Shown piece after piece: positions 1 through 64,000 of a DNA stretch of 64,000 nucleotides. Made by a program: the position numbers and the translations under genes. Under the pieces are notes generated by a model, which saw nothing but the letters and a program-made list of their open reading frames with translations, ran no database searches and had not been told where the DNA came from. Source of the stretch: a virus; the IMG/VR virus record IMGVR_UViG_3300019776_000961, positions 96,001 to 160,000 of that record; one strand, given 5' to 3'. Each line of letters begins with the position of its first letter. Within the stretch, counting starts at the first letter, position 1.

Positions 1-393
1 ACCGACATCTTTAATTAGACTACTATTCAATAGACTCTGTAATGCAGGAGCAGATATCTTATCTTTAATAGCTTTGCCTGTTGAATCAATTGTACCTGGT
101 AACAAACCAAGTGTGTATTTTAGTTGACTTACAAGAGCGTTAACCTGTAATTGTTTTTCAGATAATTGAATTGTTGGTACTTCAATGCGTGAACTCTTTG
201 GTGAATATGTCCAATAAAAATTATTCACTACATCTACAAAATTAGATGATGAAGATATTCCTGCTGCTTGGCCGGCTGCAGTAGATGCAGTAGTACTAGC
301 TTTATCTTGTGTTGGTACTAAAGTTGGTAGTTGTATAGGTGCACCGGGATCAGGCGCAGCAGCAGCTTGTAAACTTTGAATACCCCAAATCAT
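1..393 (-). CDS. Partial late structural gene (runs off the left edge), possibly baseplate/tail-tube cap
   Basis: Manually translated open frame MIWGIQSLQAAAAPDPGAP... from ATG at 393 with no stop to base 1; TAAATA box 5 nt upstream; follows the tail module. Confidence 0.55.
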   Translation of the reverse strand, partial: MIWGIQSLQAAAAPDPGAPIQLPTLVPTQDKASTTASTAAGQAAGISSSSNFVDVVNNFYWTYSPKSSRIEVPTIQLSEKQLQVNALVSQLKYTLGLLPGTIDSTGKAIKDKISAPALQSLLNSSLIKDVG

Positions 394-398
394 ATGTA

Positions 399-404
399 TA
401 TTTA
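399..404 (-). promoter_or_regulatory. Late promoter box TAAATA (reuses the upstream TAA stop)
   Basis: 5 nt before ATG 393. Confidence 0.55.
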
Positions 405-2612
405 GTTAAGCTTCCAGCGGCCGCCTCGTAGTCCGCCTTGTGTATTTGCACCAAAAATAGTAGTAGGATTGCTTATACTATTAAATGTATTATTAGTATT
501 TTTTAGAGAAAAATCTTTTTGTGAAGTTGCTTCAGTAAAATCCTTAATATTATCTAAATGATCGTTTGCTTGCTTTTGATTAGTTACAAGCTGAGCGAGC
601 TTATCATTCATCTGCTGCAGCTGTGTTGTCATACTATCAAGCGTTTTAGAGGCAGGTGAATTTTCAAGTAAGCTAGGTGGTGTAGCAAGATCAACAGGAG
701 CTGGAGCTATTAATTTAGCAGAGCTTGATAGGCTAATTTTTGTATTATCTGTATCTTTTAATTGTTCACTAATTTCATCCTTCCGCGTCTTGAGTCCCTC
801 AATTTCTTGTTTTAAGCGTTCACGTTCTGCTGCTAAATCATCATACAACTCGCCCAAAATATGATCAAATGACGCATTGGTACGTGAACCCTTAAGTGTA
901 CTCTCCGGGGCATTGCCAAATTGCTTACTAAGACCTGCTATCTTTTCATTTATTTTGTCAATTTTACTCTGTGCAATACCTATATCAATATCTTGTTTTT
1001 CTACTCTTAATTCCTTTCGACGTTTATCGAGTTTTACTTGTTCAGCTGGACTTGTAGCAGCCTGACGTGCTTTAAGAATACGGTCTTGCTCTTCTGTATT
1101 AGTATTTGTCTGACTATATCTTTTGTTAATAACGGCTGTGGTTGCAGCACCTGCAATAGCGCGTTGCTTTTCCATTAACGTCATATTATCAGTGATATGC
1201 AGATCTTTAAACGCATCGGTTACATTTAATACAGTTCTTAACATTCCACTAAAGCCTGGACTAATTTTATCAAGCTTATTAAGACCAGCAGACTGCTTAC
1301 CATAATCACTACTAAAGATATCACCGATACAGCTTATTAAGTCAACTGCCTGACCAATTATCTCACCTATACGAGCAAAAAATGATGTAACCTTTTCAAT
1401 AATGTTTTTAATTGCTACTTTTGCAATATCACCAAGATTAACTTTCTCACCTGGTGCGAGATTCTTTGCAGCTTCCTGAGCAAAAGATGATTCAAAAATA
1501 TTACCTGTAAGTGCTGTAAGTGTGTCAGATATTGGACTGAAGATTGGAAAATATTTAGATAAGATCTCAAATCCTTTTATCATGCCGTCTCTGTCACCGG
1601 CTGATACAAGCCCAAACACTTCTGTAATATGTTTGAATGTATCACTAATACCTGAAAAGGAATCGGTCACCATTTGTTTTATATTACTCCATACAGACTG
1701 AAAAGAAATATTTTTAAAGGTAGAAGTTAATCCACCAGGTGCAAGTATTTTCTGCTTTGCACCTTTACCTCCTAATATTTCTGCGATAAATTCTGAACCC
1801 GGTATTGCAAAAGCAAGATGCTTAAACCCTTCTTTCCAGTGTCCGCTTGTAAATGCCTTAAATGCATCATACACATCAAAGAACCTTCCAATAAATGGTA
1901 ACCCTCTAAGCCATTCACTAATCGTTTTATCTTGTGGTTTAATTTTGCTTACCAAACCTAAAAGTGTGTTTTTGATACCACCTTTTTTAATACTTTCAAA
2001 AAGATTGCGTACACCGGGTAGCTTCATAGCACCATATGTAAGTGCTGTTATACCACCAAATAATAATAAGAATGGGGTAAGAAATTTAAATATACCACCT
2101 TGACTCTGTTTATCAGATTTTTGACTTTGTACTTCCTTAAGAAGTGATCCAATCTTATTATCAGTACTTGTTATTCTTTGTAGCATTAGCTTTTGCTGCT
2201 TAAGCTGTAGCTGTTGTGCCATCAAAGGTGCAGGATCTCTTAGCTCTTTCTTACTTACGGCATCTGATCCTGTCTTAGTAAGAAAAGTGTCCTGTAAAGC
2301 TCTAAATCCACTAGTTACATTTTTTGAGAGTAATGTTGTCGCTCTTGCTTGTTCCTTTTGACTATTGTTGAGCTGTTCGGTTGACTCTGCAACTCTTTCA
2401 GCGGATTTTGTATTAGTTGATGCATCAGATGCAAATTGATCAGAAATTACCTTTAAACGATCTTTTATCGTTTTAAGATAGGTATCGGATAACGTGTTAA
2501 GCCTATCGCCGATAACGCGTTCTAATTCAGCTATAGCACTTATTTGCTTATCTTGCTTGCTAGCAAGATCGCCGAACACACCATTTAACTGATCATAGGT
2601 AATGCCGTCCAT
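402..2612 (-). CDS. Tape-measure-like protein (gp29 position)
   Basis: 736 aa with coiled-coil ends and a hydrophobic segment (FLTPFLLLFGGITAL); directly after baseplate hub genes; late box upstream. Confidence 0.6.
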   Translation of the reverse strand: MDGITYDQLNGVFGDLASKQDKQISAIAELERVIGDRLNTLSDTYLKTIKDRLKVISDQFASDASTNTKSAERVAESTEQLNNSQKEQARATTLLSKNVTSGFRALQDTFLTKTGSDAVSKKELRDPAPLMAQQLQLKQQKLMLQRITSTDNKIGSLLKEVQSQKSDKQSQGGIFKFLTPFLLLFGGITALTYGAMKLPGVRNLFESIKKGGIKNTLLGLVSKIKPQDKTISEWLRGLPFIGRFFDVYDAFKAFTSGHWKEGFKHLAFAIPGSEFIAEILGGKGAKQKILAPGGLTSTFKNISFQSVWSNIKQMVTDSFSGISDTFKHITEVFGLVSAGDRDGMIKGFEILSKYFPIFSPISDTLTALTGNIFESSFAQEAAKNLAPGEKVNLGDIAKVAIKNIIEKVTSFFARIGEIIGQAVDLISCIGDIFSSDYGKQSAGLNKLDKISPGFSGMLRTVLNVTDAFKDLHITDNMTLMEKQRAIAGAATTAVINKRYSQTNTNTEEQDRILKARQAATSPAEQVKLDKRRKELRVEKQDIDIGIAQSKIDKINEKIAGLSKQFGNAPESTLKGSRTNASFDHILGELYDDLAAERERLKQEIEGLKTRKDEISEQLKDTDNTKISLSSSAKLIAPAPVDLATPPSLLENSPASKTLDSMTTQLQQMNDKLAQLVTNQKQANDHLDNIKDFTEATSQKDFSLKNTNNTFNSISNPTTIFGANTQGGLRGGRWKLN

Positions 2613-2618
2613 TCAAAA

Positions 2619-2625
2619 TATTTAT
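2619..2625 (-). promoter_or_regulatory. Late promoter box ATAAATA
   Basis: 6 nt before the tape-measure ATG. Confidence 0.65.
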
Positions 2626-2635
2626 TCAAAATATT

Positions 2636-3394
2636 TTAAACTGTAAAAAAGCTTCCGTCTATATCAATATTAATATCTTCAATCGCTGTGAATCTAGCTT
2701 CAAATTCTCGATGTGTTTTAATGAATTCGAGAATCTTATTAATTAAAGTAGATGGTAATTTTTCTACAATAGCGATTCTATCTGATGCTTTCGTCTGAAA
2801 GAAATTAATTGTAGTATTATTTTCACCGTTAGTAATTTCTATATTACTAATGAACTTAGTAAGTTCATATACAAATAATTCACTAATAACTGTTTTAAAA
2901 TCATCTGTACTTGTACCAGTCTTGTTAAGAGCGAATGTATTTAGCTCATTGTCAGCTATAAGCGTCGGGGCAGTAACTGTTACTCTTATATTATTATCTT
3001 CATAGACTGCATTGAGAGGCTGTAATGCTGTGTCTATTGAAGGGATGTCGTTAAGTTTGTTTGTTAAATCGTATGTCTTATCATTAACCTTGTATTGACT
3101 ATCAAGACTACGGGCTCGAAAAGCTAAGGCAATAGCTGACCGGTCAAAAGTATAGAGTAATTCTGTACTGACGGTATCGAGAATATTTTCCTTTATTACG
3201 CTAAAGAAGAATGTATTAAAAGAAAGCTTAGTAAGACTTTCGTCGATAGACGACTTAAGAAGTCCTTTTTGTTGCTTTAAATTTAAAGGTTTGAATTTGA
3301 CTGTACGCTTTAAGGATGGCACAAATACGTCAAAACCATTCTCTGTATTGAGTGTATCTAATTGCTTTAGTACATCGCTGATATTACTGCTCAT
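2636..3394 (-). CDS. gp26: Baseplate hub subunit, gp26-like
   Basis: N-terminal VFVPSLKRTVKFKPLNLKQQKGLL and C-terminal GSFF resemble the T4-like gp26 family. Confidence 0.7.
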   Translation of the reverse strand: MSSNISDVLKQLDTLNTENGFDVFVPSLKRTVKFKPLNLKQQKGLLKSSIDESLTKLSFNTFFFSVIKENILDTVSTELLYTFDRSAIALAFRARSLDSQYKVNDKTYDLTNKLNDIPSIDTALQPLNAVYEDNNIRVTVTAPTLIADNELNTFALNKTGTSTDDFKTVISELFVYELTKFISNIEITNGENNTTINFFQTKASDRIAIVEKLPSTLINKILEFIKTHREFEARFTAIEDINIDIDGSFFTV

Positions 3395-3420
3395 ATTATT
3401 ATATATACACTATATATCGG

Positions 3421-4308
3421 TTAGCCAGTTCTTGGTGCAAGTGGATTAGGATTTCTTGCTGATTGTTTTTCTGCTTTTTCTTTTGCTGCTTGCTCCTCTT
3501 TGTATAGATTAATATAGATCGTCAATTCGGCTAATGTAGAGTTGGATATCAATTCATACGGTATTTTAAGCTTAGATGAAAGGTAGTACTCTAATTCATA
3601 CATTGAATTCAAATCGCGCTTAAAACATAGCTTAAGAAACTCAAGTACAGAATTGCTAAACAAATCGGTATTTATTTTAATATTTTTATTGTCGTCAGTA
3701 GATGAGAATGTAACCGATAGAAGTGTTAGCTCACTTATCTTATCATTTATTTTATTAATATGTTCATTAGCATCTTTAAAAACTGCTGCAGGTAGTAGTT
3801 CTATTAACTCATTTTTCTTATCTGTAACATCAACGTCTTTAATACGAATTTTTCGTATTGTGGATATAATAGCGTCTTCTCTGTTAGTAAAGAAAAATTC
3901 ATCAGGTATTCCGTATGTAATCTTAATGTCATTAAGGTAAGTCACTGTTATACTGTTAAGCTCTGTAAATAAACTCAGCTTATCAATTTTATCAATTACA
4001 TCAAGTATATTAAAAGATAAATTAATTGAATTCTCTGTCTCTGGATGCTTTACAACTAGTTCGAGAAATGGCGATACACAGACTGCTCGTATGGTTAATA
4101 ATATTATTAGTTTGTCTAAAAACGTAATATCACTAATACTATTTTTACAACAACTAGTTATTATTTCATTAAATGCAGTGATTATATACTCATCATTGTT
4201 ATTGAGTATAAGTTTAGCAAGCTGCTTGTAACTACTAAAAGGTACTTCAGTTAACCTAACGGTCTTATTTAAACTCGGCAAAAAAGCGGAGTATAAAAAT
4301 TTCTGCAT
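3421..4308 (-). CDS. gp26-like baseplate hub paralog with gp51-like C-terminus
   Basis: N-terminal FLPSLNKTVRL parallels the adjacent gp26; C-terminal MYELEYYLSSKLKIPYELISNSTLAELTIYINLYKEE resembles the small gp51-like hub-assembly ORFs. Confidence 0.5.
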   Translation of the reverse strand: MQKFLYSAFLPSLNKTVRLTEVPFSSYKQLAKLILNNNDEYIITAFNEIITSCCKNSISDITFLDKLIILLTIRAVCVSPFLELVVKHPETENSINLSFNILDVIDKIDKLSLFTELNSITVTYLNDIKITYGIPDEFFFTNREDAIISTIRKIRIKDVDVTDKKNELIELLPAAVFKDANEHINKINDKISELTLLSVTFSSTDDNKNIKINTDLFSNSVLEFLKLCFKRDLNSMYELEYYLSSKLKIPYELISNSTLAELTIYINLYKEEQAAKEKAEKQSARNPNPLAPRTG

Positions 4309-4322
4309 GTATATAATTATGC

Positions 4323-5231
4323 TTAACCCCCGACAGGGCTATATGGAGGACCAAAGGTACCGACACCAGAAGTAATATTAGGGAACCCGCTCTTGACGTA
4401 ATTTGATATAATTGCTCCAATAGGTAGATACAAGTTGTCAGCAACAGTATAATTAGAGTAAGTCCAACGAGTAGGTATTGTGGCAAGATGCTCTTCTGTA
4501 TACTCAAGTGTTTGTTCACCTACGTTAAAAGGAGCACAATTAAAGAATTGCCATACTTTTCTAGGTATCATTGAAGTGTTTTGCAATGATCTTGTATATT
4601 GAAGAATAGAAATATTAGTTTTAATATTTTTTGGATCTTTTACAGCTATTAAATTTGTAGCGGAATCACCAGGTCTCGATGCAAGACCATAGTGTGCTGT
4701 AAGAATTGACCACGGTCTAATGACAGAATCAACAAACGATGTATTTGTTTCTCTAAATGTTATTGCGAGTGTTGGTGGTTCAGTAGATCTACCATTGGCA
4801 ACAACACCAGGTAGAAAGCCTCTATTGTTAGCAACAGTGACAGAACCAATATCTAATTGTTCAGATGGAATCGTGACTTCGTGTGCAAATAAGCAACCTA
4901 TTACACTTTGAAATGGATAAGATCCAAGAGCTGCAACGGCTGATGAAATATCAAATCCGTGCTTACTTCCGTCGGTGCGCTCAAGAGATTGAAGAATATT
5001 TGAATTAAGAGCGGACGGAAAGCGTTGAATGACGATTATCCATTGAGTCGTCATGGGGATCGTGGTTAACCACGAATCCATTTGTGTTAAAAAATACTCC
5101 TGTGTGCTTACGAGAGGCTTACCGGGGATATTGAATCCGATAAGCTGTGTTATCTGAGGAGCAAACGGCGGGTTTGTACCGTTTAATAACCCGCCGATGT
5201 TTGTTAGTGCCTCTGTAAATGGATCATTCAC
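4323..5231 (-). CDS. Tail-tube-fold baseplate protein (gp54/gp48-like)
   Basis: LAITFRETNTSFVDSVIRPW and WQFFNCAPFNV...TRWTYSNY tube-fold motifs; next to gp19; GTG start. Confidence 0.6.
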   Translation of the reverse strand: MNDPFTEALTNIGGLLNGTNPPFAPQITQLIGFNIPGKPLVSTQEYFLTQMDSWLTTIPMTTQWIIVIQRFPSALNSNILQSLERTDGSKHGFDISSAVAALGSYPFQSVIGCLFAHEVTIPSEQLDIGSVTVANNRGFLPGVVANGRSTEPPTLAITFRETNTSFVDSVIRPWSILTAHYGLASRPGDSATNLIAVKDPKNIKTNISILQYTRSLQNTSMIPRKVWQFFNCAPFNVGEQTLEYTEEHLATIPTRWTYSNYTVADNLYLPIGAIISNYVKSGFPNITSGVGTFGPPYSPVGG

Positions 5232-5236
5232 CTAAT

Positions 5237-5242
5237 TATTTA
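5237..5242 (-). promoter_or_regulatory. Late promoter box TAAATA
   Basis: 5 nt before GTG 5231. Confidence 0.6.
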
Positions 5243-5258
5243 ATTAAGTGAATGTTAT

Positions 5259-5825
5259 TTAAGCGCTTCTTGTAAAGTAGTGGTAAGAAACGGTAGCAGT
5301 AAACTCTACTGTCTCACCTGTACCGCCTGCAATGTTGTATGTTAATGCACCAACGTTACGTGGTGATACACCGACAAGATTGTATTGTGCTATAGCATTC
5401 ATCTGGTTATCAAGCTGTACGAGACTAATAACTGATGTAGGACCGGGTGTAAAATAATAACCTGTACTATTCTGGTCGTTAAATACGTAACGTGACCAGT
5501 CTTCAAACTTCTGTCTAATCTGCGACTTAGCATCGCAATAGAATGTTAACGTATAAGCATTACTATTTGGATATACAGCATTACCTGGGACATTGAAATT
5601 AAGACCCATATATGGTACAGGTACGTTTGTAATTTCACGCTCTGGTAGTGCAGCACTCTTTACATAAACGAGATCTGATGTCTCACTAAATGTAAGAGGC
5701 TGACCGGCAGCATTGGTTACACCCGGAGTACTAATTGAAAGTACTCGGAAGTTGTAATCACGTGCGAAATCGCGCGCTTGTGCTGCTGTGTAGAAGTCTT
5801 GAATTAATTGATTTACGGATGCCAT
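5259..5825 (-). CDS. gp19: Major tail tube protein
   Basis: SAALPEREITNVPVPYMG, TLTFYCD, RQKFEDW, VEFTATVSYHYF; immediately after the sheath gene. Confidence 0.85.
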   Translation of the reverse strand: MASVNQLIQDFYTAAQARDFARDYNFRVLSISTPGVTNAAGQPLTFSETSDLVYVKSAALPEREITNVPVPYMGLNFNVPGNAVYPNSNAYTLTFYCDAKSQIRQKFEDWSRYVFNDQNSTGYYFTPGPTSVISLVQLDNQMNAIAQYNLVGVSPRNVGALTYNIAGGTGETVEFTATVSYHYFTRSA

Positions 5826-5830
5826 AAAAT

Positions 5831-5836
5831 TATTTA
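5831..5836 (-). promoter_or_regulatory. Late promoter box TAAATA
   Basis: 5 nt before the gp19 ATG. Confidence 0.65.
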
Positions 5837-5840
5837 GTCG

Positions 5841-8357
5841 TTATGCTACAAGTTCAGTGAAGTTCTGATTTGTTCTAGTTGCGTAGAAGTTCACCAAGAT
5901 GAACTCTGCAGATCTTACTGGCTTGAGGTAGATATCAACTACAAGTGAGTTATCATCAATTACAGCAGGTGTATTATTACGTTCATCACAAATGATGAGG
6001 TAGTCATATAGACCCTGTGTATTCTTAGCGACATCAAAGATCGGTGTAAGAACGTTGATGATGTTTGTTCTTGTGAAGAGTGTGTTTGGCTCGAATACGT
6101 AGTAACGTACTGTCTGCTTAACTTGTGTCTCAAGTGTGAGGAACAAGCGACGTACATTAATACGATCGAATGCACTTGGAAGCTTCTGTGCTGTCTTCTG
6201 ACCGAAGATTACGAAACCTTCGTTCGGGAAATATGCAACAGGGTTGAGTGAGATCGAATAGAGTTGATCGCGTTCCTTTTGATTTGCATAGTAACCGAGA
6301 TCTGTTACGTTGTTTATGACACCGCGTGTGAATCCTGCTGGTGCGTACCAAGGGTAGAAGTTTGAATCTGTATTACCCATTGCTGCAGCCGCAAAGCCAG
6401 AGAACGGAACCCAGACCTGACTATTTGATACTGAGTCATAAACCTGTGCAATATTTGCATATGCGCAAGCATAACTTGTATTGATAGTTGAGAATTGATT
6501 ACGTAGCGGCCAGTAGATGTTCTGTGAGAAACTCTTGTTTGGATCGGCTAGTGTTTTGAGATTGTTACCCTCTACGAAGATATTGGTAATAGGATCTGCA
6601 ATAAAGAGGTGATCTCTACGTGTTGCACTTGCAAATGTAACAAACGGCTGAACTGCAGCAAGATAGTTTGCTACCATTGCAGGTTGTGATCCGATTTGCT
6701 GTGCTGTAAGAGCGTATAGCTGACTGTCGAAAGGTACAGTATCATCAAAATAACCTGATGTTGCAGGATTTAAGGAATTGACGAAAATTGTACCTAGACC
6801 AGCTTCTGTTACAATCGAAAGCGGATAGATATCCGAATTTGAAATGTAGTTAAGCATGTTTGTAACCTTGCCGGGCACGTCGCCAATTACCTTTGTTGAG
6901 AGATTTGTCTGTGCATATACACCAAGCGGCATTAACTTACTTGTAGTACCAAGTGAATTCATTAGACCTGCTACAACACCTGATGGTGCACCGATACGTG
7001 TTTCATACGAACCAGCGACATATTGGAAGTTACCGAAGTCAGCAGAAAGCGATACGTTATATGCAGTAACCGTGGCTATTGCTGTTTTATTAAGAACGGT
7101 GTTAAGACTGATACCGTTAGGATATAAAGCTGAAAGTGTATTTGAGTTAGTAAATACACCAGCAGAAACTGCAGATGTACATGTACCTGTTGTAATACTG
7201 TCAGACTCACCGGTTATTGGAAGATCTTTATCAGAACTTAAGAAACGTACTGTCTTTGTAGGATTACCGGAAAGATCAAGCCATGAAGTACCAACATTAC
7301 GGTTTGAAATATATGGGTTAACGAGTGAGACAATATTTTGTGAAGTATTATCTACATTTTCTAAGAAGAAGCTTACTGGCTGACCACCTGTTGTAACACT
7401 CTGCTGTCTGTAATAGTCAAGTGATGCAACATAACTTTCCTGAAGAACATAATCAAGTGCAATTGTATCAGGTGAGAAGACAGATTGACGTAGCTTAAAG
7501 AGACCTAATGAAATTGTATCATTCCACTTTGGTGTAGATGTTGTGAATGTCGGAATATTTTCGAGTACCTCAGAAACACTGCCAGCTGGTGATGTTGGTG
7601 TTGCAGATAACGGGAAGTTGAGGCGTGCATTCGGTATAGAGATGTATGATGTGCCGTTTGTTGTTGAACCACCAGCATATTGAGCTGTTGCAGTACTGTT
7701 GACTGTGAATACAGCGTTTATATCGTTATAATTGATAGCAGGGTTATGGTTGGTATTATCGATAACACCGAGATACAGACCTTCAAAACGTTGATTAATG
7801 GTGGACTGTGAATTGTTGAGAACGATGAGACCAGCTTGACCGAGCTGTGAAACATCGGTAAATGTTGTAATACCCTGTGTATCGGTCTGCCATGTAAAGG
7901 CATTGCCCGATTGAATAGCGAGGTACTGATTTTGTGAAAGTGTAATATGGGTTGGCTGACCAAAGAAAATTGTACTTGCAGATAGTGCAGTAGCAGAGAG
8001 ACTTGTTGATGTTAGGCCGTTAGTATAAGAAACAACAGGATAAACAAGGGCACTGTACTGATTTGATGTACCAATACCAAGAGCACTGCCATAAGCTAAT
8101 CTAAAAACTTGAATATTTGAATTCGATGTAAAGGCTGCCTTTACAGTATAGTAAAAATATCTTTCTGCAGCATTAGTTGGCTGACCGAAAATTTGTTCAA
8201 ATTCAGAAAGACTACTTACCTGTATAGGTTCAGCAACGGGACCCTTAGGAGCGAAGCCTGGAATAAAAATTGTTGTAGGAGGTGCACCAACTGCTCTTAA
8301 TGAAAGATCAACCTCGTTGATCTGTACACCTGGACTCTGAATTGTACGATTTGCCAT
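5841..8357 (-). CDS. gp18: Contractile tail sheath protein
   Basis: SPGVQINEVDLS N-terminus; PWYAPAGFTRG, FGQKT, SAFDRINVRRLF, ICDERNNTP, IYLKPVRSAEFI. Confidence 0.97.
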   Translation of the reverse strand: MANRTIQSPGVQINEVDLSLRAVGAPPTTIFIPGFAPKGPVAEPIQVSSLSEFEQIFGQPTNAAERYFYYTVKAAFTSNSNIQVFRLAYGSALGIGTSNQYSALVYPVVSYTNGLTSTSLSATALSASTIFFGQPTHITLSQNQYLAIQSGNAFTWQTDTQGITTFTDVSQLGQAGLIVLNNSQSTINQRFEGLYLGVIDNTNHNPAINYNDINAVFTVNSTATAQYAGGSTTNGTSYISIPNARLNFPLSATPTSPAGSVSEVLENIPTFTTSTPKWNDTISLGLFKLRQSVFSPDTIALDYVLQESYVASLDYYRQQSVTTGGQPVSFFLENVDNTSQNIVSLVNPYISNRNVGTSWLDLSGNPTKTVRFLSSDKDLPITGESDSITTGTCTSAVSAGVFTNSNTLSALYPNGISLNTVLNKTAIATVTAYNVSLSADFGNFQYVAGSYETRIGAPSGVVAGLMNSLGTTSKLMPLGVYAQTNLSTKVIGDVPGKVTNMLNYISNSDIYPLSIVTEAGLGTIFVNSLNPATSGYFDDTVPFDSQLYALTAQQIGSQPAMVANYLAAVQPFVTFASATRRDHLFIADPITNIFVEGNNLKTLADPNKSFSQNIYWPLRNQFSTINTSYACAYANIAQVYDSVSNSQVWVPFSGFAAAAMGNTDSNFYPWYAPAGFTRGVINNVTDLGYYANQKERDQLYSISLNPVAYFPNEGFVIFGQKTAQKLPSAFDRINVRRLFLTLETQVKQTVRYYVFEPNTLFTRTNIINVLTPIFDVAKNTQGLYDYLIICDERNNTPAVIDDNSLVVDIYLKPVRSAEFILVNFYATRTNQNFTELVA

Positions 8358-8363
8358 ATAAAG

Positions 8364-8371
8364 TATTTATA
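8364..8371 (-). promoter_or_regulatory. T4-type late promoter TATAAATA
   Basis: Perfect consensus 6 nt before the gp18 ATG. Confidence 0.8.
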
Positions 8372-8396
8372 TTTTTTTGATTGAACTTTTTAAAGT

Positions 8397-8996
8397 TTAG
8401 AAACTTTCTATATCAGAAGTCACAAGAGACACTAATAATTGCGAGTAGCTATATGTAAAAGATGATTCTATCTCAGTACCGTCCCTGTAACTGTACTCTA
8501 TGCCACCGAGAGACGTAGGAAATGCGTCAGTGTACTTAAATTCTACTACTCTCTTATTGTATTCATCGAGTGCAAAAATAGAAATATTAGTTCTATATTC
8601 GAAGTTTGATGACTTACCTGATGTTATATTATTGGCGTCATAAACACCTGTTTTATCATGATTAAGCAGATTAAGCCAGCTGTAAATAGTCCAATAATTA
8701 TTGAATCTATTATCAACAGTAAAACTTACAGTATTAGGTGCAAAGACGTTACGGGTATGGCTTGAAGCAGCAAGAGTCTGACCAGAATATCTTATATCAA
8801 CAGGAGGTATTTCAATAGACGGCACTATTGCACCGAAAACAGAAAACTTAATACTATCAGGTATGACGGTATTATTGTTACGGTTGAAATTTGATTCATG
8901 GTTTTTGAAACATTTCGGTAGATCAAAAGCCATGAGAAATTTATCTTTTCTCGACTTATTGAATGGACTCTGTGTATAGACTGCAGCGTTTGACAT
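8397..8996 (-). CDS. gp3: Tail completion / sheath stabilizer, gp3-like
   Basis: FTVDNRFNNYWTIYSWL and FKYTDAFPTSLGGIEY motifs typical of gp3/tube fold; start overlaps the terminase C-half stop (TAATG). Confidence 0.65.
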   Translation of the reverse strand: MSNAAVYTQSPFNKSRKDKFLMAFDLPKCFKNHESNFNRNNNTVIPDSIKFSVFGAIVPSIEIPPVDIRYSGQTLAASSHTRNVFAPNTVSFTVDNRFNNYWTIYSWLNLLNHDKTGVYDANNITSGKSSNFEYRTNISIFALDEYNKRVVEFKYTDAFPTSLGGIEYSYRDGTEIESSFTYSYSQLLVSLVTSDIESF

Positions 8997-10549
8997 TAGT
9001 ATTGGGAGTTGTTAAAGAATTGCCACCCTTGTGATTCAAGATCCTTAACTTCAGAAAACTCATTTGAGTCATCAGCTGGAAATAAAATCGGCAAGGGCAT
9101 TGATGCATCTCCATTCGATCTTTCGTTAGAGTAAATCGAAGTTGGATTTACAAAATATTTAATGCCATAATCGAGTGGTCTTAACTTTAATGGCTTTTTA
9201 TTATCATCATACTGTTCAATTTCAAAGTATTTTTCAACTATTTCATCATCAAGAATCATAAGAGCCCATATAAGACTCATGACTCTATCATCCCAGTTAC
9301 TTGCACCAGGTCTTGCAGCCCAAGTACCGTTTGGGTATCTAACAAAGTTTTTGAGTTCGTTTAATGTATTTAAATTACGTATCTTCAAGCATTTTAACTC
9401 ATTAACCCAGTATCTCATGTTAGTTACACCTTTATATTTGGTGTTTGTGTGTGCAATAACACCTGGTTTATTAAAGGCTAATTTACCTGCTTTTGCACCA
9501 TAAGAAACAATATTTTCATATTGATGTGTTTGCTTAAGTTGGTCGACAACTTGTGCACCACAGTTATTACGCTCAATTAATGCAAGTGGATTACCCCAGT
9601 GTTGAAGAATCTCGTAAAGTTTTGTAGTGAAATTAATAGGACTAATATTTCTATTATGATACTCAGCTACTTGTTTTATGCTTCTTAAATCGGTTATATC
9701 AAGAATCTGTACTACAGAAGCAGCCTCACCGACACCTTCACTTATATCAACTCCTGCTACATATATTTTTTCTTGATTTGGTTCTTCCCATAAGAGATAG
9801 TGTCCTTCATCAAAAACAAATGTAGGTTCAGCACACTCGGTCTTTAGTTCATCAAAAAGATGTTCATTTACGGCACTTTCACCTGTCTCAAGAAACACGT
9901 TTCCAAACTCTTGATCAAACGCATCCCTACTTCCGAGCTCTCTTATAGTATTCTTCTTCCATTTTTCATCTCTACCAGGGACCTCCCACCAGTCGACCTT
10001 TTCAGCATGCCATCCATTATGTTTCTCCGGATCAGGCTCAAGTGCACCAGTATAAAGTTCGTGAAAGAGGTTTCCGGTGCCGTTAGGTGTTGATGCGACA
10101 AAGATTTTTGATTTTTTAGATGATGAAATAATAGGGTAAACAGATTTCCAGAAATCTTGTACCATATGATTATCAATAAATGCCAACTCATCAAGAATAA
10201 GGCATTGATGACTCAATATATCATTTGCAAAATATCTATGATTATCCTTGACCTCTAGCAGTTCATAGACAGGTTCATTGTTTGTATATACATCAACAGT
10301 GTTAACTTTAATACCTGAAAACAAAACATCACCTTTTTTTATATCCTTTGCGTATACCCACTCGTACGTATTGTTTTTTATAATTTTATGTTTAGAGGTA
10401 CATACTAATTCCTTACCATTCGATAGAGTGAATTTAATTTTATTCTCATTTGTACCTACGATAATACCCTTAAAGTCCTTAAATCCCTCATCAGTCAATA
10501 CTTCGAAGGTATTATTTTTAAAAATTTTATAATTTGTAATATCAGCCAT
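8996..10549 (-). CDS. gp17: Large terminase C-terminal half fused to a 115-aa IntC split-intein fragment
   Basis: After ...ILSHQ comes CLILDELAFI (Walker B), STPNG, FDQEF, GVDISEGVG, DDRVMSL nuclease motifs. Confidence 0.95.
   Translation of the reverse strand: MADITNYKIFKNNTFEVLTDEGFKDFKGIIVGTNENKIKFTLSNGKELVCTSKHKIIKNNTYEWVYAKDIKKGDVLFSGIKVNTVDVYTNNEPVYELLEVKDNHRYFANDILSHQCLILDELAFIDNHMVQDFWKSVYPIISSSKKSKIFVASTPNGTGNLFHELYTGALEPDPEKHNGWHAEKVDWWEVPGRDEKWKKNTIRELGSRDAFDQEFGNVFLETGESAVNEHLFDELKTECAEPTFVFDEGHYLLWEEPNQEKIYVAGVDISEGVGEAASVVQILDITDLRSIKQVAEYHNRNISPINFTTKLYEILQHWGNPLALIERNNCGAQVVDQLKQTHQYENIVSYGAKAGKLAFNKPGVIAHTNTKYKGVTNMRYWVNELKCLKIRNLNTLNELKNFVRYPNGTWAARPGASNWDDRVMSLIWALMILDDEIVEKYFEIEQYDDNKKPLKLRPLDYGIKYFVNPTSIYSNERSNGDASMPLPILFPADDSNEFSEVKDLESQGWQFFNNSQY
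10205..10549 (-). mobile_element. Split intein C-fragment (IntC, 115 aa) ending His-Gln, with +1 Cys
   Basis: VLTDEGFKDF, block B CTSKH, DIKKGD, block F VYELLEV, block G YFANDILSHQ/C; resembles atypically split TerL inteins. Confidence 0.92.
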
Positions 10550-11264
10550 TTTGTTTCTTTATTGCTCTTGTACCTGTGCCGCGGAACCAACCGAGCGGTA
10601 TACATGTACTAGAATTCACACGCTTTATTTCTTTAGTTACTGGATTATGTATATAGATACATCCTATCCCGCTGCGCAGTTTTTTAACTTCATGTGAAGC
10701 ATTAAGCGCTGCATCTGACATCTTTTTTCTTGCATGTTCTGAACGCTTCATCCCTGTGTGGGTAGTAGCGGTTTTACGGATCTTATTCGGATTTTTGTTT
10801 TGTGGATTTACTCTTGAACGTCCACGAAGTGATTCAGATATTTTTTTAGCTCTTTCTTCTGTATATACTTCTTTAAGCATTTTTTGCTTCCATTCGATAT
10901 TCTGCCATTGTTTCTTCTTAAAGGATGAAAAATCTTTACGATGTTGATCCGACCATTCACATCTACCGTACCCACCTTCACGTAAATTATATGTATCTGG
11001 TCTATTAATATACTCTTTAGTTACCAGACGACGCTCTTCTTCAAGAGCTTCAATATAGGTATTAAATTGAGAAAGTATTTCTTTTTTAAACGCGTCTCTA
11101 CCATATTTTTGTATAGCGTGTTTAATAATCTTACCTGAGCCCATGTAACCATCATCCAAATTATCTGTTCTATGTACACCTATATATTCCATTCTAGTTA
11201 CCATATTTGTTAATCGGTAAATATAATTATATGTTCTGTTTATATTAGGATTATTAGGGCCCAT
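10542..11264 (-). mobile_element. Free-standing GIY-YIG homing endonuclease (Seg-like) between the terminase halves
   Basis: YIYRLTN...EYIGVH...YMGSG...AIQKYG...F.KEIL...YNLREGG catalytic domain plus NUMOD3-like HTGMKRSEHARKKMS; likely start ATG 11264; stop overlaps the IntC start by 8 nt. Confidence 0.92.
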
Positions 11265-11269
11265 ATTAA

Positions 11270-11275
11270 TACTTA
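11270..11275 (-). promoter_or_regulatory. Late-box variant TAAGTA for the endonuclease and terminase C-half
   Basis: 5 nt before ATG 11264, same spacing as other late boxes. Confidence 0.45.
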
Positions 11276-11312
11276 TGTATAACAATTAATTCTGGAGGAA
11301 TTTGCATTACTT

Positions 11313-11972
11313 TTATTCATCTACAATTTCTAAAAACATTTCACCGTTATCTTTGAGTATCTCTGTAAGATCGTGCATACTAATTTGAAATTCTAATAAT
11401 GTTTTTTTGTCTCTCAGTGTCACCGTTGTGTTACCACCCACGCAATTACAACTATCACCACGACCAGCATCACTACTTGTAGTGCTAATACCTATACTTG
11501 AACCATTGGCAAGTGACATTGATGTCTTGCCGTATTCTAAAACACCAGGCTTAAGGTAGTTTGGTAGCTTCTCATAAGCCATACGCACACGCTTAAAAAT
11601 ATTAATAGCGGTTTGCTCTTTGTTAGCGACAATTAATATACGCTGATCTTCTTGAAAGCATGCGACCCAAAGTGCATATATCGTCATTAATGTTGTTTTA
11701 CCAATCTGACGTGAAGCTAATAAACATACGAATCTATTGTCTCTTAAGCTTCTTAAAATCTTTTTCTGGAAAGAATGTAATCTAATTTTTATCTTACCTT
11801 CATCAAGGTTTGTAATGAAGAAGAAGTTTTCAGCAAAGTATAAAATGTTTTTTGTACATTTTTTAATGTCTTCAACCCACTCCGGGTTATCAATATAATT
11901 GAATGTCGCGTCCTGTGTAGGGAGTGACTCATTACCCAGATAATAACCTGTTTTCTGCTTTTTAGTAGGCAT
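11313..11972 (-). CDS. gp17: Large terminase N-terminal ATPase half fused to a 43-aa IntN split-intein fragment
   Basis: LHSFQ, Walker A ASRQIGKTT, ANK, GRGDSCN, then CVGGNTTV intein block A and a stop. Confidence 0.95.
   Translation of the reverse strand: MPTKKQKTGYYLGNESLPTQDATFNYIDNPEWVEDIKKCTKNILYFAENFFFITNLDEGKIKIRLHSFQKKILRSLRDNRFVCLLASRQIGKTTLMTIYALWVACFQEDQRILIVANKEQTAINIFKRVRMAYEKLPNYLKPGVLEYGKTSMSLANGSSIGISTTSSDAGRGDSCNCVGGNTTVTLRDKKTLLEFQISMHDLTEILKDNGEMFLEIVDE
11316..11444 (-). mobile_element. Split intein N-fragment (IntN, 43 aa)
   Basis: CVGGNTTVTLRD...ISMHDLTEIL block A starting at Cys codon 11444-11442, just before where Walker B should be. Confidence 0.9.
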
Positions 11973-11977
11973 TTATA

Positions 11978-11984
11978 ATAAATA
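11978..11984 (+). promoter_or_regulatory. Late promoter box ATAAATA
   Basis: 7 nt before ATG 11992. Confidence 0.6.
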
Positions 11985-11991
11985 CTTATGC

Positions 11992-12816
11992 ATGAACTTA
12001 ACACGTACAATGAATGAACTCGGTGATTTATATCTCGAGAAGATGACAATTCCTAATGATACCTTTGAAGTACAGACAGAGAAAAAGGTAAAGCTAGCAA
12101 AAGGCGACAAGAAAGCTTTTGTTGGTAAGAAGTCAGGTCCTGAAGATGCTGATGGCTTTAAAAAAGACATCATTGATCCGAAAACAGCAAAAGCTGACAA
12201 TTATTATGAGCCTAAGAAATTCTCACAAAATAATGAAAAAACAGAAACACAGAAGATAAATACTTTTATGAACAAATCTATTTTTGACAGACTTTACGAA
12301 GAGGTAATGCTCGAAAACGACATGCATCTTCCCAATCAAGACGATTCAACAGACGCTGAAGCTCTCGGTCTTCCAGGTGAAGCCGGTGGTGCAGAGGTTG
12401 ATGGAGAAGAGGTAACAATTACACTTTCACGTGATCTCGCAGAAAAGCTTCATGAAGTTCTCATGGGTGTTCTCGAAGCACACGACGATTCAGCAGCAGC
12501 TGATGAAGACCTCGATGTTGAGGGTACAGAAGATGAAGAGTGTGATGAAGATAATCAGACTTTCGGAGAGGCTACAGATATCGAGCCACTTTCAGATGAG
12601 CACGGTAAGAAGCTCATCGCTAAGGGCAGCCAGAAGGTCCCTGGTACAGTAACATCAGAAGTAGATAGCAAAGAAGGTAAGGGCGATACACAGGGTATCG
12701 TTAACGACGGTAAGCCACAGCCTCTTAAGAAGGTAGTAGGTGGCGGTGTTCCATCAAACAAGGTTGCAGGTAATGCAAGTAAGGTTGGTAAGACACTCTT
12801 CGGTGCAGCTAAGTAA
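11992..12816 (+). CDS. Acidic late protein, possible head core/internal protein; probable nested start at 12268
   Basis: Very D/E-rich; late box at 11978 and internal late box at 12256; followed by a terminator. Confidence 0.6.
   Translation: MNLTRTMNELGDLYLEKMTIPNDTFEVQTEKKVKLAKGDKKAFVGKKSGPEDADGFKKDIIDPKTAKADNYYEPKKFSQNNEKTETQKINTFMNKSIFDRLYEEVMLENDMHLPNQDDSTDAEALGLPGEAGGAEVDGEEVTITLSRDLAEKLHEVLMGVLEAHDDSAAADEDLDVEGTEDEECDEDNQTFGEATDIEPLSDEHGKKLIAKGSQKVPGTVTSEVDSKEGKGDTQGIVNDGKPQPLKKVVGGGVPSNKVAGNASKVGKTLFGAAK
12256..12262 (+). promoter_or_regulatory. Intragenic late box ATAAATA
   Basis: 5 nt before the in-frame ATG 12268. Confidence 0.55.
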
Positions 12817-12839
12817 GTTCAAAAAATAGATTATAGATT

Positions 12840-12869
12840 AAGGGCCTTCGCAAGAAGGCCCTTTTTTTT
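12840..12869 (+). terminator. Rho-independent terminator
   Basis: agggccttc-gcaa-gaaggccct perfect 9-bp stem followed by a T run. Confidence 0.9.
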
Positions 12870-12883
12870 GCTTAAATAATATT

Positions 12884-13222
12884 GTGAATAGCTTTAAAAG
12901 TCATTTTAATCTTAACAATAACAAAGGTGATATAGTCAAAAAGCGTAGACACATGGGATTAGTTCCCGATGTTTCAACACATACAAAAACAGGTGGTAAA
13001 ACAGTACCTGAAATGTGGAAAGCTAAGCACTCTAATCAAAAAGTAAAATCATTACTCAATAATGGTAGCGGTCACTTCACGCTTAATGATGCAGAATTAA
13101 AGCAAATAGAAAAAGAGTTCCCTCCTGTTAAATATGATCCACATCATCCTAAGAAGCTCGGTAATACTGGCATTACGCTTTATTATGATGAAACATCACA
13201 AGCGCCAGCTATAAAGATATAA
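12884..13222 (+). CDS. Hypothetical late protein
   Basis: 112-aa ORF, GTG start 5 nt after TAAATA. Confidence 0.65.
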   Translation: MNSFKSHFNLNNNKGDIVKKRRHMGLVPDVSTHTKTGGKTVPEMWKAKHSNQKVKSLLNNGSGHFTLNDAELKQIEKEFPPVKYDPHHPKKLGNTGITLYYDETSQAPAIKI

Positions 13223-13223
13223 T

Positions 13224-13952
13224 ATGGATGTAAAGGATTTCTACACAGGTGGTGGTACTACAGGTATTTACCCGCAGACATTTCAAGATAATGAATGCTT
13301 TAGAATAACAGATAAAGCAAATAACGGCGCCGAGCGCTTGCTTCAATCTAATTACTGGAGAGAGCAAATAAACCTATATGGTCAAAAAGCTAACTATTAT
13401 GTTAATAACACGACATTATCTGGCTCGGATATGCTCTATGGTGAGCATCCAACTCAACGATTTTCACCTCCACAAGCTATAACAGTGGCTCTTAATCTTA
13501 ATGAAAATGCTTTAATGCTTAGTAAATATGGCTTGTTATCAGAAGATGAGGTTACAGCTTTTGTACATATAAGTGCATTTTATGAAACATTTGGACCCGG
13601 TGCAGAGCCAAAATCAGGTGATGTATTTCAATTATCTGAATACGGTAATGATAGACCGGGTGATAGAAACGGTAAAATGTTTGAGATAACAGAACGTCTG
13701 GACGAAGATGCAGCGACTATTAATGTATTAGCTGGTCACTATGTATGGTTAATTAAGGCTAAGCGTTTTGAATACTCCTTTGAGCCAGGTATTCCACAAG
13801 AAGCGGGTAATAATCAAGTTTTTGACGATACACAAAATACAACGGTATCAGGTGCTAATAAACCGTACACAAATAGCGTTGATATAGATTCAAAACAGAT
13901 CTTTGATTATAGTCTTACTGACTATTCAAATGTCTACGGTGGGTACTATTAA
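13224..13952 (+). CDS. gp14: Neck protein
   Basis: EQINLYGQKANYY, DMLYGE, SKYGLLSEDEVT, EPKSGDVFQL, FEITER match the gp14 pattern. Confidence 0.85.
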   Translation: MDVKDFYTGGGTTGIYPQTFQDNECFRITDKANNGAERLLQSNYWREQINLYGQKANYYVNNTTLSGSDMLYGEHPTQRFSPPQAITVALNLNENALMLSKYGLLSEDEVTAFVHISAFYETFGPGAEPKSGDVFQLSEYGNDRPGDRNGKMFEITERLDEDAATINVLAGHYVWLIKAKRFEYSFEPGIPQEAGNNQVFDDTQNTTVSGANKPYTNSVDIDSKQIFDYSLTDYSNVYGGYY

Positions 13953-14263
13953 TCAGCTCGATTCTTATAAATCGACTCATAATCGGGTAGTTGTTCTTTA
14001 CGGAACTTTGCTATAACAGCATCCGCATCTCTTGTAGATGGAAACTTTATCTGATGTTGTGTCATGTCTGATCTATTGAAGTGGTATACAAACACATCAT
14101 CTTCCTTTGTTATACGTTGAAGCTGATAAATGTGCCCAGCTTCAAATAACAACTCATATGGGGAACGCGATTGACGTGGTGTTGAAGAGCTTATTACCCT
14201 CTGCTGACCAGGTTGTATACCACGATGGTCTACCGTAAAGCTGGTTCCAATAATGTAATGCAT
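13949..14263 (-). CDS. Hypothetical protein
   Basis: ORF in a tightly packed minus-strand run. Confidence 0.6.
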   Translation of the reverse strand: MHYIIGTSFTVDHRGIQPGQQRVISSSTPRQSRSPYELLFEAGHIYQLQRITKEDDVFVYHFNRSDMTQHQIKFPSTRDADAVIAKFRKEQLPDYESIYKNRAD

Positions 14264-14553
14264 TTCTTTTGTGGTATGATGTTAAACTCAGCGTATTCTG
14301 TATTGTTTTCAAGATCATTAAGATCTGCCTTCATTGTTTCAAACCTCTCGTCGATATATTTTTGAAATGCTAATGACTTGATCCAATCGATTTCCTTATT
14401 TTGTAGACGGTGACCGAATTGATTCATCTTATTGCTTACGTGCTCAATTGCTTCTAGCAAACAAAGCCAGCGTGTATATTCGTCACTCGTCATGTCAGTG
14501 ACTTTCTTACCATTCGCGAGCATTGTTAATTTTCTTGATTGTTTCAATTGCAT
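14230..14553 (-). CDS. Hypothetical protein (true start uncertain)
   Basis: ORF in the packed run, overlapping neighbours. Confidence 0.55.
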   Translation of the reverse strand: MQLKQSRKLTMLANGKKVTDMTSDEYTRWLCLLEAIEHVSNKMNQFGHRLQNKEIDWIKSLAFQKYIDERFETMKADLNDLENNTEYAEFNIIPQKKCITLLEPALR

Positions 14554-14965
14554 ATCCGAGTATTATGTATGAAATCTCCTCAACGTCAATAACTTTTTTA
14601 TGTTTGTTTAATGCAGACAATAGTTCGACCTGTGAGTCGTAAAGGTTAATAATTGACTTAAAATAAACTGCGTAAAGATTAATAATTTCTTTTTTATAAT
14701 TGTCGTCAATATCTGATTTTTTTATTGACCTTGCAACTACTTCTGAAAGTTGATTGAAGAGGCCTTTAAGAAAGGTTGCTTCAGATGCAACAGGCTTTAG
14801 ACACATTAATCCTTCATCGAACTGTCTAACAGCTTCAAAAGGTAATCTTTGTTTTATAAAATAGATGATACTATCTATATCAGGTTTTACAGGCTTCGAC
14901 AGATTTATCAAACTATCCGCCTGTCCGTCTGTTGTTAACTGTTTAATACTATCAGGTAGATTCAT
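14507..14965 (-). CDS. Hypothetical protein
   Basis: 152-aa ORF coupled to the upstream gene. Confidence 0.6.
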   Translation of the reverse strand: MNLPDSIKQLTTDGQADSLINLSKPVKPDIDSIIYFIKQRLPFEAVRQFDEGLMCLKPVASEATFLKGLFNQLSEVVARSIKKSDIDDNYKKEIINLYAVYFKSIINLYDSQVELLSALNKHKKVIDVEEISYIILGYAIETIKKINNAREW

Positions 14966-15386
14966 TGATTTTTGATTTAATTAATTCGTCAATACCACTA
15001 AGACTTGTATCGGCAATAGGTTCTGTTACTAACACGGTTTCTGTTTGAACGTATACCCTTACCTGTTTTGAGCATGCATTGCATTTATAAACTGTAGGTT
15101 CGTTCAAGCGTAACGGTACAATTTCCTTTGTCTTTTGCGCGCATGGACATGTGACTTCAGCTACCTGATAAGAAAGCTCTTTTATTTTTTCATTTTCAAG
15201 CTTCTTAGCTTTTAGTATAGTATATGTTTCGAGTGAGTATACAAATACGTTATAGATACCATATTGTATAATAATACCAGCTATAGCACCGAGTATATAA
15301 TTAACTCCAAGAGTATGAAGTATTACAGCTATAACACCTGTTACTATAAACAGTAAGCTTAGCTGCACAAATAATTTGTTAAGCAT
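14952..15386 (-). CDS. Membrane protein with a C-terminal Zn-ribbon
   Basis: Two N-terminal hydrophobic helices; CPC...CNAC. Confidence 0.65.
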   Translation of the reverse strand: MLNKLFVQLSLLFIVTGVIAVILHTLGVNYILGAIAGIIIQYGIYNVFVYSLETYTILKAKKLENEKIKELSYQVAEVTCPCAQKTKEIVPLRLNEPTVYKCNACSKQVRVYVQTETVLVTEPIADTSLSGIDELIKSKINEST

Positions 15387-15409
15387 TATACTATTTTAAT
15401 GTCAAGATA

Positions 15410-15796
15410 CTATCTTTCAACTCTTTTCTGTAAATCAACAAACATTTCGTTTATCTCTTGTGATGCACGTAAAAGAGCATTTATAACTGTTGTTACCTCG
15501 GCCTTTGTCTCAGGGTGTTCTTGAACAGTAGGATTTTTAAGAGCTGCTCTAAAGAGACCTAATGTATTAGAAAGTGAAATTGAAACTTCACCTAGAGCTG
15601 TTACAGCATTAGGAATAGGATATGGTAGAACAGGTTCTGCTTTTGCACCGTTAGGTGATTGTTCTGAATGTTCTTCATTCTTCTTAACAATATCTTTTAA
15701 GCTTACTTTCTGTGTGGCAAACTCACGAGCTGCCTGCCCTGATACCCACTTATTATAATAAGATGTGGCATCTTCAAATAAGATACGCTTTTTCAC
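15410..15796 (-). CDS. Hypothetical late protein
   Basis: GTG start 5 nt after TAAATA; MKKRILFED N-terminus. Confidence 0.65.
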   Translation of the reverse strand: MKKRILFEDATSYYNKWVSGQAAREFATQKVSLKDIVKKNEEHSEQSPNGAKAEPVLPYPIPNAVTALGEVSISLSNTLGLFRAALKNPTVQEHPETKAEVTTVINALLRASQEINEMFVDLQKRVER

Positions 15797-15801
15797 TAAA
15801 T

Positions 15802-15823
15802 TATTTAATTAAAGCAATAAATA
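15802..15823. promoter_or_regulatory. Divergent pair of late boxes
   Basis: Minus TAAATA 15802-15807 (5 nt to GTG 15796) and plus ATAAATA 15817-15823 (5 nt to ATG 15829). Confidence 0.65.
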
Positions 15824-15828
15824 ATTAC

Positions 15829-16236
15829 ATGAATTTGTTTAGCAAAAAGTTTAAGTATGTGCTCGAAGCTGATGATACCGAGCAGCAGCAGCCAGCGCCA
15901 GAAACAGATCGCGATGCAATGGCTCAACAGCTTGATACAGCAAAGCCAGAAGATTTCGATGTACAGCAACAGTCAGAAAGACAGAAGCAAGTTGATCATA
16001 ATAAGCTCGCTCAAATACAGCAACTAAACGAATGGATTAAGCAAATTGATGCGTTTATTGAATTTTTAAATGGTACAACACAAGACTCTGTGCAGACAAA
16101 ATTACACGTAGCTCCCTGTGATACGCTTTTCGTTGATATTGCAAGAAGTGAGAAAAAGAAAATCTCAAGACTTGCAGCAGAACTCAGTTCCTTGAGTGAG
16201 TCCTTTAAGGGTTATCTAATTTCTGCTAACGACTAA
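15829..16236 (+). CDS. Hypothetical late protein
   Basis: Start revised to ATG 15829 (MNLFSKKFKYVLEADD), 5 nt after ATAAATA. Confidence 0.65.
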   Translation: MNLFSKKFKYVLEADDTEQQQPAPETDRDAMAQQLDTAKPEDFDVQQQSERQKQVDHNKLAQIQQLNEWIKQIDAFIEFLNGTTQDSVQTKLHVAPCDTLFVDIARSEKKKISRLAAELSSLSESFKGYLISAND

Positions 16237-17266
16237 TACCCGATAGCATTAATTTAGCTTTTAGGCCTGTATAACTATTCTTTATAAAGAATTCAGGTTC
16301 TATAAAATCTCTACCTACTGCTAAACACAAATCGTTTATATCTTTAAACTTTTTACCAACCTTTTCAGGCCATATAAACACTGTTTCGCCTGTCTCTATT
16401 AGCTTGATAGTCTTCTCTCTACTAGCCTTATCTAGCCACTGACTGTCTAGAACCCATATCTTTTCATACAATCTAAACGTCGCTAATTGTTCTTCCTGTA
16501 AAGTTGTAAAGTTCTTATTACTGCGTTCTTGTATACCTGCTACCGCTGTACCATTTTGTACAAAGAAAGCATCAATAGGGCCTTCAAAAATAAAAATATA
16601 ATCAAGGTCAGGTGTTATTTTATTAAGGTTAAATAGAGCTCGCTCTCCGTTTACTTTACCGAGATACTTTGGATATAGTTTTGTATCTCTTTCATAGATA
16701 GCTCTTGATTGATAGAATACGATATCACCGTGTTCATTATAAAAGGGTATAATAATGCGGTTTTTATGTATTTTATCAGTAAGTGATAACCAAAGAGTAT
16801 CTGGTTTATTAATTGCATGATTCATTCGTCTTCTACTGATTAAAGATAATGCATCCTGAACCACTGTATTATCTTTATAATAGCTAACCTGATTTTCATC
16901 AAAAAGATTAATACAATCAAGAGGTAAGCTGTGAGGATTAACAGTAACAGCAGGTATGTTTTGCTGCTGCTCCTGCATAAGATCAAGAGGTAGTATATCA
17001 TACTGGCTTACCTCTTTATATATTTCAGCAGGTGTTTGACCTGATACTTGCTTAATCCAATTAAATGGAGAACTAAACCACCCACAATTATGACAGCAAA
17101 TCACACCGTCACTTACAATAAAATAACAACGCTTCTTTTTACCCCATGACCTGCCTTCACGGCAAATTGGACAACTCGCCTCATATACGTTGGATAGCTT
17201 TTTAAATTTAGGAAACCCTGCGTACTGATAGAATTTTTGTACAATATAATCTTGCGGGAGTATCAC
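16226..17266 (-). CDS. gp61: DNA primase
   Basis: Zn finger CPIC...CHNC, RIIIPF, QSR, TOPRIM IFEGPIDAFF, KDIND. Confidence 0.95.
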   Translation of the reverse strand: MILPQDYIVQKFYQYAGFPKFKKLSNVYEASCPICREGRSWGKKKRCYFIVSDGVICCHNCGWFSSPFNWIKQVSGQTPAEIYKEVSQYDILPLDLMQEQQQNIPAVTVNPHSLPLDCINLFDENQVSYYKDNTVVQDALSLISRRRMNHAINKPDTLWLSLTDKIHKNRIIIPFYNEHGDIVFYQSRAIYERDTKLYPKYLGKVNGERALFNLNKITPDLDYIFIFEGPIDAFFVQNGTAVAGIQERSNKNFTTLQEEQLATFRLYEKIWVLDSQWLDKASREKTIKLIETGETVFIWPEKVGKKFKDINDLCLAVGRDFIEPEFFIKNSYTGLKAKLMLSGISR

Positions 17267-17303
17267 TACTATAGTGTAGTATACTAGTTAGAGGAAAACA
17301 AGA

Positions 17304-17489
17304 TTATTTCTCTGGCTGTCTGAGATCTCTAACTGATACTACACCCTTTCTTATAAACGCACCAGAGGCAGGATCCGTATAATGAGCTTCTGTAATCTCC
17401 TTACCATCTCTAATATACTTTGAGATAGTGGGACGCACAGGCTGACCACTAATAGGCGATTGAATAATTTTTGGCTGAATAAAGTCCAT
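17304..17489 (-). CDS. Small hypothetical protein
   Basis: Likely start MDFIQPK at 17489; within the minus-strand operon. Confidence 0.5.
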   Translation of the reverse strand: MDFIQPKIIQSPISGQPVRPTISKYIRDGKEITEAHYTDPASGAFIRKGVVSVRDLRQPEK

Positions 17490-17503
17490 GTTATTACTTA
17501 TGA

Positions 17504-17791
17504 CTATGTTGATGGATTTGCTATGCTTTTTGCATGTTGCTTTAAACACACTGCATATACGTCTTTTGGTATCTTTTGTACAACTTCAACAATATGTTCT
17601 TTAAGAGCAAAATTAAATTTATCTTTTGGAATAATTCGATTTTGCATATCAGGCAGAGTAAGGAAACATAAATCATTTCCGTCGTTCTTTGCTAATACAA
17701 GTAACTCCCCTAGATACTTACCACCAGTTACAGCATAAACATACCGAGGCTTAGGATGTCTATTTGTAATCTTAGTTATTATATCCGCCAT
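17504..17791 (-). CDS. Hypothetical protein
   Basis: Likely start MADII at 17791. Confidence 0.55.
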   Translation of the reverse strand: MADIITKITNRHPKPRYVYAVTGGKYLGELLVLAKNDGNDLCFLTLPDMQNRIIPKDKFNFALKEHIVEVVQKIPKDVYAVCLKQHAKSIANPST

Positions 17792-18122
17792 TTTCGTCAT
17801 CATCTTTTGCAATCGAATTTTGAAAAAACTTATTGACCAATGTGGCGAGAGAATCGGCTTGTTGCTGATTATGTGCGCAAATATACTGTACAGGTTGCCC
17901 TTCAAACGTATAGCCGAGAAGAATAAAGCTATTAAGAAATTCCTCTACAACACCAATTAATGCCTCATAGTTGTTACGTGTGCTATTTTTCTCGTTAAGC
18001 TTTTCTTTTAGATAAGCAACGAGAGCACTCTGTATCATTTCTTTTGTAGAAGAATCAGAATTAGGTACAAATGATTCATCTGTCTTATTCTGTTCATTCG
18101 GAATTTTCTTGTCCTTCATCAT
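17772..18122 (-). CDS. Hypothetical protein
   Basis: 116-aa ORF in the packed operon. Confidence 0.6.
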   Translation of the reverse strand: MMKDKKIPNEQNKTDESFVPNSDSSTKEMIQSALVAYLKEKLNEKNSTRNNYEALIGVVEEFLNSFILLGYTFEGQPVQYICAHNQQQADSLATLVNKFFQNSIAKDDDENGGYNN

Positions 18123-18483
18123 GATTATTTAATCTTTTTGACATATAGCGGTTACGCCCATGGTAATTGCTATCATTACTAACACCATGAGTAATTAGAT
18201 AATCAATAATAACCTCAATACTAGAAGTACTAATGCAAAGATTTTTCTGCATATTGTAACCGCCGTCATTTAATTCAAAAACTACGTCCCCGAGAGCTTC
18301 CTTATTATTGTAACAAGTTATCATAACAGAACGTTCACTAGGATTAACCATAACAGTCCAACGACGTGAGTCTGCCTTGCCATAGACAGAGAATAGCTTT
18401 ATTACGATAAAGCCATTATCACGCAAGCGCTTTATAAAATAACTTGGTGTTTTAAGTTTATTACGGCTAATTTGTGTTTTCAT
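18094..18483 (-). CDS. Hypothetical protein
   Basis: 129-aa ORF directly downstream of the clamp gene. Confidence 0.65.
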   Translation of the reverse strand: MKTQISRNKLKTPSYFIKRLRDNGFIVIKLFSVYGKADSRRWTVMVNPSERSVMITCYNNKEALGDVVFELNDGGYNMQKNLCISTSSIEVIIDYLITHGVSNDSNYHGRNRYMSKRLNNHDEGQENSE

Positions 18484-18488
18484 ATAAA

Positions 18489-19223
18489 TTAATTTGCAAG
18501 AGCTGAAAGAATAAACCGCACATCAGCTTTACCGAGCTGCATATTTAAAATGATTACCCCCATCGAAGAAACTAGCTTTCCTTTTACGGTATTAAATTTC
18601 ATAGAAGAAATTATTCTAAATATTTCAAAGTTCAAGGGTATTGCATTGGTAAACTTATTACCGGTATAGGTTTCTGTTAACTTTAACCCATAAGAGTCAG
18701 TATTAGCTCTCGCTCTATCTGTCAACTCACCAAATAAACAATCATCTTTTATAGTGAGATAAATCTTATTTGCATCCGTAGCAATAGTACTACCTTTGAT
18801 AAGAGCAATTACTGCATTATGTGTGAAGCTAAATTCGCCATCAAATGTTAACTTATCAAGCTTAGCTAGGTTCAGCTTAGGTACAGAGATAATATTATCA
18901 TCGTAAAGATGGTATTTAAATCTTATTGTCTTTGATTCGTAGCTAATATTATTAGAAGATATATTAAGATCAAATGCTTTTTCCTCTATGCATTGAAGAA
19001 CTCTACATAATTTCTTTACATCAGGTATATTAAGCTTTGTCTCAGTATTGATTGCTTCATCAGTATAAACAGCTTCAACAATAACCGTGTTATCATTTGT
19101 AGCAATTAACGTTCTAATAGAACCTTTCTTTATTTCTAATACTACACTATCAACAACCTTACTTATAGGTGTTAAAAAGTTATTAAGTATATCATCCTTA
19201 TCTGTAATAGTTAAAGTCATCAC
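18489..19223 (-). CDS. gp45: Sliding clamp
   Basis: About 244 aa with a gp45-like pattern (FKYHLYDDNII, KIYL, GELTD); replication cluster context. Confidence 0.7.
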   Translation of the reverse strand: MMTLTITDKDDILNNFLTPISKVVDSVVLEIKKGSIRTLIATNDNTVIVEAVYTDEAINTETKLNIPDVKKLCRVLQCIEEKAFDLNISSNNISYESKTIRFKYHLYDDNIISVPKLNLAKLDKLTFDGEFSFTHNAVIALIKGSTIATDANKIYLTIKDDCLFGELTDRARANTDSYGLKLTETYTGNKFTNAIPLNFEIFRIISSMKFNTVKGKLVSSMGVIILNMQLGKADVRFILSALAN

Positions 19224-19227
19224 AATA

Positions 19228-19255
19228 ATGATATACTCATTACTCGCTTAAACAA
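19228..19255 (-). promoter_or_regulatory. Sigma70-like promoter TTGTTT-N16-TATCAT (clamp)
   Basis: Read directly; spacer counted. Confidence 0.55.
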
Positions 19256-19263
19256 GCGGTAAA

Positions 19264-19764
19264 TCAATCCTTTTTTTTAGTATGATTCAAAAATGAATCA
19301 ATCTTTTCCTCAAAGCGCTTAATGTCACTTTGAAGATCAGCGATTACAAGAAGTCTGTCTTCAATGCGCTTTAATGCATCAAATACTTCAACTGTATATG
19401 GACTCGAATTAAAATTAAATTCAAGTTGATCTTTATCAAGAGCTGGTTCAACCTGTACAGGTGCTTGCTGCTGTACTATAACAGGCTCGAGTAAAGGTAA
19501 AGCAGGTTGTGGTACAGGAATAGGTTGCAGCACATGTTGAACATGTGTCTCCTGTACAGTAGGTGCAGGCGTTACGTTATTAGGTAACGCCTGAGCAACT
19601 GACTTTAAAACGTTCTCAGGCCTGATAGTCATACCATTAAGAGTTTGATTTCTAGATACAAGATTACTCTCAAGCATCTTTAAATCACCTGTTAGGTGCT
19701 GACCCATGAATTGAAGCACAGCGAACTGTGCTTCTTCAGGTGTAGGCTCTCTAAACGTATCCAT
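19264..19764 (-). CDS. Hypothetical protein, Pro/Gln-rich centre
   Basis: 166-aa ORF between ssb and clamp. Confidence 0.6.
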   Translation of the reverse strand: MDTFREPTPEEAQFAVLQFMGQHLTGDLKMLESNLVSRNQTLNGMTIRPENVLKSVAQALPNNVTPAPTVQETHVQHVLQPIPVPQPALPLLEPVIVQQQAPVQVEPALDKDQLEFNFNSSPYTVEVFDALKRIEDRLLVIADLQSDIKRFEEKIDSFLNHTKKKD

Positions 19765-19766
19765 GT

Positions 19767-20636
19767 TTATTCGTCAAGACCAGCGAGCAAGTCTTCAATA
19801 GACTCATCAACCGTTGATTTAGGAGCAGGTTCTGCAGCCTTCTCCTGACGAGGTGCAGGGGCAGGAACTGCACTCTTTACTGCTGCGAGTACCGGATCTG
19901 CTGTCTCTGTCTCCTCTACATCCTTCTTGCAATGGTAGTGAGTATCGAGGATTTCTTTGATCTCATCGTAAGACTTACATGTTACATATGATTCGAGATC
20001 AAATGCACTATCAAGAACCTTATCATAATCATCCTCATCAAGGCCTTCAATCTCCTTAGGAAGAGCAAACTTAGATGAAACATAGGTTGGATAATCACCC
20101 TGCTTCTCAACCTTAATACGGAAGTTACAACCCTTAGGAGATAGATCAAAGATACGTGGGCCGAAATCTACTGACTCTTCACCTGTAATCGCATCGACGA
20201 TAATCTTGTGTAGCTGCTTACCATAACGTAGAATCTTTACGGTACCATTATTCTCAGGATTAACAGGATCATTGACTACGTAAACATTGGCAAGCCAATT
20301 CTCACGACGGATAAGAGCTGAGGCTTTTGCCTTCTCTTCTTCAGTTCCATTACGTCTGACACGATAGCTCTCCTCTGCAATAGGGTCGCGCTGATTCCAA
20401 GTAGCGGGGCTTACAACAGTGGTAAGCTGTCCGTTTGCATGACTATTCCAGGTATAGGAATAATAATGGAAAAACGTCTTATCGGGGTTCTTCTTAAAAG
20501 GAAGAAGACGTACGGTGTAGGTATTACCAGCAGCTGTACGGAGGTAGTCCTTAAATTTAGAAGACTGCGCCTCGTTCTGCTTGGTGAGTGCGGATTTGAT
20601 ACTTTCGAACATATTAGATGTGAATGCGGTTGTCAT
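19767..20636 (-). CDS. gp32: Single-stranded DNA binding protein
   Basis: VRLLP, ANVYVVNDPVNPENNGTVKILRYGKQL, FDLS.KGCNFRIK, YVSSKF, acidic C-tail IEDLLAGLDE. Confidence 0.92.
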   Translation of the reverse strand: MTTAFTSNMFESIKSALTKQNEAQSSKFKDYLRTAAGNTYTVRLLPFKKNPDKTFFHYYSYTWNSHANGQLTTVVSPATWNQRDPIAEESYRVRRNGTEEEKAKASALIRRENWLANVYVVNDPVNPENNGTVKILRYGKQLHKIIVDAITGEESVDFGPRIFDLSPKGCNFRIKVEKQGDYPTYVSSKFALPKEIEGLDEDDYDKVLDSAFDLESYVTCKSYDEIKEILDTHYHCKKDVEETETADPVLAAVKSAVPAPAPRQEKAAEPAPKSTVDESIEDLLAGLDE

Positions 20637-20664
20637 AATTAGTTATTTGTGATGTTATATTTTG

Positions 20665-21345
20665 CTAGGGTTGAATGCAAGTGTTTTGTTGTAATTTAGT
20701 TTGTATTTTTTGTAGACCTTGCGATACCAGTAAGGATGCTTTCTTAGAGGCAAATAGTTTTGTTCTCAAAGAATCTATCTGATTGTAGAGGTCATCTCCT
20801 ATTATAAAACGAATTGTTTCTAAATCAAGCTGAAAAGCTTCTTTTCCAAAAGATCTAAATCCGAAAAGAGTGTATATGTTGATATTATGCTCCTTAAGAT
20901 GAAGAAGGAAGGAAGGTGTGATACCTGTCATGTGTTCTAAATACTTGTCAAGGGTCAAATTATTCTCGCGACAAAACGAAAGTATAAACTGTAATGATGA
21001 CTGTATGTTTAGCAGCTGTTCATTACTATCAGGGTCGAGAGTAAGCAGCTTTTTTTGATATAATGTATAGGCTTTAACCGCTTTAAGAGAATTATAATAG
21101 CTGAGATCAAAATAATTTTCATCTGCATATAATGAATACGGTGCAATGAGGAATTCCTCAGGTTTTATGTGTTTAAACCGAGAAAAGAACAAAGACAGTT
21201 TTTTTAGCTGTAATAACTTTTCCGCATCTAAATTATTAAAATCCTTCCTATACTTGAAAGGTTGATTCAAGCGCTGACGAGATGTTCGTAAATGAATATT
21301 GTACAGATTCTTCTCAAAATCAGTCAATTCCTCAATATCTGGCAT
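20665..21345 (-). CDS. Possible helicase loader, gp59-like
   Basis: 226 aa directly upstream of gp32 as in T4; weak resemblance only (KKLS; LKEHNINIYTL). Confidence 0.4.
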   Translation of the reverse strand: MPDIEELTDFEKNLYNIHLRTSRQRLNQPFKYRKDFNNLDAEKLLQLKKLSLFFSRFKHIKPEEFLIAPYSLYADENYFDLSYYNSLKAVKAYTLYQKKLLTLDPDSNEQLLNIQSSLQFILSFCRENNLTLDKYLEHMTGITPSFLLHLKEHNINIYTLFGFRSFGKEAFQLDLETIRFIIGDDLYNQIDSLRTKLFASKKASLLVSQGLQKIQTKLQQNTCIQP

Positions 21346-21347
21346 TT

Positions 21348-21635
21348 TTAAATTATAATCTTCTTTTTTGAATTATTCAAGAACTTCATTACATATTTGC
21401 TCTTATAAAGGCTCGGATCATATTTTAAAAATGTCTGCACTACTGTGAAATCACTAGGAATATCACAGTATATTTTAAAAAACGAACGTAATTCTTTATT
21501 TTGTAGTAGAAGTAAAAAAATGTTGGCGATGTTGAGCTTTTTAGCACTCGTAAGGGTTGCAAAGGAGCAAAACGAAAGAAACAAATGGTTTAATTCATAC
21601 TCTTGAAGTGTATGATCTCTGTCTTCTATGTTCAT
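21348..21635 (-). CDS. Hypothetical protein (gp33 position)
   Basis: 95-aa ORF; position only, no motif recognised. Confidence 0.5.
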   Translation of the reverse strand: MNIEDRDHTLQEYELNHLFLSFCSFATLTSAKKLNIANIFLLLLQNKELRSFFKIYCDIPSDFTVVQTFLKYDPSLYKSKYVMKFLNNSKKKIII

Positions 21636-21680
21636 TAGTCTTACGACTAATTAATGCTAAATATAAAGAAGTCAACACCT

Positions 21681-23003
21681 TTACTGTGAGAGAGTTGAGA
21701 GCAGATTGGCAGACGATGAGCTTGCAGCTGTATCGTTGATATGCTCATCTTCAGTGATGGAAAGCGTAGAATAGTCGATTCTCATAAGACAATTACCAAA
21801 CGCAGCACCGAAGCGATTCTTCATTGCACCCATGCGAATAATTCCGAGCTCCCTATCTGTATCCTCTTGCCATATGCTCATAATGACGTCAGCAGTCTGT
21901 GCAAGACCGATGGATTCTGAGATAGTATTCATGCCTGGCTCAGAAACCGAGTAGCCTGATCGGTTGAGCTGTGTTGCTGTAATAACCGGGCAACTAAACT
22001 CGTAACTCAATGCTCGTAGCTGCTCTGTCGCGTGCTTGACTCTTTCGTAACTATTGGTGCCAATCGGTGAATTAAGCAGATTTACATAGTCTACCACAAT
22101 TGCATCGAATTTATGTCCGGCATTTTTTAATTTCTTAATATAAGATTTTAAGAAGAGAGGTGTTATAGTTGAGGGAGGAAATTCCTTAATCAGAATTTGT
22201 GCATTAGGGTTATCAGAATGGTATTCCTCAAGCTGATTCTTAAGAGTCAGTACTTCTGACTTGAGCTTACTGAGAGGAATTTTTGTAATGCTTGAACTCA
22301 GACGCTGAGCGTAAATTAACTCAGGCATTTCAAGAGACACAAGAAGCACACTCTTACCCTGATTAGCGATATTTGTGGCAATATTTCCTAAAAATATACT
22401 TTTTCCAATGTTTGTTTCGCCAGTAAAAATATACATTGCTCGACCACTCTCAAGAAAGCCTCCACCAATTTTTTCATCCAGCCAACTCCATCCTGTGGAG
22501 ATGTGCCTGTGTTCAGAATTAATACTTTCTACCAGTGGATCAACATCTTCGAACAGATTTAAGCCTGTTTCAGTAGTGAGTGAGATATTACATGCAGACT
22601 CAAACTTCTCTAGTACAACAGATGTGTTGACAGTGTTTTTGTTAATGTCATCTACAACTTCCATCATTGTATGGAAGATAGCTTTTTCCTTCAAAAACGT
22701 CTCGGTATTTGCAAAAAGCTCGTCATTATTGAATTTTTTATCTAAATCGGTAAAACTCTTAACAACAGTAGTAAAGGAGGCTTTAAGCTCTGCAGAGGTG
22801 AGGTGTGACTTTACCTCAGTAAGGGTTGGCACTGTACCACGTGCCTCAAAAAACTCCTTTATAATAAGAAAAACTGCTTTGATATCCTTATTTTTGAAGT
22901 ATATAGGCTTTATGTAATCAACGATTGACGATAGGTATGATTCATCGGTAATCGCTTTATACGCGATAATATTTTCAAAAAAATCTAAATCGAGCTTGGA
23001 CAT
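21681..23003 (-). CDS. gp41: Replicative DnaB-like helicase
   Basis: ISTGW, GETNIGKS, SLEMPE, IKEFPP, VDYVNLL, TATQLNRSG, SESIG, KNRFG. Confidence 0.95.
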   Translation of the reverse strand: MSKLDLDFFENIIAYKAITDESYLSSIVDYIKPIYFKNKDIKAVFLIIKEFFEARGTVPTLTEVKSHLTSAELKASFTTVVKSFTDLDKKFNNDELFANTETFLKEKAIFHTMMEVVDDINKNTVNTSVVLEKFESACNISLTTETGLNLFEDVDPLVESINSEHRHISTGWSWLDEKIGGGFLESGRAMYIFTGETNIGKSIFLGNIATNIANQGKSVLLVSLEMPELIYAQRLSSSITKIPLSKLKSEVLTLKNQLEEYHSDNPNAQILIKEFPPSTITPLFLKSYIKKLKNAGHKFDAIVVDYVNLLNSPIGTNSYERVKHATEQLRALSYEFSCPVITATQLNRSGYSVSEPGMNTISESIGLAQTADVIMSIWQEDTDRELGIIRMGAMKNRFGAAFGNCLMRIDYSTLSITEDEHINDTAASSSSANLLSTLSQ

Positions 23004-23013
23004 TTATTAACCG

Positions 23014-23041
23014 AGTATACTAGCAAAAATTCTTATTTCAA
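23014..23041 (-). promoter_or_regulatory. Sigma70-like promoter TTGAAA-N16-TATACT (helicase)
   Basis: Read directly; spacer counted. Confidence 0.7.
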
Positions 23042-23718
23042 TAGGTTTTATACTCATTTAGAAAAATACTCTGACTTTCGAGAAATGATGTATCATCAAA
23101 TGATTTTAACCCTGGAGATCTATGATTAATATGAATGTTTGCAACGCCAAGCTTAAGCTTAAGTTTGTTAGCATCCAGGCAACTTGCAATATCATAGTGG
23201 TGGAATTTGTAATTTTCGTTAAATTTCCATCCCGTCCGTCTCACGCTTTCCATTTTTACAGAAAGTAAAACACCATCGAGAATCGCTACACGAGCAGGCG
23301 CATAACCGAAATTTGTTATTGCAGTCAAGGTGTCATTTAAGTAGTGACCTGCTGCACCTCTTAGGTTTGGACCAAAACCTCCACACATAATATGCCAAAG
23401 TGCAGGAGCTTTAATGATAGGATTCAATCCACCTGCTACTCCGACAATGTCATATGTATTATGCGCTTCAATAAGCTTGGGTATAAATAGACCATCATCA
23501 ATAGAAACATCATCATGCACAAAAACCATAATGTCAGATTCAGTATTCTCGCTCATAGCCTTATTATAGCATGTTGAAAGACCGTCCTTGTTTGATGTAA
23601 AGACGCGAACGTAATCGGGTATTACCTTTACGTACTCTTTAATAGTGTTTAAGCTCTTAACGAGTAATGTATTTTCGGCTGTTTCTTCCTGTGAACAAGA
23701 GATGATTGCAATTTTCAT
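23038..23718 (-). CDS. GT-A (GT2-like) glycosyltransferase
   Basis: GLSTCYNK, FVHDDV DxD motif, LDGVLL, FHHYDIASCL; ATGA-coupled to the amidotransferase. Confidence 0.8.
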   Translation of the reverse strand: MKIAIISCSQEETAENTLLVKSLNTIKEYVKVIPDYVRVFTSNKDGLSTCYNKAMSENTESDIMVFVHDDVSIDDGLFIPKLIEAHNTYDIVGVAGGLNPIIKAPALWHIMCGGFGPNLRGAAGHYLNDTLTAITNFGYAPARVAILDGVLLSVKMESVRRTGWKFNENYKFHHYDIASCLDANKLKLKLGVANIHINHRSPGLKSFDDTSFLESQSIFLNEYKTY

Positions 23719-24410
23719 AGTGTAAAGAACGGAGAGTTAACAGCGAAATATCCGACTGTTGTTAGACCTTCGCTTGTAATTAGATAAAGGGAGCCCTCTT
23801 CAAGAGGGGTAAATTTCTTGTATTGAAGAGATGAAAAATTGTTAGTAAGAAAATCAGCATAAAGCGTGCTGCCTGATCTAGCAAGATAGATATGACCAGT
23901 TGGCTTGTGAAATATCCAAAGACCAAATGTACCTTTTAATTTAGAAAGAGCCCCTGTTATAACATCAATTTCTTCATTACCTTCATTTGATAATTGATTC
24001 AAAAGTGCTGGTATAACTGAACTATCAACTTCATTAAATGACTGCTTATTGGGTAGACTTTTCTGTATTTCTAAGTAATTTGTCAATACACCGTTATGTG
24101 CTACAATCCAATCACCATATGAAAATGGATGTGATGTAGAGGGGTCAAACTCGCGTACACTACTCGTCGGGGCTTGAGTATGTCCGAGAAAGAATTTAAT
24201 ATCATCTATACCAATCTCACACTCATCACTGGTAAAAGATTCGTTTTTGTTTAAAACAATTTCACCCGACGATCTTATTGTTATTAAATTTTTAGCTACC
24301 TTAGGATCGCATACATAAAGTGAACCGTAAGCAAAATTTCCTCTTTGCTTACATTCATCATATAGCTTCTTATACGTACCAAATTCACTGGACCCAAATA
24401 TTGCGCACAT
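23715..24410 (-). CDS. Class-II (Ntn) glutamine amidotransferase, stand-alone
   Basis: Cys2 N-terminus (MCAIFG), GHTQAPT, SHPF, AHNGVLTN, VDSSVI. Confidence 0.88.
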   Translation of the reverse strand: MCAIFGSSEFGTYKKLYDECKQRGNFAYGSLYVCDPKVAKNLITIRSSGEIVLNKNESFTSDECEIGIDDIKFFLGHTQAPTSSVREFDPSTSHPFSYGDWIVAHNGVLTNYLEIQKSLPNKQSFNEVDSSVIPALLNQLSNEGNEEIDVITGALSKLKGTFGLWIFHKPTGHIYLARSGSTLYADFLTNNFSSLQYKKFTPLEEGSLYLITSEGLTTVGYFAVNSPFFTL

Positions 24411-24464
24411 TTTATTATACTCTCCTCTGATATATTATACTAAGAGAATAAATAATTCAAGCAT

Positions 24465-25385
24465 ATGAATCGTGATATCCACCTTATTTTTGAAGCATAC
24501 CGCCAGAAGCGCATAGATGAAATGGCTCTTCGTGTAAAAGGCGAGGGAGACCCAGTACAGGCATTAGTAGCTGCCATCAAGCAAGGTCTAGAAGAGAGAG
24601 GTAAGAACAACGATACATATCTCTTTAAAGGACTCACAGGTGAGGCATTAGACAAGCGCATAAGTGAGCTCGTTGTACCTATCATTAATGATCTATTCCC
24701 AAATGGGACATATGAAGGTAAAGGTATAGAAAAAGATTTAGTAAAACTTGAGCGTGATATCATGGAAAAACTTGCTGCAAGTAATCCAAGAGCAAAATCA
24801 CAATATACAGCAAGAATTCTTAGAAGTTTTATTGCAGCGGTTGTAGATGAAGTGGAGAGCAATGTAGAGAGCGGTGAAACAATTGAAGCAGCTGCAGATG
24901 ATATCGCTGATGCGGTATCTGATGCTACAGATAAATCAGAAGAAGTAGCGCAAACAGCTCCTTCAGGTGAAGCAGCGCCAGCGAGTGATGCAGGTGCAGC
25001 TACAAGTGGTGATAAGCTTACAGTAAGAATAGAGCAGTTGCTAGCTAACGGTGTTGACGATAGTGGTATTTTAACAAAGTATCTCGTTGATGACGTTGTT
25101 CAAGAAATTCGTGACAGTGGAGGTCTTGGTCTCAAGGAAGGTGAAGATAAGAGAAAAGTGGAAATTGTTCTCAAGGATCTTGTTAATAAGCAAATTTTTG
25201 AAAAGAAGGGTGATTACGTAAAGCTCGGTAAAAACTTTGAAAAGTTTGAAGCTGGTGGTAGTGATTCCTCCACTCTTTCAGATGAAGATGTAATAAGGCA
25301 TTATACTGGTCTCGGTACAGCAAACAAGACAAGCAGACAGGCCTGGGGCGGTGAAGGTAGTGCGATGAGTAGCTACTTCGGTTAA
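24465..25385 (+). CDS. Hypothetical acidic late protein on the opposite strand
   Basis: 306 aa, ATAAATA upstream, MNRDIHLIFEAY N-terminus. Confidence 0.7.
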   Translation: MNRDIHLIFEAYRQKRIDEMALRVKGEGDPVQALVAAIKQGLEERGKNNDTYLFKGLTGEALDKRISELVVPIINDLFPNGTYEGKGIEKDLVKLERDIMEKLAASNPRAKSQYTARILRSFIAAVVDEVESNVESGETIEAAADDIADAVSDATDKSEEVAQTAPSGEAAPASDAGAATSGDKLTVRIEQLLANGVDDSGILTKYLVDDVVQEIRDSGGLGLKEGEDKRKVEIVLKDLVNKQIFEKKGDYVKLGKNFEKFEAGGSDSSTLSDEDVIRHYTGLGTANKTSRQAWGGEGSAMSSYFG

Positions 25386-26101
25386 ACCTTACCAAGTAAG
25401 TGATCCCAGGGAATCGCTCTTGAATATTTGACAGGATCCTCTATACCTGCATCGATAAATCCTTTTAGTCTCAATGCACAAGCAGTGCATTCGCCACATG
25501 CTTCCTCTTTTCCTTCGTAGCATGTCCACGTCCTACTGAAGTCAACACCAAGAGATTGACCAAGTTCAATAATCTCTTTCTTTGATTTATCAATGAGAGG
25601 TGCTTCAACTGTAATCTTATTGCGACGGTTCAGAGATGTAACTTTGTTAATTACATCCATAAACTCCGGTGAACCGTCCCAGAACCCAGCTACGCTATCT
25701 GCTTGTGCAGCTCCATGATACACAGTATTAGCGCCAACACTTTCAGCAAATGAACATGCAATACTAAGTAGCATCATATTCCTAAACGGAACATAATTAA
25801 CTGTTTGTGGGTCACCCATTACATCTTTTGCCTTCGCAACATCGATATTTCTATCAAGAAGAGCTGAATTCTTTATAAGACTAAAGAATGGTAACTGCAT
25901 GGTTGTATTAAAACAAACATTTTGCTCATCTTCTTTTTCTCTTATAGAGTTAATTTGATATTCAGCACATTCAAGTTCTTTAATATGTCTTTGACCGTAA
26001 TCAAAAGATAATGCATACACATCCTTAAACTTCGATGCTGCAAGGTGAAGCAGAACGGTAGAGTCCATTCCACCTGAGATCGGTACAACTACTTTACTCA
26101 T
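25382..26101 (-). CDS. queC: 7-cyano-7-deazaguanine synthase
   Basis: SGGMDS, FDYGQRH..EL, YVPFRN, TWTCY...CGECTAC..R. Confidence 0.96.
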   Translation of the reverse strand: MSKVVVPISGGMDSTVLLHLAASKFKDVYALSFDYGQRHIKELECAEYQINSIREKEDEQNVCFNTTMQLPFFSLIKNSALLDRNIDVAKAKDVMGDPQTVNYVPFRNMMLLSIACSFAESVGANTVYHGAAQADSVAGFWDGSPEFMDVINKVTSLNRRNKITVEAPLIDKSKKEIIELGQSLGVDFSRTWTCYEGKEEACGECTACALRLKGFIDAGIEDPVKYSRAIPWDHLLGKV

Positions 26102-27230
26102 TTGTAGTTAATTCTTCAAGCTCATCCTGCTCAGTAACCTGTTGATTACTCGCGTATTTGTAATCATTTTCAAGATGCTTATCGATCTCTGGTATCAGGA
26201 AATCTTCAAAGAATGAAAGATCTTTTACGAAGTTCTTTGCATAACCGAGCTTATCACCTTTCTTATATTTGCCGCTATCAATACCTACTACATAGGTGGA
26301 TCCGGTTTGTTCGATAATACCGCGTGCAGTTGCCATTTGTAGAAGACCGCTGTATTTGTTTAGGCCTGACTTAAATGATAGATACATCTCTGCTTCGAGG
26401 AAAGGTGGTACAAAGCGATTCTTAACAGTAAGAGCTCTAATAGTAGTACCAGAGTATTTGTTAGCCTCAGCAAGCTTAGATGTATCTACAGCACCTGCAT
26501 CACCCTCGCCTTCCTTTTCATTCCTCTTTGCAAGCTGAACGAGAATACTTGCCATATAAACAGGTCCTGATCCACCTGATTGTGTCTTAACAAGAGATGG
26601 GAACATTGCTCCTGGATCTGCGTATGTGTGATTGGTGAATATAATAGTAACACCAGCCTTACCTGCCTTATATGTAAGAGTACGCAGCATCGACTTAAGA
26701 GACTTAGCTCTTAATCCCATATCAGCTGCAGACTTATCTTTTGCAATATCATCGATTTCCTTCTGTGAAGAAAGGTTACCAAGACTATCAATACTAATAA
26801 TGAACTTACCGTTTTGTTTCGACTCTATTACACTATCAAGAAATGCGGATATTTGATTACGACATTGATCTACAGTATAGACAGGTACATACTTTGTCTT
26901 GCTTGCATCGAGACCAACGCCTTTTGTTGAGCTCTCATCAATAGCGAACTCTGTATCAAAGATAACTGGATACACACCTTGCTTTTGAGCATTAGCAAGA
27001 ATCTTATTAACAATAAACGTCTTACCTGTCATAGACTCTCCTGAGAATCCTACAATACGCCCTTTAGGAATCCCACCCTTACGGCAGCTGCCGCCGAGAA
27101 TTGCATTAAGTGCATAACAACCTGTATCGTACCAGGTATCAACATTAGATAGAGCGTTTTCATCTAGCATTGATGCTTCGCTATTCATTGCATCAAGCTT
27201 CTTAAAAATATTATCAATTTCTTTACTCAT
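26094..27230 (-). CDS. uvsX: RecA-like recombinase
   Basis: DTGCYALN, GESMTGKT, DTEFA, IDSLGNL, TNHTY, GGSG, KNRF. Confidence 0.93.
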   Translation of the reverse strand: MSKEIDNIFKKLDAMNSEASMLDENALSNVDTWYDTGCYALNAILGGSCRKGGIPKGRIVGFSGESMTGKTFIVNKILANAQKQGVYPVIFDTEFAIDESSTKGVGLDASKTKYVPVYTVDQCRNQISAFLDSVIESKQNGKFIISIDSLGNLSSQKEIDDIAKDKSAADMGLRAKSLKSMLRTLTYKAGKAGVTIIFTNHTYADPGAMFPSLVKTQSGGSGPVYMASILVQLAKRNEKEGEGDAGAVDTSKLAEANKYSGTTIRALTVKNRFVPPFLEAEMYLSFKSGLNKYSGLLQMATARGIIEQTGSTYVVGIDSGKYKKGDKLGYAKNFVKDLSFFEDFLIPEIDKHLENDYKYASNQQVTEQDELEELTTNE

Positions 27231-27238
27231 ATATAAAG

Positions 27239-27266
27239 AGTATACTACCTAGATTTTAATTATCAA
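27239..27266 (-). promoter_or_regulatory. Sigma70-like promoter TTGATA-N16-TATACT (uvsX-queC)
   Basis: Read directly; 8 nt to ATG. Confidence 0.7.
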
Positions 27267-27298
27267 TAAAAAAAAGCGGTGAATATATTCACCGCTTT
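27266..27298 (-). terminator. Rho-independent terminator
   Basis: aaagcggtgaat-at-attcaccgcttt inverted repeat with an A run on the + side (U tail on minus), after ORF 27330-27704. Confidence 0.85.
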
Positions 27299-27329
27299 AA
27301 AAAACGCAGATGTTTTTGTAATTTTTTTT

Positions 27330-27704
27330 CTACTCGTCAAAAAGCTTGACAACCTTTTGATCGTTAGCTGCAGCTGCTGGCTGAATTACAGAAGGCTCAG
27401 CAAAGAGCTTTGAGTACTGATCAACGAGTCGTTGATCGTTTTCAATATTAAGACCGACGACAACTGAGGCATAATGGAACTTCCACTTCGTACCCTCTGT
27501 CTTATTCTTCTCGCTAACAAAGTCACGGAAGTAAAGAGGTATAGTCTGAACGTTAAGCTGACCCTGCTGGGTAGGCTGTACGTGAATGATTGCTGGATTC
27601 TTAACGACAAAAGAAGCACCATTGTCTACGTCCTCAACGAACTCGGCAAGAAGGGTGCGACCAATGTGATCAACGAATGTAATGATGTTAGGTGTATCGC
27701 TCAT
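27330..27704 (-). CDS. Hypothetical protein
   Basis: 124-aa ORF with its own N16 promoter and a terminator. Confidence 0.7.
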   Translation of the reverse strand: MSDTPNIITFVDHIGRTLLAEFVEDVDNGASFVVKNPAIIHVQPTQQGQLNVQTIPLYFRDFVSEKNKTEGTKWKFHYASVVVGLNIENDQRLVDQYSKLFAEPSVIQPAAAANDQKVVKLFDE

Positions 27705-27713
27705 ATTTCTTAT

Positions 27714-27741
27714 ATATTACTATTATTTTTATAAAAATCAA
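27714..27741 (-). promoter_or_regulatory. Sigma70-like promoter TTGATT-N16-TAATAT
   Basis: Upstream of ORF 27330-27704. Confidence 0.55.
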
Positions 27742-27742
27742 C

Positions 27743-30379
27743 TTATATACCAAGTAAATCAAATAAATCTGTTTGTAATTGCTGACTAGGTGCTTTAATA
27801 CGCCATCCGACAGTATCATAGAGCCTTTCTACTGCAGAAAGAACAATCTTATCAAAGATAAGTTCATAATCAGGTTCAAATATCTCAGCGAACTCTTTAG
27901 GGTATTCGTACTTGTAAGCAATTTCTGATATACCGTATTTGTTCGGTTTACGTACAGCAAAAGATTTTAACTTATCACCTGAACCGAGCTTTTCATATTT
28001 GCGCTCAATATTAAATTTATCGACAAGTAGATTGTAAAAATAAGCAGCCTTTACATGATGTGGCATTCTTTTAACTGTCTGAAAGCCATTGCAATGGCGT
28101 GCGTATTTTTCATAATCAGTAATACCTGATACTGATGCAATATCGTCGACAGATAGTGATTTGAATTCTTCATATGTCTTCATGAAGGCCTTATCCGTCT
28201 CCTCTTTAGACTTTGTCAGTAGCATCGTTTCAACAATATTTTTTACATGCACCTTAATTGTAGCAGGCATTGTTGTGCGTACTACTTCCACACCTGTATA
28301 CTTAAACTTACTACATGGTATACCTTCATCATCTAATACATGCAGGATATAGCGTTTCTTCTTTAAAAAGACACCCACATCAGCGATCTTCTCTCGCTTA
28401 AAGTTTAACCTGCAGTCATTAGAGCCGAGCGATCGTGTACCCCACTCCTGAATATTCTTATTGAGATATTGTTCTATCTCCTTTACTGCATCATAATATT
28501 CAGACGTAATCTTACCATCCTTTCCAACCATCTTAATACCAAGCTTGTTAACAAGATGCTTTACTGAGATGTATGAGCTATCGGTGTCGTTATAGATAAC
28601 AGGGTTGTCCTTCTGAATATCATCATCTGTTAATTGTGCCTTATCCTTGATGTAATCAATAAGCAATTTGTTGGATTGTTTGATAGCAGCCTGACCAGTT
28701 AAAGTAATAGACTCAGCAAGCTCATCGTCACCGAGAGGGCTATGCTTGTTACCAAAGTATCCATAAATTGTATTAATTAGAATCTTAATTGTATGCTGTG
28801 TGATATTAAGATAGTCGATTTGATCTTCTAAATCTTTATACTCAGCTGTACCCTTAGTAAGGGTAAGAATCTTTCTTTTCGCTTTGGATAGTTGTGTTTT
28901 TACTTCAACACGCTTTTTATAAAAGTGATCAACAGCTTCAGGAATGATACCTCTTTCTTTCTGTGAAAAAAGAACATATGCTCTCGAAACTGCTACATTT
29001 TCTTGCTTAATAAATGATGCAAACTTCTCTTTCGTGAGAGTGTATTCTGATCCATTTACATGCCTGATAGTAAGCTTACCGTCATCTGTATATTCAATCT
29101 CTCTCCTATCATTATTATTCTCATCTTTCCATTTACTGTGAACAATAGTACCGATTTTTGTCTCAGGAGAAAGATTGAGAGTAATCATCACGTTTGGGTA
29201 CAGACTATTAGCATCGAACGATACAATATGTTCCTGGAATCCAGGCTGCGGGTCACCAACGTATGCACCTGCATTCTGCTCTCCGCCTTCTATTACATCT
29301 TTCTTAAATGTAGGTATTCGTTGCCCTCTTCCACGAGCTCTAATAGCAGCAAGACCGGTAATAACACTTAGTGATCCTAGTGCTCCCTCAAACGTTGTGA
29401 GACCAGCATATGCAATAAAACGAAGCAATTGTATATATTTTAACTTTCGCTCCATCTTAACAAGAAGGTTAACGTCCTGAATGTTATATTCAATAAACAG
29501 ATCCCAGTTATCATCAGACAGTGTTGCGAGGTCTGTATCACCGTAATCAATCTTTGTTTCTTCAAGCTCAATCTCACCGATATAGCCTAATTTATATGAC
29601 TCACGCAATACAGGACAAAAACGTCTGTAGATTTGCATATAGTCAACACACGATACACCTTCAATATGCCATCGTGTTTGCTCACGACCGAACTTACCCA
29701 TAAACTTACGAGAACGGATTCTACCTATAGGTGATAGCCTTTTTGCTGCATCTTCACCGAGTATGCGTGTAATTCGATTAATGATATACGGCATATCGAA
29801 GAACTCACTATTCCATCCAGATAGAATATCAGGGTAATCATTGCAAAAATAATCGAGAAATTTATTAAGCAAGTCTTTTTCTGTTTTACATGCAATATAT
29901 GTTACATTGTCAAAGCTTTTCTTGCATTGCTTTGATCCCCAGGTTATAAATTTTTCAGTTAATGTATCATAAATTGTGATAACGTTAATAGGATGATTAG
30001 CTGTTTCAATATCAGGGAATGCGTCTGGGCTATATGTCTCAATATCGAGAAAATAAACCTTAAGAGGATATTTAGAAAAATCAGGCGTCTCGTTATTCTG
30101 ACCAAATTGATCAATAAGGAACTGTTGTTGAACACTTAAATTTTCAAAGACACGTACTATATCGTTATCTTTTAGATACTGTGATCTTTCTGCCTGATGG
30201 TTAAATTTTTTCTTACGAAGCTTTGTATTGAAGATACTCATACAGTCTTCGTTATGTGTTGTTTCTACATAAATGTACGGCTCAAAAGATGTATCGTATG
30301 ATACACGATTACCATTCTCGTCCCAGGAGAATAGACGCATGGATTGCTCACGCGGTAAATATGCTACGTTTCTATACAC
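27743..30379 (-). CDS. gp43: Family B DNA polymerase
   Basis: Exo LDIET, GWNSEFFD, YNIQDV; Pol SFDANSLYP, KILINTIYG, YNDTDS, KKRY. Confidence 0.97.
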   Translation of the reverse strand: MYRNVAYLPREQSMRLFSWDENGNRVSYDTSFEPYIYVETTHNEDCMSIFNTKLRKKKFNHQAERSQYLKDNDIVRVFENLSVQQQFLIDQFGQNNETPDFSKYPLKVYFLDIETYSPDAFPDIETANHPINVITIYDTLTEKFITWGSKQCKKSFDNVTYIACKTEKDLLNKFLDYFCNDYPDILSGWNSEFFDMPYIINRITRILGEDAAKRLSPIGRIRSRKFMGKFGREQTRWHIEGVSCVDYMQIYRRFCPVLRESYKLGYIGEIELEETKIDYGDTDLATLSDDNWDLFIEYNIQDVNLLVKMERKLKYIQLLRFIAYAGLTTFEGALGSLSVITGLAAIRARGRGQRIPTFKKDVIEGGEQNAGAYVGDPQPGFQEHIVSFDANSLYPNVMITLNLSPETKIGTIVHSKWKDENNNDRREIEYTDDGKLTIRHVNGSEYTLTKEKFASFIKQENVAVSRAYVLFSQKERGIIPEAVDHFYKKRVEVKTQLSKAKRKILTLTKGTAEYKDLEDQIDYLNITQHTIKILINTIYGYFGNKHSPLGDDELAESITLTGQAAIKQSNKLLIDYIKDKAQLTDDDIQKDNPVIYNDTDSSYISVKHLVNKLGIKMVGKDGKITSEYYDAVKEIEQYLNKNIQEWGTRSLGSNDCRLNFKREKIADVGVFLKKKRYILHVLDDEGIPCSKFKYTGVEVVRTTMPATIKVHVKNIVETMLLTKSKEETDKAFMKTYEEFKSLSVDDIASVSGITDYEKYARHCNGFQTVKRMPHHVKAAYFYNLLVDKFNIERKYEKLGSGDKLKSFAVRKPNKYGISEIAYKYEYPKEFAEIFEPDYELIFDKIVLSAVERLYDTVGWRIKAPSQQLQTDLFDLLGI

Positions 30380-30385
30380 ACTACA

Positions 30386-30413
30386 AGTATAAAAACTGCT
30401 CGATAGAAATCAA
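30386..30413 (-). promoter_or_regulatory. Sigma70-like promoter TTGATT-N16-TATACT (DNA polymerase)
   Basis: 6 nt before GTG 30379. Confidence 0.72.
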
Positions 30414-31633
30414 GCTATGATACCGTTAATAGGGTTAAGAAGCTTACGCTGTGGATCACCGTGCGGTAAAGTATAGAGTTCTACATACTTGTCGATATTG
30501 TTATCGTTCTCAAGCCAGCGTAACTCTGCTGTCTTTCGTGCTTTTGTCGAAAGATTCATATAACGGCCCTTCTTTGAAAGAATGTCGTCAAGTTGATCAA
30601 TCATCTCATCGCCTGTATTGAACTTAAATGGTGCATCTTCATATGTACAAAGGTCCTGACATACAATCGGTATACCATAACAATTTGCTTCAACTAGCTT
30701 TAGATCACTCTTAGCTTTGTTAAATGTATTATTCTGCAACGGTGCTACCATAGCATTGACTCTCAATGTATGAATCTTCTCTGGGTATGTATATAATCTC
30801 TCCCAAGGGTGGAACTCAGCTTCACCAGAAGTAATCATGTGCTGTAAAGGTAGAGGATAGGCACCGAGGAATACCCATTGATATTTGTGCTTTGTAGCTT
30901 CAATTACACGGCACACATGCGCAAAATCATCGTTTTGACCGACGCGATTATCTACATCGAAGTGAGCACCTGACCCTGCGTAGAGAATTCTCGGCTTCTT
31001 TTTGCTTATATCATAATTTTCAGAAATACGCTTTTCATTATAATAATTACCCATCCAGAATTTCGGTGGGTAGTTTGGTATGACAGTAATGTTTTTATTA
31101 CCTGTCTTACTCATATAATAATCTTTCATGAAATCACATGTAACAGTAATCTCGTCGCACATTTCCATAATTGCCTGTGCATGCTGACGAATCTCAGGAT
31201 CTGTAAACGCAGGCTTAAATTTATTATAATCAGGAATATCTTCACTAAAGACCAAATCATCAATTTCATAGATTAGTCGGAAACCGAATTCTCTACTCAA
31301 CTGTTTTAGAAATTCTACAAACTTACGTTGATGTATAGTAGCTTGACGTTGAATGCGTACAGCTTTTGTACCCCTAAAATAATTAGGATCAAAACTCATA
31401 ACAGTACTTCCATGTACGACTAGTTTTTGGTGAGCATTCATAATATGCTCAGGCCAAATCATTCTCCAAAAACCACACCCACTATAATCAGCATAATAAT
31501 TTATTACACGTGTAAGACCGAGCTCGGGTGGAGCAGGGAGAGTAGTAGGCTGAAGGGTTGTAGAAGCGATATTATTGCTAAAAGGAGCAGCAAACGGCGA
31601 TACAAACGGTGAAACAAAAGGAGATACGATCAT
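30410..31633 (-). CDS. GT-B fold glycosyltransferase
   Basis: DYSGCGFWRMIWP, IYEIDD, DEITVT, VIPN, APLQNNTFNKAKSDLKLVE. Confidence 0.8.
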   Translation of the reverse strand: MIVSPFVSPFVSPFAAPFSNNIASTTLQPTTLPAPPELGLTRVINYYADYSGCGFWRMIWPEHIMNAHQKLVVHGSTVMSFDPNYFRGTKAVRIQRQATIHQRKFVEFLKQLSREFGFRLIYEIDDLVFSEDIPDYNKFKPAFTDPEIRQHAQAIMEMCDEITVTCDFMKDYYMSKTGNKNITVIPNYPPKFWMGNYYNEKRISENYDISKKKPRILYAGSGAHFDVDNRVGQNDDFAHVCRVIEATKHKYQWVFLGAYPLPLQHMITSGEAEFHPWERLYTYPEKIHTLRVNAMVAPLQNNTFNKAKSDLKLVEANCYGIPIVCQDLCTYEDAPFKFNTGDEMIDQLDDILSKKGRYMNLSTKARKTAELRWLENDNNIDKYVELYTLPHGDPQRKLLNPINGIIA

Positions 31634-31646
31634 ATACTCTTACAAT

Positions 31647-33458
31647 TTAAGCTGCGTATTCCTTAAAATCTACACGTTTAGTTATACCATTATTCTTTTC
31701 TAGAAAAATAATCTCACCGGTTGCAGCTTTAGTACTTTCCTTACGGTGACTGATTACCATGATACATTCCTTATATTTCTCTACACGTTCTTTCAAGAGC
31801 GCTATAACTAACTCTACACCTCTCTCATCGAGACTTGAATCAAATAGTTCATCGTAAATACTAAAATTAAAACATACATCACCTTGTAGACGTCTCATAT
31901 CCATGAAAGTAAAGAGACACGCAAGATCAATATTCTTTCTTTCTGCACCACTAAAATTAAAATATGAGCAAGGCTTGCCTTTTGTATCAACGATTTCCTC
32001 TTCAAAGTATTCGTTAAATGTTACAACACAATTGGCATCCATTTTCTTAAGATAATAAGCTAGTTTGCTATTAAACAATTTAAGAATTTTCTTTACAACA
32101 TATGATTTAACACCCTCTTCTGAGACAACAAATTTAACAATATCGAGTGTATTGAGATCTTGCTTAATATTGTCAATAATAATCTTAATTGAATCTATTC
32201 TCTGTTTCTGATCATCTACCTGTGTGTCGTCTGTTACTGCAGCGTGTTCGAGATCTGCAATATCGTGCTCAAGCATATCAAGCCATGTAATTAACTGTAA
32301 TCGTCTATCATTAAGATTTTTTATCTCTTGTTTTTTTAGCTCGTTGCTATGAATCTCGTTCCTCATTTCCTTAATTTTAAGCTTAATCAATCTTTGCTTT
32401 TCTACATAGTCTGCTTCTTTAGCAGCTAATGTCTTTATATCTTCTGCATATTGTTCTGCTTCTTCTTTAAGTTTCTTTTTTTCGGATTTAATATAATTTT
32501 TATCATGTTCTTCAATAGAACGCAAACAAACAGGACATTTATCCTTATCAGTACCGATAGACGCTGATTGCTTGCTTATTTGTTGTATCTGTAGAGTCTT
32601 CTCGGTTTTTGCATCACGCTGTGATTGTATTTTTTCATCAAGTTTTATTACAGCAGCTTCAAGCTCATCAATCTTGCTGCGTAACTGCGTGTTATCAGTC
32701 TCAACAACGTCAGCGAGCTTTTCATCAATGCTTTCGACTTCCTCTTTATTATTTTTCTGACGCATTAAGTATTTTTCGCGCTTTTTACTTCTTTCCTCTA
32801 TAGCCGTAGTTCTCTGTCTTTCGAATGTCAAAAGCGTTCTTTCTGCCTCATCAAAGCGTGTTGTTTCAATATCAAAAGATTTCTTTTTCTCAGTAATATC
32901 ATTTTTGAGATAGGTAAGCATTTCGCTAAAAATGCTAAGGTTAAAAATATCCTCAATAAATCTACGCTTCTCTTGCTTCTTCTTTGCCATAAACGGTACT
33001 GTATTGTTTATGGTCATAATTACACAATTTTGAAATATCTCAGGCGTACATGTGAACTTCTTTTGAATAAAAGCAGTTGTATTAGACATACTATCTAATG
33101 TCTTATCTTCACCGTCTATATAGAGAAAACACTTAGATGGCTCCAATGTACGTACAATCTTAATACTCTCAGTTTTATCAAAGTGCTTAATTACTACGTC
33201 AAGCTCTACTTCACATCCCTTCTTATTGACATTATTAACAATATGTTCTTTCTTTAAATCACGTAGTGTTTCACCAAAGACAGCAAAATATACAGCATCA
33301 GCAATAGTAGACTTACCAACACCATTACGTCTATCTTCCTTATCCTTATTAATACCTGTAATAATATTGAGTCCTTGATTAAAGGATACACTTACAGGCT
33401 CTGTACCTACAGACAGAAAATTCTTTATCTTAACATTTTTAAAATTTATATATTTCAT
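31647..33458 (-). CDS. gp46: Recombination endonuclease ATPase subunit (Rad50/SbcC-like)
   Basis: KNFLSVG, NGVGKST, CPVC hook, FSGAERKNIDLA, YDELFDSSLD, VISH. Confidence 0.95.
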   Translation of the reverse strand: MKYINFKNVKIKNFLSVGTEPVSVSFNQGLNIITGINKDKEDRRNGVGKSTIADAVYFAVFGETLRDLKKEHIVNNVNKKGCEVELDVVIKHFDKTESIKIVRTLEPSKCFLYIDGEDKTLDSMSNTTAFIQKKFTCTPEIFQNCVIMTINNTVPFMAKKKQEKRRFIEDIFNLSIFSEMLTYLKNDITEKKKSFDIETTRFDEAERTLLTFERQRTTAIEERSKKREKYLMRQKNNKEEVESIDEKLADVVETDNTQLRSKIDELEAAVIKLDEKIQSQRDAKTEKTLQIQQISKQSASIGTDKDKCPVCLRSIEEHDKNYIKSEKKKLKEEAEQYAEDIKTLAAKEADYVEKQRLIKLKIKEMRNEIHSNELKKQEIKNLNDRRLQLITWLDMLEHDIADLEHAAVTDDTQVDDQKQRIDSIKIIIDNIKQDLNTLDIVKFVVSEEGVKSYVVKKILKLFNSKLAYYLKKMDANCVVTFNEYFEEEIVDTKGKPCSYFNFSGAERKNIDLACLFTFMDMRRLQGDVCFNFSIYDELFDSSLDERGVELVIALLKERVEKYKECIMVISHRKESTKAATGEIIFLEKNNGITKRVDFKEYAA

Positions 33459-34501
33459 GCGTTAGTTGCTCTCTTGTATAAATCCATGCAGTAATTGATT
33501 ACTTCAGATTTGTTTTCAATATCGAGTACATTTACAAACTCTTCTATTGTCTTTTGTAAGTCAACACCGGTAGCGTCGTAATTTTGATCTTCTATTACAA
33601 TACTATCATCATAAAGAGAGTAATCAACCGAAACCGAAAACGGATTAAAATTAGATATCTTTTTTAGTAAACTATCTATATTGTCAGAGCTAACCTTTTT
33701 ATCGACAATAAGTTTAACTATATTATTTTTAAATACTTCCTTAATGTCAGCTTGTTTTGCAATTTCTGTAATACCGATTTTTTTATGCTTTGGTGAAATA
33801 GTATTTTCAATAAATTCATATTTACTACTATTAATATCTAATATATAATAACCCTTCGTTGTACCCGTATCACCAAAGTCCATCTCAAATGGGTTACCAA
33901 CATATACGATTGTACCGTTATCATAGACACGTTCATCTCTCAAATGAAAATGTCCTGTCAATATTAACTTTGATCTATCAAGAAGGTCACTTGTCTTTGT
34001 ACCGTGGTCACAAAGTTTAAAGCTATTCATCTTAAAGCTTTCAATCTCTAAGTGACCAAACATAATATCTGACTGAGGCAGGTCAGATATATTAGAACCC
34101 CAAGGAAGGAAGGTAAGTTTTTTACCAAGGACTGTAAATGTCGTTGGTTGTTCTATAACAGTTATATTATCTCTACCGTTAAGAATAGAAAGTGAATTGA
34201 TATCCGAGCGATCTTTATAATATGCATCATGATTACCGACTATAATAACAATATTAAATTCTTTCCATTTAGTAAGAATTTGATTTACAACATGAATAGT
34301 ATTAACTGCTACTTCGTCTCTATAATGAAATACATCACCAAGGATAAAAATATCTTTTATCTCCTTTGCGTTTAATTCACTCTTGAGCCATTCAGCCCAA
34401 TTAAGAGCTGTTTCATGCCAAAAAATACTATTCTGGTGTACACCGATATGTAAATCAGCAATACAGCATACTCGATTAGTGTTTAAGTGTAAGTCTTTCA
34501 A
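33455..34501 (-). CDS. gp47: Recombination endonuclease nuclease subunit (Mre11/SbcD-like)
   Basis: DLHIG, GDVFH, GNHD, GHLEI, TGHFH. Confidence 0.95.
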   Translation of the reverse strand: MKDLHLNTNRVCCIADLHIGVHQNSIFWHETALNWAEWLKSELNAKEIKDIFILGDVFHYRDEVAVNTIHVVNQILTKWKEFNIVIIVGNHDAYYKDRSDINSLSILNGRDNITVIEQPTTFTVLGKKLTFLPWGSNISDLPQSDIMFGHLEIESFKMNSFKLCDHGTKTSDLLDRSKLILTGHFHLRDERVYDNGTIVYVGNPFEMDFGDTGTTKGYYILDINSSKYEFIENTISPKHKKIGITEIAKQADIKEVFKNNIVKLIVDKKVSSDNIDSLLKKISNFNPFSVSVDYSLYDDSIVIEDQNYDATGVDLQKTIEEFVNVLDIENKSEVINYCMDLYKRATNA

Positions 34502-34503
34502 GA

Positions 34504-35121
34504 TTAATAATCGTCTTCTCCATCATCGCTTGGATCAACGTAGATATGTGCACCACCGTTTTCATCGGGGTTAAGCATCATTTCCGTATATACCTTCTCT
34601 TTGTATTCGTTAAGAGTCTCGTGATGTCGTTTTTCTTTCTTAATTCTATTAATAAACGCATGAAATGCAATAGTAGTAAAATATGAAAATGGGTTAAAAC
34701 CAGAATCAAGCTTAAATTTTTTATTCTTAAGAGCAGAAAACATTTTGACAATCGCATCACCAACCATTTCTTCTTTATAGGAATAATTGATGAAGTTACC
34801 AGCAAATGAAAGACCATGCGCTATCTTATTGATACTATCACCTAGTTTAAATGTAACATGTCCGGTTTTATAAAACTCTCGTATTTCTTCCTCAAACTCT
34901 CTACTATTGACATAATGCTCACGTTCACGTGGCTTTAATTTTTTAGCTACCGGTGCTTCTACTACACTCTCAACTGGCAGTATAATATCGCTAATAATAG
35001 CCTCATGCACTTCACCGCTATCAATAACATCCTCAATAGGAATATCAAGAACTGCAGGCTTTTCTTTTATGCTATTTTTCTGTGATTTCTTTGATAGCAA
35101 ATTTGATTTTTTCTTTTTCAT
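34504..35121 (-). CDS. gp55: Late-transcription sigma factor
   Basis: HYVNSREF, NFINYSYKEEMVGDAI, NPFSYFTTIAFHAFINRIKKEK. Confidence 0.92.
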   Translation of the reverse strand: MKKKKSNLLSKKSQKNSIKEKPAVLDIPIEDVIDSGEVHEAIISDIILPVESVVEAPVAKKLKPREREHYVNSREFEEEIREFYKTGHVTFKLGDSINKIAHGLSFAGNFINYSYKEEMVGDAIVKMFSALKNKKFKLDSGFNPFSYFTTIAFHAFINRIKKEKRHHETLNEYKEKVYTEMMLNPDENGGAHIYVDPSDDGEDDY

Positions 35122-36565
35122 AAAGTGAGATACGTTTGTCGAGATGCGCTGAGCTATAGCGATAGTTATCAGCTACATCAAATATTATAAGTTGTGTCTT
35201 ATCCTTATGCAACCTAAGACCACGACCTATGGACTGTACTATTTTAATTTTCGCTTTACCGCCGCATGCAAAAATTATGTAATGTAAATTCTTAATATTA
35301 ACACCGGTAGAGAATATTTTAGAGATAGCGACAACTATAATATCATTATGTAGCTCCATTAATTGTCTAACTTTTTCACGCTCTGTAATTTCAACTTCTC
35401 CACGAATAAAAAATACCTGCTTACTAGGGTGTTGTTCTTTTATTATATCATACAACAACTCTCCGTGCTCTATATAATCAACCATTACCAGTGAGTTGTT
35501 CTTGAGGTTACCCATTAGAGTGCTTATTGTTCTATTTCTAAATTGACTCTGTATGAGATATTTGACTTCAGCTCGATATTTATCCGATGCATTATCACCT
35601 ATAGGCGGTATATCTCGCTCAGGTAGTTTGTGATTTAATTTAAGCACCTGTATTTGAGCACCTGTAATATAATTATCCTGTCTTAAATCATAACTATGCT
35701 TTTCATAGATGACAGGTCCAATTTTACCAATTATATTCCACTGATCGAGTTTATCTTCAGGCATTGTACCAGTAAATCCAAAGCGATGCGGTGTCTTAAC
35801 ACGCTTAAGAATTTTGTTAATTTCATTGCCCTTGCGTATTTTGTGTACTTCATCAACTACAAGTACATCAATCCCCTCTATCCAATCTAGATTAGAATTC
35901 TTACTCTGTAGAATGCCGATGTTTGCGACAATTACGTCAGAAGTAAGATCGAGGTCATCATCTCCTGTCCATTTTGATACCTTAAACGGAACGTTATAAT
36001 CAATAAAATCCTGTGATGTTTGCTCCACGAGACCACGATCAGGTACAATAAACAAACACTTAAATGTGTTTTTATTATATGGTGATTTGTATATGCTGTA
36101 TATTTTTGTTAGAAGAGAGGCAGATGTAAGTGTTTTACCACCTGCAGTAGCGAGTATAATAGTACCGCGGCCGTTGAATAGGCATTTCTTTACAATTTCT
36201 TCCTGATAATCTCTAAGAGGTATCTTGAGAGGTAATATTTCGTTCTTAAAATCTAGCTGCTGATGCCAGCCGTATCTTGCAGGGTAGACAGTATCAAATA
36301 AATCTTTACTAAAAATCTGACCACCTGTTATCTGCTTTTCGGTTATATATTTCTTAATCTCTTCAACTAAGCATGGTTCAAAGCGACCTGTAGGTGTTAT
36401 AGCATATGTACGCGGTGGTAAGAACCTACCATATCGTCGCATAAATTTAGCACCTTCATTCTTAACAGAAAAGTACTCACGAATATCATCAAAGTTCTCG
36501 CCTTTGAGAATACCCATTTTCTTTGTACTGTCAAAATCAAACTCTACCATATTACGTTGTCTCAA
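35072..36565 (-). CDS. uvsW: SF2 DNA helicase
   Basis: LRDYQ, ATAGGKT, VDEVH, GFTGT, FSTGVNIKNLH, QSIGRGLR. Confidence 0.95.
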   Translation of the reverse strand: MRQRNMVEFDFDSTKKMGILKGENFDDIREYFSVKNEGAKFMRRYGRFLPPRTYAITPTGRFEPCLVEEIKKYITEKQITGGQIFSKDLFDTVYPARYGWHQQLDFKNEILPLKIPLRDYQEEIVKKCLFNGRGTIILATAGGKTLTSASLLTKIYSIYKSPYNKNTFKCLFIVPDRGLVEQTSQDFIDYNVPFKVSKWTGDDDLDLTSDVIVANIGILQSKNSNLDWIEGIDVLVVDEVHKIRKGNEINKILKRVKTPHRFGFTGTMPEDKLDQWNIIGKIGPVIYEKHSYDLRQDNYITGAQIQVLKLNHKLPERDIPPIGDNASDKYRAEVKYLIQSQFRNRTISTLMGNLKNNSLVMVDYIEHGELLYDIIKEQHPSKQVFFIRGEVEITEREKVRQLMELHNDIIVVAISKIFSTGVNIKNLHYIIFACGGKAKIKIVQSIGRGLRLHKDKTQLIIFDVADNYRYSSAHLDKRISLYEKEKIKFAIKEITEK

Positions 36566-36941
36566 GCTTCATTATCTCTACTAAATTCTTGATATCAAAA
36601 GTAGTGCTGCTTAATGTCTTCTCTGTTTTTTCTAACAGCTCAATAACTAATTTCTTCTCTTCAATAGTTTGCTGCATTTCAATTAACTCGGGTCGCTGTT
36701 CAACAGCTTTTAAAATAACAGGCAACGAGAGATCAACTGTTGAACCTTTTTTAATCTCCTCTGTTAGTTTTGTCTTTAACGCATTAAGACGTCTTGTCTC
36801 TTGAGTTACTTCCATTTTTAATCGAATGAGCCTTCCTGCCCATTTGTGCTTAGTTGCAGGTAAGCGTAATTGATAATCTTTTAAATTAAGCTCATTAATT
36901 TTTAGATCCTCTTCTAACTCTTTTATATATTCTGCTAGCAT
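36552..36941 (-). CDS. uvsY: Recombination mediator
   Basis: 129-aa coiled coil upstream of uvsW ending TFDIKNLVEIMKL. Confidence 0.75.
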   Translation of the reverse strand: MLAEYIKELEEDLKINELNLKDYQLRLPATKHKWAGRLIRLKMEVTQETRRLNALKTKLTEEIKKGSTVDLSLPVILKAVEQRPELIEMQQTIEEKKLVIELLEKTEKTLSSTTFDIKNLVEIMKLETT

Positions 36942-36970
36942 TAACTTAAATAATAGTATAAGGACTCAAA

Positions 36971-37228
36971 ATGTCAACAAATCTTTTTAAAAATACGTTT
37001 TTACGAATGCTGTCTGAAGATGCAAATACAGCTGCAGGAGTCTTTGGTCCTGCTGCTGCGGCGGCTGCAGCTAATCCTGCAATGCAGGGTGATCAAATTT
37101 ATAATCCTGGTAACAGTCTGCCGGCTGATCCGGCGAGCCTTGCACTCGGTAAAAAGGTAGTCAAAGGTAAGGGTAAGAAAAACAAGTATAGATTCCCTAT
37201 TGCACGTAGACAAAGAATAAAAACATAA
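36971..37228 (+). CDS. Small hypothetical late protein
   Basis: TAAATA upstream; MSTNLFKNTFLRMLSE N-terminus. Confidence 0.6.
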   Translation: MSTNLFKNTFLRMLSEDANTAAGVFGPAAAAAAANPAMQGDQIYNPGNSLPADPASLALGKKVVKGKGKKNKYRFPIARRQRIKT

Positions 37229-37239
37229 TAATTAACTAC

Positions 37240-37671
37240 GTGGAACATGGTCACTGGATTCTGAATGAAAGCATCATTATTGATGAACGTACATTTGGCT
37301 TTATATACGAGATAACTAATAATATTCTCAATAAGAAATATATAGGTAAAAAGCAATGTATAAGCCGGATCAAGCGTAGACCTCTTAAAGGTAAAACACG
37401 CAACAGAATTGATCATAAGGAATCCGACTGGAAGACATATACAAGTTCATCTAATGAGCTTAATTTAGATATTGAAAAATACGGTAAAGATAACTTTACA
37501 TTCAAAATTATTAAAGCCTGCGGATCTAAGTGGGAGCTTGCATACGAGGAAATAAAAGAACAAATAAGTCAAAACGTCTTGTTAAGAGATGATTACTATA
37601 ACGGTATTATAAACGTACGAATTGGTACACCTCCTAAGGATATAAAGCAATCATACTTGAATTCCCTTTAA
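37240..37671 (+). CDS. Small GIY-YIG nuclease (catalytic domain only)
   Basis: GFIYEITN...KYIGKK, DWKTYTSS, EKYG..NF.FKI, YYN. Confidence 0.8.
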   Translation: MEHGHWILNESIIIDERTFGFIYEITNNILNKKYIGKKQCISRIKRRPLKGKTRNRIDHKESDWKTYTSSSNELNLDIEKYGKDNFTFKIIKACGSKWELAYEEIKEQISQNVLLRDDYYNGIINVRIGTPPKDIKQSYLNSL

Positions 37672-37684
37672 ACCAATATACACT
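37657..37684 (+). promoter_or_regulatory. Sigma70-like promoter TTGAAT-N16-TACACT
   Basis: 6 nt before GTG 37691. Confidence 0.65.
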
Positions 37685-37690
37685 TAAGGG

Positions 37691-38248
37691 GTGGTAGATG
37701 ATATTATTTTTTCTGAATATAATTTTAGGTTAATAGACTTTTGTAGACTACTAAAAGCATCGGAAGTTACTATTATTAATGAAATGTATGTATATGGTTT
37801 GCTTGAAAAACCAAAAATTACAAAGGATGTAAAGAAAATTTTAATGCATCATATAACATTATGCTTGTGTTCTAAATTACTCACTGCTACAGGAAGAGAG
37901 AAATGGATTGTCTATTTTAATAAAGATGATCTCAATAATAGCCTACTTCATGAATATTTTCCGGAGATAGGCACATTAATAGAGTTGTTTCTTAATAAGT
38001 TAAAAAAACTTCTACCTGTAAGAATATTCACAAACGGAAAGACATTTAGTGAGTTACAGAAAATAGTATTAAAGAGAAACGGTGAAAGAGATGAGTTTAT
38101 AGCAAATATAAGACTCTTTTTAGAAAGCATTAATTTTAGTACATTTACATTTAGCAAAATAAAAATTTTTACGCAAAAACAAGGTTTAACGTTTTTAAAT
38201 AGGGAATTCTTTAATACACTTAAATCAAAACAGCTTCTTCTTACATAA
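37691..38248 (+). CDS. Hypothetical protein
   Basis: 185 aa; TTGAAT-N16-TACACT 6 nt upstream of GTG. Confidence 0.65.
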   Translation: MVDDIIFSEYNFRLIDFCRLLKASEVTIINEMYVYGLLEKPKITKDVKKILMHHITLCLCSKLLTATGREKWIVYFNKDDLNNSLLHEYFPEIGTLIELFLNKLKKLLPVRIFTNGKTFSELQKIVLKRNGERDEFIANIRLFLESINFSTFTFSKIKIFTQKQGLTFLNREFFNTLKSKQLLLT

Positions 38249-38251
38249 ATG

Positions 38252-38259
38252 TATAAATA
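38252..38259 (+). promoter_or_regulatory. T4-type late promoter TATAAATA
   Basis: 6 nt before ATG 38266. Confidence 0.75.
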
Positions 38260-38265
38260 CTTCAT

Positions 38266-38721
38266 ATGAGTTTTCTTAAGAAGTACCAAACGTATCTAAA
38301 TTTAGTTACTGAACAGGATGAACAAGGTGTTCAGCCACAGGATGCAACAGCACCTGATGCGGCCGCAGCTGTTCCTGCAGCACCAAGTGAGCCTACAACA
38401 GTAGCACCAGAGGGTTATGTGAACCTCGTTAAGCTTCTTGCAAAATCACTCGCAATGAATATTCCTGTTGGCAATATTGATGCGTTATTTGCTACAACAG
38501 AAGTTACAAGTGAGAATGCTTTTAATACGCAGGATGAGTTGGAGAAGTTTTTAAAGGAAAATGAAATACAATCTGATAATCCTGAAAGACTTGAAAATAT
38601 TAATTATAAAAAATTTATAAGTTCAGTTAATGCTACAAATTTTGAACAAAAATTAAAACAGTTAATTACAGCAATGGAGCAAAGAGATCCTTCTGTTAAA
38701 CAACTTTTCCCTACAAGCTAA
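38266..38721 (+). CDS. Hypothetical late protein
   Basis: TATAAATA 6 nt upstream; first gene of a coupled 3-gene unit. Confidence 0.7.
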   Translation: MSFLKKYQTYLNLVTEQDEQGVQPQDATAPDAAAAVPAAPSEPTTVAPEGYVNLVKLLAKSLAMNIPVGNIDALFATTEVTSENAFNTQDELEKFLKENEIQSDNPERLENINYKKFISSVNATNFEQKLKQLITAMEQRDPSVKQLFPTS

Positions 38722-40049
38722 TGAAGTACAAGAGTTTAAAAGAAGTATATGCAGAAAAAAGTCTAGGTATTGTATTGCCGCCTCTTAGACGTCAACTTGC
38801 ATATCAGAATATTTTAATTAACGAAGGCGGTGCAGGTGGTAGTATGATCCATCCATTCGATGTACCAGGGGTACGAACAGGTACAGATCTAATAGATATA
38901 TTTGATGAAGCTGTAAAGAGTATTCAATCAGAAAGACCCGCGGTAAAGATTGATGGTGCAAATGTCTCTATTAAGATTGCACGCGATATTGAAGGTAATA
39001 TCAATCGTAATGCAGAAGGTGGAATGGAATTCGGTATTGAAAGAGGTACAAAGAAAGAAGATGATATAAAAGGTGTTACTCTTGACCGACTCGGATCACG
39101 TTTTGTTAATAAAGCTGATCCCTCAAAGCCACACGGTCTTATTGAAGCTGGTGGTATAATTCTCAATATTTTTAATACAGCATTACCATCGATTGAAGGT
39201 GATCTTCAAAAGCTAAAATTTTTCGGCAAAGAAGACCAGCGATTCTTCAATATGGAGTATGTTTATGGTCATACAAATGTCATCGGTTATGATAAGAACT
39301 TCCTCGCAATACACGGTATTAATGAAATTAATATAGTAACAAGAAAAGCGAAAGAAGTTGGCTACAATAAAAATGTACTTGAGAGTATTATAAAGAAGAT
39401 ACGCCCTATTGCAAAACAATATGGTTTTGATGTATATAGTACAATACCTGCAGAGTTTGATGAAGATAATACTGAGGTTGATTTCAGCCCGGCCCTTAGA
39501 ACTAATTTAACTGTAAGATATACACCAGAACATGCTGTTACAAAGTCTATTGCTGCGTGGTTAAAAGAGTGTAATAATCCGACAGGCAAGACAGTTGTAC
39601 TCGCTGACAATAAGCGCATAAGTGCTATGGGGTTACAGAATTATGGAATTATAATGCAAGGCACACCTCTCGATACAGCTATAAAAGACGGCAATGATGT
39701 ACAAATAAATGATGCGATCTGTGGTGCGGTATTTTTACATGCAACACTTCTTATGGGGCAAATACTTAAAAACTCATTGCGTTCTGATATTGGGCATGTA
39801 GGTGCGCATGAAGGTATTGTTGTACGTAATTTAATGTTTAAAGGCAAACCTGTCGGTGTACCTGTAAAATTCACAGGTGAATTTATCGTTGGCAAGGAAG
39901 CTGGTAAGTTTGCAAAGAGCCAGGATGATGAAGATGCAAATCAGCAAATGGTTAATAATTTAAATCGTGGTTATATGGCTGAACCACGGATGCCATGGTC
40001 AGGTCCAGGTGAAGGTAATCCTCCTGGTACAACAGGTGTTAATGTATGA
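38721..40049 (+). CDS. Hypothetical protein with a KxDG motif (ligase-like nucleotidyltransferase candidate)
   Basis: HPFD...AVKIDGAN, FFNMEYV, HEGIVVR pattern resembles ligase motifs I, III and IV. Confidence 0.5.
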   Translation: MKYKSLKEVYAEKSLGIVLPPLRRQLAYQNILINEGGAGGSMIHPFDVPGVRTGTDLIDIFDEAVKSIQSERPAVKIDGANVSIKIARDIEGNINRNAEGGMEFGIERGTKKEDDIKGVTLDRLGSRFVNKADPSKPHGLIEAGGIILNIFNTALPSIEGDLQKLKFFGKEDQRFFNMEYVYGHTNVIGYDKNFLAIHGINEINIVTRKAKEVGYNKNVLESIIKKIRPIAKQYGFDVYSTIPAEFDEDNTEVDFSPALRTNLTVRYTPEHAVTKSIAAWLKECNNPTGKTVVLADNKRISAMGLQNYGIIMQGTPLDTAIKDGNDVQINDAICGAVFLHATLLMGQILKNSLRSDIGHVGAHEGIVVRNLMFKGKPVGVPVKFTGEFIVGKEAGKFAKSQDDEDANQQMVNNLNRGYMAEPRMPWSGPGEGNPPGTTGVNV

Positions 40050-40687
40050 AGTTTGATTTCCTATTTGAAGAATTAATTAATCAGTTTAAACCTTCAGGCG
40101 GCAAAACTGTCGCTATTTTACCTGGAGGATTTAAACCACCTCATAAAGGGCATTTTGATGCACTTAATTATCTTCTTGAAGAAGCTGATAGTGGTATTGT
40201 TTATGTAGGTGGTAAAGTAAGAGAAGGTGTCAATATTACAGCTGATCAATCAAAACAGATCTGGGATATTTATAAAAAGTATCTCAGCAAACCTGTTGAG
40301 GTTTATATAGCAACAGATATTAAGACAATACCTGGGCCGAACGGAGAACAGCCAAAAAATGAATACATACAATCACCCATTCAGGCTACCTACCAGTACG
40401 CCAATACACATAATAATGAAAATATTATTGTAGGTATCGGTCCGGAAGAAGATCCAAATGAATTAAAGCGTTATGCAACTTTTCAAAAGAATCCTGAAAA
40501 ATATCCGCTAGTAAAAATTGTGAATATACCGCCAATGCATAAAAGAATCTCTGGAACAGCAATACGTCAGAAGATTGCATCAGGTGCAAGGGATGCTGTC
40601 GAATACTTTATACCGACACATAATGATGGTAGTCAGTTAATTTCTAATCAAGATAAGCAGAAGATTGCTAAGATTCTTGGTATCTAA
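40046..40687 (+). CDS. HxGH (cytidylyltransferase-like) nucleotidyltransferase
   Basis: ILPGGFKPPHKGH ... RISGTAIRQ. Confidence 0.85.
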   Translation: MKFDFLFEELINQFKPSGGKTVAILPGGFKPPHKGHFDALNYLLEEADSGIVYVGGKVREGVNITADQSKQIWDIYKKYLSKPVEVYIATDIKTIPGPNGEQPKNEYIQSPIQATYQYANTHNNENIIVGIGPEEDPNELKRYATFQKNPEKYPLVKIVNIPPMHKRISGTAIRQKIASGARDAVEYFIPTHNDGSQLISNQDKQKIAKILGI

Positions 40688-41332
40688 TTACTTCTTTGCT
40701 TCAAGAGCTGTAATTGTCTCATAGAGTACATTTTCAATTACATCTTTTGATTCTGTAGCTAAAAGTTTTTTAAGTACACTTAATAGTGAACCTCCTCCGG
40801 AAGAAATAGAATTATATAAATCATGTTCTGTTTCTTCCTCTATATTCTCGAGGTCACTATCTACTTTATTCTTAAACGCCTGATAGTCCTGATAACCATA
40901 TACTGATTCAATACCTTTTTGTGCTTCAACAATTTTAGCAAGAACCCATGGTTCAATATGTTCACTTCCTTCGATTAAATCATGTAACATTGCTGAAAGC
41001 TTTACTAAACGATATAAACTCTGTTTTGCCATATCAGCATTTTCATGTTCTTCACCACCAGGCACACCTATTTCACCTTCACAGGTTTCACATGCTTCAT
41101 TATCCATATAGCAGCTTTCACAATCCTCCTCCGGATTTGCATTGCCACACGATCCACCACAACCACAGCTACATCCTCTTACAGGTGGTTTAAAATCCTT
41201 AATTTGTGTACTGTGATCACCACCAAACTGACCAGGTCCATCAGCATCAACAGCATTATAATCAACAGTATCCTCTGTAATTATCTTATGTGTATATATC
41301 TCATTGAGAAGGTGATAATCTTTTGCAAACAT
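40688..41332 (-). CDS. Hypothetical acidic, Cys-rich late protein
   Basis: Likely start MFAKDY at 41332, 7 nt after TAAATA; CSCGCGGSC and MAKQSLYRL...LEPWV-type segments. Confidence 0.65.
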   Translation of the reverse strand: MFAKDYHLLNEIYTHKIITEDTVDYNAVDADGPGQFGGDHSTQIKDFKPPVRGCSCGCGGSCGNANPEEDCESCYMDNEACETCEGEIGVPGGEEHENADMAKQSLYRLVKLSAMLHDLIEGSEHIEPWVLAKIVEAQKGIESVYGYQDYQAFKNKVDSDLENIEEETEHDLYNSISSGGGSLLSVLKKLLATESKDVIENVLYETITALEAKK

Positions 41333-41339
41333 ATACAAA

Positions 41340-41365
41340 TATTTAGTCTTTCTGCTGTATAAATA
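41340..41365. promoter_or_regulatory. Divergent pair of late boxes
   Basis: Minus TAAATA 41340-41345; plus TATAAATA 41358-41365. Confidence 0.7.
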
Positions 41366-41370
41366 ATAAT

Positions 41371-41682
41371 ATGCGAGGTTTATTTGAGTCATACTTTATA
41401 TCGCTTTTAGAAGAAAAAAACGGACCAAGTCTTTCTATAAAACGCGGTGAGAAATTACCTGTAAGTAGAGGTGGAGGTCTAACAGCAAAGGGTCGTAGAA
41501 AGTATAATAGAGCAACAGGATCTAATTTAAAAGCACCTGTTACCGGAAAGGTAAAGAAAGGCTCAAAGGCATCAAAAAGAAGAAAAAGCTTTTGTGCACG
41601 CTCACGAGCTTGGATTCCAGCAGGTGGGTGTGCAGGTAAGAAAACACGTGGTTGCGCAGCAAGAAGGAGATGGAAATGCTAA
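41371..41682 (+). CDS. Basic hypothetical late protein (RRKSFCAR motif)
   Basis: GGLTAKGRRKYN...NLKAPV...RRKSFCARS...ARRRWKC; TATAAATA 5 nt upstream. Confidence 0.7.
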   Translation: MRGLFESYFISLLEEKNGPSLSIKRGEKLPVSRGGGLTAKGRRKYNRATGSNLKAPVTGKVKKGSKASKRRKSFCARSRAWIPAGGCAGKKTRGCAARRRWKC

Positions 41683-42170
41683 CATTTAAACAATTTTTAG
41701 ACGAAAAGCATTGCTGGAAGGGCTATGTAAAGCGTGGTATGAAGAAGAAAGGTAACCGCATGGTTAACAACTGTGTTAAAGAGGATACTGAAAATCGTCC
41801 TATACTCGGTGTTGTAGAGGAAATGATTATAGATGGTGTTGGTAAGTGTCTCGCAAAAATTGATAGTGGCAATGAAGCTTATAATGTACTCCATGGCGTC
41901 GATGTTGTAATAGGAGATAAAGAATTCACATGTACAACTCTTAATGATAAACAAATACGCAAACCATTAATTAGTACAATTCAAATTAACATCGGTAGCG
42001 GTATAAAAGAAGAAAGACCGGTTACAACATTTGATATTGTTTTAGATGGCAAAACTTATAAGAATATACCATTTAGTATATCTGATCGTACTGAAAATGA
42101 AGAAAAGGTTCTCGTTGGAGAACCCTTTATTCGTGACTTAAATGCTCTTATCGATGTAGATAAGAAGTAA
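41676..42170 (+). CDS. Retropepsin-like aspartic peptidase candidate
   Basis: LAKIDSGN catalytic motif, ERP, DR...LVG; likely start MLTFKQF at 41676. Confidence 0.7.
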   Translation: MLTFKQFLDEKHCWKGYVKRGMKKKGNRMVNNCVKEDTENRPILGVVEEMIIDGVGKCLAKIDSGNEAYNVLHGVDVVIGDKEFTCTTLNDKQIRKPLISTIQINIGSGIKEERPVTTFDIVLDGKTYKNIPFSISDRTENEEKVLVGEPFIRDLNALIDVDKK

Positions 42171-42821
42171 TTACTTCTTCATATTTGAAATGAAGTCATA
42201 GAATTCTGCGCGTGTCGCAGCATCGTTGAGGAAATCACCGCTCAACTTACTAGTCTTCATCTCACAACCATCGTGCTTTACACCGCGGAGACAAGCACAA
42301 GTATGTGTAGCACTCACCATAACTGCAACCCCGTCATTCTGCTCACAAACATCATCAATTGCATTATGAATCTGAACCGTAAGGCCTTCCTGAATCTGAG
42401 GCCGGCGTGCGTAATGCTCTACAATACGATTAAGCTTTGAGAGCCCGATAACACGTCCTTCCTTGGAGGGTATATATGCAACGTGTGCTACACCGGTGAA
42501 AGCTAGATGATGATGACTACACATTGACTTTACAGGTATACCGCCCTGGAATACCATTCCATCATAACCGTTACTTGGAAATGATGTAATCTTCGGTGGT
42601 ACCTCATAACATCCAGCTGCAAGATCATTAACAAACGCCTTAGCAACTCTAAGCGGTGTACCAGTGCTATTAGGATCATCACGCCAATCAAAGCCGAGTG
42701 CATCCAGATATGCCTCATAAGCTTTAGCAGCTCTTTCAATTATTGATTGCTTTTCTTCAGTAGAGCGTGGGTGATTACCATTAGCTTCTTTAAGCTTAAC
42801 TTCTTTAGTATATTCTTCCAT
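42171..42821 (-). CDS. folE: GTP cyclohydrolase I
   Basis: TPLRVAKA, SMCSHH, GLSKLNR, RPQIQE, HTCACLRGV; likely start ATG 42821. Confidence 0.96.
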   Translation of the reverse strand: MEEYTKEVKLKEANGNHPRSTEEKQSIIERAAKAYEAYLDALGFDWRDDPNSTGTPLRVAKAFVNDLAAGCYEVPPKITSFPSNGYDGMVFQGGIPVKSMCSHHHLAFTGVAHVAYIPSKEGRVIGLSKLNRIVEHYARRPQIQEGLTVQIHNAIDDVCEQNDGVAVMVSATHTCACLRGVKHDGCEMKTSKLSGDFLNDAATRAEFYDFISNMKK

Positions 42822-42834
42822 AGTTATACCTACT

Positions 42835-42862
42835 ATAATAACCACATATTGCTGTAATTCAA
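42835..42862 (-). promoter_or_regulatory. Sigma70-like promoter TTGAAT-N16-TATTAT (folE)
   Basis: Read directly; spacer counted. Confidence 0.65.
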
Positions 42863-42875
42863 CATAAATATTTTA

Positions 42876-43298
42876 GTGAAATACAATTTGGTTATTGAAA
42901 ATCAATTAAAGAGACTTACATCACTGCAGAAAGTACGTGTCAAAGTTGACCCAAGACATGTAAGCGCAGAATCTGATCTTAGTAATTGTCCATCATATGA
43001 AGGATATGTTCTAGAAGAAGGTTTATCAAAGCTTAAGATTCTTGTTATGCCACCGGATCTATCAATAGAAGAGATACCTGCAGAATTAATTGAATTCTTA
43101 GCAGACGAGCAAAAAGAAAATGTATATGAAGAGCTTATTGTACACATTATTGATAAGCTTAACCTTAAAGAGGGTGATCCGCTTATTCAGCAATTATTAA
43201 ATTGTAGCAATATAGATGAAATAGAACAATTTATAAGTAATCAGGGCGTAGATGATGAACAACTCTCAGAATTATATAAGGAGTTTATTATATCATGA
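42876..43298 (+). CDS. Hypothetical late protein
   Basis: GTG start 5 nt after ATAAATA. Confidence 0.65.
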   Translation: MKYNLVIENQLKRLTSLQKVRVKVDPRHVSAESDLSNCPSYEGYVLEEGLSKLKILVMPPDLSIEEIPAELIEFLADEQKENVYEELIVHIIDKLNLKEGDPLIQQLLNCSNIDEIEQFISNQGVDDEQLSELYKEFIIS

Positions 43299-43873
43299 AT
43301 AAATTTGATCAATTAGCTAATGCAGCATTAGCTGAAGAAGGTATTGGAAGACATTTAAAGGCGATAGGTAGATCGGTCATATCACCATTAGCTATAGCAC
43401 AAGGTGCTGGCAGCGTCTTAAAAGGTGTAGGTAATGTAGCAGGAGCATTTGGTGCAAAGACTTGGCAGGATGTACTTTCAAAACCCGCTGACATTGCTGC
43501 ATCGGCAAAAGAAAAATACAAAGAATTTCAAAAATGGAAGCGTGACCCTGATTACTTGAGAGATAAGGAAAAATGGTGGGAAGGCGATGCAGGTAATATG
43601 GAGAAAAAATTACCAAGTAGAGGCGACATTTTTCAACTAGTTCTTAATAAAAAAGCCCTAAAAGGACAAGTCGTAAAAAAGAGAAAATCAGGTACTGATA
43701 TTATCTATAGCATTTTAACAAATGCAAAAGATGTAAAGTCAATTGAATTAATAATTAGTAAAGATGGCAGATTTACATCTAATCTACGTACGAAATCCGG
43801 CAACATTAAAACAAATATTAATGCAAGGCTTATGCCTACAGGTAAAAAGGGATATTGGATTTTAAAAGTATAA
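43295..43873 (+). CDS. Hypothetical late protein
   Basis: ATGA-coupled; MNKFDQLANAALAEE N-terminus. Confidence 0.65.
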   Translation: MNKFDQLANAALAEEGIGRHLKAIGRSVISPLAIAQGAGSVLKGVGNVAGAFGAKTWQDVLSKPADIAASAKEKYKEFQKWKRDPDYLRDKEKWWEGDAGNMEKKLPSRGDIFQLVLNKKALKGQVVKKRKSGTDIIYSILTNAKDVKSIELIISKDGRFTSNLRTKSGNIKTNINARLMPTGKKGYWILKV

Positions 43874-43876
43874 ATA
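43869..43876 (+). promoter_or_regulatory. T4-type late promoter TATAAATA
   Basis: 5 nt before ATG 43882. Confidence 0.7.
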
Positions 43877-43881
43877 TTTTT

Positions 43882-44103
43882 ATGCCATATAGAATTGTTA
43901 AATCAGGTAATAAGTTTAAGGTGATGAAGAAAGGTGGTGATGGCCATGTTTTTGGCACTCACCCATCCAAAAAAGCAGCTCAAAAACAAATATCTGCTAT
44001 ATATGCTAATGAATCAGAAGAGACCAAAACAAAGGTTAATGAATCATTTGATGATTTAGTCAATAATTTTTTAAGAAATATTCATTTTCCTAAAAATAGT
44101 TAG
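43882..44103 (+). CDS. Small basic late protein
   Basis: MPYRIVK...GTHPSKKAAQKQISAIYANE; ATG 5 nt after TATAAATA. Confidence 0.65.
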   Translation: MPYRIVKSGNKFKVMKKGGDGHVFGTHPSKKAAQKQISAIYANESEETKTKVNESFDDLVNNFLRNIHFPKNS

Positions 44104-44131
44104 TTGCCTTTTATTCGGCACTCATTATAAT
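44104..44131 (+). promoter_or_regulatory. Sigma70-like promoter TTGCCT-N16-TATAAT (distal queD promoter)
   Basis: Read directly. Confidence 0.6.
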
Positions 44132-44182
44132 ATTAATAGATATAGAAAGAATAGTACTATCTGTTATTTTCTGATATATTAG

Positions 44183-44210
44183 TTGATTACAGAAAAAGCG
44201 ATAGTATACT
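44183..44210 (+). promoter_or_regulatory. Sigma70-like promoter TTGATT-N16-TATACT (queD)
   Basis: 8 nt before ATG 44219. Confidence 0.72.
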
Positions 44211-44218
44211 GATATTAT

Positions 44219-44893
44219 ATGAATTTTAAAAGTACTAAGATTATTGAATTAGGGAGTTGTGCATTTAGACAATTCGGAGCCAATCATAGTCATTGTCAGT
44301 ATCTACATGGTTATCAGCTTAAAGCTAAATTTGTTTTTGGATCATCCTCATTAGATAGTAGAAACTGGGTTGTTGACTTCGGTGGTCTTAAGAAACTTAA
44401 AGAGACTTTACAAAATCAATTCGATCATACACTTTGTATTGCAGCAAATGATCCATGTATTGATCTTTTTAAACAACTTGAAAATGCAGGAGCATGTGTT
44501 CTTCGTATCATGCCTGATGGTGTAGGTATAGAGAAGACAGCAGAATGGTGTTTTGAAGCAGCTTCATCATTTGTTACACAACACTACGGTGATCGTTGTT
44601 GGGTAGAATCAGTTGAAGTATTTGAACATGAAGCAAATTCAGCTATTTACAGTAAACCAAAGGAAATAACTTATGCAAAAGCTGTTCATTCAGTTGACAC
44701 ACAAGATCTGCCAAATATTACATCGACAAATAATGTTCAGGAACCGGAAGTTAAAACAGTGGCTGAAAATACTATATCATCTGCAGCAGGAATTGATTCA
44801 GGTAATATACACCGGCCAGAGGGTGTACCACTGAGAAATCCAGTTACATCAGGATGGGGTAACCCGTTTAAGGGAACAAGTTGGGGTGTGTAA
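44219..44893 (+). CDS. queD: 6-carboxy-5,6,7,8-tetrahydropterin synthase with C-terminal extension
   Basis: CAFRQ...HCQYLHGY, WVVDFG, FDHT, VEVFEH. Confidence 0.9.
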   Translation: MNFKSTKIIELGSCAFRQFGANHSHCQYLHGYQLKAKFVFGSSSLDSRNWVVDFGGLKKLKETLQNQFDHTLCIAANDPCIDLFKQLENAGACVLRIMPDGVGIEKTAEWCFEAASSFVTQHYGDRCWVESVEVFEHEANSAIYSKPKEITYAKAVHSVDTQDLPNITSTNNVQEPEVKTVAENTISSAAGIDSGNIHRPEGVPLRNPVTSGWGNPFKGTSWGV

Positions 44894-45306
44894 TGAATGC
44901 AGAGCATTTGCATCAAATTTACGGCGGTGACATAGCCGATTACATTAACCTTCCTAAAGAAGGAATCAAAGCTGTACGAAACATTAATCAATTAATTGCT
45001 AGTGATAATGCACTAGAGAGTATATATGATAGTCAAGTTAAGCAAAAAGGTGCCATTGATACTTCTAACATATATGTTAATAGGCCAAATATGCAGAGCT
45101 TAATTGAACGTCAGCCTGATAAATTTGAACAGATGCTAGCTGATACACTCAATCGCGTAGCACGTGAAATTGGTGCTGTTGATGAGGTACCGGTACGCGA
45201 AGTACCTAGTGTGCAGCCGAGGGAGCAGACCCAGGACGATATTCGTCATGCACAAAATGAGATTGTCCGTGCAATGGCTGAGTTGAAGGACCTCGGAGCT
45301 CTTTAG
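44893..45306 (+). CDS. Hypothetical protein
   Basis: TAATG coupling to queD gives start MNAEHL at 44893. Confidence 0.55.
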   Translation: MNAEHLHQIYGGDIADYINLPKEGIKAVRNINQLIASDNALESIYDSQVKQKGAIDTSNIYVNRPNMQSLIERQPDKFEQMLADTLNRVAREIGAVDEVPVREVPSVQPREQTQDDIRHAQNEIVRAMAELKDLGAL

Positions 45307-46087
45307 TATTTGTTACAGGCATAATACCTTTGAATACATGTGTAACATAACGGCAGAGCTCTGAACGTACAATATGATCTTCAGTAAGTTCAACACAATG
45401 TACACCGTGTTGCTTTGCATCTTCATTATCGAATGCTTTATAGACAGTATTAAAGCCTGATTTACCACTTGGTAAATCTGATTGATCAGGGTCACCACAG
45501 ATAATCATTTTACTAAATTCACCCATACGTGTAAAGAGTGTCTGTAGTTCGCGAATTGTTAAATTTTGACTCTCATCACAGCATACAAATTTTACTGCAA
45601 AGTGTAAGCCACGCGCAAAGTTAATAGGACAAATAGTTATTCTATTATCTTTATGTAAGCGATGAATTTGTGGCTCTGTTACGAGCTCTGTAAATTTTTC
45701 ATTAAAAGGCGTCATATATACATTAACCTTTTCGTTAATGTCACCTGGTAAATATCCAAGCTTTGAATCTGAACTCTCGACTGCTGACCGTACCAGTACA
45801 ATATCTGATACTTTTCTTGTATTAAGAAGTTGCAAACCAAGATACATTGATAAAATTGTTTTTGATGTACCAGCAGGTCCCTTGAGAATCATAAGTTTTG
45901 TATTCTTATCAAGAAAGAGATTTATAATTTCCTTCTGCTTATCTGTCCAAGGAAGCTCTCGAACATTAAGAGTGAAATCAATTTTCTCTCTTTGGGCTAC
46001 GTAGGGCGAAGTGTCGTTAGAAACAGGCTCGACACTTTTCGCTAAGGGAGCGGAGGCAGCTGTTTTCACAGCTTTCTTCTTTTTCAT
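45206..46087 (-). CDS. phoH: PhoH-like ATPase
   Basis: GPAGTSKT, LGYLPG, FARG, DESQN, TRMGE, GD..QSD, VRS. Confidence 0.93.
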   Translation of the reverse strand: MKKKKAVKTAASAPLAKSVEPVSNDTSPYVAQREKIDFTLNVRELPWTDKQKEIINLFLDKNTKLMILKGPAGTSKTILSMYLGLQLLNTRKVSDIVLVRSAVESSDSKLGYLPGDINEKVNVYMTPFNEKFTELVTEPQIHRLHKDNRITICPINFARGLHFAVKFVCCDESQNLTIRELQTLFTRMGEFSKMIICGDPDQSDLPSGKSGFNTVYKAFDNEDAKQHGVHCVELTEDHIVRSELCRYVTHVFKGIMPVTNTKELRGPSTQPLHGQSHFVHDEYRPGSAPSAAH

Positions 46088-46114
46088 CTTAAATTATTTA
46101 ATCAAAGTTCACCG

Positions 46115-46142
46115 TTGATATCTACATAAAATAATCTATTAT
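46115..46142 (+). promoter_or_regulatory. Sigma70-like promoter TTGATA-N16-TATTAT (queE)
   Basis: 7 nt before ATG 46150. Confidence 0.68.
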
Positions 46143-46149
46143 TATTGTA

Positions 46150-46914
46150 ATGAGTACTATTGATATTAATACAGAGAGTCTTTTTTTATCTGATGATAAA
46201 GTTTTTTATACTATAGAAGGGGAGGGTGAGTATGTAGGTAAGCCTTCTGTTTTTATGCGCATGTCAATGTGTAATTTAACATGCATTGGTTTTTCATCAC
46301 CTGATTCACCAAACGGTTGTGACTCCTTTGTATCATGGTCAGTAAAGAATAAAATGACATTTGCAGAAATTTTTAAGCTTATGGAAGATAATAACTACGT
46401 TCAGCATCTTGCTGATGGAGCTATTCTCAAGCTTACAGGTGGTGAACCTCTCATTCAACAAAAACAACTTATTAAGTTTGTTAAAGCATTCATGCAGAAG
46501 TATGAGATTCTTCCTATTATTGACTTCGAGACTAATGCTACATTAATGCCTGATCCAGAGTGGAGAGAGCTCTACGGTGCTACATTTACTACATCACCTA
46601 AGCTTCGTTCAAACGGTGATCCTGAGGATAAAACATATAAACCAGAAGTCCTTAAGTGGCATTCAGAGAATAATTCAGGATTTAAATTTGTCATTAATTC
46701 AGATAAGGATATTGAAGAGATTTGGGAGAAATACGTTAAAGATAAAAATGGTATTAATGTTAAGCTTAACCGTATTTGGTTTATGCCATGTTGCGGATCA
46801 CGTCAAGAACATTCTGAGCGCTCGGCTGCAGTTGCTGAGTATGCAAAGGCACTTCATGTTAATTTTAGTCCGCGTCTTCAGCTTGTAATTTGGGATAAAG
46901 CACTAAAGGTATAA
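46150..46914 (+). CDS. queE: 7-carboxy-7-deazaguanine synthase (radical SAM)
   Basis: FYTIEGEG..VG.PSVFMR, CNLTC...CDS, TGGEP, ETN, SPK, PRLQL. Confidence 0.93.
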   Translation: MSTIDINTESLFLSDDKVFYTIEGEGEYVGKPSVFMRMSMCNLTCIGFSSPDSPNGCDSFVSWSVKNKMTFAEIFKLMEDNNYVQHLADGAILKLTGGEPLIQQKQLIKFVKAFMQKYEILPIIDFETNATLMPDPEWRELYGATFTTSPKLRSNGDPEDKTYKPEVLKWHSENNSGFKFVINSDKDIEEIWEKYVKDKNGINVKLNRIWFMPCCGSRQEHSERSAAVAEYAKALHVNFSPRLQLVIWDKALKV

Positions 46915-46925
46915 TAAATACTTTG

Positions 46926-47423
46926 GTGATAACGTTTAGAGAATATTATATAATAACTGAGGGTACAGACGTAGATAATGCGTTAACCACTCTACCAAAG
47001 AAAGAAGTAAATAAGGAACGGAATGCTTCCAAATATCTAGATATCTTACAACTTGCTCTTGATACAGCTGGTATTGTTACGACAGCAATACCACCTGTTG
47101 AAATGGGAATTAATGCAACAAACGCTATTATCTCAGCATTACGTGCTGCTGCTGAAAAGACACCAAATAAAAGAAAGAAGCATTTAATAAATGCAGGTAT
47201 TAATATTATATCTCTAATACCAGGTGCTTCTCTAATTAAATTTCTCAGATTACGCAAAGCACCAGCTGTTGCAAAGACAGTTATCAATCTTAAAAGATCA
47301 GTTGATACTTACAGTAAAGCACGTAATGCACAATCGGCGTATAAATTAGCTAAATTAACTAAAAAATCTTTACCAAAAGAAGTCAAGCGATTAGTACCAT
47401 CAGTATCTAATCCAGGTAGATAA
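46926..47423 (+). CDS. Hypothetical late protein with a TG-like helical motif
   Basis: LALDTAG...GINATNAIIS...IISLIPG; GTG 46926 is 5 nt after ATAAATA. Confidence 0.6.
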   Translation: MITFREYYIITEGTDVDNALTTLPKKEVNKERNASKYLDILQLALDTAGIVTTAIPPVEMGINATNAIISALRAAAEKTPNKRKKHLINAGINIISLIPGASLIKFLRLRKAPAVAKTVINLKRSVDTYSKARNAQSAYKLAKLTKKSLPKEVKRLVPSVSNPGR

Positions 47424-47464
47424 AAAAATATTGCACCTAGGTTATTACTAATTAAATAGTATTA

Positions 47465-48202
47465 ATGAGAATCGCAATTGTAGGCAGTGCATGTCAGGGT
47501 AAGACTACGTTAGTAAACGATATAATAAAAAACTGGCCTGTATATACAGCGCATCAATCATCTTATCGTAAAGCTGTACGCGAAAAGAATCTTCCTATTA
47601 ATAAGGAGACAAATCAGAGTACGCAATTTGAGATTCTTAACTGTCTTATAAACGATCTCAAAGGTTATTCAAGTACTGATAATGTAATATTTGATAGATG
47701 TCCTCTTGACAATATAGTTTATTCATTATGGAGTAATGCAAAGAATGAATCTGATATTGACGATGAATTTATAAAAAAGTGTATACCGCTTGTGCAGGAG
47801 AGTATGCATAATTTGGATATCATTTTCTTTCTTCCAATTACAAGCGTCGCACCTGTAACAATAACAGAAAGAGCAGAGCGTGAAGTAGATCCTACTTATA
47901 TTCAAGAAATTGATAATATCTTTAAGGGCATATCACACAGTTATTATCGTACTGGAGTGTCACCGTTCTTTCCTGATGAAGACCGTCCACCTATTATAGA
48001 GATCTTTGGTAATCCACAGGAAAGAATAGAGATGATTAAACTCTACTTAGGTGAGACAGGTAGTTTAGTAGATGGTGATAGTATATTTACAGCTCAGAGT
48101 ATAGAAGAAATGGAGCAATTGTTAGAGATACAAAAGACTTTAGGTATTGAAGCTGAAAAAGAAAATAAGCTTAAAGACGAAATAATGCGCGGACATAAAT
48201 AA
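47465..48202 (+). CDS. P-loop nucleotide-kinase-like protein
   Basis: GSACQGKTT Walker A; FDRCPLDNIVY. Confidence 0.75.
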   Translation: MRIAIVGSACQGKTTLVNDIIKNWPVYTAHQSSYRKAVREKNLPINKETNQSTQFEILNCLINDLKGYSSTDNVIFDRCPLDNIVYSLWSNAKNESDIDDEFIKKCIPLVQESMHNLDIIFFLPITSVAPVTITERAEREVDPTYIQEIDNIFKGISHSYYRTGVSPFFPDEDRPPIIEIFGNPQERIEMIKLYLGETGSLVDGDSIFTAQSIEEMEQLLEIQKTLGIEAEKENKLKDEIMRGHK

Positions 48203-48206
48203 TTGT

Positions 48207-48422
48207 GTGGAACAATTTAATAAAGCATTAGAGCAAATAGAAGAAAATTTTAAGCCTATCAAGACCGTCAAGCGCGCTTTTTATCCGCGTAATTTTCAAC
48301 TATCTGAGGAGTTTGTAAATGCTTTTAGAGGTGAATATAAACGCCTTATTGATGAAGGTATTCAGCCTAATAAAGCCTTAAGTAGAATTACTAAGGCTCT
48401 TCTCTTTCACGTAAGAGATTAA
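48207..48422 (+). CDS. Small hypothetical late protein
   Basis: GTG start 5 nt after ATAAATA. Confidence 0.6.
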   Translation: MEQFNKALEQIEENFKPIKTVKRAFYPRNFQLSEEFVNAFRGEYKRLIDEGIQPNKALSRITKALLFHVRD

Positions 48423-49309
48423 CTACCGATAGAATTCTGTGTAGTTAGTACTCTGTAGTAGATGTTTGTTGAAACAGCTAAGGCAGATGGTACACCAATA
48501 GTAAAGTTAAGATCGTATCCATTAATACCTACGACCACCGAGCCCGGTACAATACCCGGAACTATTGGCATTGTAGAAAGGGATGGTATCACTGTAATAA
48601 GACTAGTTAGTGCAGTAGTTAATGATGCATAACGATTTGAATTAACCGGTGAAATACCAGAAAGTGCCATTATTTGTGTTGCGACGTTAGCCAATGCGTT
48701 AATTGAAATAGTAGATATATCTTGTGTACGTGCTTCTGGTGTTAAGATAAACTGACTATAATCACTTGCATATTGAGAAACACTAAGCTGTGGATTTATA
48801 TAAAAGAAATTCGGAATAGATGCCTGTATTGTATTACTTCCTGCAGGAATAGTCGCAACACCAACAAAATATTCACTTGAATCAGTTACATTTTTAAACA
48901 GTGAAAGCATGTAACTTGTCACTGTTGGTATTGTTGTTTGTGTAATCTGCTTATAGACAGGGTTATTGAAAGTATTAGATGACGCACTTAATACAATACC
49001 TTTTGATATAGTAAATCTATCATAAAAATCATTTGATGAATCTGCACCTTCACCTTGACCTGTTGATACGCTAGCAGCTGTAAGTGAGTTAATAGAAGCG
49101 CTTCCAATTATAGTATTGGTACACGTGAGAGTACCTGTAATTGTTGCATTATCATTGATATCTGTTTCTACTACATTAAGATTGCCGAAATCAATTGTTT
49201 GAGTACCGTTTGGTGTTTGTACTAATATTAAGTCACCAGGTACAAGCAATTGAGCTTGTGGTAAGCTTGCAACATTAATTGCATTACTATTGGATGGATT
49301 GATTGCCAT
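48419..49309 (-). CDS. Structural, tail-fibre-like late protein
   Basis: Ser/Thr/Asn-rich; N-terminal SLPQA..LVPGDLILVQ..GTQTIDFGNL; TATAAATA 6 nt upstream. Confidence 0.55.
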   Translation of the reverse strand: MAINPSNSNAINVASLPQAQLLVPGDLILVQTPNGTQTIDFGNLNVVETDINDNATITGTLTCTNTIIGSASINSLTAASVSTGQGEGADSSNDFYDRFTISKGIVLSASSNTFNNPVYKQITQTTIPTVTSYMLSLFKNVTDSSEYFVGVATIPAGSNTIQASIPNFFYINPQLSVSQYASDYSQFILTPEARTQDISTISINALANVATQIMALSGISPVNSNRYASLTTALTSLITVIPSLSTMPIVPGIVPGSVVVGINGYDLNFTIGVPSALAVSTNIYYRVLTTQNSIGS

Positions 49310-49330
49310 TATGATTATTTATACTAAAAT
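49303..49330 (+). promoter_or_regulatory. Sigma70-like promoter TTGCCA-N16-TAAAAT (glycan island)
   Basis: Overlaps the divergent late box. Confidence 0.55.
49316..49323 (-). promoter_or_regulatory. T4-type late promoter TATAAATA
   Basis: 6 nt before ATG 49309. Confidence 0.75.
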
Positions 49331-49341
49331 ATCAAAAAACC

Positions 49342-50160
49342 ATGAATAATAAAATTGGAATCGGTATTGTAACGTGTAATAGGCCGAATTTTTTCGTTAA
49401 ATGCTTAAGATCAATGCCAGGTAACTACATAATTGCAGTAGTTAATGACGGATCTGATTTTGACAAAACAGATTTAAATAAATTACTAACAGAGAAAAAA
49501 TTTACATATATTCATAACACTGTTAATCAAGGAGTCGGCAAATCAAAAAATTTACTATTTAAAACCCTGCTCGATGCAGGATGTGATCATATCTTCATAG
49601 TTGAAGATGATATTATTGTTAAAGATCATAACGTTTTTGAAAAATATATAGAAGCTCGTAATATTACCGGTATACAGCATTTTAATTTTGGGTATCACGG
49701 TCCTGCAAATAAAGCAGGAATATCGGGTGGTAAGCCTGTGCCACGTCATGTAATTGATTACGGTTCAGTTAAGATAGCGCTCAATCAACATAGCGTAGGC
49801 GCCTTTTGTTATTATACACGCGAAGTTTTAGAAAAAGTTGGTCTTATCGACGAAGATTTTCATAATGCATTTGAGCATGTTGAACATGACTATAGAATAG
49901 CTAAAGCTGGTTACTGCACTCCATATTGGAATTGGCCAGATCTTGCCAATAGTATGGATTATTTAGATGAGATTGAATGCTCAGAAAAAAGTAGTGCTAT
50001 TAGACCGCGTAAAGATTGGCAAGAGAATATTCAGAAAGGTGCAAAATTGTTTCTTGATAAGCATGGTGTATTACCAGCCTGGCAGAATGCTGTACCTGAT
50101 ACTACAATCGATAACATAAAAACTATTCTCAAGAAAATATATAAGAAGTATGGAAGATAA
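49342..50160 (+). CDS. GT2 glycosyltransferase
   Basis: IGIVTCNRP, VNDGS, NQGVGKSKN, IVEDD, EHVEH. Confidence 0.85.
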   Translation: MNNKIGIGIVTCNRPNFFVKCLRSMPGNYIIAVVNDGSDFDKTDLNKLLTEKKFTYIHNTVNQGVGKSKNLLFKTLLDAGCDHIFIVEDDIIVKDHNVFEKYIEARNITGIQHFNFGYHGPANKAGISGGKPVPRHVIDYGSVKIALNQHSVGAFCYYTREVLEKVGLIDEDFHNAFEHVEHDYRIAKAGYCTPYWNWPDLANSMDYLDEIECSEKSSAIRPRKDWQENIQKGAKLFLDKHGVLPAWQNAVPDTTIDNIKTILKKIYKKYGR

Positions 50161-50977
50161 AATTGATTTAAAAGGTTTAACGTTTTTGTTTCATGTTAGA
50201 ATTGATACAGAGGAACGCGCAAGAAACCTACAAATAATAAACAAGTATCATAATAAGAATTTTACTAACTATAAAAACATTTACATCGAAGATGATGTAA
50301 AAATGAACATCCCTAAGTTAATAGATATCTCTGATAGAGATACTTACGTCTTTACGTACAATGATGATCAATGGAATAAGTGTGCATCGTTTAATAAAGG
50401 TATTGCATTAGCAAAGTCAGAGTTAATTGCATTTCATGATTTAGATGCGATTATATCGCCTGAACAGTTCACAGATGCAATTAATCAGTTACTTGAAGAT
50501 AAAGAAGCAGGCTTAGTTTATCCGTATAACGGTACATTCTTATGTGTTAATAAGCAGCTTAAAGATGAATTTGCTAATGAGCTTGATTCAAGCTATTTTA
50601 TAAAATACTGGCCGAGTGTAATGCAGGTTAACTATAGCGATGGTAATGTATTAGTTGGTAGTCTCGGTAGTGTAGGCGGCTGTGTTCTCGGTAGACGTGA
50701 TAATATAATAAAGGCTAATGGTTATAATCCAAATTTCAAAGGATGGGGGTACGAAGATAACGAATTTCCACGACGTGTTCATGTATTCGGTTTTTCGGTC
50801 TCCAAACTTACAAATAATAAGCATGTCTTATGGCATCTACCACACGATGGTCCGGGTGCTTCGGTTAAAGTAGAAAACCCTTATCATGAGCAAAATAGAC
50901 AAATCTGCTCATTCGTTGAAACAGCACCAAAGAGCGATGTTATCAAATATACAAAGGAGAGCTGGAATATAATATGA
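50150..50977 (+). CDS. GT-A glycosyltransferase (GT7 C-terminal-like)
   Basis: WNKCASFNKG, FHDLD, GG, NGYNPNFKGWGYEDNEF. Confidence 0.85.
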   Translation: MEDKIDLKGLTFLFHVRIDTEERARNLQIINKYHNKNFTNYKNIYIEDDVKMNIPKLIDISDRDTYVFTYNDDQWNKCASFNKGIALAKSELIAFHDLDAIISPEQFTDAINQLLEDKEAGLVYPYNGTFLCVNKQLKDEFANELDSSYFIKYWPSVMQVNYSDGNVLVGSLGSVGGCVLGRRDNIIKANGYNPNFKGWGYEDNEFPRRVHVFGFSVSKLTNNKHVLWHLPHDGPGASVKVENPYHEQNRQICSFVETAPKSDVIKYTKESWNII

Positions 50978-51756
50978 TTATACCGAGATTAAAAGGCGGT
51001 CTTTGTAATCAGATGTTTACAATCGCTGCAGCTGCAGCGAGAGCGAAAGATCTAGAAACTGAAGTATGTATCAATTATCGTGGCCTACCACATGTAGGTG
51101 GACAGGGATTTAATCCTTTACGATACAGGGAAACACTCTACAGTAATATTAAGGAAACAGATACTATGTTTCATAATGTTTATGCAGAACCCGACTGGTC
51201 TTATTCACCAATAACGTGTTCCGATAATACTATTATTGACGGGTATTTTCAATCTGAAAAACATTTTGCAAAGTATTCAGATTATATAAAAAATCTTTTT
51301 ATCTTTCCTGATGCAATAAGAAATAAGATCAACAACGCACTAACGAAATTTGATAAGAAAATATTAACTGTACACATAAGAATGGGTGACTACTTACAGC
51401 CAAGCTATATGAGTACGCATTTTATATGTAACCGTGATTACTACATTAATGCACTTAAGAATTACAATTTAAATGATTATACAATCATTGTTTGTACTGA
51501 CGATGTTGCAAGCTATACAAAATATATTAATATAGAAAATGCCATTCTTTGTAATAGCAAGGACGAGCTAGAAGACCTCTATATGCTCTCACAAGCAGAT
51601 TCATCCATTATGTCAAATAGTACTTTTTCTTGGTGGGGTGCATATCTAGGCAAAAATAAAGAAAAAATATGTGCACCTAGTCGTTGGTTTGGTGCTGATG
51701 GACCAAAAGACTATAAGGACATTTATAGAGATTGCTGGACAATTATAGACGTATGA
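50974..51756 (+). CDS. GT11 alpha-1,2-fucosyltransferase-like
   Basis: GGLCNQMF, GYFQSEKHF, VHIRMGDY, DLYMLS, SNSTFSWWGAYL. Confidence 0.9.
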   Translation: MIIPRLKGGLCNQMFTIAAAAARAKDLETEVCINYRGLPHVGGQGFNPLRYRETLYSNIKETDTMFHNVYAEPDWSYSPITCSDNTIIDGYFQSEKHFAKYSDYIKNLFIFPDAIRNKINNALTKFDKKILTVHIRMGDYLQPSYMSTHFICNRDYYINALKNYNLNDYTIIVCTDDVASYTKYINIENAILCNSKDELEDLYMLSQADSSIMSNSTFSWWGAYLGKNKEKICAPSRWFGADGPKDYKDIYRDCWTIIDV

Positions 51757-52577
51757 AACAAATTAACATAAGAGATAGTAATTTTGCACACCATCCTGAG
51801 TCAATGACTCATGAGAAGAAAGCAACATTCATTAAATGGTGCCGTGATAATATAGCTGTAAGTGATTCGTGTTTTATAACAGATCTACACTTACATGAAG
51901 TTGACAAGTGTCATGCAAAAAGAAAAATAGCGATGCTTGTAGAACCACGCGCTATTAATCCACACGCATATGCTTTCATTGAACAAAATCATAAAAAGTT
52001 TGATTATGTTCTTACTTTTGATAAAGAGCTTTTAGATCGAGGAGCAAATTTTTTATTTTATCCTTTTGGTGTTTGTTGGGTTAAGGATTTCTCAACACCT
52101 GTAAAGAGCAAAATATGCTCTATGATTGCTTCAAATAAACGAATGACACCTGGTCATAATTTTAGACAGGATGTTATTGAACGTTTTAGTGGACGTGTCG
52201 ATCACTTCGGTAACGGCTTTAAAAGAATTGAAACAAAGGAAGAAGGTCTACAAGACTATTATTTTTCTATCGTACTCGAAAATTCACGTAACGATTATTA
52301 TTTCTCTGAAAAAATAATTGACTGTTTTGCATGCAAAACAATTCCTATATACTGGGGTTCTAACGTTGAACCGTTTTTTGATACTTCAGGTATTATAGTA
52401 TTTAATACTATGGAGGAACTCGAGAATATATACAGCAAGCTATCTGTTGAGTTATATAACTCAATGAGTGAGGGAATGCAGAATAATTATAAAAAAGTAA
52501 AAGAGTATGAGATACCTGAAGACTGGTTATTTAAGAGGTACCCGTTTCTCTTCGACTCACCTCTTGCTATAATATGA
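51753..52577 (+). CDS. GT10 fucosyltransferase-like
   Basis: YYFSIVLENSRNDYYFSEKIIDCF...PIYWG. Confidence 0.8.
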   Translation: MKQINIRDSNFAHHPESMTHEKKATFIKWCRDNIAVSDSCFITDLHLHEVDKCHAKRKIAMLVEPRAINPHAYAFIEQNHKKFDYVLTFDKELLDRGANFLFYPFGVCWVKDFSTPVKSKICSMIASNKRMTPGHNFRQDVIERFSGRVDHFGNGFKRIETKEEGLQDYYFSIVLENSRNDYYFSEKIIDCFACKTIPIYWGSNVEPFFDTSGIIVFNTMEELENIYSKLSVELYNSMSEGMQNNYKKVKEYEIPEDWLFKRYPFLFDSPLAII

Positions 52578-53320
52578 AAGTAGCTGTTATACGTCAACCC
52601 GCTGGTTTAGGGGATATTCTATTTACCTATAAGGTTGCAGAAAAGATAAATGAAAAATTTAAACCTGAGCAAATAATATGGCCGGTCTGTAAGGAGTATT
52701 CTGATATTAAAGATTATATTGATACCCCGTCCAATATACATTTTGTTAATGAGGATAGTGAGTTTCCTGGTAAGAAGTTATATGACTCCTTTATTCGTCA
52801 AGTTGTAAATATAGATGATATAACCTATATACCTCTGCAATATAGTTGTGAGTCGACATATGGTTATTTTAATTTTCAAGAAAACCTATATTCAAAATAT
52901 AGCTTTGTCGGTCTAGATTATAAAAATTGGGCCGTTTATGTAAAGCTTAAACGCAATCACGAAAAGGAAGAAAGCTTGTTCAATCTCAAAGCTCCTAATG
53001 AACCGTATATTCTTGTTAACCGTAATTACGGTACAAATCCTCAGAAGAGACAAGATATTGCTCTTACATCAAAATATAAAATTGTAGAATTTGATTACGA
53101 GCCTGGGTATAATCTATTTGACTGGATAAAACTTATTGAACAAGCAGAAGAAGTACACACACTTCAGACATCCCTTGCTTATTTGCTCGACATTCTTGGT
53201 AAGCAAAGAGTACATATCTATCACAGAGCAGTAAAAAAAGCAGATATTGCCGGTACAGATCAAGACTCTTTTTACTATTGCAAAAAAATACATAACCCAG
53301 AATGGATTTTTGAATCTTAA
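52574..53320 (+). CDS. Putative glycosyltransferase
   Basis: RQPAGLGDILF N-terminus; position in the glycan operon. Confidence 0.55.
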   Translation: MKVAVIRQPAGLGDILFTYKVAEKINEKFKPEQIIWPVCKEYSDIKDYIDTPSNIHFVNEDSEFPGKKLYDSFIRQVVNIDDITYIPLQYSCESTYGYFNFQENLYSKYSFVGLDYKNWAVYVKLKRNHEKEESLFNLKAPNEPYILVNRNYGTNPQKRQDIALTSKYKIVEFDYEPGYNLFDWIKLIEQAEEVHTLQTSLAYLLDILGKQRVHIYHRAVKKADIAGTDQDSFYYCKKIHNPEWIFES

Positions 53321-53338
53321 GCAATATAATAATAGGGT

Positions 53339-54316
53339 ATGACATATCTAATCACTGGTATTACTGGCTTTGCCGGGCCACATCTTGCTAATCTTCTTAT
53401 TGAAAACGGACATACTGTTTACGGTCTTGTAAGAAACTCAAACGGTCGCGAGACAGATATTCTCGACGTTGTACCAGAAGAAAACTTTCAAAAAATTAAG
53501 TTCCTTTATAGCGACTTAACTAATTTCCGTACACTCAATAACCTTTTTAAGGAAAATAAGTTTGACGGTGTATTTCATTTAGCAGCACAATCTCACCCAC
53601 CAACGAGCTTTATTGACCCTATCGGTACAATGGAAGCCAATGTAATGGGTAGTGCGAATCTGATACAGGCAATTCTTGATAATCAGCCTGAATGTAAATT
53701 GATGTTCTGTAGTACTTCTGAAGTTTACGGTAATGTTGGTATTGACGGTCGTAAGATTAAGATCACTGATTTCTTACTTCCTGCTAACCCATACGGTGCA
53801 AGTAAGGCTGCTACCGATCTTTACTTACAGGAACGTTTTGAAAATAAGCAGCTCCGTGGTTATATTACACGTGCCTTCTCACACACCGGGCCTCGACGCG
53901 GCAAGACGTTCTCAATCTCATCTGATGCATATCAAATTGCAAAGATGATGAAGGGTCTTCAGGATAAGACACTTCTTGTTGGTAATTTAAAGTCAGTTCG
54001 TGTTGTGCTCGATGTTCGTGACATTGTTAATGCATATTATCTTTTAATGTTATCAGATAAATCTGATGGAAAGGTGTTTAACGTCTCCGGTGATGTGCCG
54101 CATGAGATGGGTGTATATACAGATATGCTTCTTGAGAAGAGCGGTTTGACAGATGTAGTAAAGGAGATTTCACCTAAGCTCTACCGTCCAATCGATATTC
54201 ATTATCAACACGGTGATTGTTCAGAGCTCGTTGACATTACAGGTTGGGCACCAAAGCGAACCCTCGACCAAACAATGGGTGATCTTCTCAATTATTGGCT
54301 CGGTAAAATTAACTAA
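53339..54316 (+). CDS. GDP-mannose 4,6-dehydratase / GDP-4-keto-6-deoxymannose reductase family SDR
   Basis: ITGITGFAG, HLAAQS, STSEVYG, PYGASK, RAFSHTGP, VGNL...DVRD. Confidence 0.85.
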   Translation: MTYLITGITGFAGPHLANLLIENGHTVYGLVRNSNGRETDILDVVPEENFQKIKFLYSDLTNFRTLNNLFKENKFDGVFHLAAQSHPPTSFIDPIGTMEANVMGSANLIQAILDNQPECKLMFCSTSEVYGNVGIDGRKIKITDFLLPANPYGASKAATDLYLQERFENKQLRGYITRAFSHTGPRRGKTFSISSDAYQIAKMMKGLQDKTLLVGNLKSVRVVLDVRDIVNAYYLLMLSDKSDGKVFNVSGDVPHEMGVYTDMLLEKSGLTDVVKEISPKLYRPIDIHYQHGDCSELVDITGWAPKRTLDQTMGDLLNYWLGKIN

Positions 54317-54317
54317 T

Positions 54318-54923
54318 ATGGGTTCAATAAGAAGCTTTGATATCGCTGAAATTAAGCAGCGTACCGGAATTTCTACATTTGTAGAAACAGGTACACTCTA
54401 TGGCGATGGTGTTGATTATGCACTCTCTTGCGGTTTTGATAGAGTTATTTCAATTGAAATAGAACCTAAACTAGTTGTAAAGGCTGAGCAAAAATATAAA
54501 GATAATAATAAGGTTGAAATTGTTCACGGTGATTCATCAACAGTAATACCAGAGATTACTGAGTTTATGGAGGAACCGGCTTTATTTTGGCTTGATGCAC
54601 ACTTCCCTGGGGCTGATGCTGGTATTTGCGAATATACAGCAGAGCAAGATTATAATAGAAGACTTCCTCTTGAAGCCGAATTAAAAGCAATTCATAAGCG
54701 TGGCAAGCCTGATGTTATTATCTGTGATGATCTTTGGATATATGAAGACGGTGATTATGAATCCGGTAGCTTTAATGATCATTGCGCTCGTCACGGGCAG
54801 AATATGACAAGAGAGCAAATTTGCGGAAAAAATCTTGATGAAATTTGTGCTCTTTTTGAACCGACTCACAAGATTAAGAAATACTATCACCAACAGGGCT
54901 TTATTGTCTTCATGCCTAAATGA
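54318..54923 (+). CDS. Class I SAM-dependent methyltransferase (probable sugar O-methyltransferase)
   Basis: FVETGTLYGDG, SIE, HGDS, FWLDAH, IICDD; likely start ATG 54318. Confidence 0.8.
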   Translation: MGSIRSFDIAEIKQRTGISTFVETGTLYGDGVDYALSCGFDRVISIEIEPKLVVKAEQKYKDNNKVEIVHGDSSTVIPEITEFMEEPALFWLDAHFPGADAGICEYTAEQDYNRRLPLEAELKAIHKRGKPDVIICDDLWIYEDGDYESGSFNDHCARHGQNMTREQICGKNLDEICALFEPTHKIKKYYHQQGFIVFMPK

Positions 54924-55717
54924 AAGTTGTAACGAATTTTGATCATAACTATCACGACGACCCTATTCGATATTTTAAGTTCGAGGAGTTTCAGGATATT
55001 GCGGAGGATAGCATCCTCTTCGTAGGTGCACATCCGCATCAGAGTATTGCAGAACCTGCTGATGTACCAAAGTATTTCTTCAGTACAGAAGAGCAATCTT
55101 GGTCACAGGATGGTACTGATCAATATCTTTCCTTTGTAGATAAGATTCTTACGATATGTCCACCGAGTGTTACTGGTAGACAAAAAAGACAGGCAGCGTT
55201 CTTTCCCCTTAATACAAAAGATATACCATCAGATATAGAAAAAAAATATGATGTAATATATACAGGATTTGCTGGCGGTGATCATATCTCTAAATTATTA
55301 GATGTAATTAAAAATTTTAATTATAGATTAGTTAGCTTTAGCAGTCACGGTGGTCTTACAACAGACTTAAATGCATCATATAAGGATAAACTTAATTTAA
55401 TTGCACAATCTAAGCTTTGCATTACTCATAATCAAACCGGTACAGGCACACCTCAATTGAAGAGTAGAATTTTTGAAGCTGCATTTTGTAAGAGCCTCAT
55501 GCTTGTTCTTCGCGATGAATATAACATCGTAGAGGAATGGTTTACTCCAGAAGTTGATTTTATCTATTATGATATGGACAATCTTGAGCAAACAATAAAG
55601 GCTTGTCTACAGGAGCCTGAGGCATGTGAGGAAATAGCTAATAATGCATTTAATAAGGCAACTACTAATTATACGACAGAAAAGTTTATAGAAAAATATA
55701 TAGGATTTAAAAAATGA
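54920..55717 (+). CDS. GT-B (CgeB/GT1_2-like) glycosyltransferase
   Basis: KSRIFEAAFC, EWFTP..DFIYY, IANNA. Confidence 0.75.
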   Translation: MKVVTNFDHNYHDDPIRYFKFEEFQDIAEDSILFVGAHPHQSIAEPADVPKYFFSTEEQSWSQDGTDQYLSFVDKILTICPPSVTGRQKRQAAFFPLNTKDIPSDIEKKYDVIYTGFAGGDHISKLLDVIKNFNYRLVSFSSHGGLTTDLNASYKDKLNLIAQSKLCITHNQTGTGTPQLKSRIFEAAFCKSLMLVLRDEYNIVEEWFTPEVDFIYYDMDNLEQTIKACLQEPEACEEIANNAFNKATTNYTTEKFIEKYIGFKK

Positions 55718-56649
55718 ACAAGTACATTGTAACAACAACTATTAATTCTCCAACTGAAGCAACGCTTAAGTTCTGTGAGAAGAAGGATTGGAATTTTATT
55801 ATTGTAGGTGATACGAAGACACCAGAGTCTGAATACCGTGAACTCGAAGATCGTTATCCAAATGTTGAATATCTATCACCTGCACAGCAGGAAGAGAAAT
55901 ATGATATCTTGAGCGATACTATTGGATGGAAGACAATTCAACGTCGTAATATCGGGTTTGTACATGCATATAATAAGGGTGCTGATGTACTCGCAACGGT
56001 TGATGATGATAATATTCCGTATGAAAATTGGGGTGAAAATCTTTATATTGGACAGGAGATAGAGTGTGATAGCTATACAACAGATAATCTAGTGTTTGAT
56101 CCACTTGCTGTAACTAATCACAACTACCTCTGGCATCGCGGTGTTCCAATTGAACTTCTTCAGAAAAAGAACAATGTAACATATACAGGTAAAACAAAAC
56201 GTAAAGTTTTGATTCAAGCAGATCTCTGGGATGGTGATCCAGATATTGATGCAATGGCTCGACTGACATATAAGTCACTCGTTAAGTTTAATATTACTCG
56301 ACCTTATTGCAGTAATGTAATTTCACCGTTTAATAGTCAAAATACATTTATTGCTCGCGAAGTAATACCGTATTATACGGTGCTACCCTACGTGGGACGC
56401 ATGGACGATATTTGGTCTAGTTATTACGTACAGACACTCTTCAAAGACAATCTTATCTACGCACCAGCATCGGTCTATCAAGATAGAAATGTACAGGATC
56501 TTATTACAAATCTAGAGAAAGAAGTTATTGGTTATCGCAACACGTTAAGCTTTATTCTTTCAAATTGTGATTATAACTGCAATTTTATTCCAGAAGAAAC
56601 AAGACAGTTCTTCAAGACATATAGAGCTTGCTTCTCCGATCAACTTTAA
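55714..56649 (+). CDS. STELLO/DUF288-like GT-A protein
   Basis: IVTTTIN, IVGDTKTP, RRNIG, DDDN, GDPDIDA, FNSQNT, GRMDDIW. Confidence 0.8.
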   Translation: MNKYIVTTTINSPTEATLKFCEKKDWNFIIVGDTKTPESEYRELEDRYPNVEYLSPAQQEEKYDILSDTIGWKTIQRRNIGFVHAYNKGADVLATVDDDNIPYENWGENLYIGQEIECDSYTTDNLVFDPLAVTNHNYLWHRGVPIELLQKKNNVTYTGKTKRKVLIQADLWDGDPDIDAMARLTYKSLVKFNITRPYCSNVISPFNSQNTFIAREVIPYYTVLPYVGRMDDIWSSYYVQTLFKDNLIYAPASVYQDRNVQDLITNLEKEVIGYRNTLSFILSNCDYNCNFIPEETRQFFKTYRACFSDQL

Positions 56650-56660
56650 TAAAGTATAGC

Positions 56661-57656
56661 ATGAAGACAGCATTAGTATTAGGAGCCGGTGGCTTTATCG
56701 GTAATCATCTTGTTAACCGCCTCAAAGACGAAGGTTATTGGGTGCGTGGAGTTGATTTAAAATATAATGAATATCAGGAAACAAGAGCTGATGATTTTGT
56801 AATTGGTGATTTAACTGATACTTTAGTAGTGAGAAATGTTATGTGGGCACCAGAGCAAAAAAGCTATACTGAAGGTTCATTTGATGAAGTTTATCAACTC
56901 GCAGCTGATATGGGCGGCGCAGGTTATATTTTTAGCGGTGAGAATGATGCAAATGTTATGCACAATTCTGCAACAATTAATCTTAACGTTGCTGATACAG
57001 CTGTAAAGAATAATATTAAGAAGCTATTTTACAGTAGTAGTGCGTGTATGTATCCTGAGCATAATCAGTTAGATCCTAATAACCCAAACTGTGAAGAGAG
57101 TAGTGCATATCCTGCTAATCCTGATAGTGAATACGGCTGGGAAAAACTTTTTAGTGAGAGACTATTTCTCGCATATAATCGAAATTATAAGCTGAATGTG
57201 CGCATTGCACGCTTTCATAATATCTTTGGACCAAAGGGTTCGTGGAATAACGGTAAGGAAAAGTCACCAGCAGCAATATGTCGTAAGGTAGCTCAGGCAA
57301 GGACTGGTGAAGAAATAGAGATCTGGGGTGATGGTGAACAGACACGTAGCTTCCTTTACATAGACGAATGTCTTGAGGGTGTTCGTCGTTTAATGAATCA
57401 AGATGAATTTCTCGGCCCTGTTAATATTGGATCTGATGAAATGGTCACAATTAACAAACTAGCAGATATCGCATGTGAAATCGGAGGTAAAACACTTGTA
57501 AAGAAGCACATACCTGGTCCCCTCGGAGTGCGTGGTAGAAACTCTGATAACAATCTTATTTTTGCTAAACTTGGATGGAAGCCAACTCTTTCACTAAAAG
57601 AAGGTTTAACAAAAACTTACAACTGGATTAACGAGCAAGTTCATTTACAATCGTAG
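56661..57656 (+). CDS. GDP-mannose 3,5-epimerase-like SDR
   Basis: GAGGFIG.HL..RLK.EGYWVRGVDLK, QLAADMGG.G, SSACMYP, YGWEKL, RFHNIFGP, GVRGRNSDN. Confidence 0.9.
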   Translation: MKTALVLGAGGFIGNHLVNRLKDEGYWVRGVDLKYNEYQETRADDFVIGDLTDTLVVRNVMWAPEQKSYTEGSFDEVYQLAADMGGAGYIFSGENDANVMHNSATINLNVADTAVKNNIKKLFYSSSACMYPEHNQLDPNNPNCEESSAYPANPDSEYGWEKLFSERLFLAYNRNYKLNVRIARFHNIFGPKGSWNNGKEKSPAAICRKVAQARTGEEIEIWGDGEQTRSFLYIDECLEGVRRLMNQDEFLGPVNIGSDEMVTINKLADIACEIGGKTLVKKHIPGPLGVRGRNSDNNLIFAKLGWKPTLSLKEGLTKTYNWINEQVHLQS

Positions 57657-57657
57657 T

Positions 57658-58245
57658 ATGATTGTAACAGATATTAAAAACTACGACGGAAGTATTCTAC
57701 ACTCACGATTTGCTTACAAGTACTTTCGTGACAGAACACTACCTATTGGTAATATTATTGCTTTCCGTGCACCTATGCATGTAGAGGCTGAGGGTATGAT
57801 TGACACAGAGGATGTACTCAATAATGATTATATCTATAGTGATGATGCAATTAATTTTTTATGGGAGATCCCTAATCTAGATTCTTTCGGTGCTGTCGCG
57901 TACCAGAGACTCCTCAATACACAGATTGCGAATATTCTAAGTATAAAGTACTTGAGAGCTCCCATTGAAGTTGATGGTGATGACCTTATTGTATATAAGG
58001 AGCATAATCAAGGCGGTGTCACACAGGTAAAGGGTAAGTGTAGTGTAAGTATTACCTATTCAAAGAATAATGTAGCTCTTGGACACACAGGTATTAATAT
58101 TGAAGCTGGAAAGAAGGCACCTGCCTTTGCATTCTCTACAAGACTTGGTGATACAGAAGCAGAAGAGTTGATGAAGACAGTAATTGATATCTTTTATAAG
58201 ATGAATGAAGATATCTTCCTCGCTACTACAAAGGTTATTAGCTAA
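57658..58245 (+). CDS. DUF366-family protein (lipoate/biotin-ligase-like fold)
   Basis: YDGS.LH.RFAY, IIAFR.P, MIDTED, QRLL, GDDL, K.SVSI, HTGINI. Confidence 0.8.
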   Translation: MIVTDIKNYDGSILHSRFAYKYFRDRTLPIGNIIAFRAPMHVEAEGMIDTEDVLNNDYIYSDDAINFLWEIPNLDSFGAVAYQRLLNTQIANILSIKYLRAPIEVDGDDLIVYKEHNQGGVTQVKGKCSVSITYSKNNVALGHTGINIEAGKKAPAFAFSTRLGDTEAEELMKTVIDIFYKMNEDIFLATTKVIS

Positions 58246-58608
58246 GTGACGATATTTGATGTTATTGCGAGCGTTCTTTTCAAGAACAAAAAGAATTGTC
58301 TAACATCTCATGATGAAGAGAGTACATTCTCACCATACCTTGTTAATAGGTGGGCAAGTATGTATTCTCCTCAGCTTGCAAAAGAAGCAAATACTTTAAA
58401 CAAGTATGTTGGTATCTTTGAGAATAAACTCGATCTTTATAATCTATTTGTTGCTTATTATTCAAAAGTTTCACCCAAAAAAATTCAATACTTTAAGAAG
58501 GTAAAGAAAACAAATGATGAAGAAGATCAGACAATTGCATTATATGCAAAGAATCTCGAACTATCAAAGCGTGAAATAAATGAATACATTGCCTTTTTAA
58601 AAAATTAA
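58246..58608 (+). CDS. gp62: Clamp loader small subunit
   Basis: FSPYLVNRWAS...AN.LN...K...FKK pattern of T4-like gp62. Confidence 0.7.
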   Translation: MTIFDVIASVLFKNKKNCLTSHDEESTFSPYLVNRWASMYSPQLAKEANTLNKYVGIFENKLDLYNLFVAYYSKVSPKKIQYFKKVKKTNDEEDQTIALYAKNLELSKREINEYIAFLKN

Positions 58609-58620
58609 ATAAGTTCTTAT

Positions 58621-59085
58621 ATGTCTATCTCTATTGATAATTTAGCGCCACAGAAAAGTCTTATTGACTTTTCCGCTTTACCAAAAAATTCTTTTAATTC
58701 AGTTTTCTACGGTTACAATCTTAAGCAAGTTCTTGACGATATATTGCTCGTTAACTACGTTGATCAAACAGACGACGGTCGTGAAATTATACGTAATGGT
58801 ATTCACGTGCCTGTAAATGCTGAAACAAAGGCATGGAGAATTGGTAAGGTTATTCTAGCTGGACCGAACGTTCGTTTTACGAAGGTTGATGACTATGTCT
58901 GCTTTCCCAATAACCTAGGTGTACCGGTCGCTAATCTTGATATTGATGGTTACGGTACATTAAACTCTGGAATCTTTCTAAACGAACAACGCATTTTTGG
59001 TATTTGTTCTGTACGTACTGACGATAATGAAAGTGTCGCTGCCCACATTAAAAAATCTTCTACTAAGCAACGTCGCAGAGATTAA
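58621..59085 (+). CDS. groES: GroES-like co-chaperonin (gp31 role)
   Basis: DILLV, NGIHVP, GKVILAGP, VDDYV; late box upstream. Confidence 0.75.
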   Translation: MSISIDNLAPQKSLIDFSALPKNSFNSVFYGYNLKQVLDDILLVNYVDQTDDGREIIRNGIHVPVNAETKAWRIGKVILAGPNVRFTKVDDYVCFPNNLGVPVANLDIDGYGTLNSGIFLNEQRIFGICSVRTDDNESVAAHIKKSSTKQRRRD

Positions 59086-59404
59086 GTTCTATCGTCGTCG
59101 GCTTAAGCCGGGATCATCTCCTACAAGGAGAATGCTCTGTACGAATTCACTCAATTTACTCAATAGTGTTGAAGGTCGTCTCGCTTTAAACTATAGACGC
59201 GCTATCAACATGCCGAAGTTTGATCCTACACAAAAAAATCTAGTTATAACGTGGGATATTATAATGCAGGATTATCGATGTATAAATGCAAGTGCGTGTG
59301 ACCTTATACAGGTAATACCAGCGAACAAGGAATTCTGGAAATTTTTTAACGAAAAGTTAGCTGGTATGTCAGCCCCAGAAAAAATTAATTTCATGAACGT
59401 ATGA
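59027..59404 (+). CDS. SH3/WYL-like hypothetical protein
   Basis: VAEIKF..R...RRMLCT...TWDI..QDYR.IN; likely start ATG 59027. Confidence 0.55.
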   Translation: MKVSLPTLKNLLLSNVAEIKFYRRRLKPGSSPTRRMLCTNSLNLLNSVEGRLALNYRRAINMPKFDPTQKNLVITWDIIMQDYRCINASACDLIQVIPANKEFWKFFNEKLAGMSAPEKINFMNV

Positions 59405-59748
59405 CATCAATAGATCAAATAGAAGAACATATTAAACCGCTTCTCCTCACTGAGACTACATTTACTCTCGAGGGTAAAAAAATAAAAGTCGGTCGCCTTA
59501 TTCTATTTTGCATACGTGATTTTTTCTGCGTTTTTACGTTTATCGATAGCGCAAAAAATAAGCGTACTACGTATGAGATACCTTATCCGTTTAGCATAGA
59601 AAAGGAAAATAATAATTTAATTTTCGATTATACTATTGAGGCGTTTAGTGAAAAAAACGCAGAAATACAAGCTCAGGCAAACGCTTTGCAGTTTCAGAAA
59701 GTTTCAAAACTTTTTAATAAAAAACTCATTGTTACTTCGCGCATATAG
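59401..59748 (+). CDS. Hypothetical protein
   Basis: ATGA-coupled 115-aa ORF. Confidence 0.6.
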   Translation: MTSIDQIEEHIKPLLLTETTFTLEGKKIKVGRLILFCIRDFFCVFTFIDSAKNKRTTYEIPYPFSIEKENNNLIFDYTIEAFSEKNAEIQAQANALQFQKVSKLFNKKLIVTSRI

Positions 59749-59756
59749 TATATACT
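59729..59756 (+). promoter_or_regulatory. Sigma70-like promoter TTGTTA-N16-TATACT (DinG-like helicase)
   Basis: 6 nt before GTG 59763. Confidence 0.68.
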
Positions 59757-59762
59757 ATAATA

Positions 59763-61391
59763 GTGCGAAGCAGTTTAAAGACATTATTTCCAAGCGACTA
59801 CGTCCCGACGCAGCAACAAGCAAAACTTTTAGATAAGATTGATATAGGTCTTCAGAAAAACAAATTTGTAATTTGTTGTGCACCAACTGGCTCAGGTAAA
59901 AGTATGCTAGCGCGTACAATAGCTGAATTATCAGATGAACCTACAGATACAACCCGTGACCTAATAACAAGCTATAGAGCTTTTAAGCAAGACTTCTCCG
60001 GTCAGTTTATACACGAACAAGATTGCCTTGCTGAGCCAGCGTTTGGCTCCTTCGTACTCACAATTACTAAATCTCTTCAGGACCAATATCTTAGTCTTTT
60101 TGAAACTACAGATATCTTAAAAGGAAAATCAAATTATATATGTGCAGTAGACGATAACTTCATGGTAGATTTAGCACCGTGTACGTTTGCTTCATCTATT
60201 AAAGATGATTGCTGGGCTAAGAATAAATGCGGTTACTATACAGCAAGAAATAACGCACTGTTGTCAAGATTCGCTGCATTGAATTATAAGATGTTTCTTG
60301 CCCTGCCTAATCACGTTAAAAGAAAAAATGTTATTATATGTGACGAGGCCTCAGAATTAGAAGACGAATTAATAAGGCAATTTTCTGCTGAAATAATATA
60401 TGAGAAGTTAAAGCAGTGTGATATTAAACACAAACAACTCATCACAGATAATCAAGAGCGAGCTCGCGCTTGGATATACGAACTACTTGAACGTATAACT
60501 AACTCATTAGAGGATATTATGACAATCGCAGCAAAGACACCAACAATGTTGTCACGAGCTGAAAAAATTAAATTTCAGTATCTTAAAAATTTACACAAGT
60601 CGCTAACTACAATTGATTCCATGTGGGATAAATGTGAATATGTTATCGACGTTGATGCAAATAAAGTATCTTTTACACCTCTGAAAGCCGATTCTCTTGC
60701 ACGACATATTTTTGATTACGCAGATAAGGTGGTTCTCATGTCTGCAACGATCATCGATCATGTACATTATGCGCGTTCATTGGGTATAAAAGACTACACA
60801 TATGTAGAAGAGGAGAGCGGTTTTGATCCGAATAAATCACCTATCTATGTTTCTACAGCTCTTAAGCTCAACCATAAAAATCTAAAAACTGAATTACCAA
60901 AGGTATGCGAACAGATTCGACAGATTGTTGATCATCATAAGAACGAAAAAGGAATTATTCATACCCATACACAAGAGATAACGAACTTTCTTCAAGAACG
61001 CTTTTGCGATAGTGACAGGTATCTGTACCGTGATATAGTTACAAACAATGAGGCAATTCTTAAAGAACATAGCGCAAGAAAGGATCCAACAGTTCTCGTA
61101 TCACCATCACTAACATACGGGATTGATCTTAAGGATGACTTAGCTAGGTTTCAAATTATAATTAAACTGCCATTCCTTCCGTTAGGATCAAAGCGTATTA
61201 AGAAAATGTTTGAATTAGATAAGGTGTGGTATGAAAATAAAATGTTAAATGCTATCGTACAGGCCTGCGGAAGAGCGACTCGCAGTAAAGATGATCATTC
61301 TGTAACGTATATTCTCGATGGAAATTTCATTAACGTGCTGAGGAATGCAAAGAATAAGCTACCAAAGTATTTTATAGATAGAATACATTAA
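59763..61391 (+). CDS. DinG/XPD-like helicase
   Basis: APTGSGKS, LQDQY, LKGKSNY.C, DEAS, MSAT, GIDL, QACGRATRS.DD. Confidence 0.9.
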   Translation: MRSSLKTLFPSDYVPTQQQAKLLDKIDIGLQKNKFVICCAPTGSGKSMLARTIAELSDEPTDTTRDLITSYRAFKQDFSGQFIHEQDCLAEPAFGSFVLTITKSLQDQYLSLFETTDILKGKSNYICAVDDNFMVDLAPCTFASSIKDDCWAKNKCGYYTARNNALLSRFAALNYKMFLALPNHVKRKNVIICDEASELEDELIRQFSAEIIYEKLKQCDIKHKQLITDNQERARAWIYELLERITNSLEDIMTIAAKTPTMLSRAEKIKFQYLKNLHKSLTTIDSMWDKCEYVIDVDANKVSFTPLKADSLARHIFDYADKVVLMSATIIDHVHYARSLGIKDYTYVEEESGFDPNKSPIYVSTALKLNHKNLKTELPKVCEQIRQIVDHHKNEKGIIHTHTQEITNFLQERFCDSDRYLYRDIVTNNEAILKEHSARKDPTVLVSPSLTYGIDLKDDLARFQIIIKLPFLPLGSKRIKKMFELDKVWYENKMLNAIVQACGRATRSKDDHSVTYILDGNFINVLRNAKNKLPKYFIDRIH

Positions 61392-61397
61392 TAAATA
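61391..61397 (+). promoter_or_regulatory. Late promoter box ATAAATA
   Basis: 5 nt before the gp15 GTG. Confidence 0.7.
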
Positions 61398-61402
61398 ATT
61401 CT

Positions 61403-62212
61403 GTGCAGACTCAAACGTTTCACTTCGAGGTTAAGGATCTTCTTACGCAGTTTATAGCTGCGTTCGACGATATTATTATTAATCGCTACGATAAAAATAG
61501 AAACGTTGTAAGTAAACTACAAGTACGTTATGTTTATTCACCTAAGCAGCGTGTTATATATGATCTTGTTAATAAAGCTCAGAACATAACTATACCTGTT
61601 GTCTCCATTAGTATTAGTAATATCTCAAGAGATGAAAGCCGTGTTTTTAATAAGATCGGTGGTTATTTTTATGCTAAAGGAGCTAGTGATAATGACAAGT
61701 ATGCTACTTCTACCAGTTATAAGAGCCCGGTCCCTGTTAACATCGGCATTAACATGTCGATTCTTACTAAGTTCCAATCCGACATGGATCAAATTTTATC
61801 TAACTTCATTCCTTATAATAACCCATATATCATTCTCTCATGGAAGTTACCTGATGATGTAGCTACAGGTGGTTTTAGTGTACCGCAGGAAATTCGTAGT
61901 GAAGTGCTCTGGAGCGGGGATATATCTATGACGTACCCAACAGATATTAATGCTTCTGAAAAGTACAGAGTTGCCGGTGATACAACCTTTACAATAAAAG
62001 GATGGTTATTTCCGGCGCAGACAAACGATGTTGGCAATATTTTCTATATTGATACACACTTCTATAATTCAAGAAACGTAACATTGTATAATGATCTATC
62101 TGGTGAGACGTTTACATACCCTGTTTCGACAGGTCTCGTAAGTGATCAAGATAACATTACAATTAACGGTTACCCGCAGATTACCAATACAGGGTTTAAT
62201 TTAAACAGTTAA
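61403..62212 (+). CDS. gp15: Tail sheath stabilizer / terminator
   Basis: FIAAFDDI.I.R, V.YVYSPKQR, PVPVNI...MSILTK...D..QI...F.PY. Confidence 0.85.
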   Translation: MQTQTFHFEVKDLLTQFIAAFDDIIINRYDKNRNVVSKLQVRYVYSPKQRVIYDLVNKAQNITIPVVSISISNISRDESRVFNKIGGYFYAKGASDNDKYATSTSYKSPVPVNIGINMSILTKFQSDMDQILSNFIPYNNPYIILSWKLPDDVATGGFSVPQEIRSEVLWSGDISMTYPTDINASEKYRVAGDTTFTIKGWLFPAQTNDVGNIFYIDTHFYNSRNVTLYNDLSGETFTYPVSTGLVSDQDNITINGYPQITNTGFNLNS

Positions 62213-62233
62213 TTTGAGTTTCAACCCTTTCTT

Positions 62234-62241
62234 TATAAATA
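62234..62241 (+). promoter_or_regulatory. T4-type late promoter TATAAATA
   Basis: Upstream of the portal ATG 62257. Confidence 0.75.
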
Positions 62242-62256
62242 ATTATTGCTTTTATT

Positions 62257-64000
62257 ATGGCTGATTCAACAAACCCGGATAGAGAGAGTACATTTGGTCG
62301 TAGTTTGATGAGATATATCTCGTCTAAACTCCCGTATCAATCTCTTAGCGTACAGGACAGGATTGAGCAGCTAAACCCTAAATACGATACATTTTTTGAT
62401 AAAGGTACTCATAGAGATGAAGCACTAATAAGACAGTCCATCTCATCATCATTTCAAACAACTGATGATCTTTATGCAAATGTAATTCAAAACAAGGATT
62501 ACCATAATTTCATGTATGCCAATATCCAGCCGGATAAAGGCAAGAGATTAATGGATTATCGTGTTATGGCAGCTTTCTCCGAAGTTGCTGACGCATTAGA
62601 TGAGATATGTGATGAATTTATTAATAAGGACGAAAACGGAGAAATTATTAAACTTCGTTTTGTAGAATCTGAATTATCAGAGGAGCAAAAAACAAAAGTT
62701 AAGAAAGAATTTAGAAAGTATGTAAATTTCTTTGATCTCGAACATAACGGATGGGAGTACATTAGACAGCTTCTTGTTGACGCTGAGCTTTACTTTGAAC
62801 ATATCATACATAAGAAGCATCCGAAGGAAGGTATTCTCGGTGTCGTAATGGTGCCATCCGATGTTATTGATCCAATTTTAGAAAATGTACAGAACATGGT
62901 CGTAAAAGGTTATCTACTAAGAAAGCCAATTTATGATGCAAAGAACCCTGGTAAGGTCGCAAAAGTAGAGATGATACCTATGGACGTAAATCAAATTACG
63001 TACATTAATTCAGGTATTTGGAACGAATCAAAAACTTTACGTTTACCGTTTATTGAAAATGCAAGACGTGCTTATCGTCAGTTGAGTCTTATTGAAGACG
63101 CTATCGTCATTTATCGATTAGTGCGTGCGCCAGAGCGTCTCGTCTTTAACGTCGATGTAGGTACAATGGCACCTGCAAAAGCTGAAGCGTATTTACGTAA
63201 GCTCATGACCAATTACTGGTCAAAGCGTACTTACGATGCTAATCAAGGTGCTACTGTTCAGAAGTTCAATCCTCAGTCCATGCTTGATAGTTTTTGGTTT
63301 GCAAAGCGTCAAGGATCAGAAGGTACATCTGTTACTCAATTACAAGGTGGAGCTAACTTAGGTGAGTTGACTGACTTAATGTACTTTGTAAAGAAGCTCT
63401 ACAAGTCACTCAAAGTACCTGCGTCTCGTCTTAACCCTGAAGAACAGTTTAAAGACGGTATGGATATTCTTCGTGAAGAGTTAAAGTTTGCTCGCTTCAT
63501 TATAAGACAGCAGCAGCGTTTTGCAGAAGGTCTGAAGAATGGATTTGTAACTCATTTAAAACTTCGTGGCATCTGGGAAGAGCTAAAGCTTCGCGAGACA
63601 CATCTCGATTTACATTTCAACCCACCGACAAACTTTTACGAACTACGCGAGCAGCAAAAGCTACAGCTCAAAGTTGAAAGCTTCAATGGCATTACACAGA
63701 GTGACTTTGTATCAAAGACATACGCACAGAAACGCTACCTCGGATGGTCTGATTCTGACGTTATGGCTAATAGAGAGTTCCTTAGAAAGGATCGTGAACT
63801 TATGTGGGAGCTTGATCAGATTACTAACGGTGGACCCAATTGGGATGAAATGGGTACAGCAGCTCCAGGTCAGGCACCAGCAGGTGGCGGAGGCATTGGC
63901 GGTGCGCCATCTGAAACACCACCGGCGTTTGGGCCTGCACCAACTGGCGGTGAAGCTCCAGAAGCTGGTGCACCAGAAGCAGCTCCTGCAGAAGCACCGC
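62257..64000 (+). CDS. gp20: Portal protein (partial, runs off the right edge; absent from the ORF track)
   Basis: Manual translation from ATG 62257: YRVMAAFSEVADALDEICDE, LIEDAIVIYRLVRAPER.VF.VDVG, FWF..R.G..GT.VT.L.GG.NLGEL. Confidence 0.95.
   Translation, partial: MADSTNPDRESTFGRSLMRYISSKLPYQSLSVQDRIEQLNPKYDTFFDKGTHRDEALIRQSISSSFQTTDDLYANVIQNKDYHNFMYANIQPDKGKRLMDYRVMAAFSEVADALDEICDEFINKDENGEIIKLRFVESELSEEQKTKVKKEFRKYVNFFDLEHNGWEYIRQLLVDAELYFEHIIHKKHPKEGILGVVMVPSDVIDPILENVQNMVVKGYLLRKPIYDAKNPGKVAKVEMIPMDVNQITYINSGIWNESKTLRLPFIENARRAYRQLSLIEDAIVIYRLVRAPERLVFNVDVGTMAPAKAEAYLRKLMTNYWSKRTYDANQGATVQKFNPQSMLDSFWFAKRQGSEGTSVTQLQGGANLGELTDLMYFVKKLYKSLKVPASRLNPEEQFKDGMDILREELKFARFIIRQQQRFAEGLKNGFVTHLKLRGIWEELKLRETHLDLHFNPPTNFYELREQQKLQLKVESFNGITQSDFVSKTYAQKRYLGWSDSDVMANREFLRKDRELMWELDQITNGGPNWDEMGTAAPGQAPAGGGGIGGAPSETPPAFGPAPTGGEAPEAGAPEAAPAEAP

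Follow-up and report, generated by a model that had tools for sequence, protein, structure and literature searches.

The window, a stretch of 64,000 nucleotides, carries the large terminase gene (terL) of an uncultured aquatic T4-like phage. According to the ORF list and the Pfam matches, this gene is "fractured", and its locus consists of three ORFs on the minus strand. The features of the locus are listed below.

11972..11313, minus strand: ORF for TerL-N plus IntN, 219 aa, of which the last 43 residues are IntN
11445..11972, minus strand: TerL N-extein, 176 aa, with Walker A SRQIGKT and the tail ...GRGDSCN; Pfam Terminase_6N, 32.2 bits (cut-off 22)
11316..11444, minus strand: IntN, 43 aa, translated as CVGGNT..., with Cys1 and block A
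10542..11264, minus strand: free-standing SegE-like GIY-YIG homing endonuclease, 240 aa from ATG, assigned by Pfam and phrog_314
10549..8996, minus strand: ORF for IntC plus TerL-C, 517 aa
10205..10549, minus strand: IntC, 115 aa, with blocks B, F and G, fused to TerL-C
10399-10397 (Thr51) and 10390-10388 (His54), minus strand: IntC block B, T51-S-K-H54
10264-10262 (Glu96) and 10240-10238 (His104), minus strand: IntC block F, VYELLEV...H
10210-10208 (His114) and 10207-10205 (Gln115), minus strand: IntC block G, S-H114-Q115
8996..10204, minus strand: TerL C-extein, 402 aa plus stop, with Cys+1, Walker B CLILDE, the remaining ATPase and the RNaseH-like nuclease domain

The first ORF ends ...GRGDSCN/CVGGNTTVTLRDKK...IVDE (here and below a slash marks the splice junction), followed by a stop codon at 11315-11313. 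The endonuclease matched SegE_GIY-YIG (PF19835) with 31.6 bits against a cut-off of 25 and the homing endonuclease family phrog_314 with an E value of 6e-39; an alternative TTG start at 11285 is possible, and its stop codon overlaps the start codon of IntC in ATGGCTGA (10549-10542). In the 517-aa ORF, Terminase_6N covered residues 117-225 and Terminase_6C residues 266-431. When the exteins are joined, they read GRGDSCN-CLILDE, which restores the Walker B motif and leaves the host protein colinear. This junction aligns one-to-one with RGNSFA-MIYIDE of Salmonella phage SEA1, a T4-like phage in which the stretch is uninterrupted, and the insertion site therefore lies immediately before the Walker B strand. 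The 193-kb contig, with an estimated completeness of about 88%, yielded no second terL. Genes for the tail tube and tail sheath are located downstream of the terL locus.

The Pfam model Intein_splicing (PF14890) scored 27.5 bits on IntC, under its gathering cut-off of 35.8, and this shortfall is made up for by matches to the PDB in both sequence and fold. A phmmer search of PDB sequences returned CatC (6DSL_B) as the best match (E = 7.5e-8 over 109 residues), followed by the gp41-1, RadA and VidaL inteins. The alignment with CatC runs to the very end of the domain, where ...ndilsHQC of the query faces ...NGIVSHAC. With 36 natural homologs aligned as input, AlphaFold2 modelled IntC at a mean pLDDT of 87; the top Foldseek match of this model was again 6DSL_B (TM 0.77/0.79, 117 columns), and all significant matches (at least the top 30, with 2LCJ at rank 28) were inteins or BIL domains. 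As judged from its sequence and modelled fold, the element is an atypically split HINT-domain intein in a fractured-gene arrangement. The initial annotation had described a naturally split, atypical intein, and our analysis agrees: the break falls between blocks A and B, leaving 43 aa on the IntN side and 115 aa on the IntC side, the latter with TSKH in block B, VYELLEV...H in block F and SHQ in block G.

Of the features of a class 1 intein, Cys1, a block B T-x-x-H, the His of position F:13 (H104) and a Gln115/Cys+1 junction are present, with Asn itself absent; at F:4, Glu stands in place of Asp, the most frequent though not obligatory residue. A C-terminal Gln is accepted as a variant cyclising residue in inteins, and position F:4, where Asp, Cys and Trp are common, belongs to the less conserved ones (review PMC4031507). 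In two alignments spanning 29-93% identity, T51, H54, H104 and Q115 are each conserved in at least 90% of the sequences and Cys+1 is invariant, while Cys1 occurs in every resolved related IntN tail (more than 60 viral loci). Relatives that lack an intein at the same site have Met (AMIYIDE in SEA1) or Ile (S-ILVIDE in L058) at the position of Cys+1, so this Cys is intein-specific and not a requirement of the host protein. Together with the conserved catalytic set, this argues for an active intein over a mere docking module. The block B His is replaced by Gln in P0030, P0046 and L022, and not every member of the group need be active.

The minus strand reads CAT (10210-10208), CAA (10207-10205), TGC (10204-10202), i.e., His114-Gln115/Cys+1 within the 517-aa ORF, as the initial annotation had stated. 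Its reading of block F also stands: GTC TAT GAA CTG CTA GAG GTC (10270-10250) encodes VYELLEV, with Glu96 where relatives have the block F Asp (position F:4). Regarding the read support that it had called for, a Logan contig from a different study (12,358 nt, depth about 19) spans 9900-10600, differs from the window only at 9947, 10100 and 10364 and is identical to it over 10202-10270; another contig, from a second sample, covers 10172-10465 with zero differences. The CAA codon is thus genuine, and an error masking AAC or AAT is refuted. A set of 46 distinct DNA sequences of homologous IntC ended in CAA in 40 cases, CAG in four, AAT in one and AAC in one; since xQC was part of the pattern by which these loci had been retrieved, the tally describes synonymous variation and not frequency. 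The use of both CAA and CAG means that Gln has been maintained through synonymous change.

To what extent the Gln end is general was considered at two levels. A search with IntC against a collection of 5.8 billion proteins returned 32 further proteins. The 31 close homologs (44-92% identity over IntC) end in xQ/C-h-h-h-D-E with the single exception of P0010, a contiguous (fused) intein at the same site with the end SKN/C; the 32nd, distant homolog (P0033) ends SHN/S. One of the proteins, P0028, combines a split Gln-ended IntC with a second, contiguous intein that has a canonical end (VYDL...SHN/C). To cover the wider family, 1.84 billion cluster representatives were searched exhaustively with phmmer, which gave 788 relatives; the best 150 of these were examined. 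Mapping of their domains placed inteins of the family at no fewer than four sites in T4-type terL, as follows (best 150 of 788 relatives throughout).

After Walker A GK: family intein present
Just before Walker B: Gln end 26, Asn end 52 (50%-identity representatives)
Just after Walker B (DE/CAF): family intein present
At .../CEFLGS: family intein present
All other sites pooled: Gln end 0, Asn end 130, one mis-aligned (representatives)

Gln ends were therefore found in 26 of the 78 representative intein domains before Walker B as against none of 131 elsewhere, and when the close homologs are added to these representatives from the best 150 of 788 relatives, 57 of 110 domains at this site are Gln-ended. 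Cys follows the Gln end in every case among the best 150. The rarity of Gln ends assumed in the initial annotation does not hold at this site, where they are common, as judged by the refuting condition that it had set itself (Gln ends being frequent among TerL split inteins); the ends it had proposed to look for proved nearly universal among the close homologs, in the relaxed form xQ/C, and were absent from the other sites. The Gln end really does represent an inherited, conserved trait of a large intein group and not a one-off oddity, and within the clade the intein of the window is in no way exceptional. A relaxed penultimate His in Gln-ended inteins, which we also considered, was striking with redundant sequences only and was not significant among representatives at the pre-Walker B site (16/26 versus 38/52, p = 0.31; best 150 of 788 relatives).

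The architecture of the clade was surveyed in 62 viral-contig loci with both halves readable. IntN in the related loci always opens ...N/CVxG and is 31-51 aa long. In about three quarters of the loci (about 46 of 62) an ORF of approximately 250-300 aa lies between the halves, mostly of the same SegE-like GIY-YIG family; in the L005 locus a small HNH takes the place of the GIY-YIG endonuclease. In about 14 of the 62 loci the halves are separated by only 2-74 nt. Here the endonuclease is gone and the gene is still split, so that trans-association would still be obligatory. The C-extein tree has one TerL clade in which 34 of the 36 members possess an intein of the Gln type, and such inteins occur in several further TerL lineages as well. 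Close TerL relatives may differ in the terminal residue (P0066/P0062, P0128/P0146, and P0010 among the SNQ group), and well-supported branches of this tree force at least nine Gln/Asn changes. This pattern in the host gene fits the passage of a mobile element from one terL allele to another, repeated switches, or the two together. The Gln-type clade belongs to uncultured aquatic T4-like phages, and it is large, probably mobile and restricted to the pre-Walker B site.

Deposited phages hold a canonical counterpart of this arrangement. A megablast of the locus against them, in a collection that may exclude the window's own record, gave zero matches, and no Gln-type member was found in 50,697 deposited phage genomes, of which 59 records match IntC at an identity of up to 39%. 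The representatives examined (Escherichia PD112, Shigella JK32, Salmonella SEA1, Yersinia TG1, Pseudomonas PspYZU05, Shewanella Thanatos-2, Vibrio VmeM-32, Campylobacter CP30A and Desulfovibrio 7757) have inteins after Walker B (DE/CAFI...), all with Asp at F:4 and an SHN end; Vibrio VmeM-32 has an extra intein after Walker A, with Asp at F:4 and SHN/T. The terL inteins of the cultured T4-like phages SEA1, PD112, JK32, TG1, PspYZU05 and CP30A and that of the window belong to the same family and share the split into a short N-part and a long C-part, and in SEA1, PD112, TG1 and PspYZU05 an endonuclease-sized ORF lies between the halves as it does here. They differ in that the site of the former is after Walker B, with Asp at F:4 and SHN/C, whereas in the window it is before Walker B, with Glu and SHQ. 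As the cultured phages are viable, the atypically split terL architecture works in nature, which applies to the canonical form only.

The closest characterised systems are the AceL-TerL, GOS-TerL and consensus Cat (PDB 6DSL) inteins, reportedly described by Thiel in 2014, Bachmann and Mootz in 2015 and Stevens in 2018. They share with the window a T4-type terL host, a split between blocks A and B, and Cys+1. Their IntN is 25-37 aa and their IntC 104-122 aa long, compared with 43 and 115 aa in the window. The insertion site of AceL-TerL is probably ...N/CEFL, which we take to be different from the pre-Walker B site. CatC has Asp at F:4 and ends in SHN (crystallised as SHA), where the window has Glu and SHQ, at an identity of about 31%. 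For GOS-TerL, the table of PMC11766414 gives Ser1, an IntN of 37 aa and an IntC of 115 aa; the examined members of the Gln-type clade all have Cys1, unlike the Ser1 of GOS-TerL. A likening of GOS-TerL to P0068, which has Ser in block B, fails, the P0068 locus having Cys1 and not Ser1. The account of fractured genes (Dassa, 2009; PMC2677866) mentions a single terminase locus whose C-part is of unusual length, being long. The arrangement it describes, two ORFs with intein halves and a free-standing GIY-YIG gene between them, resembles that of the window; the catalytic set given there includes a C-terminal Asn, in contrast to the Gln in the whole clade of the window.

The known Gln-ended inteins, those of the CIV RNR and the archaeal PolII, are like the window's in being of class 1, with a terminal Gln before Cys+1 and presumed Gln cyclisation to an aminoglutarimide. 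Gln-ended inteins were reportedly dealt with by Amitai in 2004 and Mills in 2004. They comprise CIV RNR and the PolII inteins of Pyrococcus abyssi, P. horikoshii and Methanoculleus, all contiguous, and they splice by Gln cyclisation, which is slow in the archaeal PolII inteins (PMC4031507; PMC8175363). Replacement by Asn makes Pab and Mma PolII faster, while CIV RNR performs better with its native Gln (PMC4031507). The suggestion in the initial annotation that slower branch resolution could serve as a timer finds no support; it depends on the intein whether the published Gln form is slower or faster than its Asn variant (PMC4031507). A residue other than Asp at F:4 is common to Pab PolII (Ser; PMC8175363) and the window (Glu). 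The known Gln-ended inteins splice in cis, reside in other host proteins and are distantly related, whereas the intein of the window is naturally and atypically split; it also differs from them in coming from a phage of non-thermophilic aquatic samples and in its Glu at F:4. In the searchable literature, outside of which stand the full GOS-TerL and Cat papers, we found no description of a Gln-ended split intein, and as far as verifiable the characterised split inteins are all Asn-ended; it is conceivable that GOS-TerL itself ends in Gln. The combination of traits pointed out by the initial annotation accordingly appears uncharacterised in that literature, although the rarity it implied is not borne out.

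We consider it likely, on the basis of sequence, structural model and analogy, that the element is active as a class 1 intein, that it splices in trans and that Gln115 cyclises in the third step. The two TerL fragments would be made separately, and the 43-aa IntN would dock onto the 115-aa IntC and complete the HINT fold. Cys1 would then form a thioester, and the N-extein would be transferred to Cys+1. By the precedent of the known Gln-ended inteins, Gln115 would cyclise to an aminoglutarimide, where Asn normally yields a succinimide, and release the intein; an S-to-N shift would finally give an intact TerL of 578 aa with the junction ...GRGDSCN-CLILDE.... On this reading the terminal Gln is an inherited trait under purifying selection, and Glu at F:4 is a further trait of the clade, one that mostly but not invariably goes with Gln.

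The significance of the two residues may be read in different ways. Among the representatives at the pre-Walker B site from the best 150 of 788 relatives, Glu at F:4 accompanies Gln in 19 of 26 domains and Asn in two of 52 (Fisher 1.6e-10, a raw figure). A credible reading, though one we place somewhat short of probable, is that of a frozen accident: Gln would be a tolerated substitute without a special role, the mechanism would be the same and no adaptive value would be attached to it. A return to Asn would take two changes (CAA/CAG to AAT/AAC) by way of the non-cyclising Lys or His, and Glu at F:4 would be a marker of the lineage. Neither Lys nor His was seen at the terminal position in the domains mapped from the best 150 of 788 relatives, so switching is expected to be rare. 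In the intein tree, most members with Gln and Glu form one clade, and a test of independent pairs (Gln against Glu, split state or non-His penultimate residue) found two contrasts on supported branches, a number that gives it no power. Mixed combinations occur as well, with Gln and Asp in nine domains and Asn and Glu in P0010, P0076, P0113, L026 and L036.

A frozen accident is less easily reconciled with the confinement of Gln to a single site (0/131 domains elsewhere; best 150 of 788 relatives) and with six domains that have Gln at this same site outside the main clade. When the two trait columns were left out of the tree, parsimony gave nine changes at G:7 and ten at F:4, and changes at the two positions share a branch four times against 0.6 expected (P about 0.0006). 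This count also speaks against an accident, yet three of the four shared branches lie inside one group with a support of 40 (P0042/P0057/P0058/P0061), and since most co-changes fall in this weakly supported group, we count about two independent events: one as the clade arose, the other a return to Asn and Asp. The terminal Gln and the Glu at F:4 are separable, and the coupling between them is no more than suggestive. A physical rationale for their co-variation is offered by the Pho RadA intein, in which Asp at F:4 hydrogen-bonds the terminal Asn and restrains its cyclisation (PMC4031507).

This restraint by Asp at F:4 would also suit the idea of adaptive tuning, according to which C-terminal cleavage is slowed or gated by Gln with the help of Glu at F:4, either as a timer of terminase activation or as a means to keep IntC from cleaving itself before IntN arrives; we regard it as unlikely. 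Gln-ended inteins at the site are more often split (20/26 versus 25/52, raw p = 0.017; best 150 of 788 relatives), and the raw Gln-Glu association given above is strong, but both are raw figures that ignore kinship. Furthermore, many atypically split terL inteins, among them those of cultured coliphages and of Salmonella, Yersinia and Campylobacter phages, work with Asn and Asp, and a Gln end is not necessarily slow, as the example of CIV RNR demonstrates (PMC4031507). That Gln (G:7) and Glu (F:4), with side chains one methylene longer than those of Asn and Asp, form a co-adapted pair kept for the gating of C-terminal cleavage is likewise doubtful, and we give no greater weight to the view that such a pair arose at the pre-Walker B site, where IntC holds nearly the whole active site. 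Between the two, we lean towards the frozen accident over adaptive tuning.

We regard it as very improbable that the halves merely hold the TerL fragments together without being excised, or that the gene is decaying. Aeh1 NrdA is reported to be a fragmented phage enzyme that assembles without splicing (PMC3045599), Gln is the poorer cyclising residue in some inteins, and a few members lack the block B His. However, proteins with as little as about 30% identity still share Cys1, Cys+1, Thr and His of block B, the His of block F and the Gln end, which would be unexpected without catalysis; a hydrophobic Walker B residue gives way to Cys+1 solely where the intein is present; and a retained domain of 158 residues would directly precede the Walker B strand of the ATPase core. 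A sequencing or assembly error, with AAT or AAC as the true codon, has practically no probability given the identical independent contig over 10202-10270 and the Gln in dozens of homologs with both codons in use.

Overall, with trans-splicing through Gln115 as our preferred mechanism, the clade combines three traits: a split with a short IntN, a Gln end and, in most members, Glu at F:4. As protein-labelling tools, atypically split terL inteins are valued for their short IntN, which is accessible by synthesis. The natural variants at one site (Gln with Glu, Gln with Asp, Asn with Glu and Asn with Asp) provide a set for testing how the last residue and block F cooperate, and the same set suits the question of whether Gln lowers premature C-terminal cleavage. 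If Gln and Glu were truly a co-adapted pair, the clade would represent a natural experiment on the coupling of the third step to the earlier ones, and short-IntN split inteins that are orthogonal and low-leak could be drawn from it; in the phage, self-cleavage of IntC before IntN docking would be prevented, or the maturation of the terminase would be timed. For aquatic T4-like phages, the findings suggest that terL has at least four sites occupied by mobile inteins and that DNA packaging would depend on protein trans-splicing.

In the clade of terL inteins that are inserted before Walker B and mostly end in Gln ahead of Cys+1 (the Gln clade), the nested Asn-ended members all carry Lys, never His, as the penultimate residue, and their termini read SKN/C or TKN/C (slash, splice junction). 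These members comprise the homologous proteins P0010, P0042, P0057, and P0058 and the viral-contig inteins L026:3480-3866 and L036:2438-2800; several of their Gln-ended neighbors terminate in SKQ/C. A Lys background seems to be the sole setting for reversion to Asn in this clade.

The block B His, described in reviews as the most conserved intein residue, is replaced by Gln in a few Gln-clade members (CTPKQK, CTPEQK; proteins P0030 and P0046, locus L022:1260-1622). These members may be inactive or may use another residue.

Among the matches listed, a single terL gene of an uncultured T4-like phage can hold as many as three or four inteins, all from one family and each at its own site. Multiple inteins were found in P0041, P0048, P0049, P0056, P0062, P0074, P0077, and P0089, and the insertion sites are located behind the Walker A GK, on either side of Walker B, and ahead of CEFLGS. 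In some terL a second intein begins right behind the Walker B DE, which reduces Walker B to a micro-extein of 6–7 residues (e.g., CVFVDE/CIGGDS). Separately, a related Logan contig carries an additional terL-like ORF (L005:2158-3120) immediately upstream of its split terL. This ORF encodes a ribbon-helix-helix domain at its N-terminus and matches Pfam RHH_1 and Terminase_6N.

The surroundings of terL in the window include the following features:

5841-8996, minus strand: tail tube (199 aa, phrog_45) and tail sheath (838 aa, phrog_23), by PHROG match
11992-12816, plus strand: very acidic ORF of 274 aa, divergent from terL, no PHROG match
12884-13222, 13949-14263, and 14507-14965: ORFs, no PHROG match

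The gene order in the window is terL, tail tube, tail sheath; in T4, the sheath gene (gp18) lies ahead of the tube gene (gp19).

The relation of the endonuclease gene to the terL halves varies among loci. On the minus strand of the window (10542-10549), the IntC start codon overlaps the endonuclease stop codon (ATGGCTGA), which suggests that the IntC-TerL-C fragment is translationally coupled to the endonuclease. In the viral-contig loci L050, L051, and L052, the endonuclease appears to be fused in frame to IntC rather than free-standing, because the IntC reading frame remains open, with no stop, far upstream. In several other related loci (L007, L018, L019, L024, L045, L053, L054–L059, L067, and L073–L075), the halves lie 2–74 nt apart with no intervening endonuclease gene. 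The terL split outlasts the loss of the endonuclease.
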